Notes: generated by a model from the letters alone, not told the origin. Shown: positions 1 to 64,000, counted from the stretch's first letter. The stretch is DNA of 64,000 bases from a virus (IMGVR_UViG_3300029288_000057:1-64000), one strand, 5' to 3'. Translations and numbers: made by a program.

Positions 1-653
1 AAAACCTTCAGTTTCTCAAATGAGTTATTTAAATATTGCGGAGAAATAAACTCTTTTCCTTCGCTGTCCACAAGAAATGTTCCCAAACCAAAATCGAATC
101 CAGCGATTTTACCCGTCTCGAATCCAACTTTTAATTTCATCTCCTGTTCCACAGAAAAAATGATATATATCTCTCCTTTGTGATTTCTTTTTACAGTTAA
201 GGTTTTTATATTCCCTTCGAAATCTCTGCTGTTAAAATATTTGTATTTCTTTTTATTTATGATGATTTCATTTTCCTTCTGGTCAAGCTTATATCCCGCC
301 TGCTTTAAAGTGAATGATTTATATTTATATCTGCTTTTAAACGATGGAGGAGAACATCTGACTTTCTTCTTTAAATTCGAGAAGAACAATTTATATGATT
401 TATCAAGGCGGTCTGTGATGTCTTGGATTGCCTGGGAACCCAAATCTTCCCATCTGGTCATATATCTGTGCTTAATCTTCGTCAGATGCTTCTGTAGGTC
501 ATATTTGCCGATATTCTTCTTATATAATTTATAATACCTGTTATATAAAGCAATACAATGGTTGTATACCTCGGAATATAATTCTATATCCTGAACCAAT
601 ACTTCGTTCTTGCGGCTATTATTATACAACTTGTATTTATATGACCTTATCAT
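1..653 (-). CDS. tnpB: IS200/IS605 TnpB RNA-guided endonuclease, 3' part beyond window edge
   Basis: Not in the ORF track. Manual translation from ATG at 653 (ATGA overlap with the tnpA stop): MIRSYKYKLYNN...LGSQAIQDITDRLDKSYKLFF...PPSFKS...YKSFTLKQAGYKL...IAGFDFGLGTF, i.e. TnpB N-terminus plus RuvC-I GxDxG motif; open to position 1. Confidence 0.92.
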   Translation of the reverse strand, partial: MIRSYKYKLYNNSRKNEVLVQDIELYSEVYNHCIALYNRYYKLYKKNIGKYDLQKHLTKIKHRYMTRWEDLGSQAIQDITDRLDKSYKLFFSNLKKKVRCSPPSFKSRYKYKSFTLKQAGYKLDQKENEIIINKKKYKYFNSRDFEGNIKTLTVKRNHKGEIYIIFSVEQEMKLKVGFETGKIAGFDFGLGTFLVDSEGKEFISPQYLNNSFEKLKV

Positions 654-1048
654 TTATTTTTTTGTTCTTCTATATATTTTTTTATTGCTGCTTCTGAAAT
701 ATGCCCGACAGATTCACAATAATAACTTCTTGTCCACAAGGTTGGCAGTTTGCTTTTTAAATGTGGGAACTCACCTCTTAATTCATGAGATGTATATCCC
801 TTTAATTGCTGAACGATGAAATGAGGACTGTCCACTGGGCTTGCCTTTATAAACAAATGAACGTGGTCTGGCATTATTCCCATGCGCTCAATTTTAATGC
901 CAATTTCTTTAGACTTACTTTCTAACAAAAAAAACAATCTGCTGCTTACTTCTCCTGTTAACACAGACCTCCTGTATTTAGGACACCAAATTAAATGATA
1001 TCCTATGTTATATACTGATTTGTTGCTATGTGTCCATCTTTTATTCAT
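650..1048 (-). CDS. tnpA: IS200/IS605 Y1 (HUH) transposase TnpA
   Basis: YHLIWCPKYRR, HUH motif DHVHLF, LWTRSYY, and C-terminal helix with the catalytic Tyr (KKYIEEQ). Confidence 0.97.
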   Translation of the reverse strand: MNKRWTHSNKSVYNIGYHLIWCPKYRRSVLTGEVSSRLFFLLESKSKEIGIKIERMGIMPDHVHLFIKASPVDSPHFIVQQLKGYTSHELRGEFPHLKSKLPTLWTRSYYCESVGHISEAAIKKYIEEQKNK

Positions 1049-1108
1049 AGTATTTCTCTGTCATTTGTATATAAATATAACAAAATTTTGTTTATTTAAC
1101 AAATATTT

Positions 1109-1137
1109 CGTAACTTTGTTTAAATATTTTCGTATAA
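1109..1137 (+). promoter_or_regulatory. Outward-facing class-2 promoter (CGTAAC-N16-CGTATAA) overlapping a host-type TTTG...TAACTTTG, inside the IS left end
   Basis: Motif and spacing match the class-2 copies elsewhere in the window. Confidence 0.55.
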
Positions 1138-2260
1138 ATTAACAAATTTAAGAAACATTAAGCCAATTCATCTCACAGCTAAAGCTCGTGGGCTTTCTTG
1201 GAAACTTATCGTAAACCATAGTTATGAACAACGACAAAAAAATAAACGGGCTTCAACATAAAATCTATGGTGAGATTTTAGATGAGCAAAAAAAGATTAC
1301 AAGGCATATTGATGCTGTAGAGCATGCAAGGATTGTTCGTGGAGCACTCAAAGAAAAATTCCCAGAGATAAAGTTTAGAGTACGAAGTAGTAGTTTTGCT
1401 GGCGGAAGCGCTGTAGATGTTTGGCATGTTGGCGGCAAGATAATTCACGTAAAGCATAAAGAAATAACAGAATTCGTAAGAAAATTTAATGGATACAGAG
1501 GGGACTTAATGGATAGCATTTATAATGTAGGATTCGAATGGAAAAACGAAAGATTATGTGGTGCGACCTTTTGTAGTTATCAAGGCGGAACAGATAAATA
1601 AAACATTTCTTTAATTTTATAGCATAACATCAAAAAATCAAACATATGGTATTCGGAACAACATACTGCAGCATATCTCACCTTCCCATTGAAGATGGTG
1701 ACAAATGTGTTTTAATTCCTTTGGGATTTAGAATGCAAAGTGACTTCAGCAGGGGAAATTATGCAGACATAAACTGTTTTGCCTATCTACACACATTCAT
1801 AGCAAGACCAGTCATTGTTAAATATGGGGGCAATTACTCCGAATGTAATTATTGGGAAACTACCGATTACCACAAAGCAGGAGAAGGATATCAGGATTAT
1901 GAAATGTATATGCTTGTCCATTATAAATTCTATCAAAAGATTCTTGAGAATTTTGATTTAGATTTCTTGAAGAAATCTGGAAGTTTGCCTTTGTTTAACA
2001 CTGTATATCCTTTGTGGGAGAAAGTGCAGAGCAATAAGAATCTTGTGCACTCTGGTTGGTCTTATAGGATGGGAAAAGGCGAGATAACAGCAGAAGAGCT
2101 TAAGAATCTTTTTCTTGAACATTCTCCAGAAGAATGGATTATTGAACTTTATAAAGTTGCTTGGTTCATGGGACAAATGGGAATTGCTCCGCATCCAACA
2201 TTCTGTAATGACCAGAATGAAACAGGCAAAATATATGAAAAAATGCGTAAAGAGTCTAAG

Positions 2261-2289
2261 TGAAACTTTTTGACAGTTTTCTCGTATAA
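2261..2289 (+). promoter_or_regulatory. Class-2 (ECF/SigW-like) promoter TGAAAC-N16-CGTATAA
   Basis: Exact motif just upstream of ORF 2313. Further + copies at 15965-15993, 18422-18450, 22732-22760 and 32747-32775, all with 16-nt spacers. Confidence 0.8.
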
Positions 2290-2312
2290 TAAGATATAAA
2301 AACTTTATTAAA

Positions 2313-2681
2313 ATGAGAAAGCCTGACAATAATTTCCCCGAAAAAAACGTGCTGCTTTTAAACCTTAAAAGCGAACCGTTTAAAGTAATGGTCACAGGTG
2401 AGAAAAAGATAGAATACCGTGAGGTAGGCCAGTGGATAAACTCTAGGCTCTTCGATAAAAACGGTAATCAAAAGAAGTGTGACTATGTTAAGTTTATACT
2501 TGGATATAGTGGCAAAAACCCATTCTTCTATGCGCCATTCCTTGGTGTTGAAAAAATAGAAAAAGCAGATGAAGAATACAGCAACGGCCTGTCTGTTAAA
2601 TTTAACAGTGAACGGTGGGGAATTAAATTGGGCGACCCCATTAAAATAGGAAACATGCGCTTAGAAGACGTGAAAAAATAA
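2313..2681 (+). CDS. ASCH-domain protein
   Basis: LLLNLKSEPFKVMVTGEKKIEYRE...W..RL...YVKFILGY matches the ASCH GxKxxExR signature. Confidence 0.8.
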   Translation: MRKPDNNFPEKNVLLLNLKSEPFKVMVTGEKKIEYREVGQWINSRLFDKNGNQKKCDYVKFILGYSGKNPFFYAPFLGVEKIEKADEEYSNGLSVKFNSERWGIKLGDPIKIGNMRLEDVKK

Positions 2682-2730
2682 TGCCGATAGACTTGCAGCT
2701 ATAAAAGAACTAACGATAAATTTTAATACA

Positions 2731-2925
2731 ATGGAAGAAATAACAATTTACAAATTTCAACTCGAAGCAATAAAAGAAGCTTTGCGAGTTACTGCTAATA
2801 TCCACGAAAGTAGGAATAAAGCAAAAGAAGGTAGAACGTGCCACGATAGGATGGTAGCACAGGCCGAAAAGTATGCTGAAAATGCTTTGAAAGGTGAAAA
2901 AGATGTTGAAGTACGGTATATGTAG
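2731..2925 (+). CDS. Hypothetical protein, paralog of 20355..20537
   Basis: Shared IYxFQ...I...LR.A / DR...Q....NAL pattern. Both copies are immediately followed by an attC-like site. Confidence 0.7.
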   Translation: MEEITIYKFQLEAIKEALRVTANIHESRNKAKEGRTCHDRMVAQAEKYAENALKGEKDVEVRYM

Positions 2926-2931
2926 TATTAC

Positions 2932-3051
2932 TGCTAACGTTTGCGTGTATGAAACGTTGTTTAATAAAACTTAATTTGGAATACAAAATTTAATAATATG
3001 GAAAATGTTAATTTGAAACAGAATAACAATGTTTTATACACGCTGTTATGT
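2932..3051 (+). repeat. attC-like hairpin site 1
   Basis: TGCTAAC ... GTTATGT ends; arms GCGTGTATGAAACGTTGTT (2943-2961) and AACAATGTTTTATACACGC (3025-3043). Confidence 0.7.
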
Positions 3052-3237
3052 GCTGTAAATTTTAGATTTAAGAAATACATAAATAAACTTTCAAATAGAA
3101 TTAAATGTGAGCATAATCAATATCAAGACATATATTGTAATGGCACTGGTTTATTTATGTATGGGAGATGTATTAATTGTGGTAAAAAGCGATATTGGAG
3201 TAATTAGTTTATAGCACATAACAAGAATTTCTATTCA

Positions 3238-3270
3238 AAAGTCCCCACCCAAAATGGGGACTTTTTTTTA
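3238..3270 (+). terminator. Intrinsic terminator
   Basis: AAAGTCCCCA-loop-TGGGGACTTTTTTTT. Confidence 0.85.
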
Positions 3271-3280
3271 CTATTTATAG
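3271..3280 (+). promoter_or_regulatory. Class-3 (putative late) motif CTATTTATAG
   Basis: Identical 10-mer just upstream of ORFs at 3296, 35883 (35873), 37815 (37783) and 52026 (52003); variant at 36561. Confidence 0.6.
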
Positions 3281-3295
3281 GAAATTTCTATTCCT

Positions 3296-3733
3296 ATGAA
3301 AAATCTACTTAGAAAAACCATAAGACAAATTATATCCGAGGCCATTGAAATGGATACAGTTAAGTTAACTCAGGAAGATTTAGTTGAAGTCCTTAAAGGA
3401 TATTTAACAGGAGCTATCTGGACAGAAGGCGAAACCACAGACAAATTCACCATCGACGACCTTAGCGAAGACTCTCAGATACAAGCCTATATAGACATTA
3501 AAGAATTTATTAAAAATGCTGGAGAGGATGCAGTTTCCGAAGCTGTAGAAGAACACGGACTCTCACACTTGGGAATGGACATTTGGCTCACAAGAAACAG
3601 CCATGGAGCAGGGTTCTTCGACCACAGTTATGAGCATGAAGATGAACTTATGAAAGCTGCTCATGATTTGAAAGGTGTTGAATTGTATGTTGGAGACGAT
3701 AATGAATTACATTTCTCAAACTCCCATATGTAA
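3296..3733 (+). CDS. Hypothetical acidic protein with LRKTIRQIISE N-terminal motif (candidate internal head protein)
   Basis: N-terminal motif shared with neighbours; body contains a GxDxWLTRNxHGAGFxD motif. Confidence 0.65.
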   Translation: MKNLLRKTIRQIISEAIEMDTVKLTQEDLVEVLKGYLTGAIWTEGETTDKFTIDDLSEDSQIQAYIDIKEFIKNAGEDAVSEAVEEHGLSHLGMDIWLTRNSHGAGFFDHSYEHEDELMKAAHDLKGVELYVGDDNELHFSNSHM

Positions 3734-3742
3734 AATTATTGC

Positions 3743-4411
3743 ATGAATCCTCTCAGACTCTACATAAGGAAAATTATAAAGGAATCCTTTGAAAATCCGA
3801 CTTTACAATTGCCAACAGTGATTATAAATAAAGTTTTTCATGTTGGGAGTTTGGATTTAAATAAAAAGTCAAAATTTTCATTAGAAGGAAGTGGTTTGTC
3901 TGTTTCAGTTAACCCAGATGAGTGGAGAAGCATAGCACAATTGGAAAATGAAGACTTATACACGCTAGTCAAAAGGGGTGGAACATTTATAAATGCTCAC
4001 AAGTTAAAGAAAGTACAAAAGAATGATATAGTCCAGTGGGGTGTGGATAATGGATATGTTTTACAAGAAGAAACATTCCGTGTTTATTATTATGATGAAG
4101 AATTAGAACAAGAAGTATATTCTGAATTCCCAACGTATGAAGAGGCAGAACAAGAGGCAGATGATGTTAATGATATAAAAACAAATAAGGGTGGTATTAA
4201 ACCAACTGAAAAATTAAAATCCGATACAAAACAAAGCACAATAGATACTTCACAAACTTTTGATTTGCTATTAACAATATATGCTGAAATGAACACAAAT
4301 TTTGATGGAGTTTGGTGGAAGGATGCGTTAGATGTGTCAAAATACTCAGCTCCAAGAGGAGTGATTTTCAATTCAAAATTAAATGAGTGGACAATATCAA
4401 AAAACAATTAA
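3743..4411 (+). CDS. Hypothetical protein with MNPLRLYIRKIIKE N-terminal motif
   Basis: ORF track; first ~35 nt nearly identical to those of the gene starting at 4413. Confidence 0.7.
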   Translation: MNPLRLYIRKIIKESFENPTLQLPTVIINKVFHVGSLDLNKKSKFSLEGSGLSVSVNPDEWRSIAQLENEDLYTLVKRGGTFINAHKLKKVQKNDIVQWGVDNGYVLQEETFRVYYYDEELEQEVYSEFPTYEEAEQEADDVNDIKTNKGGIKPTEKLKSDTKQSTIDTSQTFDLLLTIYAEMNTNFDGVWWKDALDVSKYSAPRGVIFNSKLNEWTISKNN

Positions 4412-4412
4412 C

Positions 4413-5398
4413 ATGAATCCCCTCAGACTATACATAAGGAGAATTATATCTGAAGCTTTGCTAAAAGAGGACCCAGATAACGTTTATCTTCCAAAAGAAC
4501 ACATTCGCTTGGGGTCACTGAAGGATGGGGCTGTTCCATTTGGATATTATAAAGGCGGGTTGTATATAGGATATGTGGAAAAATGGCACAATTCCGTCTT
4601 AAGGAGATATGACGTAATAAAATCTGATAATAGCTATGATTATGATGTGGTGCTTGATAAGGCTGGAAGAATGTGGCCTGATATTAAAATCATAAGCTTT
4701 TGGCAAATCCCCACCGTGCTTGAATTAAAGGAATTTATTAAAGATTGGAACAGTGAAAAAGAATATAATTATAATATCACAATTGACGGTTCCTGGTACA
4801 TGGAAATCCCAAACAGAGGAACAAGGTTCGGTCAGCTGGTAAAGCTGAAAGATTATAAAGGATGTAAATATAAAACCTGGCTAGAATTTCAAAAGGAAAC
4901 TATGAAAATGGTTGATAATGGATGGGAAAGGAAAAAAGAAATGTATGAAGATATTGACCAATCCAAAACGAACAAACACGTAGAAATTGATTCCCAGCAC
5001 TTTCCGCTTTTAATGAAACTACAAGGCGAAATTAAAGGCAAATACCCCCATGTTAACCATGGGGGATGCTATGAGTTCGCCAGGGCTTTACATGCCATTA
5101 CGGGGCTTCCCTATATGCTTATTTTTGATTCTGGACTCTCTGAACAAGACCCCCAATTCATGTCATGATTAAATTGCCCGATGGAAGATTGTTCGACGGG
5201 GACGGAATTAAAACAGAAGACCAGGTGGAAGAATATTATGGGGACGATATCGAAGGAGACGAATTGGTATTTGTAACAGATAGCGATGGTTCTATTGTCA
5301 ATAGACATGGGAGTGAAATGGGCAGCGGATTGTTCACGCATTGTCATAAAGACAGCTATGACGATATCTATAACATTATGAAAAATTATTTCATATAA
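4413..5398 (+). pseudogene. MNPLRLYIRRIISE-type protein with C-terminal Cys-His-Asp domain, split by a 1-nt frameshift at the C run 5150-5154
   Basis: Adding one C joins HGGCYEFARALH...DP to PIHVMIKLPDGRLFDGDG of ORF 5165..5398. Confidence 0.6.
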
Positions 5399-5401
5399 TA
5401 C

Positions 5402-5432
5402 TTGCCTCGTATTAAAACTTTTCTTACCTTTG
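5402..5432 (+). promoter_or_regulatory. Bacteroidota housekeeping-sigma promoter (TTG...TACCTTTG)
   Basis: -33/-7 consensus TTTG/TAnnTTTG. Others at 26549-26580 (+), 35735-35765 (-) and 48514-48545 (-). Confidence 0.7.
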
Positions 5433-7241
5433 GGAAAATTTAAAATTCCCAATATATGAAAAAAGAAACAAACCCCAACGAAGGATTTCTTAATGAATCA
5501 GGTTTGGAATTCCAAGACATAAGTTCTGAAATGGAACGTGAATACGGATTCCCAAATGGTCAAAGATTATTAATCGGCAAACCTCTCTTTCTTAATGTAA
5601 GCAAAAGCGGCGGACACAGGCTATATACAGAAGATGGCTGGTGTTACTACGTTCAACCAAAAGATGGTTGGTGGATTAAGTGGAGACCACGTGAAGGTAA
5701 ACCTGCGTTTGTTAAATAAACCTCAGAACATGGAAAAAGTTATGAATAAAAAACTTATAAATGGATTAATTAAAAAAACATATAAACATGGAAAAACATA
5801 AAATAATTGAGTATTACAAGCGACTGTTGGCCGAAATTAAATCAGAAGACAAAATCGTTGGAACAGATAGGGTTTATGGAGCACAGTACGTTAAACTAGA
5901 GCACGATTCCCTTCCAAAATGTCTCCTGCAAGGAACTTGGGAAGACGAACTTCTAGTTTATTCTCTTGGCAACAAATATTGCCGCACGAAAGTCACAGAA
6001 GAAGAGTTTAATTGCTTGCTTAAAGAAGCTAAAGAGAGAATAGAAGAGCTTAAAAAGGCGCAGGAACAAAGGATGATTGATTTTATAGAAAAGAAATTTT
6101 AACATTAAAAAAATACAAATATGGAAAACAACAGAAGAGCTCCGAGAAAAATCTTTACAGTACTCATTAGAGACAAAGAATATGATGTTTTTGATTTTGA
6201 TGGGAAAGAGCACGAAGGATACAACGATACACCCAAAACCTGGTGGCTTTATTTTTCAGACAGACTGCCAAATGAAACCATCCCCCCATGTGATAGCGAG
6301 AATTGGAGACCGTATTGTGTGGGAACACTTAGAAGAGTGTGGGAAATAAAAATTAAACAACGTAACACCACTAAAGAGAAATGGAACAGAACTCAATTTA
6401 ACAATTCCATAAATGTTGAAATGTGGTGTAATGGAAAATTAATATATGAATTCACCTCTGGTGGAACTTACCTTGATTTTGCGATGGCAAAGATTCAATA
6501 TTTGCAAACAATAATGGGAGAACATCCATACAACTTTTTTGAACCTGAGAAAGAAAATGGAAGAAAGATATGTTGGTACGGGCTTCCCGCAACAATTAAA
6601 GTAAAGTCAAATACATGGGAAGTGGCAATTATACCTGACTATACAGCAGGGATTAACAAAGAAGATTGGTGGAAGGAATATGCAATAAAAACATCAAAAC
6701 ATTCAAAACCTGATGAGTTTGATGAACAAGATAAAGAAGAATTTATAAACTCCAAAGAAAACGATTATATAAATTGGGGAGATGCAATGTCTGATGGAAA
6801 CATTTATTGGTTTAGAAAAGCATAAATAAAATCGTTATGGAAAAACTATGCGGATGCAATGAGTCCTGTTTTAAAGTGGGAAAAATGTGGGGACATTTCG
6901 AAGGTGTTATGTGTCACTTCCTTGAAGAAATATTCGACGTAAACAATGGAGAGTGTAAGAGTTTTTGCGAAAAAACTGGTGAGAAAGTTAAAGTCTATAC
7001 CACCAAAGAGCAATACAAAGAAGTTAAAAGTGAAATTTAAAAAGGAAAAGCAATGGTAACAACAACAAGAGCAGAAAGAGTGCATGAGCTCACCGTTAAA
7101 ATATTTCGTATCATTTTAGAGGAAAGCAACGGATATGAAAAAGAAGAAATTGTTAAAAGAAAACTTGCTGAAGATTGCGCTTCTTCTGATTACTTCGAAA
7201 AGGTTTCCACTCTTGTAAAAAAATATATTAAATAAGAAGAC

Positions 7242-8072
7242 ATGAACGAAAAAATAAAAATGTTTGCAGAGATAATGCAAGAAAAGCTAGACAAAAATAA
7301 ATTCAAGGAATGTCCTGTAATGAATCCCCATGGTACAGGACGCAAATGGAAACATTGTCCAGACGTATATCTCTTTCGCAGATTGTTAGAAGAGTTTTGT
7401 GAAATGCAAAAGTCTATATGGGATGGAGAAAGTTCTGATAAAATAGCCAGAGAATGCGCAGATATAGCAAATTTTGCCATGATGATTGCTGATAACAATG
7501 GGGGATTAGAACCAGTCAAAAAAGCCGCAGAGGTTCCCGATGTAGTAGATGAATTCTATGACAAATTAATGAATGGAAAACCAAGTAAAGCAAAATATAA
7601 AATAATAGCGCTGCCAATTGATAGAGATGCCCAAAAGAAAGACGTATTAAAATCATTAAAAGATGCTCCATCATTAAATATTAAAATTGGAGACATGGGT
7701 TTTGCCTCACAAGAAATAATAGTTAAAGATTTTTGGCAACCACAACAGGTAGTTGTTCTTTCTAATAGCATTGAGGTAAAAGAAAGAGATGATGTCGTAT
7801 ATCAAAGTAGACAAGGATTAAGAATTCTGCAGAACATAAGTGTTCATTTGTTAAAATTATACAAAGAAATTCCAGAATTTAACCCAAGAAAAATAATTGC
7901 TGCTTATCCTGAAATTAACATTTTAAATGGAAAGTTGCCCACAATCAACGAAGAATTTTTGCTTGAATGGGTGAGTAATCCTGTTGATGAAATAGAAGTT
8001 GAAACAGATTTAGGCTTTCCTAGAATCACCGAAAATAATGAAATTGTTTGTTCTATTCCATTTCATTCATAA
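7242..8072 (+). CDS. N-terminal MazG-like helical domain fused to a domain paralogous to 8038..8895
   Basis: LLEEFCE...ECADIANFAMMIAD resembles the all-alpha NTP pyrophosphatase EExxE/ExxD motifs. C-terminal KIIALPI..WQPQQV..KIIAAYP..EF..EW is shared with the next ORF. Confidence 0.5.
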   Translation: MNEKIKMFAEIMQEKLDKNKFKECPVMNPHGTGRKWKHCPDVYLFRRLLEEFCEMQKSIWDGESSDKIARECADIANFAMMIADNNGGLEPVKKAAEVPDVVDEFYDKLMNGKPSKAKYKIIALPIDRDAQKKDVLKSLKDAPSLNIKIGDMGFASQEIIVKDFWQPQQVVVLSNSIEVKERDDVVYQSRQGLRILQNISVHLLKLYKEIPEFNPRKIIAAYPEINILNGKLPTINEEFLLEWVSNPVDEIEVETDLGFPRITENNEIVCSIPFHS

Positions 8073-8917
8073 AATTAATAAATCTATGAAACATAAAATT
8101 ATAATTTTACCTATCGTTGATAGAAATATAATAGTAGGTGATGTAGGAAAATGCATAATGGATTATTGGGATAATCTTTGGACAAATAAAAATGAAATCT
8201 CCATAATCGAGAATGCAGGCAATCAATTTGACATATATTGGAAGCCCCAACAAGTAATCATTGTAAGCGAAGATGGGGTAGAAAGCGGAGATGTTTATTT
8301 GGCAGATGATGGTACTATTAAAGAGTGCGTGGACGAAAGTGATGTTAATTATCTTTCTTCTAAGCCAGAGCTAAAGATTATTGCCGTCTATCCTTATATA
8401 AATAGTTGGCTTTGGCTGCCAGTTATCAGCAAAGAGTTTATACAAGAGTGGATTGATGCAAAATGTCCTGATGAAGTAGAAGTTGAATATTTTCCCTATG
8501 CTTATACGAGTACCGAACCACCGTTTCCTAAACTAAAAATTACAGGCAACAATGAAGTAGTTTGTAGTATTATTAAAAGCAATACTAAACCTGTTGTTTT
8601 CAGAAGAGCTATTATGGTTGATGCAGAAACAGGGGAAAGAAAGTTTGAAAATGCCGAGTCCAAACCAACCATTGAAGAAGCCGCAGAAGACCTACAAATT
8701 TCTACTATTGTTTACATTAATAAAGAAATTCAAAGACTAATGGTTGAATTTGCCAAGTCTGATGCTGCTGAGGATTACCACAAACCCATTTGGTACGATA
8801 AGTTATATAAAAAACTTTGTGATATAAAATATGGTAGAATGACTCTGGATGAATATATGTTGGAAATTAAAAATAAATTAGAAAAGAATAAATAACCTAA
8901 AATAAAATATATTAATT

Positions 8918-9667
8918 ATGGAAAAAATGAAAATTAAAAATGGAGAAACCCGCACCACCTATCTTTGTGAAGTCGAAGGTCACTCTTACGTTCGCACTCT
9001 AATTGTTTGGAATGATAATAGACCAAATTCAATAAGCTGGCATCTGAATGAAGATACGCAAGATGGACAAACCTATCTTGATGATTGGAAATTAGAACAA
9101 CTGTTCTTATTGGGAAAAGAACTCAAAAGCGAATGTTATGTTTTAACAGATAGAGGTGAAAGTGGTAAAATATTTGTCACCTTCGACCCAGTATGTTCTA
9201 TAGAAATTCAAGAAGAAGGGAACTTTCTTATGCAAATAGCAGAATACATTGATGATTCTGGTTTTTTGGCAAAAAAGAAAAAAACAGAAATAGAGGCAGC
9301 AAAAGAAGAACTGGAACGTGACGAGTGTGACAAGTGTAGCAAGGAAGAACCATATCGCATTGGTAGGGAAATAGATTCTGTTGACTTAAGACAAGTTTTC
9401 GAAAAAGCTATTGGTTTTATTGGAGAACATTTTTGCAAAACAAGCATTTCTGATAGTTTTGTAAAAATAATTTTTCCAACAGAGCTTTCTTATGAGTCTG
9501 AGCTTCGTTTATACCAAGGATTTAATACGTCATCGCCGCCGCACATTTCTTTTATTTCTTTAACCCAAGACATATCAGAAAAAGAATTCAAAGAGCTTCA
9601 TGACAGAGCGGAGGCGGCAATAAGAAAAAGGGATATTTATGTAATAAAAAAGGTTTTGAAAAATTAA
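8918..9667 (+). CDS. Hypothetical protein, modular paralog family C
   Basis: CEVEGHSYVRTL, CYVLTD..IFVTFD and FEKAIGFIG..SLTQDI..EF..LHDRA modules shared with 27361..28290 and 30211..31527. Confidence 0.75.
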   Translation: MEKMKIKNGETRTTYLCEVEGHSYVRTLIVWNDNRPNSISWHLNEDTQDGQTYLDDWKLEQLFLLGKELKSECYVLTDRGESGKIFVTFDPVCSIEIQEEGNFLMQIAEYIDDSGFLAKKKKTEIEAAKEELERDECDKCSKEEPYRIGREIDSVDLRQVFEKAIGFIGEHFCKTSISDSFVKIIFPTELSYESELRLYQGFNTSSPPHISFISLTQDISEKEFKELHDRAEAAIRKRDIYVIKKVLKN

Positions 9668-10289
9668 AAACACACTACATGTACAAAAGTTTTAAAAACA
9701 AACGAAATATTTTCTATAAATAAACGTAGATTTAGCGAATACCAGGGATGTTAATAATTTATAATATATGGAAAAGAGTTGCACGGCATTGGTGGTAGAT
9801 TTAAGCGAATTGACCAAGGTTTGCGGATATTTTAATCCAGATACCCCTGTCAACAATTCCTACGGATGTAATCATCCTGACTGTGAAGAGAAAGAAATAG
9901 TAAGAATTTGTAAAGATGACGAACATGAAAGATTCCCCAAAAACATTGAACAAAGAATATTGTTTATTTCATTAAGAAAGAAATATGGAAGCTGGAAAAA
10001 CATTGAAAGGGTTATAAATACAGATGAAGGTAAAATTTTTGCTGATAACATTAGATATCATAAGATTCATGAGCCTGATTTTATATCCCAATTTGGATGT
10101 AAACTGCAGGGAAAATGTTATTCTTTTTCATGTCCAATTGCAAGTGAATGTGATTTGGAAGATTTGAAAAATCATGATACTTATTTATACAATGAATGGA
10201 GGGATTCAGATTATGCCCCTTCTGAAGGGGGAGCAGAACTTATGCTGATTACTGATGAAAAGTTAATCGAAGCACTTTCGTAGCATTGC

Positions 10290-10413
10290 CTATAACGGTT
10301 GCGTGTAAGGCACGTTGCTTACATGAAAATAAAATAGAATTGTAAATTTAATATATGAAGTAAAATGGGGAAATACAAAGAACGAAAACAATGTCCTATA
10401 CACGATGTTAGCA
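10290..10413 (+). repeat. attC-like hairpin site 2
   Basis: CTATAAC...GTTAGCA ends; arms CGTGTAAGGCACGTTG / CAATGTCCTATACACG; clearly related in sequence to site 1. Confidence 0.7.
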
Positions 10414-12386
10414 ATAGTAGCCCTTTCAAGCCTTTGAGTGTGGGGAAACTAAACGAAATAAAAGATAAAATTTATAAAGAACAATTTTTTGATTATAGTG
10501 AAACAGTAGATGCAAAAGAAGTTTTAGAATCACTACAAAACTTAAAAAACAACCCAAAACTATTAGACTATGTAATAAAATGCCTAAATCATCAAGGAAT
10601 TACGACTGTTCCTGATAAATTTTATTGTGTGGTTGTTAATGCAGAATCAAGGATGCCATACGATGAACAAATACATAATACTTTTGAAAAGTACAAACAA
10701 CTTTGTGTGGATGGAGATTTTGGATTAAAGAAACGAGACCATTTATTAAAAAAAGTATATAATGGAATTGGTGATATTGAAGACGAGATGATGAAAAATA
10801 AAGGGGAAGAAATCTTTGGATTTGGTTATACGAAATTTGAAGGCTATTCAATTTACGAACTTGGCGTGTAGGTTGTTTGAGAAATTTAGTAATGGGCTTG
10901 CCTGAAACAATTTATTAAGTGATTAGAAAACAAAGAAATAAAATCATAGTTATGAAAGATGTTAATGATGCTTATAAGCACACAATGAATGTGATTGAAT
11001 CCCTGAAAAAAAGGAGGATTGATGTGTTAATTCAAATTCCAAGAGTTATTAGAGAATCTAACAATCCAGAAGATTTAGATGTTGTAAAAGAATATAATTT
11101 ACCCGATAGGATTAATTGGCCTTGTTGGCGAAACATTCAATTTAAAATAAAAAACAAGGAGGAGGCTGAATTGGTTTCATTTGCACGAAGATATTTGGGA
11201 ATTAATGGTTGTTCTTTTGACACGGGAGCAGGATGTGGCAGTATGGATTGGGAAATAGATTGGTCTTTTAGATTTACAGGGACCGAAGAGTCCAAAGAAC
11301 GAGAAGATTTTGATGTTGTTATGGAAGATTTTTGTTTGAAGCGTGTTTAGTGCTTCTAACGAGTAGAAATATAAAAAAGGTTAAACACATGAAGCGAATT
11401 AAGGAATTAAGCAAGAAATACAACGAACATTTAAAGTCTCTTGGAATAGAGAACGAGAATGGTTGCCTATCCAATATGATGGATTGCCCACCTTCAAAAA
11501 AGAATTCCCTATTGCATGCGAGGTGGATGTGTTATGTGCTCTCAGATAGTCCGCAAGAAATGGAAAAAGAAAAGGCAATGAGATGGCTTGGTTTTATCCA
11601 AGGCGTTTTATATGCTCATGATATTTTTACAATAGACGAGATGAGAGATGATGTAAGACAAATGCTAAGTCAAGAATAATATCTATTATATTTATTGGAA
11701 AGCAATTAAACACATGAAAAAAAAAAAATTCAATAAAGACAGAAAACGACATTGCTTCTTTGAGTGCCATGAATAAAACAACCCTACACGTTCCAAAAGG
11801 CTTCCCAGAAGAGCCGGAATTTAATTATCCTCTAGATGAGATAATGCACATTATGGAAGAACTCCAATTTAGCATGATGGATTCATCATTTGATAATAAG
11901 CTTTCCAACATTCTAGTCAACTTTGAGAATAGGGTTCTTAACAAATTTAATATACCATCAGAAGAACGAAGCAATTTTGGACTAACCTGGCAACATAGTT
12001 CTGAAAATAAAATAGCAATTAAATGCAAAAATTTATTTACAGCATGCATAATGTTTGGGCACTATATGCCATATATTTTTGTTGAAGGTTTGAATAAATT
12101 TACTTTAAAGGATGGGTCAACGATTGAGTATCTTCATGAATCTGGTGGATATGTCCTAAACAATGTGGTAAGAGTTGGTGGGTGTAAATGTGAAAATAAT
12201 GATGCATGCACGAGAGAAGAAATGGGCAGTGGAGAATGGGAAGATTATTGTTGGAAATGTAAGGATGTTCGAAAATAAGTGTAAACAAACACCAAAGATT
12301 ATTGTTATATAATTAATATCTTAATTCGTTTTTTGGTTTTCTCAAATATTTTTTATATATTTACATCATTATAATTAAAATATGAT

Positions 12387-12824
12387 ATGATAAGAAAAAT
12401 TAAAGATACAGACATAGCACGTTGTCTTGGAATTTGCCAAGAGAATTTTGAAATGCTTGGATATAATTGGATTGATTATGTCAAAGAAAGATTTAAGGAA
12501 TCGCTAGATGAAAACAATATTGCCGAACTTGAGTTCTACGTTTTTGAAGAAGATGATACCGTTAAAGGCGTTGCTGGAATAACCAACTCCATGTTTTCTG
12601 GAAGTATATATGGTTTAATTGGGTGCTATATAGATATAAAATTCCAAAATCTTGGTATTGGCAAAGCCCTAACTGAATTTAGAATTAACAGGATAAAAGA
12701 GCTAGGAGCACAAATAGTATTCTCATCAACTCAAAAGGAATGGCATCTTAAAAGATTTGGATTTGAAACTATAAAATCTCCCTTTGAAAATTGGACTTTA
12801 ATGCAATTAAATATATATAAATAA
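12387..12824 (+). CDS. GNAT-family N-acetyltransferase
   Basis: Acetyl-CoA motif A YIDIKFQNLGIGKAL and C-terminal KRFGF. Confidence 0.85.
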   Translation: MIRKIKDTDIARCLGICQENFEMLGYNWIDYVKERFKESLDENNIAELEFYVFEEDDTVKGVAGITNSMFSGSIYGLIGCYIDIKFQNLGIGKALTEFRINRIKELGAQIVFSSTQKEWHLKRFGFETIKSPFENWTLMQLNIYK

Positions 12825-15800
12825 TGTTAGAAGATAAAGAAATAAAAGTGGGTAAAACTACTTATACTTTTGTGCTTCCATGGGAGTTAAAAGTTGACAA
12901 AACTGTTCTTAAATTTATGAAGCAATGGACAAGATTAGTTCATAAGCATAAAAACAAAGTTCATAAGCATAAAAACAATACAAAATCATGAATTATACCG
13001 AACAAATTTTTAGTTTAAAGAGGACATTAGGAGAGCTAAGTGAGAAAAGAACAAAATTTAGAAGAAAATTAAGACGGTTGAAAGTTGGAGATATGTTAAT
13101 AGGAATAAAATCTCACTTTTGGTATAATGAATATTATCCACAGATTATAAAACAAATTGATATTGATAATTGTAAAGTATTAGTTTATGACGAACTGGAT
13201 AAAACTGAAAAATGGATGAATAGTTTTTATGTTTATGACGGAAAATTAAAAACTATCAGGCCTTGTTGTTGAGCGATGTGTTTAAATTATTAACAAAATG
13301 AGTCACTACAACTTAAAAACAAAATTTAGTACTGAAGAAGATAAAAATAAATGTAACATATAAAATAAACCAATGCACTTCTTTTTATTAGTAACAACAT
13401 TTTACATTGTCCCAATGCTTGCAATATGGCTAGCAGGGTGGGTGGTCACAGATAGAAAAGAAGGCCATAGTGAGAAGAGTTCTTCTCTTGAATTTATATT
13501 TAAATGGTATGATGCATGGGTGGGCTGGTTTTGGGCTAGCAAAAAGAAATTTTTATATATTTTCCCATTGCCTTTTTTTGGAATTGTTATGAAGTTTTAC
13601 AAAAATAACGCTAATTAAATTATAAAGATGTTGCGCAGCTGGCGCCATCAACAACACTTAAGAGTGATTTATATTTAATCACAAACGAAGAGTTTGAAAA
13701 ACTAAGGAAACATATTGGAATTGGGGATTTATCAATGGAAAATATAAAGGGCAAAAAGCAATGTTCCATACACAGTTTTATAGTGTGTCTTTACTGGAAA
13801 ACTTTTGGCAAAAGAGCGATTAATAAAACAGTAAAAGATGCCCTAAATGAACCATTGCCCGATATGACAGGAATAAGAATTGGAGAACTTCGTGAAAATG
13901 GTGGATATTATAATAGTGAACGTGTTATCTAAAATGCGCTATAAATGAAAAAAGTAAAATGTAATAGATGTGGGAATAACAAACATGTTAGCAAAGGCCA
14001 AGTAACTGGAAAAGATACATGCGACAAATGTCGTAATGAAATACACCAAATATGGATTGAGTATAAATATGGTAAGTTTTCGAATGAGACTGAATTCTAT
14101 GACTACAGAAATATTAATTATCCTATAGAAGCAGAATATAAAAACCTAAATAAAAGTCAAGTAATGAAATAATTAACAGACATGTATCAAGAAGGCACTA
14201 TTGTTAAAGAAAAAAAATACGGATACAGAGGAATGATAACACAATCTTTCACGAGTTGGGATGATTTGAAAAACAAACAGAATTTCTTAACCATCGACCC
14301 TGATGATGAAAGTAACAAAATGGACAAATTTGAAAAAATGATAAATGGTGACCCAAAAGACGCTTGGCTCAAAGTTCAAGAAATACCATATACCAATGGG
14401 CAATTAAATGAGAATTGGTATTCCATTAGATGCTTTGACGGCGGTGCAGTGTGGACTTGCGAGAGCTTACTTGAAATGATTGATGTTGCGTTGAATTAAT
14501 TGTGCGCCCAACGGCTGCACAAAATTACAATTCTCTATAGAAGTGTGGACAGAAATAGCTTAAAAACATTATGAAAAGAAACGAAGAAACATTTGAAAAA
14601 TACACTAAAAACGAAAGAAATTGCTATATGAAAAAATCAACTATAGTTTCTCCTCTTTGCCATGTAGATATTAATGATGAATTTAACTCATTATATGAAA
14701 AATTAATTAAATTTTTGAATTTACGCTTTAGAGGTACTCTCAATTTAAAAGAATGTGATTATCTAATAACTGGAGGTGGTCAATATTGTAAAGAAACCCA
14801 CAAAAATGACGCTATTAATGAAATTATATCATTAAAAATAATTAATAATAAAATAAGCACTGGAAACAAACTCTCAGTTTTTAATATCTTTGGAGAAAAA
14901 TATGTAAAAAAATCATGTTATTTTGTTAATGTTAATGAATTGACAACATTATTAATGATAATAGTTCATTTAAATTCTATTGACTTAAAAGAGTACAATA
15001 AGAAGTATATAAAATAAAATAAAAATTATGGAAAGTTTTACTGAAAAAATAGACAGGGAAATTAAAGAAATAGAAGAAGAGTTTACGCTAATTCCCTTAA
15101 TAGTTAATGAAATTTTAAGAATACAAAACATATCTTCTTTCGACTTTGATTATGATTCAGAAAGAAAACATTTGATGTATGTCAATGTTAAAAACATTTT
15201 AGACGTTTTATTTACAACCGTTAGGAACTATTATAAAGAACCTAATCATAATGCTAGGAAAGAAATAATTGAATACATTAATAGCAGGATTAAATATTTT
15301 TCAGATGGTGATGAAATGAAAAGTTTGAATGAAAGTATTGCTGATGAACGAGTTGTTAAAGAATTAAATAAAATGAAGGAGAAAATTAATTTAATATATA
15401 GAAAACAAAAATGGACTCAGAAAAAGAAATAAACAGACTAGGCCAGCAGCATAAAGGATTTAAGTTCGAAAGAACCAAGTGCTCTGCATCATATAGAGAA
15501 AAAACATTTTATAAGCATTGGAAAAAATTAAACACAAATCAGGATGCTGGAATGTTACAAGGCTTATTCGGAATATATGGCAACCCACTCTCTATTTTCA
15601 GTCTTAAAGGTTGGATGCTAAGAGTAACAATGCGTGAAAGATATATTGTTGCCACCATAATCCAGTGGCTTGGAACAAATGTTGGTTGGTGCTTTTTAGA
15701 AGGAGTCCTAAGAGACTGTGGATACCAAATTACTCAAACAGAAGAAGGGAAGAAATTGCAAAAAGAAATGAATGATAAATTTTATAAAAGTGGAAAACAA

Positions 15801-17172
15801 CAAAAAGATACTACTCGGCAAAAAAGGAGAAGATAAGTATAAAAGCTGGATTTTACCACCCAACACTTGGACAACTATACAAGAAATGTGGATTGAAAAT
15901 GGTGTGATAAAAGTTTGGGAAAAGGATGATAAAAAGTTGTTTTATGGAGATATTACAAATAATTTGAAACCTTTTTATTTTTCCTTCGTATAAGACAATA
16001 AATAAATAAAAAATATTATGAGCACAAACACAGCCATAGAGAAAAAGTTCACAGAAATGGGAGCAAAAATTAGCGTTAATAAAGCTAGACCCAGCATGAA
16101 TTTATCTCGTCCAACTCCTTCTATTACTGTCAATATTGTTAAAGGTCAATTCATCATCAATAAAGAAGAGGGTGTTGAAGTTCAGGTTATAGATTTTGAC
16201 AAAAGTGACCGTCACCTTTTACTCTTAGCAACACTTCCTACAAAACGCTCAGGCATCTTTGATAAACAAAGATACCTTTGTGGCCATGATGAAAGAGATT
16301 GGTTCACCTGTGCAATCCCAGAAGTTGTAAAAACCATAAATGAAGCCAAAGAAGCTCTGAAACCCGCCGAACTCAAATCTATCGAAAGAGGTACCGTTAA
16401 ACAAAAAGACAAACAAAAACGTCACCGTAAAGCCAAAGGCATAGGAAAAATCCACCGTCAAGGAGAATTCATGTTCGTGCCAATGCCCGACTATATTCCA
16501 GGAAAGAATACACTTATTCTCAAAAAAGAACCGATGAGAGCTGGGGGAAAACCTCACGTTGCTGCAGAAGTTGTTCGTATGGGAGGACGCCCTGTTTATA
16601 CACTGGGAAATAGAGTGCTCGAAGTTGCCGACTACAAGAAACTTCAGAAATCAGACCCCAAGGACGCATCCAGATGGAGAAGCGAAAGAGCAGACCCAAC
16701 TGTATATGCAAAAGGAACCATCCGCCATCCTGACCATAAAACACTTGACTTAGGAAATATATGGCACAAAGTTCTGGTGAGCACAGAAAAAGATGCAAAA
16801 TTTATAAAGAATGTTCTTTTTATTGATTAAATAAAAGAATGATAGAGAAATTAGAAATTACAAAGGAGAATGCGATTGCCGCATATAAAAAGGGAAATAT
16901 TGACGTCAAAATATTTCTTGTTAATTTATTTGGAAAAGAAATCTTTGAGGAAAAAAACAAATTTGTTGCTTTCATAGATACTCCAGAAGGAGAGTTTAGA
17001 ACTCGTGTTCTAAGTGGAGAACTATCAGACAGTGTTGTTATTGGGAAAAGAACTGTCCCTATAAAATATCGTGGCAGGTGCCTTCTACTTTTAGATGGTT
17101 GTAAATATAATTGGAAAATCATAGACCATGAGGGTGATAAACTATTAATTTGTGAAGCAAAAAACGATACAA

Positions 17173-17538
17173 ATGAATAAAAAAGGCATCACAAATCTTG
17201 AGGAATTTGAGGCACTTATTAAAAAGTATAGGTCAATTACTCTTGAAGAAATAACGGCACCCCCCAACATAATACATGTTGCGCTTCATGGCGATTCTAC
17301 AGCAAGGAGATTAACAGGATTTGGAGACAAAGATACCTGTATATTATGTAAAAAAAGCAAATGTGAAGGATGTGTATACGGTGTGCTGCATACATTTTGC
17401 AATTCCACCAAAAGTAGAAGCAATATTACATTCAACGCCATAAGATTTTCCAAAACTCCTGAAAAGCTCCTGGAAGCATTTCGAAATAGAGCTGATTACA
17501 TGGAAAATCTACTTATTAAGAACGATTTAAAAAAATAA
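17173..17538 (+). CDS. Cys-rich paralog family A, copy 1
   Basis: NLEEFEALIKKYRSIT..LTGFG..CILC..CEGCVY..RADYME.LL. Confidence 0.8.
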   Translation: MNKKGITNLEEFEALIKKYRSITLEEITAPPNIIHVALHGDSTARRLTGFGDKDTCILCKKSKCEGCVYGVLHTFCNSTKSRSNITFNAIRFSKTPEKLLEAFRNRADYMENLLIKNDLKK

Positions 17539-18088
17539 AGATATGGCAACAAAAATGGGAAAAAGAGAATTGGCAAATTGTATCAGGTGTTGGTTACAGA
17601 AGTTCGGCAGCCGTGATAATGAAACTTTTTATGCAGAAGTAATCGTAGGTGAAATTACCTGGGAGTTGTCAATGCAATATAATTACGATGAAACAGGGTG
17701 CCAACTTGAGCCATACGACTGGTGCAGAGTAAGCGGGAGCAAAACAATGTCAAACACTAGCATAGAAGATAGAACAGAAGAGGAATTGTATGATATCTAT
17801 CTTAGACTGCTTGTAATGAAACATCAGTATTAATCATATTTGTGCAAGCTGTCCTTGCACAAATAAAAAACAACTATATGAAAATCGAAGGAGAATCAAA
17901 GGAAAGCAAAAAAGGCACAACATCTTATTCTATCGTTATTACAGTATTATGTTGTATTGTTATGGGCGCAATCGGCAGAATCACTTATTTGTTGGGAGAT
18001 AAAGAAAATGCATTTGACATGGCAATTCTTGCAGAAATAGTACTGCTTATCTTATTGGGTGCAACCATCAGATATAATCAAAATTAAA

Positions 18089-18424
18089 ATGAAAACAAAA
18101 CAACCAGCTCAGTTTTCTCAAGAAGAAAAAATTAAGTTCTTGAATTGTGTGATTAGGCACATTCACGATTATGAAAAACTCGATGCGCATTTTTATATAT
18201 GCCATTATTTTGTAAAAAGAAAAATAACAAATGAAAGAACCGACTCAAGGTTAATTAAACCAATATTCCCTGAGTTGTATAAAATCATTGTACAAGGACA
18301 AAAAGAACGATGCCAAAGACTTTGTCCTCAAAGACCTTATTATGAAATGTCGGGATGGCAGGATAACGTAGAGAGACTTGCAGCCATAAAAAAACTAAAA
18401 AAAGAAATAAAAACCCCCAAATGA
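18089..18424 (+). CDS. Paralog family B, copy 1
   Basis: EEKIKFLN..I..YICHY..DSRLIKPIFPELY..W..N.ERLAA. Confidence 0.75.
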   Translation: MKTKQPAQFSQEEKIKFLNCVIRHIHDYEKLDAHFYICHYFVKRKITNERTDSRLIKPIFPELYKIIVQGQKERCQRLCPQRPYYEMSGWQDNVERLAAIKKLKKEIKTPK

Positions 18425-18498
18425 AACTTTTTGGGGGTTTTTTCGTATAATATGATATGGAAAGAAGAAGGAAATATAAACTTCGTTAAGTTATAACA

Positions 18499-18858
18499 AT
18501 GAAAAAAGACATCAAAAACCTAAAAGAATTCAAAACCCTTATTAAAAAATATAGGTCAATTACCATTGAACAGATTGAATCTGCTTATAAGAAAACTACC
18601 TCGTTTTATTTTGATGGTGAAGTGGCTTGTATACTTACAGGGTTTGGCAGCAAGTCTACATGCACGCTGTGTCATCCATATAGAGCTGGATGTGCTGGGT
18701 GTGTATATTGTGAGTTATTGGGCATAAATTATGGATGTCTTACTGAAACATATGACGAAATCCGTGTTGCGAAAAGTTCCCAAGATTTATACAATGCCAT
18801 TCAAAACAGAGCCAACTATATGGAAGATTTACTTCTTGAAAATAAATTAATAAATTAA
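18499..18858 (+). CDS. Cys-rich paralog family A, copy 2
   Basis: Same motifs as copy 1. Confidence 0.8.
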   Translation: MKKDIKNLKEFKTLIKKYRSITIEQIESAYKKTTSFYFDGEVACILTGFGSKSTCTLCHPYRAGCAGCVYCELLGINYGCLTETYDEIRVAKSSQDLYNAIQNRANYMEDLLLENKLIN

Positions 18859-19713
18859 AAACAAAATGAAAAAGTCAGTCTACAGAATTAAAACAGTTGG
18901 CTCAGCAGGAACATTAGAGCTGGAAATATTACTTGATGTCAACAGAGAGTTAACCGATACCGATAATGATAACTTGCGAGGGCATGCTGAGGGAATCATG
19001 AGGTCTTTAGCAGAAGAAGCTATAAGGCTTGACCCCCAAAGCAAAATAAATGCCCAATTAGAAAAAGAAGGAATTCTTTCTCTATTCGGAGACAGAGCAA
19101 TTTTTGTTGAAGAAATACCAAATGGTTATTGCTCTTCCTATTGTTGCAAACACCTGCCATGGTTCGTCGTAACCACATCCAAAGGAAGAATTAAAATAGG
19201 ATGGCGTAAGCGTGTTATTAATATTGATTGGTCTGATTCTATCATTGAGGGAAAATCAGAAGAATTATTCCCAGACGAAGATGTTACCAAATTCGATAAA
19301 ACCATTCACGCCTGGAGTTTGGGAAAGGCCAAAGAATATATTGACTTACTTTTACAACCAACAATGAAACATTTGAATAATTTCTAAAAACAAAAGAACA
19401 TGAAACAAATGATAGGAAAAACACTCTCAAAATTTGATGATAAACAAAAAATTGAAGTATTAAAGGAGATTCTTAAGAGATTTAAAAAGAAAGCCCATAC
19501 ATCACGCTTTATGTGTCTGACATTTCAAGCTATTACAGGAATCAATTTAGATGAAACCTTCATTTATATTCCAGAACTCCTGAAATATAAACCAAAAGGA
19601 AATGATTTTGCATGGTTTAATTCCTCTGGATTAAGTAGAAGAATAATACATAAAAAGAAAATTAGAATTCTGAAAAAAACAATTAAAGATATAAAATCAA
19701 AAAACAGAATCTC

Positions 19714-20133
19714 ATGGATAAAAAGAATATTAAAAACCTAAAAGAATTCAAGGCGCTTATTAAGAAATACAGGTCGATTACACCAATGCACATCGATATA
19801 TCTTGTAATGAGGTTGTTATAATTAATGGAAATGTGTTTGATGGTACGAGAATTGCATTCTTTTTAACGGGATTTGGTAAAATTAGTTCATGCACACTCT
19901 GTATTGCTATTAATAAAAGAAGCGTCTTTAGTGACTGTGACGGATGTGTTTATGATGAATTAACAGTAACTTGTTGTTATCGTGGCAACAACAAAGAGAC
20001 CTACAATTCAATAAAGAGCGCAAAGAACTCCAAACAGCTTCTAAAAGCTTTTCGAGACAGGGCTGACTATATGGAGAATCTCCTCATCAAAAATGAATTA
20101 ATAAAACCAAAGGCGAAGCCTGTAAAGAAATAA
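19714..20133 (+). CDS. Cys-rich paralog family A, copy 3
   Basis: Same motifs as copy 1. Confidence 0.8.
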   Translation: MDKKNIKNLKEFKALIKKYRSITPMHIDISCNEVVIINGNVFDGTRIAFFLTGFGKISSCTLCIAINKRSVFSDCDGCVYDELTVTCCYRGNNKETYNSIKSAKNSKQLLKAFRDRADYMENLLIKNELIKPKAKPVKK

Positions 20134-20218
20134 ATTCCTATTATGACAGAAGAAGGAATAAGTCTTTTAGAAAGATTTATGGCTAACGAAAGAAGAAAAA
20201 TACTACAGCGACGGAGAG

Positions 20219-20353
20219 GAATGCTGCCGAGGAGACAATAAAGATACATATGAAAAAATATCTGAAAGCACAACTTTCATACAACTCTTGAAAGCTTTCC
20301 AGGATAGAGCGGATTATATGGAAAGATTACTTGAAAATAATAAAATTAAATAG
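20219..20353 (+). pseudogene. C-terminal remnant of a fifth family A copy
   Basis: ECCRGDNKDTYEKISE...QLLKAFQDRADYMERLLENNKIK*; in-frame stop upstream and no start codon. Confidence 0.7.
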
Positions 20354-20544
20354 AATGAAAGAACTTAAGATTTACGAGTTTCAAGCAAAACAAATCGAAG
20401 ACACATTTAGGTTGGTCGCAAGGGCTCTACAAAGCAAAAATAAAACAACCTCTCTTGACAGAGATATAATGCAAAGTTGGGAGATGATTAAAAATGTTTT
20501 GACAGAGAAAATAGATACTCATGTGCCACGGGTTTAGTGCTGAT

Positions 20545-20677
20545 GTATAATCGTCCGCAGGTATATTCCAGTTACAGAATACAAAACACGAAAGATATCA
20601 AAATAGTAATAACTTAATACGAGAACAAATGAACAAATTACACGAAAACCCGCAATTGAATATGCCTGTTGTTAGCG
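20545..20677 (+). repeat. attC-like hairpin site 3
   Basis: GTATAAT (degenerate)...GTTAGCG ends; arms CAGGTATATTCCAGTT / AATTGAATATGCCTG. Confidence 0.6.
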
Positions 20678-20823
20678 TGAGTGATATTCATTCTTTTTGG
20701 GATTGGATGAACAACCAACCTAAAAACTACATGGGCGGTGAGTTTCTTTATGATATAAAAGGATATTATAAACGACTAAAAGAAGGTAAAATGTTTGATT
20801 ACTGGTTAGAACGTGTTTATTCA

Positions 20824-20953
20824 CGATAACGGCTGCAAACATGCGTTGTAGCGGACTTTGAAACGCTACAGTATCAGCCGAGATAAATTTGATTAGAAGT
20901 ATAAACTTAATATTAACCACTACCACCGCTATAACGTATGTTTGTTGTTATAG
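20824..20953 (+). repeat. attC-like hairpin site 4
   Basis: CGATAAC...GTTATAG ends; arms CAAACATGCGTTGTAGCGG / CCGCTATAACGTATGTTTG. Confidence 0.72.
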
Positions 20954-20989
20954 CACGTTTTTGAGCGATGGGAGTACAAAATTAAAGTA

Positions 20990-21166
20990 ATGGCAGAATT
21001 TAGATTTGAAGGTTATACATACGATTTATGGATAAAACCTTGGAAAAAGGGGAATAGAAAATATGAGGCTTTGAGGTGGAAAACAGGTCTTAAATGTACA
21101 TGGGGAAGAATACCTTATGAACTATTTTTAAAGATGAAAAAAAATGGACTTCATCTCGTGCGTTGA
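20990..21166 (+). CDS. 58-aa basic, Trp-rich hypothetical protein (cassette ORF, below ORF-track cutoff)
   Basis: MAEFRFEGYTYDLWIKPWKKGNRKYEALRWKTGLKCTWGRIPYELFLKMKKNGLHLVR*, lying between site 4 and the half-site ending at 21181. Confidence 0.6.
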   Translation: MAEFRFEGYTYDLWIKPWKKGNRKYEALRWKTGLKCTWGRIPYELFLKMKKNGLHLVR

Positions 21167-21213
21167 CAAATGTACTATAACAAGCATTTTAAAATCATTA
21201 AACAAAAAACCAA

Positions 21214-21636
21214 ATGAAAGAAGACATCAAAAACCTAAAGGAATTCAAAGCTCTCATTAAGAAGTACAGGTCAATAACTCCTGAGAGGATTGAGAATGCT
21301 TATAAGAAAATTCCTATAACTTGTGGAAACGTGTTCGATGGGGGTAAAGTTGCGCAGGTCTTAACGGGATTTGGCAGGGTTAGTTCATGCACGCTCTGTA
21401 TTTCTATTAACAAAAGAAGTATTTTTTCTCCCTGCCAAGGATGTGTTTATAATGAATTAACGCTGAATGATTGTTATCGTGGTGAAGGAAAAGAGAGCTA
21501 CTATAAAATAAGACACACAAATAGTCCCAAACAGCTTATAGAGGCTTTTGAGAAAAGAGCCGACTACATGGAAGACCTGCTTATTAAAAATGAATTAATT
21601 GAACCAAAGGCGAAGCCTGCTAAAAAACAAAAATAA
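21214..21636 (+). CDS. Cys-rich paralog family A, copy 4
   Basis: Closest to copy 3 (GNVFDG...LTGFG.xSSCTLCI.INKRS). Confidence 0.8.
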   Translation: MKEDIKNLKEFKALIKKYRSITPERIENAYKKIPITCGNVFDGGKVAQVLTGFGRVSSCTLCISINKRSIFSPCQGCVYNELTLNDCYRGEGKESYYKIRHTNSPKQLIEAFEKRADYMEDLLIKNELIEPKAKPAKKQK

Positions 21637-22775
21637 AATGGAAAAAAGGAAATGGATATACAATTGGCGAGTCATCGACTTGCTTAAATTGGTAAAAGAA
21701 ATTGGGGGTAAAAACTACCAAAAGCACCCAATTTATAAAGAGTGGGAATATCAAGTTGAGAATAGAGCAAAATCTAATGATAGCGCCAACTTAGAATGGG
21801 TGGCAGAAAATGAAGAAACTCCATTAATAAATGAATTCCTTTTGTCTAATGGGTTCTCTAAAGGAGAAATGGTGCTGTTTTATGTTAGTTGGTAAAAAAC
21901 ATTTAATAAAATAACTGACCTGGAAGAACTTTTATAAACTCAATTCAAAAAACATGAAATACAAATCATTAAATAGTCTTTCCATTGCTGATTTAATAAG
22001 CATAAAGCAAGAGTTAATACGTGATTATGACTTTTTAGAACAAAGCAAAGAAAAAATACACCGTTCAGAAAAAGAACAAGAACGATTAAACCGTTATTCA
22101 AAAGATATTCGAATAATAAAAGAACATCTCGCACACAGATTAAGACCATATAATATCTTTCAAGTCTTACAATCCTAATCAAATTTTATAACCCCACGAA
22201 AATAACACAAATCCTATGAAAAACAACACAAAAGAATCTAAAGCTCTCTCATTGTCAGATATTGCTAAAGAAATGTATCGAGCAATAAATTTTACACTTA
22301 ATTATGTCAATAGGGAAAATAGAAAGGAAAATGATTATGAAGTTTCTTTCCTTTATCCAGCCAATAACCTATCATATCAAAAGCTATTAAAAGCGGCTAA
22401 AGCATATGAGAAACTTAAACGAAATAAAGAGAAGTTAGCTCCTCCAACAAACCCTCTTGATGAAGGCTTTAGAGTTCGACCCAAGGAAAGAGTTTAATAA
22501 AATTAAAACCTACAAAATAACACAAATCCTCCAAAAATATGACAAACAAAACCGAAACCTTTAAAAGGGGTGACAAAGTGGTAATGCATACCTGCTTCGA
22601 AGCAACCCTTCCAAAATATAAAGATAAACTCTGGATTTGCGAAACAGATAGCTTTATGAACCAATCAAATCAAGACGTGGTGTTCTTGGAAAACTTCAGC
22701 GGATACTTCGCAACAGAATTCCTCCAACGTGTGAAACTTTAGGGGAATTTTTTCGTATAACATAAATAAAACTCT

Positions 22776-23141
22776 ATGAGAATAAAAGCCGAGTTAACAC
22801 TGGAAGAAAAAATTAAACTTCTAAACAAAATAATTAAAGAAATAAAGTCCCATGATAAAAATGCGAACTCGTATTATATATGCATTTATTTGGAAGATAA
22901 AGAAATAATAGAAAAATGCGACTCAAAACTAATTAAACCCATATTTCCCGAATTATACGAAGTAATCGTAAAAAAACAAAACCAAAGAAAAAAAGCTCTG
23001 GAGAAACTTCTGAGTTGTTTCACCACTCAACATAAATATCCCATCAATCAATATAAAATCGGAGCATGGACATGTAACAAAGAAAGATTGGCCGCAATGG
23101 AAGAACTAAAGAAAAAGATTCAAAATAAACAAATAACATAA
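22776..23141 (+). CDS. Paralog family B, copy 2
   Basis: LTLEEKIKLLNKII..YYICIYLEDK..DSKLIKPIFPELYEVI..IGAWT.NKERL. Confidence 0.8.
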   Translation: MRIKAELTLEEKIKLLNKIIKEIKSHDKNANSYYICIYLEDKEIIEKCDSKLIKPIFPELYEVIVKKQNQRKKALEKLLSCFTTQHKYPINQYKIGAWTCNKERLAAMEELKKKIQNKQIT

Positions 23142-23954
23142 AATAAATTATCATGGGACTAGACATTTCAGTTTATAAAGTAATGCCAATAGGCAATAGA
23201 GTGCCCGAAACAGTGGAACACTTTTTTACTTTAAGGGAATCTTCAGAACTCAACGTTTTTAAACACTTATCCTTTAAGAAGAAGAATCAGTATTATAACA
23301 TGAAAAAAGCTATTAAGGATTTGGGATATAAATCAAAAGATTTGGAATGTACAGGTTATAGCTTTGGGCAAGATATGGATTGTAACTTCCTTAATAAAAA
23401 ACATCTTCTTTATAAAGCATATGCCTACCTAAACACAATTTGGAGCAAAACCTATTTTAATACATTTGAAGAGCTCGAAAAATCAGAATATTACAAAACT
23501 TTCGTTTCCAAATTTCTTGATACCCTAAAAAACGAAGGATGGAAAGAAAATTATTACTACTTTGCATCTGGGTCTAATACCTATTATCATAACCTGAGAG
23601 ATGCTTTTGATTTCTGTCACGATAAAATACTTGTTAGAATATCAACCCCCCCATTGCTCACCAAAAATGAAACCTGCATCGCCATAGAAGAAGTGGGATA
23701 CCAAAGAAAAGGCGCCAATAAACAATTCTATGAAGACAATATGTGGAGCGGCCAATGTGTAATCGATAAGAAAACACTAATTGACCACTGGAAGAAATAC
23801 TTCTCCCATGCCACGCCAGAAAGCAAGGGTGGATTCGGAAGCGGAGTGGAATACAAACAAATCGATGAGGAAATGAAAAGAAACTTTAAAGAAAATATCA
23901 TCGACAAATTTATCGAAGGTGAAACCTTTGTGTGCTATCATTAAAAGCCATATC

Positions 23955-24305
23955 ATGAAAAAAGAACTTTCCTTAACAGAAAAAATTAATCTTCTAAACA
24001 AAATAATTAGAGGAATAAAGTCCTATATTAAAAACTATAGTGGTTCGTATTTTATATGCCATTATCTGGAAGATAAAAAAATAATAAAAGGAAGCGACTC
24101 AAGATTAATTCAACCCGTATTTCCCGAATTATATGAAGTAATCACAAAAGCGCAAAAACGAAGAAAAGACCAATTGATAGATGCTCTTGGTTGTTTCCTT
24201 CCTCACCCTGAAAAAGTCATTTTTTATTATGAAATCGGAGCGTGGACACACAACAAAGAAAGACTAGAAGCAATGCAAGAACTAAAGAAAAAAATCCAAC
24301 AATGA
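23955..24305 (+). CDS. Paralog family B, copy 3
   Basis: Highly similar to copy 2. Confidence 0.8.
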   Translation: MKKELSLTEKINLLNKIIRGIKSYIKNYSGSYFICHYLEDKKIIKGSDSRLIQPVFPELYEVITKAQKRRKDQLIDALGCFLPHPEKVIFYYEIGAWTHNKERLEAMQELKKKIQQ

Positions 24306-24997
24306 AAATAAAAATCACCAAGGACTTTAGAAACCAAAAGGCAGGATGGGAATACGACTTCTCTAAGATAAAGGATTTTAAATTCTTAACCATCGTTGGA
24401 AATAACGGCTCAGGAAAATCCACCATCCTCCAAACAATCCGTGGCTCCGTCCCCACCAAATCCAAATCACTATACGAAGCCGATTACAAAAGATTGGCGG
24501 AGAATGTAGAAATTACACACGATTACGAAAATATATTGTTCCTCGATGCCGTTAAAGATAACGGAAATGACTTTATGAATGCATACGATGCAGTGGGATA
24601 TTTTGAAAGTGGGGGATTTGCAAAAAAGAACTCATCACACGGAGAAGGCGCCCTTATCGATATCGCAAGATTTATGGACACACACAAAGAAGAACTAAAA
24701 GAGAAAACCCTCGTCGTTCTCGATGAAGTGGATAACGGACTCTCAACAGCAAATATGGTCATCTTTATCAACTTTATCTACAAGCTTACACTCCTTGAGA
24801 AATGTGACGTGCTCGTTGTATCCCACAACCCCTTCTTTATTATTCAATCCATTCTCTGCTACGATATATCCAAAAGAAAAATTATTTCTTCCAGCGATTA
24901 TATCAAAGAAGTTACAGGATACGAAATTAAGAAAATTGTAACCCCAGAAAAAAAACCAAATGAAAAAAAAGAAAGACCTAGAAGAAAAACTGATTGA
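24302..24997 (+). CDS. ABC/AAA-type ATPase
   Basis: Walker A GNNGSGKST, signature-like SHGE, Walker B/D-loop VVLDEVDNGLS, H-loop VSHNP. Confidence 0.88.
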   Translation: MKIKITKDFRNQKAGWEYDFSKIKDFKFLTIVGNNGSGKSTILQTIRGSVPTKSKSLYEADYKRLAENVEITHDYENILFLDAVKDNGNDFMNAYDAVGYFESGGFAKKNSSHGEGALIDIARFMDTHKEELKEKTLVVLDEVDNGLSTANMVIFINFIYKLTLLEKCDVLVVSHNPFFIIQSILCYDISKRKIISSSDYIKEVTGYEIKKIVTPEKKPNEKKERPRRKTD

Positions 24998-26183
24998 CTT
25001 CAAAACAGCAATCCTGGCCAGAGAATGCGGCTTCGAAGAAGCGTGTAAGTATTATTACTTTAATAATGGGTTGCACAAAGAAGTTCAAATCTTACAAAAA
25101 CCATCAGGATATGATGTGAATTGGAATGACAATGAATATTATGGTGTTTCCAAAGACGGATGGAAACACTATTCAGCACCCAATCAAGCCCTCCTGCAAA
25201 TGTGGTTGAGGGAAAATCATAAATTATATGTTCTGGTAGATTATAATTTCAAAGGATTTTTCATTAAAACAAAATCATATCACAAATCCCTCGGAGAAGT
25301 CATAGAAATTGGAATATGTTTAAATCAAGAATATTTTAAATCCTACGAAAAAGCCGTGGAAAAAGGTTTATATGCCGCACTGAAAACAATTAAGAAAGAT
25401 ATAAAAAAGCCAAAGGCAAAGCCTGTGAAATAAGAGCCATGGAAACACTATTACAGAAATTAAAGGAAAAGAACTTTATTGAATTGGCCAAGCTTTCCAG
25501 TTCAGTCCACAAAGGAGATTCATATGACCAATACCGATATGTTGGTCCTGTATTTAAGTATTTAGATTTATGCGTCCATAAAGATATAAGAAAATATCCC
25601 AATGTTAAATTGCACGTTGTTTTAATTAAAGCAGATAAAATGCATAAAAAAGAATATGGACAAATGGACAGAATATTTGTATACAACCCCCAATGTAGAA
25701 ATTGGTTTTCCCTATACAACATATTGCCCGATAAAAAACTTCGTGAAGTTTCTATGGTGCAAGATGATTTGTTTAAAATGTATGAATACTTAACAAAGAA
25801 GCAAAAGGCAAAGCCTGCTAAAATAAAACAAATGAAAAAAGATACAATAGTTACAAAGACAACCAAAAAACTTGTCGAAGACTTAAACCTTTTCATGCAG
25901 AAAAGTATATTCGAAATTATTATCTGCGGGGACTTCGATATACCCCTCGAAGAACTAGACGATGATGATGACAAATATGTAGAAATAAGAGGTAGAAAAA
26001 ACAATGACGATTGCTACATGGACTGGTGCATAGGCGCATTCAACAAAAAAGAAATAATCAAATACGCAAAGTCAATTCCCAATGAAGAAGGTAAAGGTAA
26101 CTTCTCTAAAGAATATCTGGAACTGGGAAAATTAATATTGGGATTCTTCGAAAATAAAAACCCCCAAAAAAAGAATTAAAACT

Positions 26184-26546
26184 ATGAAATATCTCTTCTC
26201 AGTAATTATCTGTTTATTTATATTCGCTTCGTGTAACGAAATAGATGTGAAAAACAAAACCACTTCTGATTCCGCAAAAGATTCTCTGAAGTGGGATTCC
26301 ATCTGTAAGGATTATGATAAAACAAAATGGACTTTGGATTCTATTGAAACTGGAATTAAATACAAAAAATTAGATTCCATACTTAATGCCAGCGGTAAAC
26401 CCTTTCTATTATACGGTGGAGAGAAGTTTTACTATTGCTGTACGGATTATATTAATGATACCATAATAACACCCGATGGCAGCCTATCAATAACAATTAG
26501 CAAAAAAGCTGTATATAATCATTTTGGTTGCGATGGAATCAAATAA
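26184..26546 (+). CDS. Putative lipoprotein
   Basis: MKYLFSVIICLFIFASC signal peptide II/lipobox. Confidence 0.7.
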   Translation: MKYLFSVIICLFIFASCNEIDVKNKTTSDSAKDSLKWDSICKDYDKTKWTLDSIETGIKYKKLDSILNASGKPFLLYGGEKFYYCCTDYINDTIITPDGSLSITISKKAVYNHFGCDGIK

Positions 26547-27360
26547 AATTTGGTTATTATGAAAATATTCCCTACCTTTGGGGAAAAATAAAACTACCAC
26601 ACCTATGCAAGAAATGAAAATCGAAAAAAGAACCAGTGTATGTATATGTCAAGTTGGGCAAGCTACATATAAACGCACCTCCATAAATTGCCCAGAAAGA
26701 ATAATTGAATGGGGTGAAATTTCTTCAATTCATTTGGTGCCTTCTATTTGTGAGACTGAACTGGAAGAGGCCTTCCAATACGCACTCTCTAAATTAACTG
26801 AGGATGTAGAAGTGGAGGAAACAAACGAAAAAATGAGTAAACCCGTCGGAATTGACGCAGAAGCTGAATTGTTGAAACTCCTAAATAAAGAAATGAACAA
26901 AACCAAAGAAGAAAGATATTCAGAAATTAAAGAGGTTCTGAATATCGAATCATTTATGAAAGCAACAGATAGCAACCTGGAGATGTTGTTCAAATACATG
27001 TTTTCCGCAACCAATGGAATAAGATTGTCAAATATTGCGGTGGGAGAATTTATTAAAGACGAATATGGGAACAGCATCTTCTTAAGAAGAGAATTAGATA
27101 GGATTAATAAAAGTGATAGATTTATAACCTCATTTGTCACAGTCGGTGATGTAATAGAGGTTGAACACAACGGAGAACTGCGTATTTATAAAGTAGAAAA
27201 ATTTGAAGTTATTTCAAACAGCACTTGTGTACCAACCGAATTTGTTATACACGTTAAATTTAGCTATAACAATGGAATAAGTAGTACAGAGTGCACCTCA
27301 GACAAATTTAAATATGTAAGGCATATTAGTTACGCTTAAAATAAATAAAAACATAACATC

Positions 27361-28290
27361 ATGGAAAAAAAGATAAATAAAATTTTAGAAGAAAATGTAA
27401 TAACATTTTTGACAAAAACAAAAAATGGTTATATCATCGGAATAGTTTCGATTGATGAATTTGAAAACAATCCTGATTATCACCAACAGCATTTTGAAGG
27501 TAATGACTTATCAGAAATATTTGATAGAATATTGTTATGTGGAAAAACATCTCCCCCTTTAGATAAGACGACCGCCACAGAAAAAACACAGTTAACAAAA
27601 AAGATGAAAATTAAAAAAAAAGCAACCACTGTTAAATGGATTTGCGAATTTGAAGGACATGAGTATTTACGTACTCTTTCTGATTTTGGGACAGTAGAAG
27701 ACCCCTCAATTTTTTGGGAAGTCGCCACTTCAGAGACACCCTATATTAATACAAGTGAGTTGGAAAAACGATTTCACTTAACAAACTCTAAACCATTCAA
27801 AGAAGAATCAAACCCAAGAAGGTTTGACCATGATTGTTACGTCCTGACCGATGTGGGAATAACCCCAAGAATAGTCGTCACCTTCGACCAGGCATACGCC
27901 AACAGACTTTATGAAGGCGGAAACTATATTATGAAAATAGCAAAATGTTTCGACGCCCCACTATCAATCGACGCCGTAGAATTGTTAAGCAAAACTCTAA
28001 CAGAAGAATTAAAAAACTGCGGGAAAGACCAAAACGAAGATAAACTAGACCTCATAAAAACATTCGAAGATGCCATAGAAACCATTGACCAGTCAGAATG
28101 TAAAACATACGTCTCCAATTTATGTGTTCATATAAAAACTCCCAAAGGACTCTCAATATATCTGAATGGATGCTTGGCAGGAGACCCACATATCCGCTTC
28201 GAATCCGTCTCCCAGGACATAACAAAAGAGGAATTTAATAGATTACACGACAGAGCAGTGAATAAATATCTTAAAAGATACAAACCATGA
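27361..28290 (+). CDS. Modular paralog family C protein
   Basis: WICEFEGHEYLRTL, CYVLTD..VTFD and SVSQDITKEEFNRLHDRA. Confidence 0.75.
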   Translation: MEKKINKILEENVITFLTKTKNGYIIGIVSIDEFENNPDYHQQHFEGNDLSEIFDRILLCGKTSPPLDKTTATEKTQLTKKMKIKKKATTVKWICEFEGHEYLRTLSDFGTVEDPSIFWEVATSETPYINTSELEKRFHLTNSKPFKEESNPRRFDHDCYVLTDVGITPRIVVTFDQAYANRLYEGGNYIMKIAKCFDAPLSIDAVELLSKTLTEELKNCGKDQNEDKLDLIKTFEDAIETIDQSECKTYVSNLCVHIKTPKGLSIYLNGCLAGDPHIRFESVSQDITKEEFNRLHDRAVNKYLKRYKP

Positions 28291-30210
28291 AAAAAATCGT
28301 ATCTAAAATTGGAGAAATTATAGGATTACCCATTATAGGAAACCCTGTATCTATAAACAAAGAAGTTTGTGGCGAAATTATTGCTTATGACCCACACACT
28401 GGAGAGGTAACAATCGAGGTTGCTGATAAAGTGTATGAGAAATATATGAAATCACGTCAAACTATAGGAATCTCCAGTAGGGAAATTGATAATACAAAAA
28501 ACTTGTGGGAAACCGAAGCAAATTTGGAATTTATACTCGGAAGATTTTGGGTTGACCAAAGATTGGGATGTGTGGCAGTCAGAGATATGATGCACCCACA
28601 ACATTCTATTAATGTGTTAAACGCCCATGCCCCAGACGTCATTTGCTACTTCGAATGGGAAAGAAAAAATAAAATGTCCCCAGACTGTCATTCTTTTGAA
28701 GAAAATCAAAAAGATATAGATAAATGTCACTCCATAGCCAATCACTTAAATGATATGTGGAGACTTACCATAAAACCTGAAAATGTAAAACCAATGAAGA
28801 AAAATGACAATCCAATAAAATACGCAGGGGAATGTGTAGAATTCCTTAAATCCGAAGAAGTGCTTGGAAAAAAACCTTCCTGGGACGAAATTATTTCCAT
28901 TTGGGGAAGAATTGCAAGCCATTCGAATATTAGAGATATTATAATATATGATGAACCTCTATATAATGATATAGCATATGGCATTGTCGCCGTATCAAAC
29001 GGATTGTTTAAATACCACTTCTTCGTAAAACCAAATGAAGATAATACAAAATTTATTTTACGTTTGGAAAATTGGGGTGGGAAATATGAAATGGCAAGAA
29101 TTAACCTGCTGGAAAATATGGGAATTAATTGTGACGCCACAAAAAAAGAAAATGCTGCCATGCAATCTGAATATAGACTTGTTTTTGAATCAGATATAAC
29201 CAAGGAAAATTATATGCAATTATATCACATGACAAAACTCTATAAAGAAAATGCTATTGAAAAAGTTAAGCAAGAATTATCTTACAAATCTGTAATAATA
29301 AACTAAAATCATTATGACAAAAACGCAAGAGGAGATATTAAATGGCATTATTGGCATGTATAATTGCTGCGGTGAAATGGCGCCATCGGTATCGGTATAT
29401 AACCAGTGTAACACAGAGCTTAATTTGAAATACGAAAATAATAATTAAATATTTTGAGCGGTGGAAGAAATTTTAAAAGAACTAAAGAAATATCAAAACA
29501 TAAATGTAACTGATAAGCAATTTGAAAAGATTGAAGGTGAAACTTTGGTTGGTGCAAAAGTGGAAATAGTATGGACAGGACGTGGAGAATCCGATAACGG
29601 ATATTTATTTGCTTTACCCTGCCAATCACCAGACGAAGGTGACGTGTTTGTTCATATACCATTTCCAGACAATTCGGACGGAATTGGTGATGCAGACCCA
29701 CAATGGCTACATCTTTTCAATTTACTAAAAAACAAACGAGTTAAAAAAATTATTTGTAGTGGTGGGTTTTAAAAATATTTAATTATGGCAAATTACCCAA
29801 AAGCACCTTCAAAAACACATACCATCACAATGATGCGTATTTTTATGAAAGCAACTTTTAAAAACTTTAAAATAATTCCTATTAAAGTAAAGGTAATAAA
29901 AAATGAGCTGTGGTGTTGGTGATATAGTTTTGTGGTGGTTGTTCGTCGGCGGATTACTTTGGCTAATATTTGCCAAGAAAGAAAGATTTACTGGCACGAA
30001 CCCAGTTGGCGATATATTAAAAGTATGGTTGTTTCCTTTGTGGCTTATATTATCCACAATAGAATTATGTTGTAAGAGGAAGAAGATGAAGTGGCTTCGT
30101 AAGTATTGGTTATTAGTCGCAATAAAAAAAGCTGTCGATTATTCATTTAACAGGAATTTAATTGGAATTAAAAGAAAGAATATTATTCATAAAAAATAAA
30201 ATCTAATATC

Positions 30211-31527
30211 ATGACAAAAACACTTATTTCAAAGATTCTCCCAGGAATGAGTAAAGAATCTCTCATAGGACAACCTGTAAAATCAAATGGCAACATCCAT
30301 GGGAAAATCATAGAATATGACCCAACAAATGGAGATGTTATAATTGAGGTCGATGATGAAGTATATGAAGGGATATCTAGTAGAATTGCAAACAAGCAAG
30401 ACTTTGAACTATATTTTGAGAGAGATAGGTCATTTGATTGCAGAAGTTCGAGCTATTACGAAGGTCCAATTTTAATAGAAAAAAGTTACTCTGGTATAGA
30501 TATAAAACTTCACGGTTTTTTACAGTTGAAAGACGACGATTTTACTTATAAAATTATTTTTTTTAAATATGACCCATTTAAAAACGAAAAAATTTATCGT
30601 GTTTTACTTAATAAAAAAAAGTATTTCTCAGAGTTTTTACATGAAACAAATGATTTAAATGAAGCAAAGGAATATGTTTATTCACATATTAATACGAATC
30701 AGATAATAGATATCCCTAATAGCTGGAAAATAAATAAAATGGAAATTAAAAGTATAAAAGAAACAATTTTCAAGTGGATTTGTGAGTTTGAAGGAAATAC
30801 TTATTTGCGTACACTTGTTGCCTATAAAGATGGAAGACCATCCTCAGTCTTATGGAACACTATTATTGCCCCAGAAGACTACAGATTATGTGCGGGTTAT
30901 TCTAATGTGGATGAAGACAGAAGTGCCAAGTTGGAAAGTACATTCCAAAACGCAGCAAATTTTGAACCATGTCAAGAAAATGACCAGAAAATCACCGATA
31001 AAGAAAACAACACATCCCTTATAAAAATTTTTGAAAAGGCCATTGAATTCATTGGTCAAAACTCTTGTAATGTACAAATATCTAATGGTTCAATTCACAT
31101 ATCATTCCCTACGGAATTTTCAGACAAATCTGAAATCACATTACGATGTCCACTATGCTGCAATGAAAATGTTTCATATATTACTTTTGGGTCTATTTCA
31201 CAACGTATAGCGGGAAAAGAGTTTATAGAACTTTGTAATAAGACTATGGATAAAATCAAGGAAAAAGACAAACATATGCTAAAAAAGATTATGGAAGAAA
31301 TAACCCCCGATGAAAAGCAGAAGTTGTCTGATGATATAAAAAGAACGTCATCAAAAGAAATTGCTGAAATATTTATAAAAAACATAAACAGTCGAATAAA
31401 TGAATTATTGACAAAAATCAATAGTGAAATTAAGCCTTTGGAAATAGAACATGAAGAAATATTTACTAAAGACTGGGTTGATGCGTTGCAATTCGGAATT
31501 GATACAATTGTAAATCTAAAAAAATGA
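30211..31527 (+). CDS. Modular protein: N-domain shared with 28287..29306, C-domains of family C
   Basis: IG.PV..G.II.YDP..G.V.IEV.D.VYE, then WICEFEGNTYLRTL and IFEKAIEFIG. Confidence 0.75.
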   Translation: MTKTLISKILPGMSKESLIGQPVKSNGNIHGKIIEYDPTNGDVIIEVDDEVYEGISSRIANKQDFELYFERDRSFDCRSSSYYEGPILIEKSYSGIDIKLHGFLQLKDDDFTYKIIFFKYDPFKNEKIYRVLLNKKKYFSEFLHETNDLNEAKEYVYSHINTNQIIDIPNSWKINKMEIKSIKETIFKWICEFEGNTYLRTLVAYKDGRPSSVLWNTIIAPEDYRLCAGYSNVDEDRSAKLESTFQNAANFEPCQENDQKITDKENNTSLIKIFEKAIEFIGQNSCNVQISNGSIHISFPTEFSDKSEITLRCPLCCNENVSYITFGSISQRIAGKEFIELCNKTMDKIKEKDKHMLKKIMEEITPDEKQKLSDDIKRTSSKEIAEIFIKNINSRINELLTKINSEIKPLEIEHEEIFTKDWVDALQFGIDTIVNLKK

Positions 31528-32424
31528 AAATTTCAATGGATATGGAAGGGGTAATTAAATACGATTACCGAATAAGAGAAATTGTTTACAGCAATGGGAA
31601 GAGCAAATTTATTCCAGAATGTATAAAAACTACAATTAATGGTCAAATGGTCTGGGAACATGTTGATAATTATTGTTCAATAGAAAATCAAACGTTTGCT
31701 ACCCAAAAAAGTGCTAAGAAAATGATTGATTATCATAAAAAAGCATTTCTCCAATTTCAACAAAGGCCATTAAAAGTTAATGAAATAATACATTATATAA
31801 AATAACAAAAAATGGAAAAATATAGAATAAAAGAACAAATATTTGATGATGGTAGAAGTAAATTCTTCCCCGAAGTATATTATCCTGAGTTAAGATATGT
31901 TATGGATAGACCAGCGTTTTGGTATAATTTTACCGAACAGGGATATGAAAGTTATGGTGAAGCGTTAAAGGCAATAACAGCACGAAAAGAAAACAAAAAA
32001 CCACTCGGTGAAAATGTTATTAACGTAAAAATTCACGATGTAGATGGCGAATAAATTAGATTTAGCAGAAGCTCAATTACAAGGATATGCATTGGGAAAA
32101 TTGCAACCTTTCTTATGACCACCTAATCAGTTTGTGCAAGTGTCTAGAAGACAATGAAACGCAACAATTAACAGATTATTGCAACTTTTACTTTAGTAAA
32201 GAGGAAGCAAATGATACGAGTGATAAAAAAATTGATAACTATTAAAGAAAAGCCCCCATGAAGTTAAAAGAAATAAAAGAATGGATTGAAAGACTCCCAG
32301 AAGAATTCCTTGAATTCGATGTGGTAAATGCAGAAGAAGGACCCAACGATGGGGGCGATGTATATTACAGATTGGATAAACCAATTACTTCTCTTAATGT
32401 GAACGAAGAAAGTGAAGAAATTCT

Positions 32425-32500
32425 GTTTTTGAATGATAAACCAAAAGTTATATCCCCAGAAATTTTTTTGAATGATAAACCAAAAATTATATCCCCAGAA
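32425..32500 (+). repeat. In-frame tandem duplication (IFLNDKPKxISPE x2) in ORF 32258..32506
   Basis: TTTTTGAATGATAAACCAAAARTTATATCCCCAGAAA occurs twice. Confidence 0.85.
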
Positions 32501-35500
32501 AATTAAAACCCATGAAAGTAATTGTAGAAACAGAAGAAAGAAAATTTAAGCCCGTAACAGTACAAATAACCTTCGAATCATTATCAGAAATCGCCGTTAT
32601 GTTGGCAGCCTCAATACTCACGAAGAGGAATTAAGAGAAAACTTTCCATTCCCAGAAACTCATGAAAGAAACCTTTTATTGAGCGAAGGCGTAAATGCCG
32701 ACCTGTACGAAAAAATTAAAAAACTGTACAAAGAGAATGAATAATTTGAAACTTTTTCAAGGATTTTTCGTATAATATAAAAAAGGATTATATGAAAAAT
32801 GAGGTTCTAAAAGAGAATGTAAGGTTTATCAGATATATGAGCGGAACAACTCTTGTTTGGATGTTGCCACATCCTTATAGAAAATATCATGTGGCTAATT
32901 TAGCAAAAGGACATATCCCAAGAAATAAAAAAGTTTTGGAAGATTTTGTAAGACATATGACTCCACCAAGAGGAGGAACATTTAAATTTACACTTGAACA
33001 GTTGTTGACAATCAATTTTGAAGAAGCATATCAAAACGGAACAGAACCATTTATTTAAAATAAACACCATGAAATTTCATTGGACAAAATATTTAGACGA
33101 AGTTGGAACAATATATTCTCATGACGGATTCTTCCAAGAACGGGCAAAAACAAAAATTGAGCACTTGGAAGAAAAAATAAAGACTTTAAAAGAAAGATAT
33201 GAAGCCGAAGAAATAAGACTTTATAAAGCCGTCTTAAAAGATTGGACACAAGAAGAAATCCAAGAAGCAAAAGCAAAGGCATATGTTAACAACTTGTCTT
33301 ATGAGGAAAAGCAAAACTTAAGTGAAGAAGTGAAAATAGAATTAAGAAAACAAAACTTTGCCATATGAAAGATACAAAATTCTGGAGTAGAAAAATAATG
33401 TTGCCTTTGGGGTTTGAAGTCCTCGGAGCTAATTTTGGTAACAATAGTTGCTATTATAAATATGTCACCTTTTTCCCCGAAAAATTGGCCATGCTCTTTT
33501 TCTCCGCATTCAAAAACAGAATGCTCCTGTATACATTTAAATCCAAAAAAGAATATAACGAATTCCGAGCAGGTAAATTCGCCATTACAGAAGACCAAAA
33601 CAAAGATGGAGATACGGGAATTGTGGGGAACCACTTAAATATATCAACCCCATTAATATTAACCACAGAATTAATCGCCACTCCATAGAGAATATTAAAC
33701 AAATGAGAGAAGCTATTAAAACCGCAAACGATTTAATATCTAAACTTTAATATGGATAAGATAGAAGCATTTATTCTTCGTCTTGATAAAATTGGCATTA
33801 AGGTAAAACTTACCAGCAATGCCCCCTGGATATATCTCACCGAAATTAATGGTAAAAGAGTAACAGAAACATTCCACGGTGAACACGGATTTACAATCGC
33901 CTTCACCCCCATCCGCCCAGACCAAGAACTGCAGTTTACAGATATTGGAAAAATATTTCGACTGATTAGAAAGTATTGTGTGGAAAGATTATCTAATGAA
34001 GTACAGCTTTGTTCTTGGTGTGGGAAGAAACCAAGATATGGAACAGAAACAACTTGTGTAGATTGTACTGATGATATTGATTAATAAAGACACTGTGAGG
34101 AATAAAGAATTTTAAGTATATAGAGGGGTGTTAATTATTTGACATTATGTGGGAAGATAATATCTAAAACAATATTTAATTCCACTTCTTCCAAAGGTAA
34201 AATATTTATCACTTCCAGCATATATTTCTGTATGTACATAAAATCTTATTTTTTGAATAGCATTATCTTTTAAAATTCTGCCAACTATTTTTCTGTAGGT
34301 TCTTTTGTATTCCAGCATTCCTTGAACATAAGACTCTGCTGGTAATTTTACAACAATTTCATGGTTATAAGGCAATGTTCTCTTATCAGTTTTTACAACA
34401 GCATTAATCTGAAGCTGTTTAAAAATATATATAAAGTCATTTTCCATGATAGATTCTATCTCATCCAGGACAACATTAAAGTCAGGGATAAAGCTTCTGA
34501 AATGTTCGGTGAAAATAGCAGGATTGTTTCTCAATTCCATATACTAATAATTGATACGTAATATAATCCAACTTGGTTGCGAATTAAAAAAGTCTTCATC
34601 ACAAGTAATAGTCGCCCATTCTTGGTCTATACCCCACAATAAATAATTATCTTCTTGTTGTATTTCCCAACCAGTATTATTACTTGCATTGTATTCATCA
34701 ATTAAGTTCTTTATTTCGTTTAATGGGGTGTGTTTTGATAACCAAATAGCATCACCATCACCGCCTTCTGAAATAATTGATGAATAAATTAAATCTAAAA
34801 CCTTTTTATTATTTTCTGAATTCATAGCTGTTTATTTAAGTTACTATTTTTGTTTAATATAAGCTAACACTTCTTTTCATCCTGTATAATTGGTTTCCTA
34901 ACATCCCAATGGAGAACAACATAATCATCATTCAAACTTAAAAGTGGAAAACAATTCGTCAAAATTCCTTGTTCCATGATTGTTGTATATTGAACTGTTT
35001 TTGTATAATCCCTTTTGTACCCATGTCTGCCAGATAAACCACCATATGTTTTTTTTAACCATTCTTTAAAAAACAAAATATCAGAGTTTTCTGACAATTT
35101 GATTTTCAGGCAGCCTCTTTTTAATAGTTTACCCGTATAAGTTTTATTATTTAATTGTACATTCATTTTCATTTTGTTAAATTTATTGTGTTTTTTAATA
35201 TAATAATTGGAAACTCTTGTTGTGAAACTCATAATGAGGTTTTATTTCCCATTTCATTGGATGATTTTATTATATCATCATCCTTTATTAACCCTTCAAC
35301 TTCTGCGGATTTTATAACATCAATTTTCGCCAACAATGTCGGTTTTGTTTTCATTAATTTTTCAATTCTTTCAATTTCAGCTTCGAGCTCTTTTGTTTTT
35401 ATTTCTTTTAATTTATCTGATGTTGGTGCAAATTTTGAATTCTTGATATCAATTGGTTCATTATTTAAAAAGAAAATATAGTCATATGATGTCCATCCAA

Positions 35501-35882
35501 ACGAGTGAAACCCCCAACATTCAACCGCATCAAAACTAAAAGACCTAATTTTATCTGTTTTATCATCAAAATAAACCCAATTGTTAACTTTGTTGGTCTT
35601 AAATACTGTTATTGGATGTCCATGATTACACCACCCAACATTGACAAAGATAAATTCATTATCAGTTATTCTAGACATATCGTACAAAAAGAATTCTTTC
35701 TTTTCTACATTTTCCATATTAATTATTTATTGTGCAAATATAACATTAATTCCCAATATAAACAACTTTTCCCCAATATTTTTTACAAATATAAATAAAA
35801 GCAGTAAACATAATAATCGTTTCGATGGACCATGATTTTTTCTGCCCCATATAAAATTGAGAATATTTTTAACTATTTATAG

Positions 35883-36365
35883 GTGATGAACGGAAAAAAA
35901 TACATAAAAGAAACCATAAGAAAAGCGGTCAATAAAATCTTCGAAAATGAAGTAGTAGATTCTATACTCGATAAAATAAATCGCTTTGGCATGGAATCTT
36001 TAACCCCATTGGAAATTGGTTATCTCAATAAAAGCTCAAAGGGAATAAATGACACAGAAGCAAAAGAGCTTCTTTCTATTGACACTGGGTATGTATTTAG
36101 AAAGAATATTCCTGAAATCGGAGATGTTTCATTTACCTACGACTCAACAGAAGAATATGACGAGGGGGAAATCGTACACAAAGGAGATACCACTATAAGC
36201 GGAGATAGAATAGTCTATTCTACAGATATATTTGCCGATGATGATACACCCTTTTCATTTACTTTACACGATGGAAATGATTATGTGGAATTTAATGATG
36301 CAACAGAGGAATTGTTGTCAAAATTCTTCGAAGAAATTGCAGAAAAAATTAATAAAACATTATAA
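35883..36365 (+). CDS. Acidic protein with YIKETIRKAVNKIFE N-terminus
   Basis: Class-3 motif upstream; contains VDSILDKINRFGMESLT..E..YL. Confidence 0.65.
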   Translation: MMNGKKYIKETIRKAVNKIFENEVVDSILDKINRFGMESLTPLEIGYLNKSSKGINDTEAKELLSIDTGYVFRKNIPEIGDVSFTYDSTEEYDEGEIVHKGDTTISGDRIVYSTDIFADDDTPFSFTLHDGNDYVEFNDATEELLSKFFEEIAEKINKTL

Positions 36366-36584
36366 AAGCCACAGGAGTTAGCCAATAATTAAATCATTTT
36401 TTCACTCTTCCCACCCCCTCCGACAAATAACCCATCCCATTTGTTCATAAACGTAAAACAAGTAAATAATTGATATAGCTAACCCCCTCCGACAAACACA
36501 CCCCGCAAAAATAAAAGCCCAAAGCGAAGCTCTTTATTTGATTTTCATTATCTTTTTTGTTATATTTATGGTAAAACAAAGGAA

Positions 36585-37535
36585 ATGCAAGAAAAAATTA
36601 TTCCTGAATCGGGGGGGAAACAAGAGGAAATATACAACTTCTCTGGCCAAATCACAGAAACTTTAATAATGCTCTTAAATAATTATATAAAATTTTATGA
36701 AGCGAAATTAAAAGATGGCGCTGAATGGCATTTTGGGGTTTCAGAAATCCCCACAGAATTCTTAAAAGAAAAAACAAACATAGGAAAGATAAAAACAGAA
36801 GTAAACTTTACCTATTCTCTGGAAAATATAATTAACGGGAAATTTGAAACTTCTAAAACTATTCTCTTAAATGATGATTCTTATGAAATAACACTTCTTC
36901 TCTCAATTAAAACACAAAATGATATAAAAACATTCTCTTATGAACTGGAGGAAATTGTTGTACACGAACTCCATCATGCATTTAGATATATAAAAACCCT
37001 TAATAAAAACTCTAAAGCAAATGCTTTGAATAAAACCAAAAACTTTACTTGGAAACAATTACAATTAACCATCCAAGATAATCCCACAATTAAAGAATTT
37101 ATGCAAATGATTTATCTTTCACTCCCCCAGGAAATAGAAGCCCGTGTCCAAGAAACCGCCACAAAACTTAAATACATAAAAAAAACAACACCCAATCAAA
37201 CTATTGAAACACTTAGACAGTTCCAACCACTTAGAGATGCAAAAAGAATGTTGAACTATTCAACAAAAGAAATTAAAAAAATAGACCCAGAAGTAATTAA
37301 ACCATTTGTTAATGCTTTTAATAAAAACCTTAAAACACTTTCTGAATATAATATAAAAAATACCACAGAATCCTTTTTTGAATATTGGGGTAAAATTATC
37401 CGAAACAAAGGAGATGTGCTATTTAAAAAAATTCTTAGATTGGTCGCTGATAAATATCAGGTTAAAAATGAAAATGTCCTTATAACAGAAATAGACGAAA
37501 AACTATTAAAGGATATTTCTGGATATGAATTTTAA
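36585..37535 (+). CDS. Putative zincin-like metallopeptidase
   Basis: VVHELHHAF (HExxH) and downstream Y...EIEAR. Confidence 0.6.
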   Translation: MQEKIIPESGGKQEEIYNFSGQITETLIMLLNNYIKFYEAKLKDGAEWHFGVSEIPTEFLKEKTNIGKIKTEVNFTYSLENIINGKFETSKTILLNDDSYEITLLLSIKTQNDIKTFSYELEEIVVHELHHAFRYIKTLNKNSKANALNKTKNFTWKQLQLTIQDNPTIKEFMQMIYLSLPQEIEARVQETATKLKYIKKTTPNQTIETLRQFQPLRDAKRMLNYSTKEIKKIDPEVIKPFVNAFNKNLKTLSEYNIKNTTESFFEYWGKIIRNKGDVLFKKILRLVADKYQVKNENVLITEIDEKLLKDISGYEF

Positions 37536-37583
37536 ATTGATTTTGATGAAAATAATAACCCAGTAAAAACTAACTTGTAAAAA

Positions 37584-37742
37584 ATGGAAGAAAAAAAAGA
37601 ATATGAACATCTAACCATATCCCTGTCCCCAGAAATTCTTAAGAAACTTGAAGAAGGGGGCTATAATAAATCTAAAATAATAAATAGACTTCTTACTGAA
37701 TATTTCGAGAAAGCCAAAGGCGAAGCCATTAATAAAAAATAA
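37584..37742 (+). CDS. 52-aa ribbon-helix-helix-like DNA-binding protein (below cutoff)
   Basis: HLTISLSPEILKKLEEGGYNKSKIINRLLTEYF; paralog of 37815..38000. Confidence 0.6.
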   Translation: MEEKKEYEHLTISLSPEILKKLEEGGYNKSKIINRLLTEYFEKAKGEAINKK

Positions 37743-37814
37743 ATATATTTTTCATTCTGGGATGATTTTTACTTTTTTCTACCTATTTATAGGAAACAGT
37801 TAAAACTTATAATT

Positions 37815-38000
37815 ATGGGACGCAAGAAAATTGAAACAGAAAAGAAAAAGGATAGGTTGTCTATAACCATTCGAAGGGAGACTTACGACCACTTTGAAGA
37901 GTTGGGTATAACCAATAAATCAAAGTTGATTGAGTGGCTCCTAAATGAGCATTTTGAACTTAATAGCGGGAGGGGTTATGGAAACGTTGAAAGTTTGTAA
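37815..38000 (+). CDS. Ribbon-helix-helix-like DNA-binding protein
   Basis: RLSITIRRETYDHFEELGITNKSKLIEWLL: beta-strand plus two helices pattern. Confidence 0.6.
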   Translation: MGRKKIETEKKKDRLSITIRRETYDHFEELGITNKSKLIEWLLNEHFELNSGRGYGNVESL

Positions 38001-38889
38001 AATATGTGGCCAGGAAAAGTTTATTGGGGACTTTGGACTTAACAAAGATTCTGAAGATGGCTTCAAAGATTATTGTAAAATATGCTGGAGTACATTAAGA
38101 GAAGATGCTAAGGAAAAGAAAAAACTATTGGAGATTGAAAAATTGAAAATAGCCGAAGAAACAGCCACCAAAAAAAAGCAAGAACAAGAGAAAATTAAAC
38201 AGGAGGAAGAATATCTTATACTTTGTGAACAAAGGGAAAAGGAAGATGCGTTAAAATGTGAACAAAGAAAAAAAGAAGATAAGTTAAAAAGAGAAAAAAT
38301 TCAGAAGGAATATGTAAAGTTTAGAAACAAACAAAAACTGATAGAAAGAAAATTAACGTTAGAAAGAAAGATGAAGCTAAATTATAAAAAGAAATGGGAA
38401 GATAAATTAAAACCTATTATTAAAGAAATAGAATTCGAATTAGAAAAAGAAAAATGTGAAATTCGTGGAATTTATAAAGCTAAAAAAGATGTTAGACATA
38501 CTGTGGGGAGATTCTTTATAAGCAAAAATTCTTCCAAGAAGAAATTAAAAAAGATTAATAAGACTGAAAAAATACTTGGATGTTCTTTTGAAGAGTTTAA
38601 GCTATATTTAACAAGCAAATTTGAGCCTTGGATGAATTGGAATAACCACGGATGCTATACAGGAAATAAATATGAGACATGGCAACTTGACCATATTGTT
38701 CCACTGACATTGGCAAAGTCTTTTGAGGATATAATTAAACTAAACCATTATACAAATTTTCAGCCTCTAGATAGTTATATTAACGTAAAAGAAAAAAGAG
38801 ATAAATTGAACTGGGGAGAGGTACCAGTTTTAAATAAAACCTTTATTAATTGTGGGGAGAATTGTGAATTAAACCAGTTACAAATATAG
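37978..38889 (+). CDS. HNH homing endonuclease with N-terminal Zn finger and coiled coil
   Basis: CKICG..F..YCKIC; LGCSFEEFKLYL..F..WMNWNNHG..WQLDHIVPL..LNHYTNFQPL..N. Confidence 0.85.
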   Translation: METLKVCKICGQEKFIGDFGLNKDSEDGFKDYCKICWSTLREDAKEKKKLLEIEKLKIAEETATKKKQEQEKIKQEEEYLILCEQREKEDALKCEQRKKEDKLKREKIQKEYVKFRNKQKLIERKLTLERKMKLNYKKKWEDKLKPIIKEIEFELEKEKCEIRGIYKAKKDVRHTVGRFFISKNSSKKKLKKINKTEKILGCSFEEFKLYLTSKFEPWMNWNNHGCYTGNKYETWQLDHIVPLTLAKSFEDIIKLNHYTNFQPLDSYINVKEKRDKLNWGEVPVLNKTFINCGENCELNQLQI

Positions 38890-39519
38890 TAATAATTCAC
38901 CACAAAACTCTATATAATTACAGGGAGAGTTTCGTGTAATAATTTATGTGAAATATTAACCTAGAATGATATGAAAGTTTTGGTATAAAACTAAGTAGTC
39001 TTCCTCCCACTTTTTACCACTTCTCAACACAAAATCTATAGTATAAAGCGCAACTAGTTGGTTCTTAGATAAGTAATTAATTGTAAAATAACAAGAAAAA
39101 TGGTAATATAGAATCTAAAAATTTACCAAACGGGAGCGGATAAGTTTTACGTGCCATTGTGTCAGAAAAACTGACACCCCCGATTTTTTTTAAATTCAGG
39201 AACATTTATATTTTTACAAAAGAATTTATGATTATTTGAGGTCAGAATTTGGGTAAACATTAAAAGGGGTCAGATTTGAGGTGGGGGAAATAAACCCCCA
39301 CCGTAAATTAAAGTTGACCGTATAAACAGAACAAAGAGATTTCCCCCCAGGAGGCCTTTAATATTTTTAATAAATTATAAAGATTTTTAACAAAGTTTTT
39401 AAGATGTAATTAATCTGATAAAAAATCCTAATCTTATATTGAGAAGAGGTCAGAAATTACCTGGGGGGATTTTATCCGCCGATGGGGTTTTAAAAGAGAA
39501 CGGGAAAAGATAAATTTAA
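38890..39519. other. Non-coding convergence point between + and - gene blocks
   Basis: No ORF >=60 aa; repeated GGTCAGA motifs and short hairpins. Confidence 0.6.
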
Positions 39520-39865
39520 TTATTCAAGAACTTCAATTTCGACGGTAACCTTCATCCTGATTTTTTTATCCTCAAAAGGTTTAATAAGTCTGTTTACGAC
39601 ATGTCCTGGAGAGAGTCTTCTTTTACCCTCATCAATATACATATCTTCTTGTCCCCCCTCGTATACGGTTCCTGTGTATTCTTCAACTACTAGATTCTTT
39701 TTCATAATGGCCATCCTTTACTTTTTCGTTTATATCTTTTTGTCTTTGTTATGCGGGTCATCCCCTTTTATTATATGCTACGTGATTTCTTCAAAAAAGT
39801 TTCACTTATTCAAAGAAAAAAAGAAATAATTTTTTTGACAGGATGGACGGGCGGAGGCGTTTGTA

Positions 39866-40030
39866 TTAGGGTTTTCTGTCCATACGTTTCAGAAGATAAT
39901 TAAGGGCATATATTCCTATAATAAGTAGAATAAGTTGCCACACAGCGAGAGAAAATACGAATACAGCCACTAGAGCAACAATGATAAAGAACATTAGCCA
40001 CAGGAGGCCATGAATAATAAAAGGTTTCAT
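39866..40030 (-). CDS. 54-aa membrane protein (below cutoff)
   Basis: MKPFIIHGLLWLMFFIIVALVAVFVFSLAVWQLILLIIGIYALNYLLKRMDRKP*; own class-2 promoter at 40051-40079. Confidence 0.7.
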   Translation of the reverse strand: MKPFIIHGLLWLMFFIIVALVAVFVFSLAVWQLILLIIGIYALNYLLKRMDRKP

Positions 40031-40050
40031 TGGATATTGGGTTTTAGATA

Positions 40051-40079
40051 TTATACGGGAAAATTGGTGAAATGTTTCA
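40051..40079 (-). promoter_or_regulatory. Class-2 promoter (minus-strand copies)
   Basis: TGAAAC-N16-CGTATAA. Variants at 39776-39804, 40202-40230, 41839-41867, 42020-42049, 42153-42182, 45913-45941, 53492-53520 and 58362-58390. Confidence 0.8.
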
Positions 40080-40247
40080 CATTTGTTGCGAGGTTATAAA
40101 AAGGCGAAACCTCGAAGGGACAAGCTCCGAGGTTTCTAAAAAACAAAGACAGAATGCAAGTTGGAGTTTGGGAGCTCCTAGATGAATTCATAGACGGTAG
40201 ATTATACGAAAGAAAATTAAAAAGGTTACAACTTTTGGTAAAAATAA

Positions 40248-40607
40248 TTATAATGCCATTTTTTCCTTGAAGGCTCCCACTTCTTTTGTTCCTTTATTTT
40301 TGTTACAATTTTTGCAGGATACGGTAAGATTAGTTTCATCATATTTGGCGCCCCCATTTGCAAGAGCTGTTATATGGTCAATGGTTGCCAGATTTGGATT
40401 TTTATTATTTTGTATTAATTCTTGAGGGGTAAGTCCCCCAACTTCCAAATGAGGTTTCCCGCAATAGGAGCAAACTAAATCTCCTTTTTGTTTCAGGATT
40501 TTCTTCAGGTATTCATCACGGAATTTGAGCCAAGTCCAGAAGCTATCTTCAACGAAGTCTACGTCCTGGTATAGGAGTTTATTTCGAAGGAGCAGGCCTG
40601 CGGCCAT
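40248..40607 (-). CDS. HNH endonuclease
   Basis: CSYCG...ATIDHITALANGG...NLTVSCKNCNKNKG. Confidence 0.9.
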   Translation of the reverse strand: MAAGLLLRNKLLYQDVDFVEDSFWTWLKFRDEYLKKILKQKGDLVCSYCGKPHLEVGGLTPQELIQNNKNPNLATIDHITALANGGAKYDETNLTVSCKNCNKNKGTKEVGAFKEKMAL

Positions 40608-41876
40608 AGATTTAATATGGGGTTTATCCGCAGTAAATATTACATTTCTTTGTTTGGTTCTTCCTGATTGAGAGCTCCTGACAATAATTGTTGTGGGGGG
40701 GGTTGGGATTATTCTTCGGTTGTTTCGTAAAAAGTTTCCAGAGCTTCATCATTCTGTTCATTAGAAGGATTTTTTTAACTCAAATAACATTTGGCGTAGC
40801 AACTGATTCCATTATCTTTCAGGACTTGGACAAAAGCTCTGGCGCAGGCTTCATATTTTTCTGCTGACTGGCCGTAATAGTCTTCGTGGTCAATAAAGAG
40901 ATTATATCCTTTATAGACGTTTTTGTTTAATCCTTTCAGGTTATTTTTCTTTGCCCATCTGACGAAGGGGGAATTTCCCCCCAATCCAGATACATAAGCT
41001 CCGCCGCATAAACCTTCAGGTTCATAATAAGACTTTCCAATGGGTTTATCATTCAGGTCGGACTCCACGAATGTGACGGGAGTTGGAACGCATTTTCTGA
41101 GTGCTTCCATACCAGCCATTTGAGCTTTGGCTAGGATTTCTTTATAGTCTTCCATTATACAATGTTTAATTTTTCCCTGATAAATTTGAGCATTTTGCTT
41201 CCGCTTTTGAAGCAGATGCAATCTTCCCTACGACTTGAAGCGGGTGGTTTCCATTTAGGCTATACACGGGACAATCTGAGTCACAAGATGCATGCACTCT
41301 ATCGCAGACTTCATAAAGTTCATTTGCGATATCTTCATCGGTTATTCTTTCACCCTTGATGAGTTTCATTAAAATATCTTCCATTGTGTTTATTTTTTAA
41401 ATTCAAATATATAAAGCAAAGATTTTAAAAAGAGGGAAATTAATCCACTGTGGCTCCAAGTTCATTAATCAAATCAAGAGCTCTATTTATATCTTCAAAG
41501 ATTTCTTCGATGCTATCCCCGTAGCTCACTCCATTAAGGAAAAATTCTGTCTCGACTCCATTTTTCTTGCCGATATATTTCACCCCCATAATAAAATCTG
41601 AGCAATTAGAATATACCACTTCATCTTTATCGGACTTTACAAGAGCTTCGGCATTGCGTACTTCCACTACAGGATGTAGTTGTTTTCCACATTTGTCCTG
41701 GATTGTTTCACCGCAATAGACTGTTATTTTTTTCATGATTATTTAATTTAAGTTTATAAAAAACCCCAAAGCCATACACTGGGAAGATGGAGTTGGGGGT
41801 TGGCGTAATATTTAGATTATGTCAAACTTTATACTATATTATACGTATTTTTTTAAAAAAGGTTCCAATAAAAAAC

Positions 41877-42012
41877 AAAAAACCCCCTCAAGTGGGGGTT
41901 TTAAGGCTGAGCCAGCGGAATAAGAATGGTTGTTCACTGATTTATTGGTAGCCACTCCAATCATATCTCATCCATTTTTTTCAGAACGGAACTATTCCGC
42001 CTCCCAGCTCGT
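41877..42012 (-). ncRNA. Candidate structured small RNA B
   Basis: Class-2 promoter 42020-42049; closing stems GCUGGG/CUCAGC and GCGGAAUA/UAUUCCGC; terminator AAAACCCCCACUUGAGGGGGUUUUUU. Confidence 0.55.
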
Positions 42013-42057
42013 GACTTATTTATACGGATAAGAGAAAGGAAAGGTTACATATAAATT

Positions 42058-42147
42058 CAAAGAGCCCCTCAAGTGGGGCTCTAAGAGATTCAGCCTGCTG
42101 GAAAATTCCACGGCGCACATGTAGCTCGCCAGCATCTAATCTGTGAA
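42058..42147 (-). ncRNA. Candidate structured small RNA A
   Basis: Class-2 promoter 42153-42182; stems AGAUUAG/CUGAAUCU and UGCUGG/CCAGCA; terminator AGAGCCCCACUUGAGGGGCUCUUU. Confidence 0.55.
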
Positions 42148-42342
42148 CTAGGTTATACGGATTTCTGTGCAAAAGAGTTGCAAAAAATCCCAGAATAAAA
42201 TTCACTCTGGGGTTTCCTGGTCAATAACAAATTAAAAAAATGAATATACAAATATACGATAAAAAATGATAGGGTGGTAGTTTTTTTAAAAAATAAACCC
42301 CAGAAAAAAATCTTCTGGGGGCAGGCCTTCGCAGCTGGTCAC

Positions 42343-42936
42343 CTATTTTTGTTTTCTTTTATTAATTTCGTCTCTGATTTCCGCAGCTTTTTCAAATTCA
42401 TCTTTATCCAGGGAGTTATTAAGAGCTACATTTAATTCTTCTAAAGAGAGTCTAGACAAATCAGTTTGTTTTTTATGCCATTCTTTTAAATCAAAACTTT
42501 TTTCCCATTGGGGAGATTTAAAGGTTTTGATTATAGAGTCCAGGTTATCGGCGAACATGGGGAATTTCTTTTTAATTTCTTCGATTTCTTCTGGGGTTGT
42601 ATCCTGGGTAATATTTATAAGGGTTGAGAACTCATCAGAATTATTTATAGCAATTGGTTTGTTTTTTTGGGGAGAGGTTCCTGATAATAAGTTGGGGAGA
42701 GATTCCACAAAGTTTGCCAGGGCTGTTATAACTTCCTGGTTAACATAAATGATTCTAATTCCCAAATAAATAACAACCCCCAGCGACAATAGAACAACTC
42801 CATTAAATATGGGGAGAGCTGTAAAAAATGAGGCTACAATTATTATGAGGCCTGCGATTGTTAAACCTAGTGCGAGAAGCCCGCAGAAGATTCCTGTCAT
42901 GAAGTCAAAAATATAGTTTGGGTTTTTTCTTTCCAT
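42343..42936 (-). CDS. Two-TM membrane protein with C-terminal UVR (UvrB/UvrC) coiled-coil motif
   Basis: Hydrophobic residues ~9-64; LEELNVALNNSLDKDEFEKAAEIRDEINKR. Confidence 0.65.
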   Translation of the reverse strand: MERKNPNYIFDFMTGIFCGLLALGLTIAGLIIIVASFFTALPIFNGVVLLSLGVVIYLGIRIIYVNQEVITALANFVESLPNLLSGTSPQKNKPIAINNSDEFSTLINITQDTTPEEIEEIKKKFPMFADNLDSIIKTFKSPQWEKSFDLKEWHKKQTDLSRLSLEELNVALNNSLDKDEFEKAAEIRDEINKRKQK

Positions 42937-44138
42937 GGGGTAAATATAGTAAAATTAAATTAACTTTCCAAGAAATCTTCATAAATATTTTCCAATTTAA
43001 GCATAATTTCTGGGGAGAAGTCTTCTGCGAAAAGGGGAATAATGTTGAGTAGTTCTTTTATGGCTGTTTCGTATTTATTTTTACTTTTATCTCTTTTTGT
43101 TATGGAGTCCAGGGAGACGAGTTCCTCATGGAGTTGGGGGTAATCTTCGTCATAACAGATTGAGAGCATTTCTTTAAATACTTCTCTGGCGTTTTTATCT
43201 GGCATATATTTTAAAAGTTTATTTTCTTTTAAATATGCCGAAAAAATTTAGAAATTTATATTTCGTCTCTATGGTAGTATGAACCGAATGCTACAACAAA
43301 AGCAAACAGTCCCATTACTCTTAGACTTAAGTGTTCTGCGGGGTTAAATATGTGAATTGTGCTTATAAAAATGGAGGAATCCAGAAATAAAACATAAGCA
43401 AGTGATGTTATTGCTGCAATGATTAAGCAGGCAGCAATTGTTATTAGGATAAAGTATACAATTCCCCCCAGGATTACTCCAAAGAATGAGCCACCAAAAT
43501 CAAAGAATTTTACTAATTTTTTCATGATTATTTTTTTTGTTTTGTTTGATAAGCCGTTCTTCGAGCTTCATTTTTCTTTGGTGTGCCGTCGGCTTTTAAT
43601 TCAGGACCTTCGTATATACAAGAAGGAAGACTTGTATTGAAATCATATTCATAACCAATATTTTCCACTCTGATGGAGCCGATGTGGTCTGTAAATATGT
43701 CTCCTTCTTTTACTGTGTTGTTCGAGTTGGCATATTCTCTGGCCAAGGCATTCTTTTTCTTTATAAATTCCTTTCCCAACTCCTCAAGCCTACTTTTATA
43801 TTCTTCTATTTCCATGGTTATACAAGTTTTGATTCATCATAATCTTCAAAAGAAATTGTGGCCTCGCATTTCTGTATTTTCCCGTTTTTGTAATATTCAA
43901 TCCAGATGTCTCCCGATTCTTCTCCTTCTCCACTCAGTTTAAATAGAACATTGGGGTGTTTCTTAGAATATTTTCTCATATCTTTTTCATGTTCATACCA
44001 TTTAATGGAGTCATCAAAGCAATTACTATACCCAGCTCCTGTTGCTTCGCTTATTTCTTTAGCGTAATCTGTAACAAAATCATTGCCTTCAATGATTTCT
44101 AATTTGTGATGTGTGTAGTATCCCATAATTAATTTATT

Positions 44139-45047
44139 TTAAAGATTATATTCTTCAATTTTTTTCTGTATAACTTTAATACAGCTGATGGTTGTATCCA
44201 ACCTGTTCAGGTTTGCCTCCATGATGAGGGAGATTTGCTGATTCAGGTCTTTTTGGAACTCTTTATATTGGGGAGACTTTCTATCCAGTGATTTCATAAA
44301 GTTGAGAGCTGCTTCGAGAATGAAGTCTTCCAAATCTTTTTCCTGTTTAATATTCTGGTATTGTTCAGCTGTATAGAATTCGAGGGATTTTTCTCCGAAC
44401 ACGTAGAAAAGAGTTTGGTCTATAGAACCTTTTCTGTTTTTTGACCAAGAAAGGGTTCTTGTATTTTTCCCCTTATCAAAAATCATTTCCAGGTGGGCAT
44501 CGAAGAGGTGTTCGATGGTATTCTTTCCCTCAAACGAACCGTCTTTATTAACGTGGCCGATAACAATCAGCACGGCGTTATTTTTATCTGTCCAAGCCCG
44601 CAGGTTCTGAATCAGGTTAAATGCTGCGGTATCTGCAGGAACATCAATAAAATCTTCTTTCAGGAGAATCTGCAGAGAATCGATAATGACAATGGATGGT
44701 TTCATATCATCCAGTTCTCTCATATAATCCTCGATGGAAGCGCACATGCTTCTGTCTACAATAAATGCATTGTGGTGGAGGATTTTATAGCGCTCCATTT
44801 GCATGACCACGCTTGAGTTTGTCATTTCACGGGAATAGAGAGAAGTTTTAATGTTTTCGAAGAATTTCTGCAGCACCACAGAGAATGTGGTTTTTCCTGC
44901 TCCAGGGGTACCTGTCAGGAATATTGCGCTTCCCCTCACGAATCCGCCCACTCCACTTATAAACTGGTCGAGAGTATCGTCTCCTGTTTTCAGGGCTTCC
45001 TCTGCCGAGTGGTCTATTTTTACATCCGAATAATTTATGCTTTTCAT
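44139..45047 (-). CDS. RadA/Sms-like RecA-fold ATPase (no Zn finger, no Lon-like domain)
   Basis: TG...LD...GG..RGS..LTGTPGAGKTT, IIDSLQ, IGHVNKDG..EGKNTIEHLFDA, KNR.G. Confidence 0.82.
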   Translation of the reverse strand: MKSINYSDVKIDHSAEEALKTGDDTLDQFISGVGGFVRGSAIFLTGTPGAGKTTFSVVLQKFFENIKTSLYSREMTNSSVVMQMERYKILHHNAFIVDRSMCASIEDYMRELDDMKPSIVIIDSLQILLKEDFIDVPADTAAFNLIQNLRAWTDKNNAVLIVIGHVNKDGSFEGKNTIEHLFDAHLEMIFDKGKNTRTLSWSKNRKGSIDQTLFYVFGEKSLEFYTAEQYQNIKQEKDLEDFILEAALNFMKSLDRKSPQYKEFQKDLNQQISLIMEANLNRLDTTISCIKVIQKKIEEYNL

Positions 45048-45400
45048 TTTTTACCTACCTTTCATCGCTCGCACCTGATTTAAATATATAAAGAAGTTTG
45101 GTTAAAAAAGAGGGAACTTTTACCAATTTTCAAATCTGATTTTATAAACTCCTTTTGGAATCTCAGAAACGACGATTTCAAAACCCGTCATACCATCTTC
45201 AAAAATTTGGTGTTTTGGAATATCAACCGTCAATTTTTCTTTTAGAAGATATTTTTCTGGGTACTTGCTACCGAAATATTCAGCGGTTTCTTTTGGCATT
45301 TCTTTTACGCTTGCTTCTGCACAAGCGATTAATACTTTTGCGTGCTTTTTATAAATTGGGTCATCTTCGGACACCATACCTATAACGCGTGTTGACATAC

Positions 45401-45544
45401 TCATAATAATTGTTTTTTAGAATTAATTTCTTCTTCAATTTCGCTTTTGTCTCTACGGACATTTCTTTTGGAAACTTTCTTGTAGATTTTATCTTTCTTC
45501 CGTCCCCTCAGCTCACCATGTTTCTTGTAAGTTTTATTGCCCAT
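45401..45544 (-). CDS. 47-aa basic protein (below cutoff)
   Basis: MGNKTYKKHGELRGRKKDKIYKKVSKRNVRRDKSEIEEEINSKKQLL*; directly downstream of the class-1 motif at 45559. Confidence 0.6.
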   Translation of the reverse strand: MGNKTYKKHGELRGRKKDKIYKKVSKRNVRRDKSEIEEEINSKKQLL

Positions 45545-45592
45545 TGTCTTTATTTAAATACATAAAGAGAATTCTAAAAAAAGAGGGAACCC

Positions 45593-45682
45593 CTAATCAT
45601 CCTCATCATCCCCATCCCCATCTAATAATACAATGAGGAATATTGGAATCCAGATGCACATAAACAATAAGAAATCTTCCAT
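45593..45682 (-). CDS. 29-aa single-TM peptide with acidic tail (below cutoff)
   Basis: MEDFLLFMCIWIPIFLIVLLDGDGDDEDD*; abuts the stop of 45684..45887. Confidence 0.5.
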   Translation of the reverse strand: MEDFLLFMCIWIPIFLIVLLDGDGDDEDD

Positions 45683-47138
45683 CTTATTCCCCATCCCCCG
45701 TATAAAAATTAATATCCACCCTGTCTGAGATTGAGTCATCAATCATCTCGATTGGCACCAATTCGAAGGTTTCGTCTTCTGGGGTTGTGATGTATCCAAA
45801 GACAGGCCTGGTTTTGTTCTTTAATTTCATGAGCTCACCAATGAGGTCTTGAACTGTCTCGATTGTTTTAATTTTTGGTGCTGCCATTTTGCGTTTTTTT
45901 AGTTATAATATATTATACGCAAATGGGGGTTAAATGTTACAAAAAAGTTAAAAATAGCAGTGTAATATATTAAACCTCATAAACCTCTGTTATTTTATAA
46001 AACCCCTTATATTCATTGAGGTCAAATTGTGTATAAAATGCCATTGATTTAAATCCAGTAACACTATTTGGTGGTGGAGAGTTTGCAATTACTTGCAACA
46101 TATTTCCAGGGGAATTGTAATCAATTTTCATTAATTCTTCGCCTGGTTCATAAGGTTTTCCATTGGAGTCTGTGTTTATAAGTTCATTACGGAATGAGGA
46201 GTATTTGGGGTCATTATCCAAAACAAGGTCTCCATCCCCAGTTTCCAAGTATTTCTTGCGAAAAAAAATTTCAAATTTCGCCTGTTCAAGGGTATCTGTC
46301 ATACAGATTAATGTCCAATCCTTGATTTTATCAATTGCTGGATTGAAATACACTGCATATTTAGGTTTAAGTTCAGTTACATCATAATCTCTCTTAGCAT
46401 ATTTCTGCAAGAGATATTGTTTTTTCTGTTGGGGAGTTAGAGCTGTCATAAAATAAAAAATTCCTTATAAATAAATATAAGGAATTTTCTAAGAATTATC
46501 AAAAATATTTAGGATGTTTTTTTAGAATCTTCATATCCCGCCTCATAAGCTTTATTTAAATAATCCCATTTTAAGGTTTCAAGAGTCATCTTCTCAGCTA
46601 AATCACTGCTATTTACATCACCTATTCCAAGTGTTTCTTTACACCAATCTGTAAAACTTTCAAGTTTTCTTTCCTCAACAGCCTCTCTATCTTGTTTCAG
46701 AGACTTGCTGAGTTCAGCAATTAGAGTTCGATAATTCGAGGATTTTTCTTTAAGTCTCGAATAATCAGGATTTGAGGGGCAGTTAGATGGAAGTTTTTCA
46801 ATTTCTATCAAGACTGTTTTAAGTCTCCTCTCGTAATCTTCGAGTAATAATTTTGTATTTTTCATTTTGTTATTTTTTAGATTAATTTTTCAGGCTTACC
46901 TCTGAACTCTTTTGAAGCATAAACACATGGTTCAGTTGGAACGATTCCGTCCATTGCTCTTCCCCAACATCCTTTGTGATAATAGTTCTTTATTATTGAG
47001 GGAGACATGTATGTTCCGAGGGCTTTGTTAATGAGTTCAACTGCTTGTTTCATTGAGTAGGCAGCAACATAAACGCTCCCATACTTATAATCCCCCGACC
47101 ACACGGTGCCGTTCCAAATCTTCAATTGCTTTCCCATG

Positions 47139-47810
47139 TTATGCTTCCTCCAGTTCAGCGTTTTCTTTTACGCTCTTCTTTTTGTTATTTACGGGAAGAG
47201 CGATATCTGCTTTGACAAACTCCTCTCTTAAGATTTGTTTAGCTCTGAATAAGAAAGCTTTGACAGTCCCAATGGGTTTACCAGTTTCTTGACTGATTTC
47301 TTCGTAAGACATTCCGCCAAAGAATCTCATCTTTATGACTTCCGCCAATTCTTTATTTTCCATTGCATTGATGATATTGTTTATTCTTCTGTTCTTTTCG
47401 ACGGTCAGCATTTTGTCTTCGGGAGTTCCGTCCGCATCAGCGACTTCAAATTCAACGGTGTGATTTTCGTCATCGGTGATTGCCAAATCAGAGATAAGCA
47501 AACAGTCATCCTTTTTCTTTCTCAAATTGTCAATAAAGATGTGTTGGGTTAATTTAAATAACCACGTACTGAATGCAGAGACTTCCTCATTGTATTTATC
47601 CAAGTTATTATTCATCTTCACAAAAGCTTCGAGAACAAGTTCTTTCGCAGTCTCCTCATCTCTTCCGAGACTCCTGAAATGGAACAACATGGAATCGTGA
47701 TACTTTTTGTAGATAGCACTGAATGCCTCTTCGGATTTTCTTCCTGTTTTTGCTTTGATTGCCTCAACCAATTCTAAATCAGCCTTTGCACTTTTGCTCA
47801 TTTCTTTCAT
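47139..47810 (-). CDS. Phage-encoded ECF (sigma-70 group 4) sigma factor
   Basis: Region 2 AFSAIYKKY..AKELVLEAFVK..AFSTWLFKLTQHIFIDNLRKK; region 4 MRFFGGMSYEEIS..GKPIGTVKAFLFRAKQILR. Confidence 0.93.
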   Translation of the reverse strand: MKEMSKSAKADLELVEAIKAKTGRKSEEAFSAIYKKYHDSMLFHFRSLGRDEETAKELVLEAFVKMNNNLDKYNEEVSAFSTWLFKLTQHIFIDNLRKKKDDCLLISDLAITDDENHTVEFEVADADGTPEDKMLTVEKNRRINNIINAMENKELAEVIKMRFFGGMSYEEISQETGKPIGTVKAFLFRAKQILREEFVKADIALPVNNKKKSVKENAELEEA

Positions 47811-48601
47811 CTCTCTTTGTTTTTTTAATTATTCAAATATATAAAGTCTTCGTTTTAAAAAAGAGGGAACCCCGCTACTGCAGCAATGATTTTAACATCA
47901 ACTTAAATTCTTCCAACGAGCCGTTGAATCTTGAATTTAACCTGATTTCGTCAAGCATGATATCTTTCAAAACTTTGAGTTGTGCATCTTGGGCATTCTC
48001 TTTTGGGTAGGTTTTTTCAGGAAGCGGGATACATTTATTGATTGAGTAATCCACAATTAGACGTTCTCCGTCAACTACATTGTTAACAATGTTAATTTCA
48101 CCATGGTCACCAAATTCTTCACCTTCATAATCAACCACACCGTTCAGAACGTATCCTCTGGGGGCAAGAACTTTTGAGATAATATATTTAATCCACGGAA
48201 TATATTCACTAAATTTTTCTTCTTTATCCCACTCAATTCCCATTTTGTCTTTGGTTGGTCTCCACTGACACCAGAGACTAGGTTGAGTTGACGGTGGACA
48301 ATTTCCGTCGACAACGTCTTCAGAAAGACCATTGCTACCATTAACATAAAATTCTCCTTCTACTCCATACAAATGATGTACATTTCTTTTCATTCTGCGA
48401 GTTGTGCTGAGCTTTTTCAAAAACTCAAAAGTGTTTTCATCCAGTTCTTTGTTGAGTCCAAATTGTCCTCGAAATTCTATGTTGTATCCCATGATTATAA
48501 ATTTTTAATTTGACAAAAGTAATTTAATTTTATTTACTAAACAAATATATAAAGCAAATAAATAAAAAAGAGGGAAGAATCATTTTCTTCCCCTTCTTTT
48601 T

Positions 48602-49405
48602 TTATTTAAAAAGCTCAATAAGGCTTTCGGTGCTTTCACCTGCTTTGAGGCGGGACAGCAATTTGATAAAGAAATCACGGTGTACCGTTTTGACTTCATG
48701 TTCTTTCAGAGCTTCTTTTAATTCTTCCAGTCTTTTCATTGGAGAGAGAGATGCAATCTGTTTTATATTTTTCTTTGTAACTTTCTTTTTCTTTCCATCA
48801 GAAGCGATTGGGGCTTCAACAACAGCTTCCTGCAGTTTTACAATCAGCTCATCTTCATCCTTCACAACCTTTGAGAGTTCGACGGCGGTGTGGCCAGAGA
48901 CAGAACCGTCGGCAACGAGGTCACGGACTTTTTTGGGGAGAGAAGCGATACTGATACAATTGTTAATATGTGAGGGAGACTTCGCAACTTTCTTTGCAAT
49001 TTCTTTCACATCATAGCCTCTGTCGACCAACTGGGAGAATACGATTCCCTGTTCCAGACTGGAATAAGGTTTTCCATCATTCATAACAATCTGGTCAAAC
49101 AGACTGTTTTCAATTGAGTAGTTGGTGGGGGCAAGGAAACATTTAACCCCAGGGAAATCAACTCCACGGTTAATTAAAAGTTCGATTGCTTTCATTCTAC
49201 GTTTTCCTTGCATCAGGGTATACTGGTCTTCTCCTCTTACCTTCTTTACAAGAATTGGGATACGCAGTCCGACTTCTTCGATGGACTTTGATAGTTCAGT
49301 TATGTCGCCGAAATCAATACGGCCTTTATTTACTTCTTCGTCGATGACAATTTTGTCGAAGGGGACGAGGAATACTTCACCTGTTCTTTTGAGTCTGTCT
49401 TCCAT
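48602..49405 (-). CDS. ParB-like protein (ParB N-domain plus HTH)
   Basis: ITELSKSIEEVGLRIPILV..YTLMQGKRRMKA, SSLEQG, GYDVKEIAKKVAKSPSHI, G.VS.HTAVEL. Confidence 0.85.
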   Translation of the reverse strand: MEDRLKRTGEVFLVPFDKIVIDEEVNKGRIDFGDITELSKSIEEVGLRIPILVKKVRGEDQYTLMQGKRRMKAIELLINRGVDFPGVKCFLAPTNYSIENSLFDQIVMNDGKPYSSLEQGIVFSQLVDRGYDVKEIAKKVAKSPSHINNCISIASLPKKVRDLVADGSVSGHTAVELSKVVKDEDELIVKLQEAVVEAPIASDGKKKKVTKKNIKQIASLSPMKRLEELKEALKEHEVKTVHRDFFIKLLSRLKAGESTESLIELFK

Positions 49406-52025
49406 TGTTTTTGTTTTTTATGAATAAATGATTTTATTTGTTTTCTATTTTTCCTAAGAGTTGATTTATCAGAGATAGAATGCGTAGTATTTCATCGTCA
49501 TCTTTTGCATTACATCTTTCAAATTTGTTGCGAGCCATGCATATTTCATTCTGCAGAACAAGTTTTGAATTATTTTTAATACATTCTTTAATTTCTTCTG
49601 AATTTCTTGGCTTCATATTTTGTTATGCATTTTCATTGTTAATTTCAAACGTTTCGCTTCCGCAGAAGGGACATTTTTCATCTACGTGCTCATCAAAATA
49701 CTCTCCGCAGATGGTGCATTTATATTTCATGTCATCATTCAAGTTTTCCAGTTTGACGTCGGTTTCACAAACAAACTCTTCTTCTGTGATTAAGTATCCC
49801 AACCTGTTTACGAGATGGTATCCTGCGCTGTAATACATTCTCTCCTCAGCCTCTATGATTGTCCAAACTCTCTTGGGGTTCTCTTTTGCGAAATCAAGGA
49901 TATAATCGATTTCTGTTCCATAGGTCTCGAACATACATCCGCCAAAAGCGGCATTGTCATCAATGTGATTCTTTACAAAATTGAACTGTTCATGGAATTC
50001 GTCCTCTGTAAGTTCTAACAAAGTAACATCAACATCAAAAGATGAGTCGCATTTTGGGCAGGTTGTATGAAGTCCCAGTTCGTCGTTAAAGACTTTTGTG
50101 ACTTTGAATTCGTGTCCGCAATTTAAACATGAAGTTTTCATTTTTCTTTTTTTGGTTATTATGAATGTATAAAGAAAACTTTCTCAAAAAGAGGGAACTG
50201 TTTTTATATAACAGCGTAAGCCCCCAGGATTCGTCCCCCCTCGTCAATATGACATTCTACTTTTACCTCGAAGTTTACATCTCTCATTTCAGGGTCCTGA
50301 AGTTCATATTTGCCCACATTCAAAACCACAAAGGTGTTTTTATCCATCTTATAAGTATCAGGGAGTTTCATCACTTCCTTCTTATAAATGAATTCCTGGT
50401 TAAAGTCTTTTTGGAGGCGTGTGATGTATTTTGACGCTCGAATATAATATTCGGCAATACGCCGCACACTTTTAAAAATCTTTGATTCTTTTCTTTCTTC
50501 TAATTTAAAATACTGTGCCATTAAGTATAAATTTAAAAGGGAATTGGGATTTTATAATTTAATCCCCAACTCCTTTAAGTTTGTGTTTAAAATTCTTTCT
50601 CCTTTTTGTAATTGTGATTTTAGATTATCGTAGGCTCTTTGAATTAAAGCAATTGCTTCGTCTCCATAGGAGGTAACCATTTCTTTCATTGGAGTTCTAA
50701 AATCACACTGTAACCTGCAGCTTTTATCCGTTCCAACAATAACACTCTTTAAGCAATTCTTTTCAATTTTCTTTTGAAACTTTTTAATTGCTTGGAGGTT
50801 TACAGTTTCGTCGATTACATTTTCAGCTTGGCAATGCAGGTCAATCTTCTTTATGTCTTTCAAAAAGTCCCAACCATTCTCAAACATCAGCTGAGCCACT
50901 TTGTTGTCTGAAAGAAATTTCTCAAATTCTTTTTGGTGTGCGGGGGACAAATAAACAACATCGGTTTCACCTCTGTTGCCATCATCGCTAAAGTAGCCCA
51001 TTTTTTTGCCTTTAAGATAAAAATCGGCGTACATACCTGCTAGGTCGTGTCCAATGTCAAGTTTTACATTCTTTAATGTAACCTGCTCGACAATTTCTCT
51101 TCCTTTTTCTGTATCAAGAATTGATTTCATAATGGTATTATTTTGATTATATAAAGCGAATTTATTTGAAGGGGGGTTGTTATTTGTCTGTGTCAATAGA
51201 CCCGAAGGGACACTCTTCATCTTCTTCAATGCTTTCAATGTGGTCTCCAATTCCATCATTCAAAATTTGGTCAACACATTTCTTTCTTACATTGGTTGCA
51301 ATTGCATCCAATTCTTCTTCTTCTGAAAGATTATCTTCAACGATTACCCTTACCATTAAAGACACGCCTATAAGTTTTGCTATTTTTCCCATGATTTCTA
51401 TTTTTATGTTATAAAGCCATTCTTTTGAAAAAGAGGGAAATCCCTATTCTTCCTCTCTCATTTGTTTTCTCAGCAAGGAAACAATTTGCCTAATGGATTT
51501 TACAGGAACCGACACTTTGCCGAAACCGTTCAAGTCTGCTAATGAACCTGTAGGATATGGTTGGTTATTTCTTTCACCAGGTTCAATTTTGAGTTCACCA
51601 TTTTTCAGGTCTCCAGGGACAAAACTAAGCATAAGACACTTTTCTTTAAAATAGGGGAATACTGATACTCTGCAGCACAGACCCATAGGAATATATTTTT
51701 CATTCTCCTCAAATGTTAATTCGGGCATTCGTTTTTTAACTTCTTCTATTAATGGTTTTATCAGGTTTTCTGTCCAGTGGGGATAAGCTTTTTCTCTCTT
51801 TACTTTCAACCTTTCAATTTGTCTTTCTTTGAGTGCAATCTTTGCCTCTATGGCTGTTTGTGCTTTTTTCTTTTCGACAAAAAGATTCTGAATTTCTGTA
51901 AATTTTTCCATGACTTTAATTTTGGTATATAAAGCAAATTGTTTTAAAAAGAGGGAAATTTCACAAAATCTTAGGTTCAAATCTAATTTCCGCTTTTTTA
52001 GACTATTTATAGAAAAGATGAAATT

Positions 52026-53054
52026 ATGAATACATGTTTAAATTGCGGACAAGAAACAAATAACAAAAAATTTTGTTCTATTAAATGCCAAATGGAGTAT
52101 CAGAACAAAGAAAGATGTGATAAGAGGTTTGGGTTGTTTAAAAATTTTACAGTAAAATGTAATAAGTGCGAAAAAGAGCTTATAGTTAATGAAAGAGAAA
52201 AACTATTCCCACAAAAGGAAAAATATTATTGTGGGAGGGGTTGCGCTAATAGTAGAGTACATAATGACATTTCTAAAGAAAAAATTAGAAAAGCGCTAAC
52301 TAAAAACAATGTAGTCAAAATAATTTGTAAACAGTGCAGTGGGGAGTTTGAAGTTCCTTATAAAGAAAGAAAACAGCTGTTTTGTTCCAGAAGCTGTGCT
52401 GCTATATTTAAAGGTAACGTTATAAGAAACACAATAAAAAATAAACCAATAATTAAAATAAGAAAAGAAAAAGATATAAATAAAATTACGTTCATATACA
52501 GTTTAGAATATCCATTGGGGAATATACGATATATAGGAAAATCTGACCATCCAAAAGCCAGATTAAAAGACCACATTAAAGAAGCAAAACAAAGAAATAA
52601 AAGTCATAAAGATAAATGGTTAAATAGCTTAAGCGAGCTTCCAATACTGAACATTATTGAGGAAACTACATACGCCGATTGGCAAGCCAGGGAGATGTAT
52701 TGGATTAAATTTTATAAAGGCAAAGGATTTAATCTTGTTAATGGAACTGACGGAGGGGAAGGTAGTAATGGGTTTCTGGGGAAAACTCATACAATTGAAA
52801 ATAGAAAAAAGCTTGCAGAATGTAATAAAAATAGAATTATTTCACAAGAAACCAAAGATAAATTGAGTGGGGAAAACAGTGGAAGGTGTAAATTAAAGGA
52901 TGATGAGGTGAGAGATGTTTTTCATATGTTTTGTGACGAGCATAAAACTCGTAGGGAGATTGCTGATAAATATAATATTAATCCAAATTATATTAATCAA
53001 CTAATTTCAGGGAGAAAACGCAAAAATATATTTAATGAGTTTAACTCATTATAA
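52026..53054 (+). CDS. GIY-YIG homing endonuclease with N-terminal Zn-binding repeats and NUMOD3/HTH C-terminus
   Basis: FIYSLEYPLGNIRYIGKS..KARLKDH..AREMYWI..LVNGTDGGEG..LGKTHTIENRKKL; three CxxC..[FY]CxxxC repeats. Confidence 0.88.
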   Translation: MNTCLNCGQETNNKKFCSIKCQMEYQNKERCDKRFGLFKNFTVKCNKCEKELIVNEREKLFPQKEKYYCGRGCANSRVHNDISKEKIRKALTKNNVVKIICKQCSGEFEVPYKERKQLFCSRSCAAIFKGNVIRNTIKNKPIIKIRKEKDINKITFIYSLEYPLGNIRYIGKSDHPKARLKDHIKEAKQRNKSHKDKWLNSLSELPILNIIEETTYADWQAREMYWIKFYKGKGFNLVNGTDGGEGSNGFLGKTHTIENRKKLAECNKNRIISQETKDKLSGENSGRCKLKDDEVRDVFHMFCDEHKTRREIADKYNINPNYINQLISGRKRKNIFNEFNSL

Positions 53055-53066
53055 ATCAGTATATTG

Positions 53067-53140
53067 TCATGCTGGTGGGAATTGAACCCAACATTGCTGA
53101 TGTGAAAGACCAGATTCCTAACCATTTAGAAGACAGCACG
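53067..53140 (-). tRNA. tRNA-Glu (UUC), copy 2
   Basis: Acceptor CGTGCTG/CAGCATG; anticodon arm CTGGT-CTTTCAC-ATCAG; T-arm TGGG-TTCAATT-CCCA. Confidence 0.82.
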
Positions 53141-53143
53141 TTG

Positions 53144-53220
53144 TACCATGTATGGGACTCGAACCCATGACCTTTGCAGTGAAAGTGCAATGACTTACAA
53201 TCCATCTCGTCGAACATGGC
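53144..53220 (-). tRNA. tRNA-Glu (UUC), copy 1
   Basis: Acceptor GCCATGT/ACATGGT; anticodon arm TTGCA-CTTTCAC-TGCAA; T-arm ATGGG-TTCGAGT-CCCAT. Confidence 0.9.
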
Positions 53221-53221
53221 A

Positions 53222-53255
53222 TAAAAAAAGCGGGAGACTTTCGTATCCCGCTTCT
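53222..53255 (-). terminator. Intrinsic terminator immediately upstream of the tRNA-Glu pair (attenuator candidate)
   Basis: AAGCGGGAUAC-GAAA-GUCUCCCGCUUUUUUU; U-tract ends 2 nt before the tRNA 5' end. Confidence 0.85.
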
Positions 53256-53277
53256 AAGCTTTTTGTAAATTAACCTT

Positions 53278-53349
53278 TTACATAGTTTTGTCAGGGACAC
53301 AATTGTTGTGAACTTCCTCGCTTTCCTCTGTGTAAAAATTAATCTTCAT
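53278..53349 (-). CDS. Putative Glu-rich leader peptide (23 aa)
   Basis: MKINFYTEESEEVHNNCVPDKTM*; codons GAG GAA AGC GAG GAA; A-rich leader AATAAAATG. Confidence 0.6.
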   Translation of the reverse strand: MKINFYTEESEEVHNNCVPDKTM

Positions 53350-53374
53350 TTTATTCGTAACTTGTTAATTTGTA

Positions 53375-53445
53375 GTGCGGGAGCAGGAGTTGAACCTACA
53401 TATGCTGCTTATGAGACAGCCAATCTACCATTAATATATCCCGCA
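53375..53445 (-). tRNA. tRNA-Met (CAU), weak D-arm
   Basis: Acceptor TGCGGGA/TCCCGCA; anticodon arm GCTGT-CTCATAA-GCAGC; T-arm GTAGG-TTCAACT-CCTGC. Confidence 0.75.
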
Positions 53446-53936
53446 ATATATTGTATCTTTAAATAGTCAAAAAAAATCTTTTCTACGACTTTTATACGCA
53501 AATATACGAAAAAAGTTTCAATAAACGCAAGAAAAAAGCAAAATATTTTTAAAAAACCTTCTTAATATTTATCAATTTTCTTAACTCATACTGTGTTCCA
53601 TCAACAATAGTAATTAATCCCAATTGGTCTTTATATTCCACTTTTCCTTTAAGAGGCTTGCTGTTTACATCATTACAACAATCTTGAAACTCTATTGTGT
53701 CGCCTGGTTTAACAGTTGTATTTTTCACAAATTGTTTACGTATCACAACATTGTCGGGGTGATTTTCAATTTCTTCTTTTGTCATAGGCACTACTTTGTA
53801 CATAAAATCTGGTGTTTGCGTTGCCGCAAAGTCTTCACATTCTTGTTTTGTGCCATCAAAACAACCTTGCCCTTCATCTTCGTGATAGTGTAAGTCTAAT
53901 ACTTGATGTGTTTTCATACTCAAAATTTTTTAAAAT

Positions 53937-54215
53937 TTATTTTAACAGATAAATAACTGTTGTAACAGCTTTATTCGTCACCATCTGCTTGGCTTTTTTT
54001 ACGTTTTTGTTTACTTCCTTTTTTGCTTCTTTCTTTAAGTTCACTTTCTTTGCATCGGAAATAATCATAGAAGCATGTTCTTCGGTTATCTGTCCGTTTT
54101 TCACCAGTGCGTTTGCATTGGCTTTGCTTCTTTTAACGTAATTGTTTTGTTCAATCGTTGCACAACTGGCAAAGGCAAACATTGCAATGACTAATAGAAT
54201 AACTAACTTTTTCAT
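53937..54215 (-). CDS. Putative lipoprotein
   Basis: MKKLVILLVIAMFAFASC lipobox. Confidence 0.72.
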   Translation of the reverse strand: MKKLVILLVIAMFAFASCATIEQNNYVKRSKANANALVKNGQITEEHASMIISDAKKVNLKKEAKKEVNKNVKKAKQMVTNKAVTTVIYLLK

Positions 54216-55955
54216 CTTGTTTATTTTTTTAATTTATTATATAAAGACATCTGCTCAAAAAAGAAGGAAACTGTCTTTAATGTCCCCTCAATACACAATA
54301 CAATTCTTCTCCCTTAAAACCTCTTATCATTTCTCTGAGCAACGCAATTGCCATTTTGAATCTTCGGTATGGTTCAAGCTTGTTGTCAGTAACAATCGCT
54401 TCTAAAACTTCTTTTATGGGGACAAGTCGAAGGGGGGCGCCGTAGCAATCTGTTTTAATTTCAAATTCTTCATCACACTTTTTACAATATCCCTCATAGT
54501 AATAAGTGCGGGGGTACTTCTTGGCATTTCTCTTTTTTTGAATTCTTTCAATAAGCTTACCAAAATTGCCAGTATAAACTTTGGATAGTTCTAAGGAAGC
54601 AAGCTTTATAAAATAAGTCTTTACTCTTCTATGAGGCTCGTCAAGTTTCCTCCCAATCAATAATTCGGTTTCGTATCCCATGGCATTTAGTTATTTTGAG
54701 TTAATAATTTCGAGATATGCCTTTGCTTCTGTTTCGTTGTACATTGCATAGCGATTCATTTGTTTTCCTTTATATGGTTTCAAAGTTTCTTTGTCAACAA
54801 CTTTTCCTTCTTCATTTAAAAAATAGTAATAGGTTGCACAAACTGGCATTCCGCTGGGCAAAGATTTTGCATGATAAGGGATATACTGAGTAAATTGTAA
54901 TGTAAACTTTGCCATTGTTATAAATAATTAAGAGTTGAATATATAAAGGATGAGTTCAAAAAAGAGGGAGAGTTTTCACTCTCCGTCTTTTTAAGTATGC
55001 ACAAGGTTAAAAAACACTTCTGTATATCCTTTTGGTTTGCGAGGTTCAATAGAAATCAGGTGCCTTGCCCATGAACCAACCAGATTTTGGGGGTCTGTGC
55101 TTCTAAAGTCGCCGCCGCCCCGTCCGTTTTCCTCGCAAGTAAGCAGAGGTAGGGGGTGAATTTGCCAACCGCCTTTATTGGGTACTTTGCTTTTATCCAC
55201 AAACTGTTTTGTAGTATGGTTCACAATGTATTTAGCTTTAACAAGCTGTAAGGGGGGGGAGACTTTGAGTTTATCTTTACAGCGTTGGTAAACATTTGTT
55301 TTTAATCCTTTGTCTTCATCTGCATAGTCGCCTGCCCATACAACAATCTGTGGCTTTTGCAAAATCAGATTTTCAAATGCTCCAACAAATTTGTTTCCCA
55401 ACCATGAATGCTCCATGAGTTTTGCTCCACAGGTATAATCCCATGATTCCATAAACAATTCAACTGTTCTTTTGTTTTTTCCAAGAATACTTGGTTTATA
55501 ATATTGTCCCATGACTTCAATTTTTTGGTTAATAATTTATTATATAAAGCAAATTTTTTATAAAAGAGGGAGAGTTATTTTGCCAAGTTCATATCTAAAT
55601 CAAAATCAGCTTGGTTATTTTGAACCAGTTCAACTTTCAAATCGAATAATCTGTATTTGTCCGCAATGCTGAGAAAATAACCGTCATGTGCGGCAATAGC
55701 CAAATCTGCAAAGTTAAATTCTCCGCCTGAATATTCCCACATTCTTCTGCCATTTTCATTATAAGTTATATATGTGCTAATGGCGTGTTTAAGAGATTCC
55801 AAAAAAGCATCTGCATGAAGCTTTTCTTCATTTGAAATTGTCATAATAACAGTAATGGTTTTGTCGGCATTTTGCCCTCTTGCAATAAATCTGTTCATGG
55901 TTTTTGTTTTTGATTTATGAATATATAAAGCAAATGTTTTTAAAAAGAGGGAGAG

Positions 55956-56702
55956 TTATTTTTTGTTAATAATAAGAATCTTTCCGCCCACTTCTGTGCC
56001 GCTTTCTTTAAATTCTCCAGCGGGAATTGTTTCTGCATATGCAGTTACGTTAACCAACCAATCACGAAATTCTTTTTCTTTCCTGTTGTTTGATGTTTCC
56101 CAGTGTTTGGAAGTAATAGAAACTAACATGCCTCCTTTTTTTAACAGGCTATACATTTTCATTACATGGTCAATATCTTGGTTTTTTGAAAATGGGGGAT
56201 TAGCAATTATTCGGTCATAGTAACCTTCATATTGCTTTGGAATTTTCAAAAAGTCCTCACAAATAAAATGAACATTTGGATGTTTTGCTAATATATTTCC
56301 ATTAATGGCCATTATTTCGCAGCAGTCAACCCAAATAGTTGAAATCTTTCTTACAATAGCATCAACTATTGCGCCTTGCCCTGCTGATGGTTCTAATATT
56401 TTGTGTGAATTTTTTATATCTGCAATACTAACTAATTTATCAGCAAGTTTTTCGGGTGTTCCAAAAAATTGAAATTCTTTTTTTAAATTTCTATTTCCTC
56501 CCTTTGCAATTTGAGTGAGTAATTCTGTGGGGTCTTCCTGGAAAATAAATCCAGCTATTTTCCCACCTTTCCACTTTCCGCCGATTAATTTCAAAGATTC
56601 CGCAACATCCAAATATAGATTTCTATCAAGTTTACCATTTGGCAACTTGACAATTAATCCATCAACCGTACAAGCCTTTAAAATATCTTCTTTTGTTTTC
56701 AT
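55956..56702 (-). CDS. SAM-dependent N6-adenine methyltransferase
   Basis: QFFGTP, motif I ILEPSAGQGAI, motif IV IIANPPF, FKESGT. Confidence 0.88.
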   Translation of the reverse strand: MKTKEDILKACTVDGLIVKLPNGKLDRNLYLDVAESLKLIGGKWKGGKIAGFIFQEDPTELLTQIAKGGNRNLKKEFQFFGTPEKLADKLVSIADIKNSHKILEPSAGQGAIVDAIVRKISTIWVDCCEIMAINGNILAKHPNVHFICEDFLKIPKQYEGYYDRIIANPPFSKNQDIDHVMKMYSLLKKGGMLVSITSKHWETSNNRKEKEFRDWLVNVTAYAETIPAGEFKESGTEVGGKILIINKK

Positions 56703-56777
56703 CTTGGTAAATTATAAATATATAAAGCGAATTTATTTAAAAAGAGGGAGAGTTTCTCCCCCTGGTTCATATTTTCT

Positions 56778-57542
56778 TTATGCAGCTACGTTCATTCTTC
56801 TCCCGTCCCCAACTTTTCCCCTTTTATAACCCATGATTCCGTCCTTTCTCATTTTCATAATTGCATCCATTGCACGGCTATTTTTCGCCTGTGTTCCATG
56901 TAAAAGTAGAGCAAACTTTTTACATTTTCTGTCGTAGCAATGGCTGTCGTCGTGGTCGATTTCGATATTCTTTGCTTTTGCTTCTTCTTCGCTAAAAACC
57001 ACTTCTACATTCTTAAGGTTATGTTTTTCAATTAAGCTATCATTTTTTCCGCCCTTTGAAGCAATAAGGTGAAAGTTTTCAGGAATTTCATTTAACTTTG
57101 CAACCCAGAATTTCAGGCTCTTTGTATAAGCATAAAATGTTTTTTCAGGCATTGCTTTGGCAAAGATTAACCAAGCATTAAAATACTTTTGATTAAAAAA
57201 GTCTCCGCTTGAATGTATTCTTACTTTGGCGGCATTCTGCGCCTTTAAATTTGCATTAAAAGAAGCAGCAATCAATTCCGCAATTTCTTTTGATGTATCG
57301 CATTTTCTGATAAGATTATAATTTCTCCACCTTTTTACACGTGCTGCGGGGCTAATTAATTCACTTGTGGCTGCGAAGCAACGGAATTTTGCTTTGGGGT
57401 TAAAAATCATTTTCCCTGTTTTGGGGTTAACCTTATCGCCGCAATCTTTTGAGTAAGGACACGTAAATCCTGCTGGAAGGTCCACTATAACAACGTCATT
57501 CTTTAATTTTGCATTGCCGATACCTAACTGTAAATATTTCAT
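56778..57542 (-). CDS. GP88-like phage protein
   Basis: GNAKL..LPAGFTCP..C..CFA..VRIHSSGDFF..FYAYTKS, the pattern of the mycobacteriophage gp88-type family (recognised from memory). Confidence 0.7.
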   Translation of the reverse strand: MKYLQLGIGNAKLKNDVVIVDLPAGFTCPYSKDCGDKVNPKTGKMIFNPKAKFRCFAATSELISPAARVKRWRNYNLIRKCDTSKEIAELIAASFNANLKAQNAAKVRIHSSGDFFNQKYFNAWLIFAKAMPEKTFYAYTKSLKFWVAKLNEIPENFHLIASKGGKNDSLIEKHNLKNVEVVFSEEEAKAKNIEIDHDDSHCYDRKCKKFALLLHGTQAKNSRAMDAIMKMRKDGIMGYKRGKVGDGRRMNVAA

Positions 57543-57734
57543 GATAATATGTTTTTGGTTATAAAAATATAAAGAAACAAAAATAGAAAAGAGGGAAGAA
57601 TTGTCACCAAATTGTTAACAATTGCTAGGTCATTGCTTGAAAAAAAGTGTATACAAAAAACCCCCGCATCCATGCTTGGAGCGGGGGTCTCACCTTAAAA
57701 CAGCGGGGTCGTGGGTGCGAAGCACGGGCGCCCG

Positions 57735-57968
57735 CTAATAGTTAGTATACGTCTTTCTCGTTAACTTTATTGTGTCTCCGACGTTATAGAAGCGGCAACT
57801 GATTACAGCTTCTTTGCGTCCCGTTCTAACACCCGCTCTGTTTATTGGGGTCATAGTAACCACACAATTGTGTTCGACGCCATTGGGGGTCTTTGAGGTT
57901 ACCACAAATTGAGGGGCTGAGCAGGAACCGAGAAGTGCTATAATTAGTATTAAAAATAACTTTTTCAT
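57735..57968 (-). CDS. Putative small lipoprotein (start reassigned to 57968)
   Basis: MKKLFLILIIALLGSC lipobox; the track's longer N-terminus overlaps the upstream gene. Confidence 0.7.
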   Translation of the reverse strand: MKKLFLILIIALLGSCSAPQFVVTSKTPNGVEHNCVVTMTPINRAGVRTGRKEAVISCRFYNVGDTIKLTRKTYTNY

Positions 57969-60900
57969 TTTCTTAGTTTTCTTCTGATGTGTAATTGTCT
58001 CTGTCCTGAGTGTCTGTATAATTGTCTCTGTCCTGCCCGCTTGTCCCGTCTTCTTCAAACGCTCCTTTTTCCAAAATTTCCAAAATTTCAATCTGTAAGT
58101 GAATTGGCAGGTCGTCTAATAATATTTCACCCAAGTCATAATTAACGTCTGTAATGACTGTTAATTCTCCCGTATACTCATTATCTCTGATACCAACGAG
58201 GTTCTCATTGAGCCCATCTTCATGTTCGACATGAGTAATTGCATCAAACCTCAAATGTTTATTACCAATGATGTTTCTGACAAGCATTTCAATGTCAGCT
58301 TGCATCCTTGTAAGTTCTTGTTTTAAATTTTTGCTAACTAACATTGCCTTAATTTTTTTGGTTATACGAATTTATAAAGTAAATGTTTCGGAAAAGAGGG
58401 AGAGGTTCAATCTCACCCTATTTAATCGTATCGTCCTTTTAAAATCCCTGATTTCTTAACAATTTCCCTTTCTTCCATCGTCATCCCACGCTCCATAAAC
58501 GTGTTGAATGAACCATGAAACGATTTAAATTCGGTAATATTTTTGGCAACATACACACCTATTTTGCTCATGACACTTTCAGGTGTCCTACCAAAATAGC
58601 AATCAAACTGGAGAGTGCCGTCTGGGGGTACAAAACATTCGCCTAATGCTTTTGGATTCCAGTATCTTTTGAAATCTTCGTAGCTGTTGATTTTGTCTTT
58701 GGGGAACATGTGTTCAGGAAAAGTGCCTTTGCCCTGTATAAACCATTCATACTGTGCAATCGTATCAGCTTCGGAAGAAAAACGATATTTCTTAGGAACT
58801 TTTAAGATTTCCAAGCGTGCATTTTGCCTGTCAATGTTCGCTCTCGAACAATCATGTAATTTTATTTGAGTAAATCCGTCCATGATTTTTATTTTTAAGA
58901 TTATGATTATATAAAGTAAATTGTTTGGAAAAGAGAGAAAGGTGTGTTATTTAAACACACTGTAAAACTCTTCCAATCTTTTATTAAATACGTCCTTAAT
59001 TCTGTGCTGTAGTTTTCCATTTACCAGATAATGAAACCTTGCCTCCAAATATAAGTCCAATTTGTTTAAATCAACTTTGAATATTTTTCTTTGTGCTTCC
59101 AAATAATCCACAAATTCACTGCCGACCAAATACTTTTCTAATATATTTTTCAGGTGTATCAATGCTTCATCAAAGGTGGGGAGCGTTTTGCTTTCCATAA
59201 AAATCCACGTGCAAGTTTCTCTTTGATTGTCTTCGCCCCTATCGTAGCCCAAGAAAAATACTACATATAGGTTTTTATTTTCAGTCAGTGTTTTGTTTTT
59301 GAGGTATTGGTTAAACTGAAAGTGGCTCATTGGCAAAATCTCTTGTAAGTGCTTGATGATTTCAACATCACTGAATGGAACGATTTTCATTTTAAAAGGG
59401 TTTCCAAGTGCCAGTTTTTCGTAAAGAGTTTGGGGATTTGGTTCTATGTATTCTCCCAAACATCTTTTTTTAAACCTCCAAGCCTTTTCGTCTTTGACAA
59501 GGATTTCGCCTTTGTCGTCCAATAGTGCATAAACTGGGGCTTGCACTTTGTATCCCCAATAAGTATCAGTTGGCGGTCTTAATACATCACGCAACCAAAC
59601 AATACTAAACCCTTTGCCCTTAAATAAAACTTTTTGTGTTTCACCTTTGGAAAGAATTTCTTCGGAAGTCATTTTACCGTATTTCATATAGTTTGGAAAG
59701 TCTCTCCAGATACTATAAGCTGTAATTATACGTGAATTTGAACCATTTATTTGTAACGGATACTGCCAAATATCACCAACCTTTTTGGCATCTTCAATAT
59801 AAAGTTCGTCTTGAAATCTTACCGACATGAATCTATCATCAGACGGCAGCGACATTTCAATTTTCTTAAGCTGTGCTTTAATGTCTTTTTCTTTTGCAAA
59901 TGCTTTATCGACTTGACTTGCTAATATTTTCATGGCTGTTATTTTGGTTATAAAGAAAACTGTTTTGAAAAGAAGGATTATAATGTGCTTTTTAACACAA
60001 ATCTTTTTATATATTCTATACCAGTAACTTTGTCTTTTTTAACTTCAAATAAATAAAGACCAGTTTTTAAAACCTCCAAAAGAAGATTGTCGGGAACAGG
60101 AACACAAAAACCGCTGTTGTTCCCATAATACTTATTATATCTTTCTTGCGCTTCTTTTTTGGTAATGGGGCTTTTAAATTCAATTACCTCTGCTGGGTAA
60201 TGACTATATTTCACTTTAAAAAAATTATATTTTTTCATACCTTTATTTTTTGGTTACAAATACATAAAGACAATAAAATATAAAAGAGGGAAGTCCCCCC
60301 TTAGCCTGCCAGTTGCAAAACAAAAGTGTCAATCGCTTTTTCTGAAAGTTCTTTCATGGAGAAATATGTTCCGTGTTCGTTTTCCACCACCACGTCATCT
60401 TTAACGCCAACACGAACCAGTTTTACAACTTCTGAATTATCCAGTGTAATTGGCACTGATTCTCTCTTGCCAGAGGCAACAAATAATTTTTTTAGTTTTT
60501 TCATTTTGTCCATTTCTTTTTTTCTTAATTATATAAAGAGAATTGTTTTGAAAAGAGGGAGAGTTTTGTGTATCCAACAAAACAAATGGGATTCGGCCAA
60601 ATCCGAATCCCAATGTCATAACCAAAAAGCCGTTTGTGTTATGGCTGGGGACAGAACGGCGAACCCCAATATTTTTAAAAGCTGTCTTTTAAGTCATTTC
60701 CTTCAGCATCCAGGAGGGAATTATTTGTTGTCAAAATAATACTTAGAGAGAAATTCTTTACAAGCGCCTTCACTCTCCATTAATTCCTTTTGTGTTTCCT
60801 TGGACATCCAAAATCCCATTAAGGAAAAATAAACTCCGCTTCTTTTATCTACAAAGCAGGCACGATTTCCGTTGGGGGTTTCCAACGCTATATTTTCATT

Positions 60901-63687
60901 CATGCAAATACAAATATTATCCAACCACTCTTTCAGCGAGGCATATTCTTTTACATCTTTGTATTCAAACCCTTTTACAAAGTTGTCTTGTATGTGATTC
61001 ATACCAAAATATTTGTTAGCGTCTCTGCGATGAATTCTTTTCATGTCTCTGTTTTTTATATAAAGCGAATCTCCTGAAAAAGAGGGAGAGTTATCTATCC
61101 CACTTAATCACAAATTTCCAGTCTCCAGTAAATTTTTCTTTAAAGATTCTTTTGCCTGCTGCAATTAAATCTTTTGTTGTCAGGAATCCTGCAATGTAAT
61201 CACCTTCTTTGTAATATTCGTATCTATCAGGGTCAGCTTCCTTTTCTTCTTTTGGTAAAGGTCTGCGGACAACTATATTAAAACTCCTCGTTATTTCTGG
61301 CTGTCTGTTGCTTGATATTCTACTCGTTTTTTCCTTATTAACAAATTCCAAACCTTGAACATGTAATTTTCCATAAAAATGAATTGCACCAATGCTAATC
61401 CCCATCCATGAAGTTATTTCTAATACCACCGTTCTTTTCTTCTCATTATATGGTAAACTTGCAGAACGAATATCTCCATTTCCCACGTCCCACTTTGTTT
61501 TCAAACCTCTCTTGGAATCAAATATTGGAAGGTCTGCGTAATCCTTTTTATAAAGTTCGGGGTGGCTGCTGTCTAAATAATCCATCTGATTATGATTTTA
61601 TAGGTATATACTCGATTTCTGTCTTGGTTCTGTGGTCTGTTTTCAAAACAAAAACAAATTGTGAATATTGAAATATTGTTTCTTTATCGGTGAGAAAAGT
61701 GGTTGTTGGATTTTCAGGCAAATATAAAATTCCTCCATATACTTGCTCATTAAGAGAACATCTTAACTTTGAACCAACCACTGTTTCTTCTACATGCTCT
61801 ATTAAAGCCTGTATTTTTTCAGGAAGAGCGTCAAGCAATACTCTCATTCTTATATACTCTTCAATTGATTTTGCTGTAATTTTAATATTTTTGTTTGGCA
61901 TAAGAATTATTATTTAAATATATAAAGCAAATGTTTCAGAAAAGAAGGAAACTAATATATTTTATAAACTTTTAAATTTCTGTGGGTTTTCTTTAATACA
62001 CCCTTTTCTGTTCCGATAGTAAATGATGTGTCACCATTACTAATTTCTTCTTTACCCAATATTATACCATCTATTAAAGATGTGCTAAAGTGAAAAGTTA
62101 TTTTATCAGCCACTTTTAATTTTTTAATTTCAGCTAATGAAAAACCTCTTTCACCCAAACCATCTAAATATGTTTTCCCTTCTTTTTTCATACTGATTAA
62201 TTTTATTATATAAAGCAAATAAAAATGAAAAGAGGGAGACTTTAGAACTCCCCCCTATACTTAAGCATTAATTTGTTTAACGTTCTGCGAACCTTATAAT
62301 CTTCAAATTTTTCTCCTTCCATTCTTTCTGAGGGAGCGTTTAAGAAATAGTCTCTTTGTTCGGGGGTGAGGTTTAGTTTCCTTAACATCTGTAACTTGTT
62401 TGGAACATCACCATAATCGGAAAACTTCTCCACAATATGAATGTAGTCGGGAGTTTGCAACAATGTTGATGTGTTTTCAGAAATAAGTGTGCCAAGTTCT
62501 CCTGAAGTAACAGCAACGGTCTTGCCAAGCTTCTCTGCTGATTTCATTGCTTCTACAATGAGGGCGGCTTTGCCTGCATCGGCATGACCTGCAATTATAA
62601 CGGAGGGAGTTTCTTTAAAAATACTCCATTCAGCAGTTTCAGACTGTCGTACTGCCCAAAACTCATCGAATCTTGTTCCGTGTACAACTCCATCTTCTGT
62701 CTGAATTTTCCTGTCTTTATTTAGGAAAACATATTCTTTAACGTCGTAATATTCGTTGGTTACTTTGTGTCCGTCAAGCATTGCTTGATATGCTTCTTCT
62801 TTGTTCATTTTTATCAGTTTGGTATATAAAGAAAACTAAATGTGAAAGAGGGGTTCTTAATTTTCATCAGGGTCAATACCTGCTTGTTTCATTTTATGAC
62901 TCCACCATGGGTCATCTTCATCAGTAATAGGGTCAAGATGTGAATTCTTATATCCGCTTCCAAAAAATTTGTTATCCAAAACAGACTGCCCGCTAAGGAT
63001 AAGATTTTTTTCATCTCTCAGGTATTCTGCAATTCTGTTACGATATTGCTGATTTGTTTCGTTGGCTCGCTTCTTGTCTTGTTTATATTTCTCTGCGAAA
63101 TGGTCTGCTACAAAATTTTCATTCATGATGTTTTGTGTTTGGTTATAAATATATAAAACAAATATACGAAAAAGAAGAGAACTGTCCCCTCCTTTTATAC
63201 GATTATTTTCTTGTTTTGTTATTCCATACTGCCGAATAATACATGGACTGCTAATATTCCGTATTTTTCAGCAATTTCAATGTTGTTAATCATGTTTTTT
63301 ACGGCAACAGAATCACTTTTAACTTCATAAATACCACCACTCATGCTTGAGGCTTTATGTTCTAAATCTTCGGGTTTAACTCCAACCAATTTTGCCACAG
63401 CAACTTCTACATTTTCATCAGAGAAATTTTTAACTTCTGCTGCGCAAAGAGGCGAGGTAAGATTTTTAATGAATATAATGTTTTTCATTTTGTTTATGGG
63501 TTTTAAGTTTGACAATTATATAAAGAACTGAGATGAAAAAAGAGGGGAGAGTTGTCTGACATCTAAAAGCAGAAAACCCCAGAATTTCTCCCAGGGATTC
63601 CAGTCTGGTTTCCCTGTCTTTGTTAGGTTCTTAACACCTCAAAGCAATGGAGGGTTTCCATTAGCACCCAAAGACACCAGCAAGTCT

Positions 63688-64000
63688 TTATTTCTTTGTC
63701 AGAACTTTCTCCTGCAATTTCTTTACAGAGAAGTTTTGACTTCCGCCTTCGTGAATTAGAATTGTACGGTCTTTTAAATTCACAAGGTACACATACTCCA
63801 AATCACCGTGATGTTTAACATTTGTTGTAGGTTCATACGCTCCCACTTTCCATCCCATTCTGCTTTTTTTTCTCTCTTTTGCTGAGGGGTTAAAAATAGT
63901 TTCGGCAGGTAAATGGATTTCGCCCCACTTAAACCCTCCATCATCTTTATTGCCACATTCTTTGCATTTTTTATTACGTCTGTATTTCGTCGTGACTGCA
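63688..64000 (-). CDS. C-terminal part of a hypothetical phage protein
   Basis: Open frame from the window edge: ...CKECG...WKVGAYEPTTNVKHHGDLEYVYLVNLK...LTKK*. Confidence 0.7.
   Translation of the reverse strand, partial: AVTTKYRRNKKCKECGNKDDGGFKWGEIHLPAETIFNPSAKERKKSRMGWKVGAYEPTTNVKHHGDLEYVYLVNLKDRTILIHEGGSQNFSVKKLQEKVLTKK

Follow-up and report, generated by a model that had tools for sequence, protein, structure and literature searches.

Short open reading frames (ORFs) that alternate with inverted repeats, as they do between 20355 and 21181 of this phage genome, raise the question of whether such units are mobile gene cassettes, and of what kind of enzyme would move them. Integrons are the textbook means by which bacteria capture and reshuffle single genes, and are defined by the IntI family of integrases. 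The window analysed here covers the opening 64 kb of an IMG/VR virus record that has 290,886 bases and 33% G+C and is rated 91% complete. The original prediction had described tandem integron-like cassettes with attC-like sites at 20545-21181. Below, R'' denotes the box that precedes a TAAC core and R' the box that follows a GTTA. The features of this stretch (locus B) are given here.

20355-20537, plus strand: X_B, a 60-aa paralogue of the ORF X_A at 2731-2925, with an R''-type end TTAGTGCTGATGTA (sequence comparison)
20548-20674, plus strand: site 3, decayed; core TAATC (20548-52), arms at about 20555-72 and 20652-68, GTTA at 20671 (covariance model R1, 53.4 bits, E 3e-8)
20629-20829, plus strand: B1 cassette ORF, 66 aa, whose stop codon TAA belongs to the next core (76% amino acid identity to L002:6001-6201)
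20827-20950, plus strand: site 4, intact; TAAC-ggctg-arm(20836-54)-71-nt loop-arm(20926-44)-tt-GTTA(20947) (model R1, 80.1 bits, E 1e-13)
20990-21166, plus strand: B2 cassette ORF, 58 aa (relatives in contigs L142 and L144)
21161-21181, plus strand: R'' box and closing TAAC core (21178-81) of cassette B2, the half-site of the original prediction (pairs with 20947-20966)

The stretch 20548-21181 consists of two cassettes, B1 (site 3 and the 66-aa ORF) and B2 (site 4 and the 58-aa ORF). Site 4 has 19-nt arms that are complementary at 17 of 19 positions, and its spacers show the predicted asymmetry of 5 nt versus 2 nt; a loop motif of the site family, AAACTTAATATTAACCAC, lies in its loop at 20903-20920. 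Site 3 is weaker, with arms that match by eye at about 12 of 16 positions around an altered core. The B1 ORF begins in the loop of site 3 and reads through the right arm and the GTTA. An orthologue of site 3 was found in a related contig (L002:5921-6046), where the B1 relative is located downstream of a DNA methyltransferase gene in a row of ten sites within ~5 kb. Comparison of B1 with this relative gave a pN of 0.13 and a pS of 0.57, and B1 is under purifying selection. The corresponding dN/dS for B2 is unreliable, as its ungapped alignment probably spans an indel. The likeness between the window and L002 runs from TAA(T)C (20548) to TAAC (20830), and the flanks are unrelated on both sides.

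The B2 gene has a different kind of relative. In L142 and L144, which encode proteins with 79-80% amino acid identity, there is no site, and DNA homology is confined to the ORF. Because the gene is site-less in those contigs and only the ORF is homologous, cassette B2 looks like a captured resident gene, a case that bears on how cassettes are born. Downstream of the closing core of B2 lies a resident gene for a Cys-rich paralogue (21214), and upstream X_B abuts a degraded copy of the same family (20143-20353).

A covariance model (R1) was built from 41 sites, all from other phages, with the sites of the window left out, and was run with filters off, as default filters missed three of the four window sites. 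Four matches were obtained in the 64-kb window, with E-values spanning 1e-8 to 1e-13, and the next best match scored 18.7 bits; these are evidently the four sites of the original prediction. The remaining 227 kb of the genome gave no match at E up to 0.01. The covariance scan thus bore out the attC-like sites as real (53-80 bits), with site 4 the clean case and site 3 the weak one. A search of the whole window against Rfam returned only three tRNAs and nothing at the sites, no GenBank phage was matched by the region or by a master site, and neither Pfam nor PHROGs contained a family that matched any cassette ORF.

A genome-wide repeat scan detected a second copy of the cassette design at 2731-3221, in the order of a paralogue of the ORF 20355-20537, TAAC (2935), arms complementary at 17 of 19 positions, GTTA (3045), and an ORF starting in the loop.

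2731-2925, plus strand: X_A, a 64-aa ORF from a family of small proteins that is widespread (27 relatives, of which some lie in full cassettes with the same R'', as in L150 and L159)
2935-3048, plus strand: site 1; TAAC-gttt-arm(2943-61)-loop-arm(3025-43)-t-GTTA (model R1, 73 bits; arms 17/19)
2998-3207, plus strand: A1 cassette ORF of 69 aa containing two pairs of Cys (unmatched in Pfam and PHROGs)
3218-3221, plus strand: TAAC core that closes cassette A1; no hairpin follows (R'/R'' pairing)

The 3' end of X_A is a cassette-type R'' box (ATGTAGTATTACTGC, 2919-2934) and no hairpin lies upstream of the gene, so that X_A is a 5'-truncated cassette; ATGTAGTATTACTGCTAAC is also present in L002, after an unrelated methyltransferase gene. 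The A1 cassette extends from 2939 to the core at 3218-3221. It takes its ATG from the loop of site 1, and its closing core is followed by a hairpin and T run resembling an intrinsic terminator at ~3240-3272. The remaining site, site 2, is listed here with its neighbours.

9768-10283, plus strand: a 171-aa ORF with the R'' box GTAGCATTGCCTA at its 3' end, in which TAG serves as the stop codon (sequence)
10293-10410, plus strand: site 2; TAAC-ggttg-arm-loop-arm-at-GTTA (model R1, 57.8 bits, E 4e-9)
10365-10871, plus strand: C1 cassette ORF, 168 aa (relative in L218, 67% amino acid identity)

No hairpin was found 5' of the 171-aa ORF. The loop of site 2 contains the ATG (10365) of C1, and at the 3' end of C1 the R'' box and core have decayed to TAAT at 10891, with loss of the partner of the site 2 R'. 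The relative of C1 in L218 retains R''-TAAC followed by another site.

The wider family was gathered by a pattern scan of IMG/VR followed by a hairpin scan. At least 250 distinct sites were collected, and arrays were present in dozens of large IMG/VR contigs; L008, for instance, has 13 sites within 8 kb, and L007 has 11 within 6 kb. The layout comprises TAAC, a spacer of 4-6 nt, an arm of 17-25 nt, the loop, the second arm, a spacer of 1-3 nt and GTTA, and the window sites fit it; the consensus is R''(GTAGTATTG-N4)-TAAC-ggttg-arm-loop-arm-tt-GTTA-R'(N4-cAGTAcGG). Sites fall into two size classes, ~85 and ~120 nt. The original prediction had each site begin at or just after a stop codon; in the family, the stop codon is usually 9-12 nt before the core, within the conserved R'' box GTAGTATTG-N4-TAAC. 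Taken together, the scores and the shared layout indicate that an integron-like cassette family is widespread in large phages and that the window sites are members of it.

Alignment of the 41 sites from other phages with RNAalifold gave 18 arm pairs, 16 of which showed compensatory changes, and one G.U pair was retained in 39 of the 41. Among the mismatches in the arms, 168 of 206 set a G of the 5' arm against a T of the 3' arm, and their distances from the core are fixed. In the window, sites 1 and 4 carry such G.T wobbles at arm positions 8/9 and 14 (8 and 14 in site 4), in agreement with the prediction of wobbles on the top strand. This bias implies that the structure would fold on the coding strand and not on its complement, and the longest ORF was on the strand of the site in 82 of 86 cassettes. 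The top strand of site 1 folded at -14.6 kcal/mol (z -2.9 against shuffles) and the bottom strand at -10.2; the top strand of site 4 gave -15.8 (z -2.3). At both sites the long hairpin formed on the top strand and not on the bottom strand. Site 3, folded as single-stranded DNA, did no better than shuffles (z +1.4).

A loop motif, AACTTtcAAATTAccac, is common to the hairpin loops of many phages (for example L004, L007 and L008), often 5-15 nt before an ATG, and may act as a promoter of the cassette, as a leader or as a binding site for a protein. It was rejected as a general promoter of the window, where it occurred 5 times against 9 expected.

Integron cassettes that have existed as circles are recognised by complementarity between the end of one unit and the start of the next, and the original prediction had claimed this signature here. 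For each GTTA, the following 16 nt were compared with the 16 nt that precede a TAAC. When the R' of one site was set against the R'' of the next site no more than 700 nt away, 10.4 of 16 positions formed Watson-Crick pairs, against 5.5 for random pairs and 5.4 for the two boxes of the same site. Among the listed neighbours separated by no more than ~450 nt, almost every pair matches at the first six positions, and a G.T is usual at position 7. Within the window, the R' of site 1 (3045-3064) pairs with the R'' at 3203-3222 at 15 of 20 positions plus one G.T, and a cross repeat that matches at 15 of 16 joins 3044-59 to 3208-23. Similarly, 20947-20966 after site 4 pairs with 21162-81 at 15 of 20 positions plus two G.T, within a cross repeat of 23 nt that is 78% complementary (20945-67/21161-83). 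In both cases the partner was the best within 4 kb, so the signature holds for cassettes A1 and B2. The strings quoted originally were located exactly, GTTATAGCACGTTT at 20947 with AAATGTACTATAAC at 21168 (12/14) and GTTAGCGTGA at 20671 with TCACGATAAC at 20821 (9/10 complementary). The 9/10 match, that of site 3, is by itself not significant, and leaves B1 a weak case in the window; the L002 orthologue matches at 13 of 14 positions (by eye). For C1, with its decayed 3' end, no such pairing was found.

To locate the exchange point, site pairs were drawn from different contigs and sorted by the flank that they shared. When only the upstream flank (40 nt before TAAC) was shared, the hairpins were no more alike than in random pairs (60 pairs; median similarity 0.48, none at 0.85 or above, against a median of 0.48 and 3.7% for 1500 random pairs). 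When only the downstream flank (40 nt after GTTA) was shared, the median rose to 0.91, with 67% of 79 pairs at 0.85 or above. Since hairpin similarity tracks the downstream flank only, the hairpin belongs to the gene that follows it. These comparisons place the exchange at the TAAC core, between R'' and the hairpin, and on the other strand at G|TTA at the right end of the site, as in integrons. On this particular the original prediction of exchange at G|TT does not hold: related phages break at the TAAC core to the left of the hairpin, both in these 60 and 79 pairs and in the core-to-core likeness with L002, and the hairpin goes with the downstream gene and not the upstream one.

We searched for the enzyme in the arrays of related phages. 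A PF00589 region was found exactly once in 10 of 25 array-bearing contigs, mostly in an ORF of 265-295 aa, and 9 of the 10 genes were co-oriented with the array and started 56-1020 nt after its last site. The 15 array contigs lacking a recombinase gene are mostly fragments, and two of them are rated complete (G006 and G026). The array enzyme scored best against the XerA model, yet below the cut-off of every model, and matched the integron-integrase model TIGR02249 in two stretches, also below the cut-off. Compared with VchIntIA, it lacks ~48 residues at the IntI-specific domain and keeps the catalytic motifs, and we therefore classify it, on sequence, as a short Xer-like tyrosine recombinase devoid of the IntI-specific insert. 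Directly before the recombinase gene is a conserved junction that has no hairpin, R''-TAAC|TAtTATATATA (L132-L140), often followed by further copies of TAAC; it was present even in L140, where the hairpin scan found no hairpin nearby. This TAAC|TAtTATATATA junction is a candidate counterpart of attI.

The integrases of Cellulophaga phage Ingeline and of Polaribacter phages Freya and Leef are 35-41% identical to the array enzyme, and no sites were found around the integrase genes of Polaribacter phage Freya_10 and Cellulophaga phage Ingeline_1. The genomes of Freya_1 to Freya_10 (MT732463-MT732472) range from 43,978 to 48,920 bases, with the integrase at positions from 83 to 4180, which suggests a variable block upstream of the integrase in these isolates. 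A Crocinitomicaceae MAG (G027) encodes three relatives of the phage recombinase (43-46% identity), two of which have a site of the family within 2-3 kb in other orientations (L194 6432-9632, L195 9095-11730); a prophage, phage DNA placed in the wrong bin, or a version of the system residing in the chromosome could each account for it. A pattern scan of the genome collection gave 12 matches, mostly in small MAG contigs with mixed labels that are maybe mis-binned phage DNA, and says little about hosts.

Neither a tyrosine nor a serine recombinase, nor any relative of the array enzyme, was found in the 291-kb record studied here (91% complete), which also has no TAAC|TATTATATATA junction above chance. 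The predicted lack of an integrase in the window is thus confirmed, with the addition that relatives do carry an enzyme beside their arrays; a search for tyrosine recombinases yielded the Xer-like gene in relatives and none in this genome, and an IS200/IS605-type tnpA gene (650-1048) that had been overlooked originally shows no link to arrays. Sites 3 and 4 are 153 nt apart in a record with no integrase, and thus qualify as a cluster of attC sites lacking an integrase (CALIN). With neither a recombinase nor an attI-like site, and with site 3 decayed, the cassettes are an orphan, CALIN-like remnant, movable only in trans, if at all. Only four sites at three loci, with about six small ORFs, are present in the 291-kb record, and one site and one cassette end (site 3 and the 3' end of C1) have decayed, so the suggestion that the system supplies the accessory genes of this phage in general does not hold. 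Three ORFs that precede sites (X_A, the 171-aa ORF and X_B) have R'' ends and no hairpin, and together with the loss at the 3' end of C1 this indicates that at least some units of the window arrived or decayed by other routes.

It is likely that 20548-21181 represents cassettes of a phage integron-like system run by an Xer-like enzyme, and that they are orphans in this genome. The cassette unit comprises a 5-nt spacer, the left arm, the loop, the right arm, a 2-nt spacer, GTTA, the R' box, the ORF, the R'' box and TAAC, often with the start codon within the hairpin loop. Once single-stranded, the coding strand would fold into the hairpin, and the G.T wobbles, which turn into C.A mismatches on the other strand, would mark the strand to be used. 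We infer that the short Xer-like tyrosine recombinase would cut at TAA|C, and that the resulting circle would be joined to another TAAC core or to the hairpin-less, attI-like TAAC|TATTATATATA beside the recombinase gene. In the circle, R'' and R' would pair and lengthen the hairpin, which would explain why the R' of one site matches the R'' of the next. An enzyme of this kind may have acted on the cassettes of the window.

An alternative is that the hairpins are chiefly RNA elements of the mRNA, serving in processing, stabilisation or control of translation, the last by exposing the start codon in a loop. Cassette shuffling would then follow incidentally from homologous recombination between repeated regulatory modules, in the way suggested for the PeSL (promoter/stem-loop) motifs of T4-type phages. 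There, small accessory genes in plastic regions of large myoviruses are bracketed by stem-loop motifs, and both shuffling and mini-circles have been reported (PMC2839356, PMC4122927); among phages, PeSL offer the closest precedent for shuffling. The strand able to fold is the coding strand and thus that of the mRNA, and the G.T bias would suit folded RNA just as well; the mismatches, at fixed places, are compatible with G.U pairs, and the loops contain start codons and a conserved motif. PeSL, however, are conserved promoter-terminator modules exchanged by homology, whereas the arms of the phage sites vary from one to the next with compensatory changes and are not conserved direct repeats. Because PeSL exchange needs homology between conserved motifs, it misfits breakpoints that fall on a 4-nt core between unrelated sequences, where there is no homology to recombine. 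Nor does this explanation account for a tyrosine recombinase gene and a hairpin-less TAAC junction linked to arrays, or for the pairing of the R' of one site with the R'' of the next, for which a promoter-terminator module has no evident use. We consider it unlikely.

The strand-specific hairpins, and the position of each unit 3' of a TAAC and ending in TAAC, would also suit single-strand transposons of the IS200/IS605 kind, in which the top strand would be cut out by an HUH (Y1) transposase and placed 3' of TAAC. A possible source of such an enzyme lies 1.9 kb upstream of site 1.

650-1048, minus strand: tnpA of IS200/IS605 type (profile match to Y1_Tnp, E 1e-38)
3-653, minus strand: tnpB-like ORF, cut by the contig end (adjoins tnpA)

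Of 25 other contigs with arrays, only 1 contained Y1_Tnp, whereas 10 of 25 had the array-linked tyrosine recombinase, and on this count the HUH transposase was rejected as the cassette enzyme and the tnpA-tnpB pair was treated as an unrelated insertion sequence. In addition, each unit has one hairpin and not a distinct pair of left and right ends, and the tnpA-tnpB pair looks like an ordinary insertion sequence at a contig end, and may be the reason why the assembly breaks there (3-1048). A transposon origin of the units is thus very improbable. Chance inverted repeats in AT-rich intergenic DNA might have been invoked for site 3 alone, given its fold and its 9/10 cross match; for the family as a whole the covariation in hundreds of homologous sites and the model E-values (1e-8 to 1e-13, well separated from the next match) refute this idea, and its probability is negligible.

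The preferred reading, cassettes moved by an Xer-like recombinase, shares much with integrons: imperfect hairpins, ~85 or 120 nt long, that have AAC...GTT cores, a spacer left unpaired beside the core and a variable loop, as in attC; complementary cassette ends; single-gene units in arrays; one strand preferred for folding; and, in relatives, arrays that are bordered on one side by a tyrosine recombinase gene and a primary site lacking a hairpin. In classical integrons, IntI recombines attC as a folded bottom strand. Sedentary chromosomal integrons have uniform sites of ~120 nt. The differences support the original view of a distinct system, with an Xer-like enzyme in relatives in place of IntI. 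In the classical integron, an IntI with its extra domain is encoded next to attI and divergently from the cassettes, whereas the phage enzyme is a 265-295-aa Xer-like protein that lacks the IntI-specific insert and is co-oriented with them. A classical cassette is an ORF followed by its own attC, exchanged at G|TT of the right-hand core; in the phage cassettes the hairpin precedes the ORF and may hold its start codon, so that gene orientation relative to the site is reversed. In the phage sites, the R helix is 14-20 bp long with a gene-specific part of 6 nt, compared with 7 bp in attC, and G.T wobbles and the 5-versus-2-nt spacer are found where attC has extrahelical bases.

Single-strand hairpins are used by other enzymes as well. 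XerCD acts on the folded single-stranded attP of phage CTX, with integration of the whole phage at the host dif site by host enzymes. Here, too, a Xer-type tyrosine recombinase is proposed to use a DNA hairpin of one strand as its substrate, but the CTX case involves no arrays of gene cassettes and no phage-borne enzyme. IS200/IS605 and REP/RAYT elements likewise have top-strand hairpins and insert next to a fixed tetranucleotide; they differ in their HUH enzyme and their two different end hairpins, and no association with arrays was found.

Clusters of attC-like sites in virulent phages that have no integrase are also a point in common with the CALINs of Qi et al. (2023), who described 17 attC clusters lacking an integrase in phages, showed that IntI1 recombined 5 of 6 tested sites, one of them from P12002L, and treated these CALINs as ordinary integron parts borrowed from bacteria (PMC9892861). 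Polaribacter phage P12002L has short sites of the same TAAC-hairpin-GTTA layout before methyltransferase genes, and the published phage CALINs therefore overlap the present family. The Xer-like enzyme, the mirrored arrangement of the cassettes, the long, gene-specific R helix and the occurrence across large phages are not described in that study (PMC9892861), and our literature search found no paper on them.

In its wider form our reading is held with less assurance, although we still favour it: large phages, probably of Bacteroidota, would possess their own integron analogue, in which an Xer-like enzyme captures circles at TAAC|TATTATATATA and shuffles coding-strand hairpins at TAA|C, with G.T wobbles replacing extrahelical bases as strand pickers, the hairpin doubling as the leader of its gene, and orphans moved in trans during co-infection. 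If a parallel system of this kind exists in large lytic phages, gene capture through hairpins has originated, or been reassembled, at least twice, and a second and simpler pair of enzyme and site is available for single-strand site-specific recombination. Such a system would also explain the trade in small accessory genes among big phages, including the DNA methyltransferase genes seen in relatives (L002 and the CALINs of Qi et al., 2023). The window itself shows stranded cassettes: four sites, one of them eroded, and no enzyme.

Some smaller observations were made at these loci. The A1 ORF contains a perfect 14-bp inverted repeat (3075-3088, ATACATAAATAAAC; 3149-3162, GTTTATTTATGTAT). The bases after the two closing cores are similar (3218-3232, TAACAAGAATTT; 21178-21192, TAACAAGCATTT), and this likeness may reflect chance or a favoured flank for insertion outside arrays. 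The surroundings of locus B (18059-24305) consist of two small-protein families in tandem repeats, neither with a Pfam or PHROGs match. The second of these, of 121-128 aa, is encoded at 18059, 22776 and 23919. The Cys-rich family, of 119-140 aa, is encoded at 18499, 19714 and 21214, with the degraded copy at 20143-20353, and locus B is wedged between two of its copies.

Follow-up and report, generated by a model that had tools for sequence, protein, structure and literature searches.

A putative leader-peptide attenuator with two tRNA-Glu genes as its output in an uncultured phage

Two tandem tRNA-Glu(UUC) genes of an uncultured phage are probably controlled by a ribosome-mediated (leader-peptide) transcription attenuator, whose output would be the phage's own tRNAs. 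We base this reading on the sequence and on folding models. The parts of such an attenuator, with their spacing and two mutually exclusive pairings, are present at the locus; the choice between the pairings switches with ribosome position in silico; and leaders whose codons match the tRNA genes behind them recur in related phages. An earlier note, made from this DNA alone, had interpreted the locus as a Glu-sensing attenuator. That interpretation gains support from the codon matching in relatives, from three further Glu cassettes and from folding of the nascent RNA.

Results

A leader ORF with a Glu run and an intrinsic terminator precede two tRNA-Glu genes

The source record is a 290,886-bp IMG/VR virus, an uncultured phage that is estimated to be 91% complete and has a GC content of about 33%. 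We analysed its first 64 kb, hereafter called the window. The whole record contains three tRNA genes, all of them within one cassette at 53067-53445, and all cassette coordinates refer to the minus strand. The features of the cassette, in the order of transcription, are as follows.

53499-53531, minus strand: cassette promoter, with TTG at 53530-53528, a 21-nt spacer and TATATTTG at 53506-53499, a TAnnTTTG-type -7 box
53375-53445, minus strand: tRNA-Met(CAU), between promoter and leader (ARAGORN; Rfam 54.1 bits)
53278-53349, minus strand: leader ORF, with an ATG start, 23 codons and TAA
53331-53348, minus strand: 5' strand of a predicted ORF-enclosing helix, 17 bp with 53282-53264 in the MFE folds
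53314-53328, minus strand: putative sensor codons 8-12, GAG GAA AGC GAG GAA (EESEE)
53294-53302, minus strand: putative antiterminator strand UUGUGUCCC in codons 17-19, nearly the same as the terminator 3' arm
53264-53282, minus strand: 3' strand of the ORF-enclosing helix, covering the stop codon in the MFE folds
53223-53253, minus strand: intrinsic terminator, with a stem of 53253-53243 and 53238-53228, a GAAA loop at 53242-53239 and a U7 tract at 53229-53223
53143-53220, minus strand: tRNA-Glu(UUC) #1, 78 nt with a long D-loop (ARAGORN; Rfam 35.3 bits)
53067-53140, minus strand: tRNA-Glu(UUC) #2, found by Rfam only (43.7 bits; gathering score 29) and without an ARAGORN call

Using ARAGORN, Rfam and the sequence itself, we confirmed what the earlier note had described, namely a tRNA-Met gene followed by a 23-codon ORF in which the EESEE run holds the only Glu residues (codons 8, 9, 11 and 12). 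The ORF starts in an A-rich context without a Shine-Dalgarno sequence, and in this it resembles the starts of other genes in the phage. The strong GAAA-loop terminator 2 nt ahead of the two tandem tRNA-Glu(UUC) genes also proved to be as that note had it. Its stem consists of 10 pairs and one U.C mismatch, with a predicted ΔG of -16.3 kcal/mol, and two nucleotides (A, U) separate its U7 tract from tRNA-Glu #1. Termination at this site is expected to be efficient. tRNA-Glu #2 is about 61% identical to #1, and its anticodon loop, CUUUCAC, gives the anticodon UUC. GAA makes up 6.0% of the phage codons and ranks second among them, which is a plain reason for tuning the supply of tRNA-Glu.

Within the leader ORF, GUGUCCC (53300-53294) can pair with GGGAUAC (53249-53243) of the terminator 5' arm over 7 bp, including one G-U pair. 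This pairing, put forward in the earlier note as an antiterminator that excludes the terminator, not only held but can be extended to 9 bp (53302-53294 with 53249-53241).

The locus on its own is near chance levels in several respects

Taken alone, the antiterminator pairing is unremarkable and common by chance: a complement of at least 7 bp to the terminator 5' arm was present in 31% of shuffled leaders and in 53% of random genomic windows. Inside the ORF, no segment pairs better with the 5' arm than UUGUGUCCC (shuffle p = 0.010). Runs of at least four Glu codons in five occur 29 times in 582 kb, and the expectation is about 0.0065 per 130 nt when all frames are counted, before the frame and an ORF are required; the chance probability of the Glu run is about 0.005. 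By composition only, Glu (4 of 22 codons vs a background of 7.5%) falls short of significance (p = 0.08). Judged from the locus without comparisons, the attenuator reading would be only suggestive, and at that stage we would have rated it as rather improbable.

The tRNA cassette interrupts an array of other promoters

A bipartite promoter (CCCTCTT, 15-16 nt, CTTTATATA) occurs in 46 copies between 41436 (41.4 kb) and 83.9 kb of the record. All copies except one (45/46) lie on the minus strand, and behind each there is a small gene whose ATG is 21-37 nt downstream. In 21 of the 46, box 1 doubles as the 3' arm of a hairpin, that is, terminator and promoter overlap. The tRNA cassette breaks into this array with a promoter of its own that differs from it (TTG-N21-TATATTTG).

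Comparing the cassette terminator with the array, we find that its 3' arm and T-run (53238-53223) are identical to box 1 at 14 of 16 bases, but read CCCGC and are not followed by box 2, which is present after 33 of the 34 strict copies of box 1. The terminator 3' arm is thus not a boundary element of the 46-copy array.

The tRNA-Met gene is located 5' of the terminator and is therefore ungated by it. Downstream, promoter motifs of either phage class were absent from 53374-53221, the stretch from tRNA-Met to tRNA-Glu, and the 2-nt gap between the terminator and tRNA-Glu #1 leaves no space for a promoter there. Transcripts of the tRNA-Glu genes must therefore cross the terminator, in line with the absence of a separate promoter, on which the reading of the earlier note depends.

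Two more observations concern promoters elsewhere in the phage. A third, sigma-70-like class (TGAAAC, 17 nt, CGTATAAT) was seen on the plus strand at window positions 2261, 18422, 22731 and 32746, where it precedes plus-strand genes of the first 40 kb. Outside the window, at about 230,700-230,480 (minus strand) of the record, there is another TAnnTTTG-type promoter with the 5' UTR motif TTTTTTGACTAT; the GC-richer stretch after it may be another non-coding RNA.

The tRNA array is faced by a convergent gene (52026-53054, plus strand; Pfam GIY-YIG 33.1 bits) for a GIY-YIG/NUMOD homing endonuclease. The zinc-finger N-terminus of this endonuclease has homologues at the equivalent position beside the tRNA clusters of two other jumbo phages (coordinates given with this observation: L089 2501-3025, L090 2501-2923 and L025 2205-2621), and in L025 and L026 there are HNH endonuclease genes among the tRNAs. 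The tRNA gene region of T4 adjoins the GIY-YIG endonuclease SegB, and the phage shares with T4 this placement of a tRNA cluster beside a GIY-YIG homing endonuclease gene. We know of no leader-peptide attenuator described for the T4 tRNA cluster.

Leaders match the downstream tRNA genes in related jumbo phages

Four relatives (G002, G006, G007 and G010), which carry 7-55 tRNAs, were reached via a 173-aa marker protein and the endonuclease. We collected cassettes from them by a rule that is blind to codon content: a strong terminator no more than 70 nt before a tRNA, and the longest ATG ORF ending no more than 75 nt before that terminator. The rule yielded nine cassettes, and all nine terminators were preceded by an ORF of 23-36 codons. 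Examples are listed below.

L094, 4043-4150, minus strand: leader cassette
L095, 8428-8526, minus strand: leader cassette
L096, 3819-3911, minus strand: leader cassette
L100, 1581-1691, minus strand: leader cassette
L106, 2599-2694, minus strand: leader cassette
L110, 2064-2150, minus strand: leader cassette

In eight of the nine leaders, the amino acids served by the downstream tRNA block are overrepresented, with binomial p values from 3e-5 to 0.0085. The ninth, which stands before two tRNA-Asp genes, fits once the array further downstream is counted. Setting every leader against every block in a matrix, we find that each of the nine peaks at the set of its own block or at a near-identical set. 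One leader exists in a G002 and a G010 version that differ by a Glu codon, and tRNA-Glu is present in that block only in G002. Among the tRNAs of the relatives that have no upstream terminator, no comparable leader ORF was found. In nine of ten cassettes, this locus included, the segment that pairs best with the terminator 5' arm is in the distal third of the leader and closely follows the matched codons. The correspondence between leader codons and downstream anticodons that the earlier note had proposed to look for in related phages is thus present in 8/9 leaders, and it extends to the three Glu cassettes described below.

Some other features of these relatives were noticed. G002, G006 and G007 carry tRNAs with a CUA anticodon (L097, L110 and L115), and G006 carries one with a UUA anticodon (L108). 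These are possible suppressors that hint at stop-codon reassignment in the relatives; the phage of the window has none. Near its tRNA region, G006 (372 kb) has a GOLLD RNA, truncated at the locus end to its 5' part (72.9 bits; L090 1-180, minus strand), and a small SRP RNA (42.3 bits; L090 650-733, minus strand). Two jumbo phages have in common a conserved non-coding stretch of about 300 nt upstream of their last tRNA-Met (L089 3430-3732 and L090 3393-3690, both minus strand), for which Rfam gave nothing at E <= 0.01.

Three homologous cassettes also place a Glu run before tRNA-Glu

Upstream of tRNA-Met, the promoter and 5' UTR can be aligned with those located immediately before the leaders of G006 and G007. 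Using the shared promoter as the sole criterion, we scanned metagenomes and kept the unique cassettes with a tRNA within 520 nt. This promoter-anchored scan returned 17 unique cassettes, 11 of which have a match between leader and block at p < 0.03. Glu cassettes among the 17 are listed here with their tRNA-Met(-like) elements, the one at our locus being the tRNA-Met at 53375-53445 of the window.

L243, 418-492: Glu cassette with one tRNA-Glu gene; tRNA-Met-like element at 329-401 (33.7 bits as a tRNA)
L322, 2040-2114: Glu cassette with one tRNA-Glu gene; tRNA-Met-like element at about 1960-2035
L337, 1233-1307: Glu cassette with at least two tRNA-Glu genes; tRNA-Met-like element at about 1145-1225

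The promoters of these three are homologous to the cassette promoter of our phage. Their leaders have 23-24 codons, with a Glu run that begins at codon 8 as it does here (4/4 Glu cassettes), and their tRNA-Glu genes start shortly past the T-run. Each has a predicted ORF-enclosing helix, a near copy of the terminator 3' arm in the distal codons, and a terminator; the GAAA loop is common to L322 and this locus. In all four, promoter and leader are separated by a tRNA-Met or by a degenerate, tRNA-like element whose loop has CAU. A Ser codon (AGC or AGT) is found within the Glu run at codon 10 (53322-53320 in the window) in three of the four, namely here and in L322 and L337, and no tRNA-Ser lies behind any of them.

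Alignment of the leader with its counterparts in L322 and L337 is possible, and is poor over most of the leader body. In codons 8-11 (E-E-S-E), comparison with L322 reveals three synonymous third-position differences and no non-synonymous one. The terminator 5' arm resembles those of L322 and L337, and one stem position is C-G here and A-T there, a compensatory change. Synonymous-only differences in codons 8-11 and the compensatory stem change point to selection. The in-frame Glu run from codon 8 in four cassettes, together with the synonymous changes, points to translation, and the leader ORF is presumably translated.

The locus has the shared promoter and 5' UTR, a Glu leader ahead of a tRNA-Glu block and a distal copy of the 3' arm (codons 17-19), as the codon-matched cassettes do. 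Those of G002, G006, G007, G010 and the metagenome contigs have in common with it the promoter, a leader of 23-36 codons, the distal 3'-arm copy, the terminator and a tRNA 2-70 nt further on. It differs from those of the relatives in that a single amino acid would be sensed, a complete tRNA-Met precedes the leader, and its phage has three tRNA genes vs 7-55 in theirs.

The homologous Glu cassettes are distant from this one: their tRNA-Glu genes are 55-64% identical to those here. The consensus that RNAalifold derived for the four was weak (-7.6 kcal/mol), the automatic alignment being poor. The phage itself aside, the best homologue of the conserved 173-aa neighbour is 71% identical. The sole other copy of the locus that we found, on a Logan contig, is 100% identical and therefore offers no variation for covariation testing. 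The phage collection gave no DNA match to the locus, and viral contigs scanned for the exact patterns of tRNA-Met, tRNA-Glu #2 and the terminator contained none of them. The pattern of tRNA-Glu #1 did match in viral contigs, only in an unrelated phage, and was rejected. Other routes to relatives were also discarded. Homologues of the upstream 124-aa neighbour cover its first half only and lie in contigs without the tRNA locus; matches to a 17-mer of the 5' UTR were mostly unrelated coding sequence, G006 being the only true one; and the alignment of the leader with the G002 spacer after a tRNA-Met-like element was at chance level beyond about 15 nt.

Ribosome position switches the predicted pairing of the nascent RNA

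Equilibrium folding with ribosome masks was tried first. It favoured the terminator in every ribosome state, and any mechanism therefore has to be kinetic, as in trp. We replaced it by folding of the nascent RNA, that is, the RNA existing before the terminator 3' arm emerges, with and without a ribosome footprint. The earlier note had predicted that a ribosome on the Glu codons would leave the antiterminator free to form, and such a switch was obtained.

In this model, which is crude in that the footprint is fixed and the upstream RNA is removed, a ribosome with its A site at codons 1-14 leads to sequestration of the terminator 5' arm with P > 0.99, in the 9-bp antiterminator structure (-14.9 kcal/mol). 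With a ribosome at codon 15 through the stop codon, the probability of sequestration falls to about 0.03. With no ribosome it is 0.30, i.e. not fully off; the 17-bp ORF-enclosing helix, together with base pairs between the antiterminator strand and the Glu tract, holds it at this value. The on-window spans codons 1-14, so a stall at any early codon is also predicted to cause read-through and the modelled response is not Glu-specific. Null leaders had such a switch in 7-10% of cases by a basic criterion, and in 0.4% when the on-window had to be at least 30 nt, as broad as it is here. Among the homologous Glu cassettes, the same crude model had L337 on for codons 1-16 and off from codon 19, like this locus, while the switch was untidy in L322 and weak in L243.

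Discussion

A proposed mechanism

The locus combines the features by which attenuators are recognised: a short upstream ORF, a cluster of sensed codons, a terminator without a later promoter and, in silico, an antiterminator that depends on ribosome position. We propose that transcription from TTG-N21-TATATTTG would first yield the ungated tRNA-Met and then the 23-codon leader. When Glu-tRNA is plentiful, the ribosome would reach codons 15-23 or the stop codon, covering or passing UUGUGUCCC; the terminator hairpin would form, and RNA polymerase would halt at U7, 2 nt short of tRNA-Glu. When Glu-tRNA is scarce, the ribosome would stall at codons 8-12 (EESEE) and open the ORF-enclosing helix. 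UUGUGUCCC, freed by the stall, would then pair with the terminator 5' arm, and read-through would allow transcription of both tRNA-Glu genes. If no ribosome is present, the leader would fold on itself and the terminator would form. Read-through would in this way respond to charged tRNA-Glu. Judging from the cassette and its modelled folding, tRNA-Glu is probably made only when ribosomes read Glu codons slowly.

Relation to known attenuators

The trpL, hisL, pheL, leuL and thrL leaders of enterobacteria share with the cassette a short ORF in which sensed codons form a run, a distal strand that pairs with the terminator 5' arm, an intrinsic terminator about 20-25 nt past the stop codon, and a pairing internal to the leader that holds the antiterminator strand when there is no ribosome. 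A 23-codon leader with four of five codons in the run being sensed codons falls within the range of these classical attenuators. The logic is that of trpL, hisL and pheL; new are the tRNA genes as output, and the occurrence in a phage. The regulated genes of all described attenuators serve amino-acid biosynthesis or encode a synthetase, the classical ones leading to biosynthetic enzymes, whereas here they are two tRNA-Glu genes. As these lie behind the terminator, the output is the sensed molecule itself. The cassette is also unlike the classical attenuators in its TAnnTTTG-type promoter, in having no Shine-Dalgarno sequence and in the tRNA-Met ahead of the leader in the transcript.

Another related system is the pheM leader of E. 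coli pheST, where attenuation acts on a tRNA synthetase gene. There too, stalling at cognate codons controls part of the translation apparatus; the output is a synthetase protein in that case and a tRNA in this one. In a full-text literature search, we found no published description of attenuation of tRNA genes.

Alternative explanations

At the outset we viewed the locus as a leaky terminator or a small RNA, and this view was abandoned after the comparative tests. According to the first of these explanations, an ordinary terminator, leaky or programmed in time, would end the tRNA-Met unit, and the tRNA-Glu genes would be transcribed as a fixed trickle or by a later, modified polymerase, the ORF and its Glu run being incidental. 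Several observations agree with it. Terminators are common in the phage between genes of one direction, a hairpin being found upstream of 21/46 promoter cassettes; the terminator 3' arm and T-run share 14/16 bases with a repeated promoter box; the antiterminator pairing by itself is frequent by chance; and the neighbouring GIY-YIG endonuclease suggests that the tRNA-Glu genes could be a mobile insertion. It leaves unexplained, however, why the Glu run, the 3'-arm copy and the layout recur in three promoter-homologous tRNA-Glu cassettes, and why 8/9 terminator-gated tRNA blocks of the relatives have block-matched leaders. We consider a plain terminator unlikely.

The spacer between tRNA-Met and tRNA-Glu (153 nt) might instead be a stable small RNA, a long hairpin with a terminator that is freed by RNase P and RNase Z and acts in trans or has no function. 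The spacer is flanked by two tRNAs, so their processing would release such an RNA, and it folds better than its shuffles (z = -2.8). Small stable RNAs are known from the T4 tRNA cluster. Attenuator RNAs can also act in trans, rnTrpL being a precedent (PMC6614838). The region gives no Rfam match above noise, however, and the codon-level pattern points to translation. We hold this explanation to be quite improbable in place of attenuation, with which a small-RNA role could coexist.

Least probable is direct, T-box-like sensing of tRNA-Glu without a ribosome, in which the Glu codons would be a specifier pairing with the anticodon. In its favour, the output is tRNA-related and the Glu codons are exposed beside a terminator/antiterminator pair; T-box riboswitches likewise couple the state of a specific tRNA to that choice. 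They bind uncharged tRNA directly, however, without translation, regulate synthetase or amino-acid genes and have conserved motifs that are missing here: there is no T-box motif, and Rfam gave no T-box hit in 52000-54500 at E <= 1. The Glu codons belong to the reading frame of an ORF that starts with ATG and is conserved in length and phase, and the leaders of the relatives contain many different codons in a single frame, as would fit a ribosome rather than one specifier.

Implications for phage tRNA genes

To our knowledge, the regulation of phage tRNA genes has hardly been addressed so far. Their roles have long been debated, and those proposed include codon compensation, making up for host tRNAs that are degraded, and evasion of anticodon nucleases; phage tRNAs counter anticodon-nuclease defences (PMC10264068, PMC11464382). 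Tentatively, and as one possibility that we would not put first, a leader-peptide attenuator could keep the spare tRNA-Glu pair silent until the host tRNA-Glu pool collapses, through cleavage by a defence nuclease or through phage-induced decay of host tRNAs. This would amount to an inducible, self-limiting counter-defence, and the conserved tRNA-Met(-like) element might be a working part of it, for example if its processing fixed the 5' end of the leader mRNA. An anticodon nuclease as the trigger of tRNA-Glu induction is speculation on our part.

The locus provides a simple test case, with one amino acid, four sensor codons, one terminator and two tRNA genes in about 300 nt. If the attenuator reading is true, the classical trp/his logic would operate here with the sensed molecule as its output, and the phage would gauge decoding speed codon by codon and replenish exactly the tRNA that is limiting.
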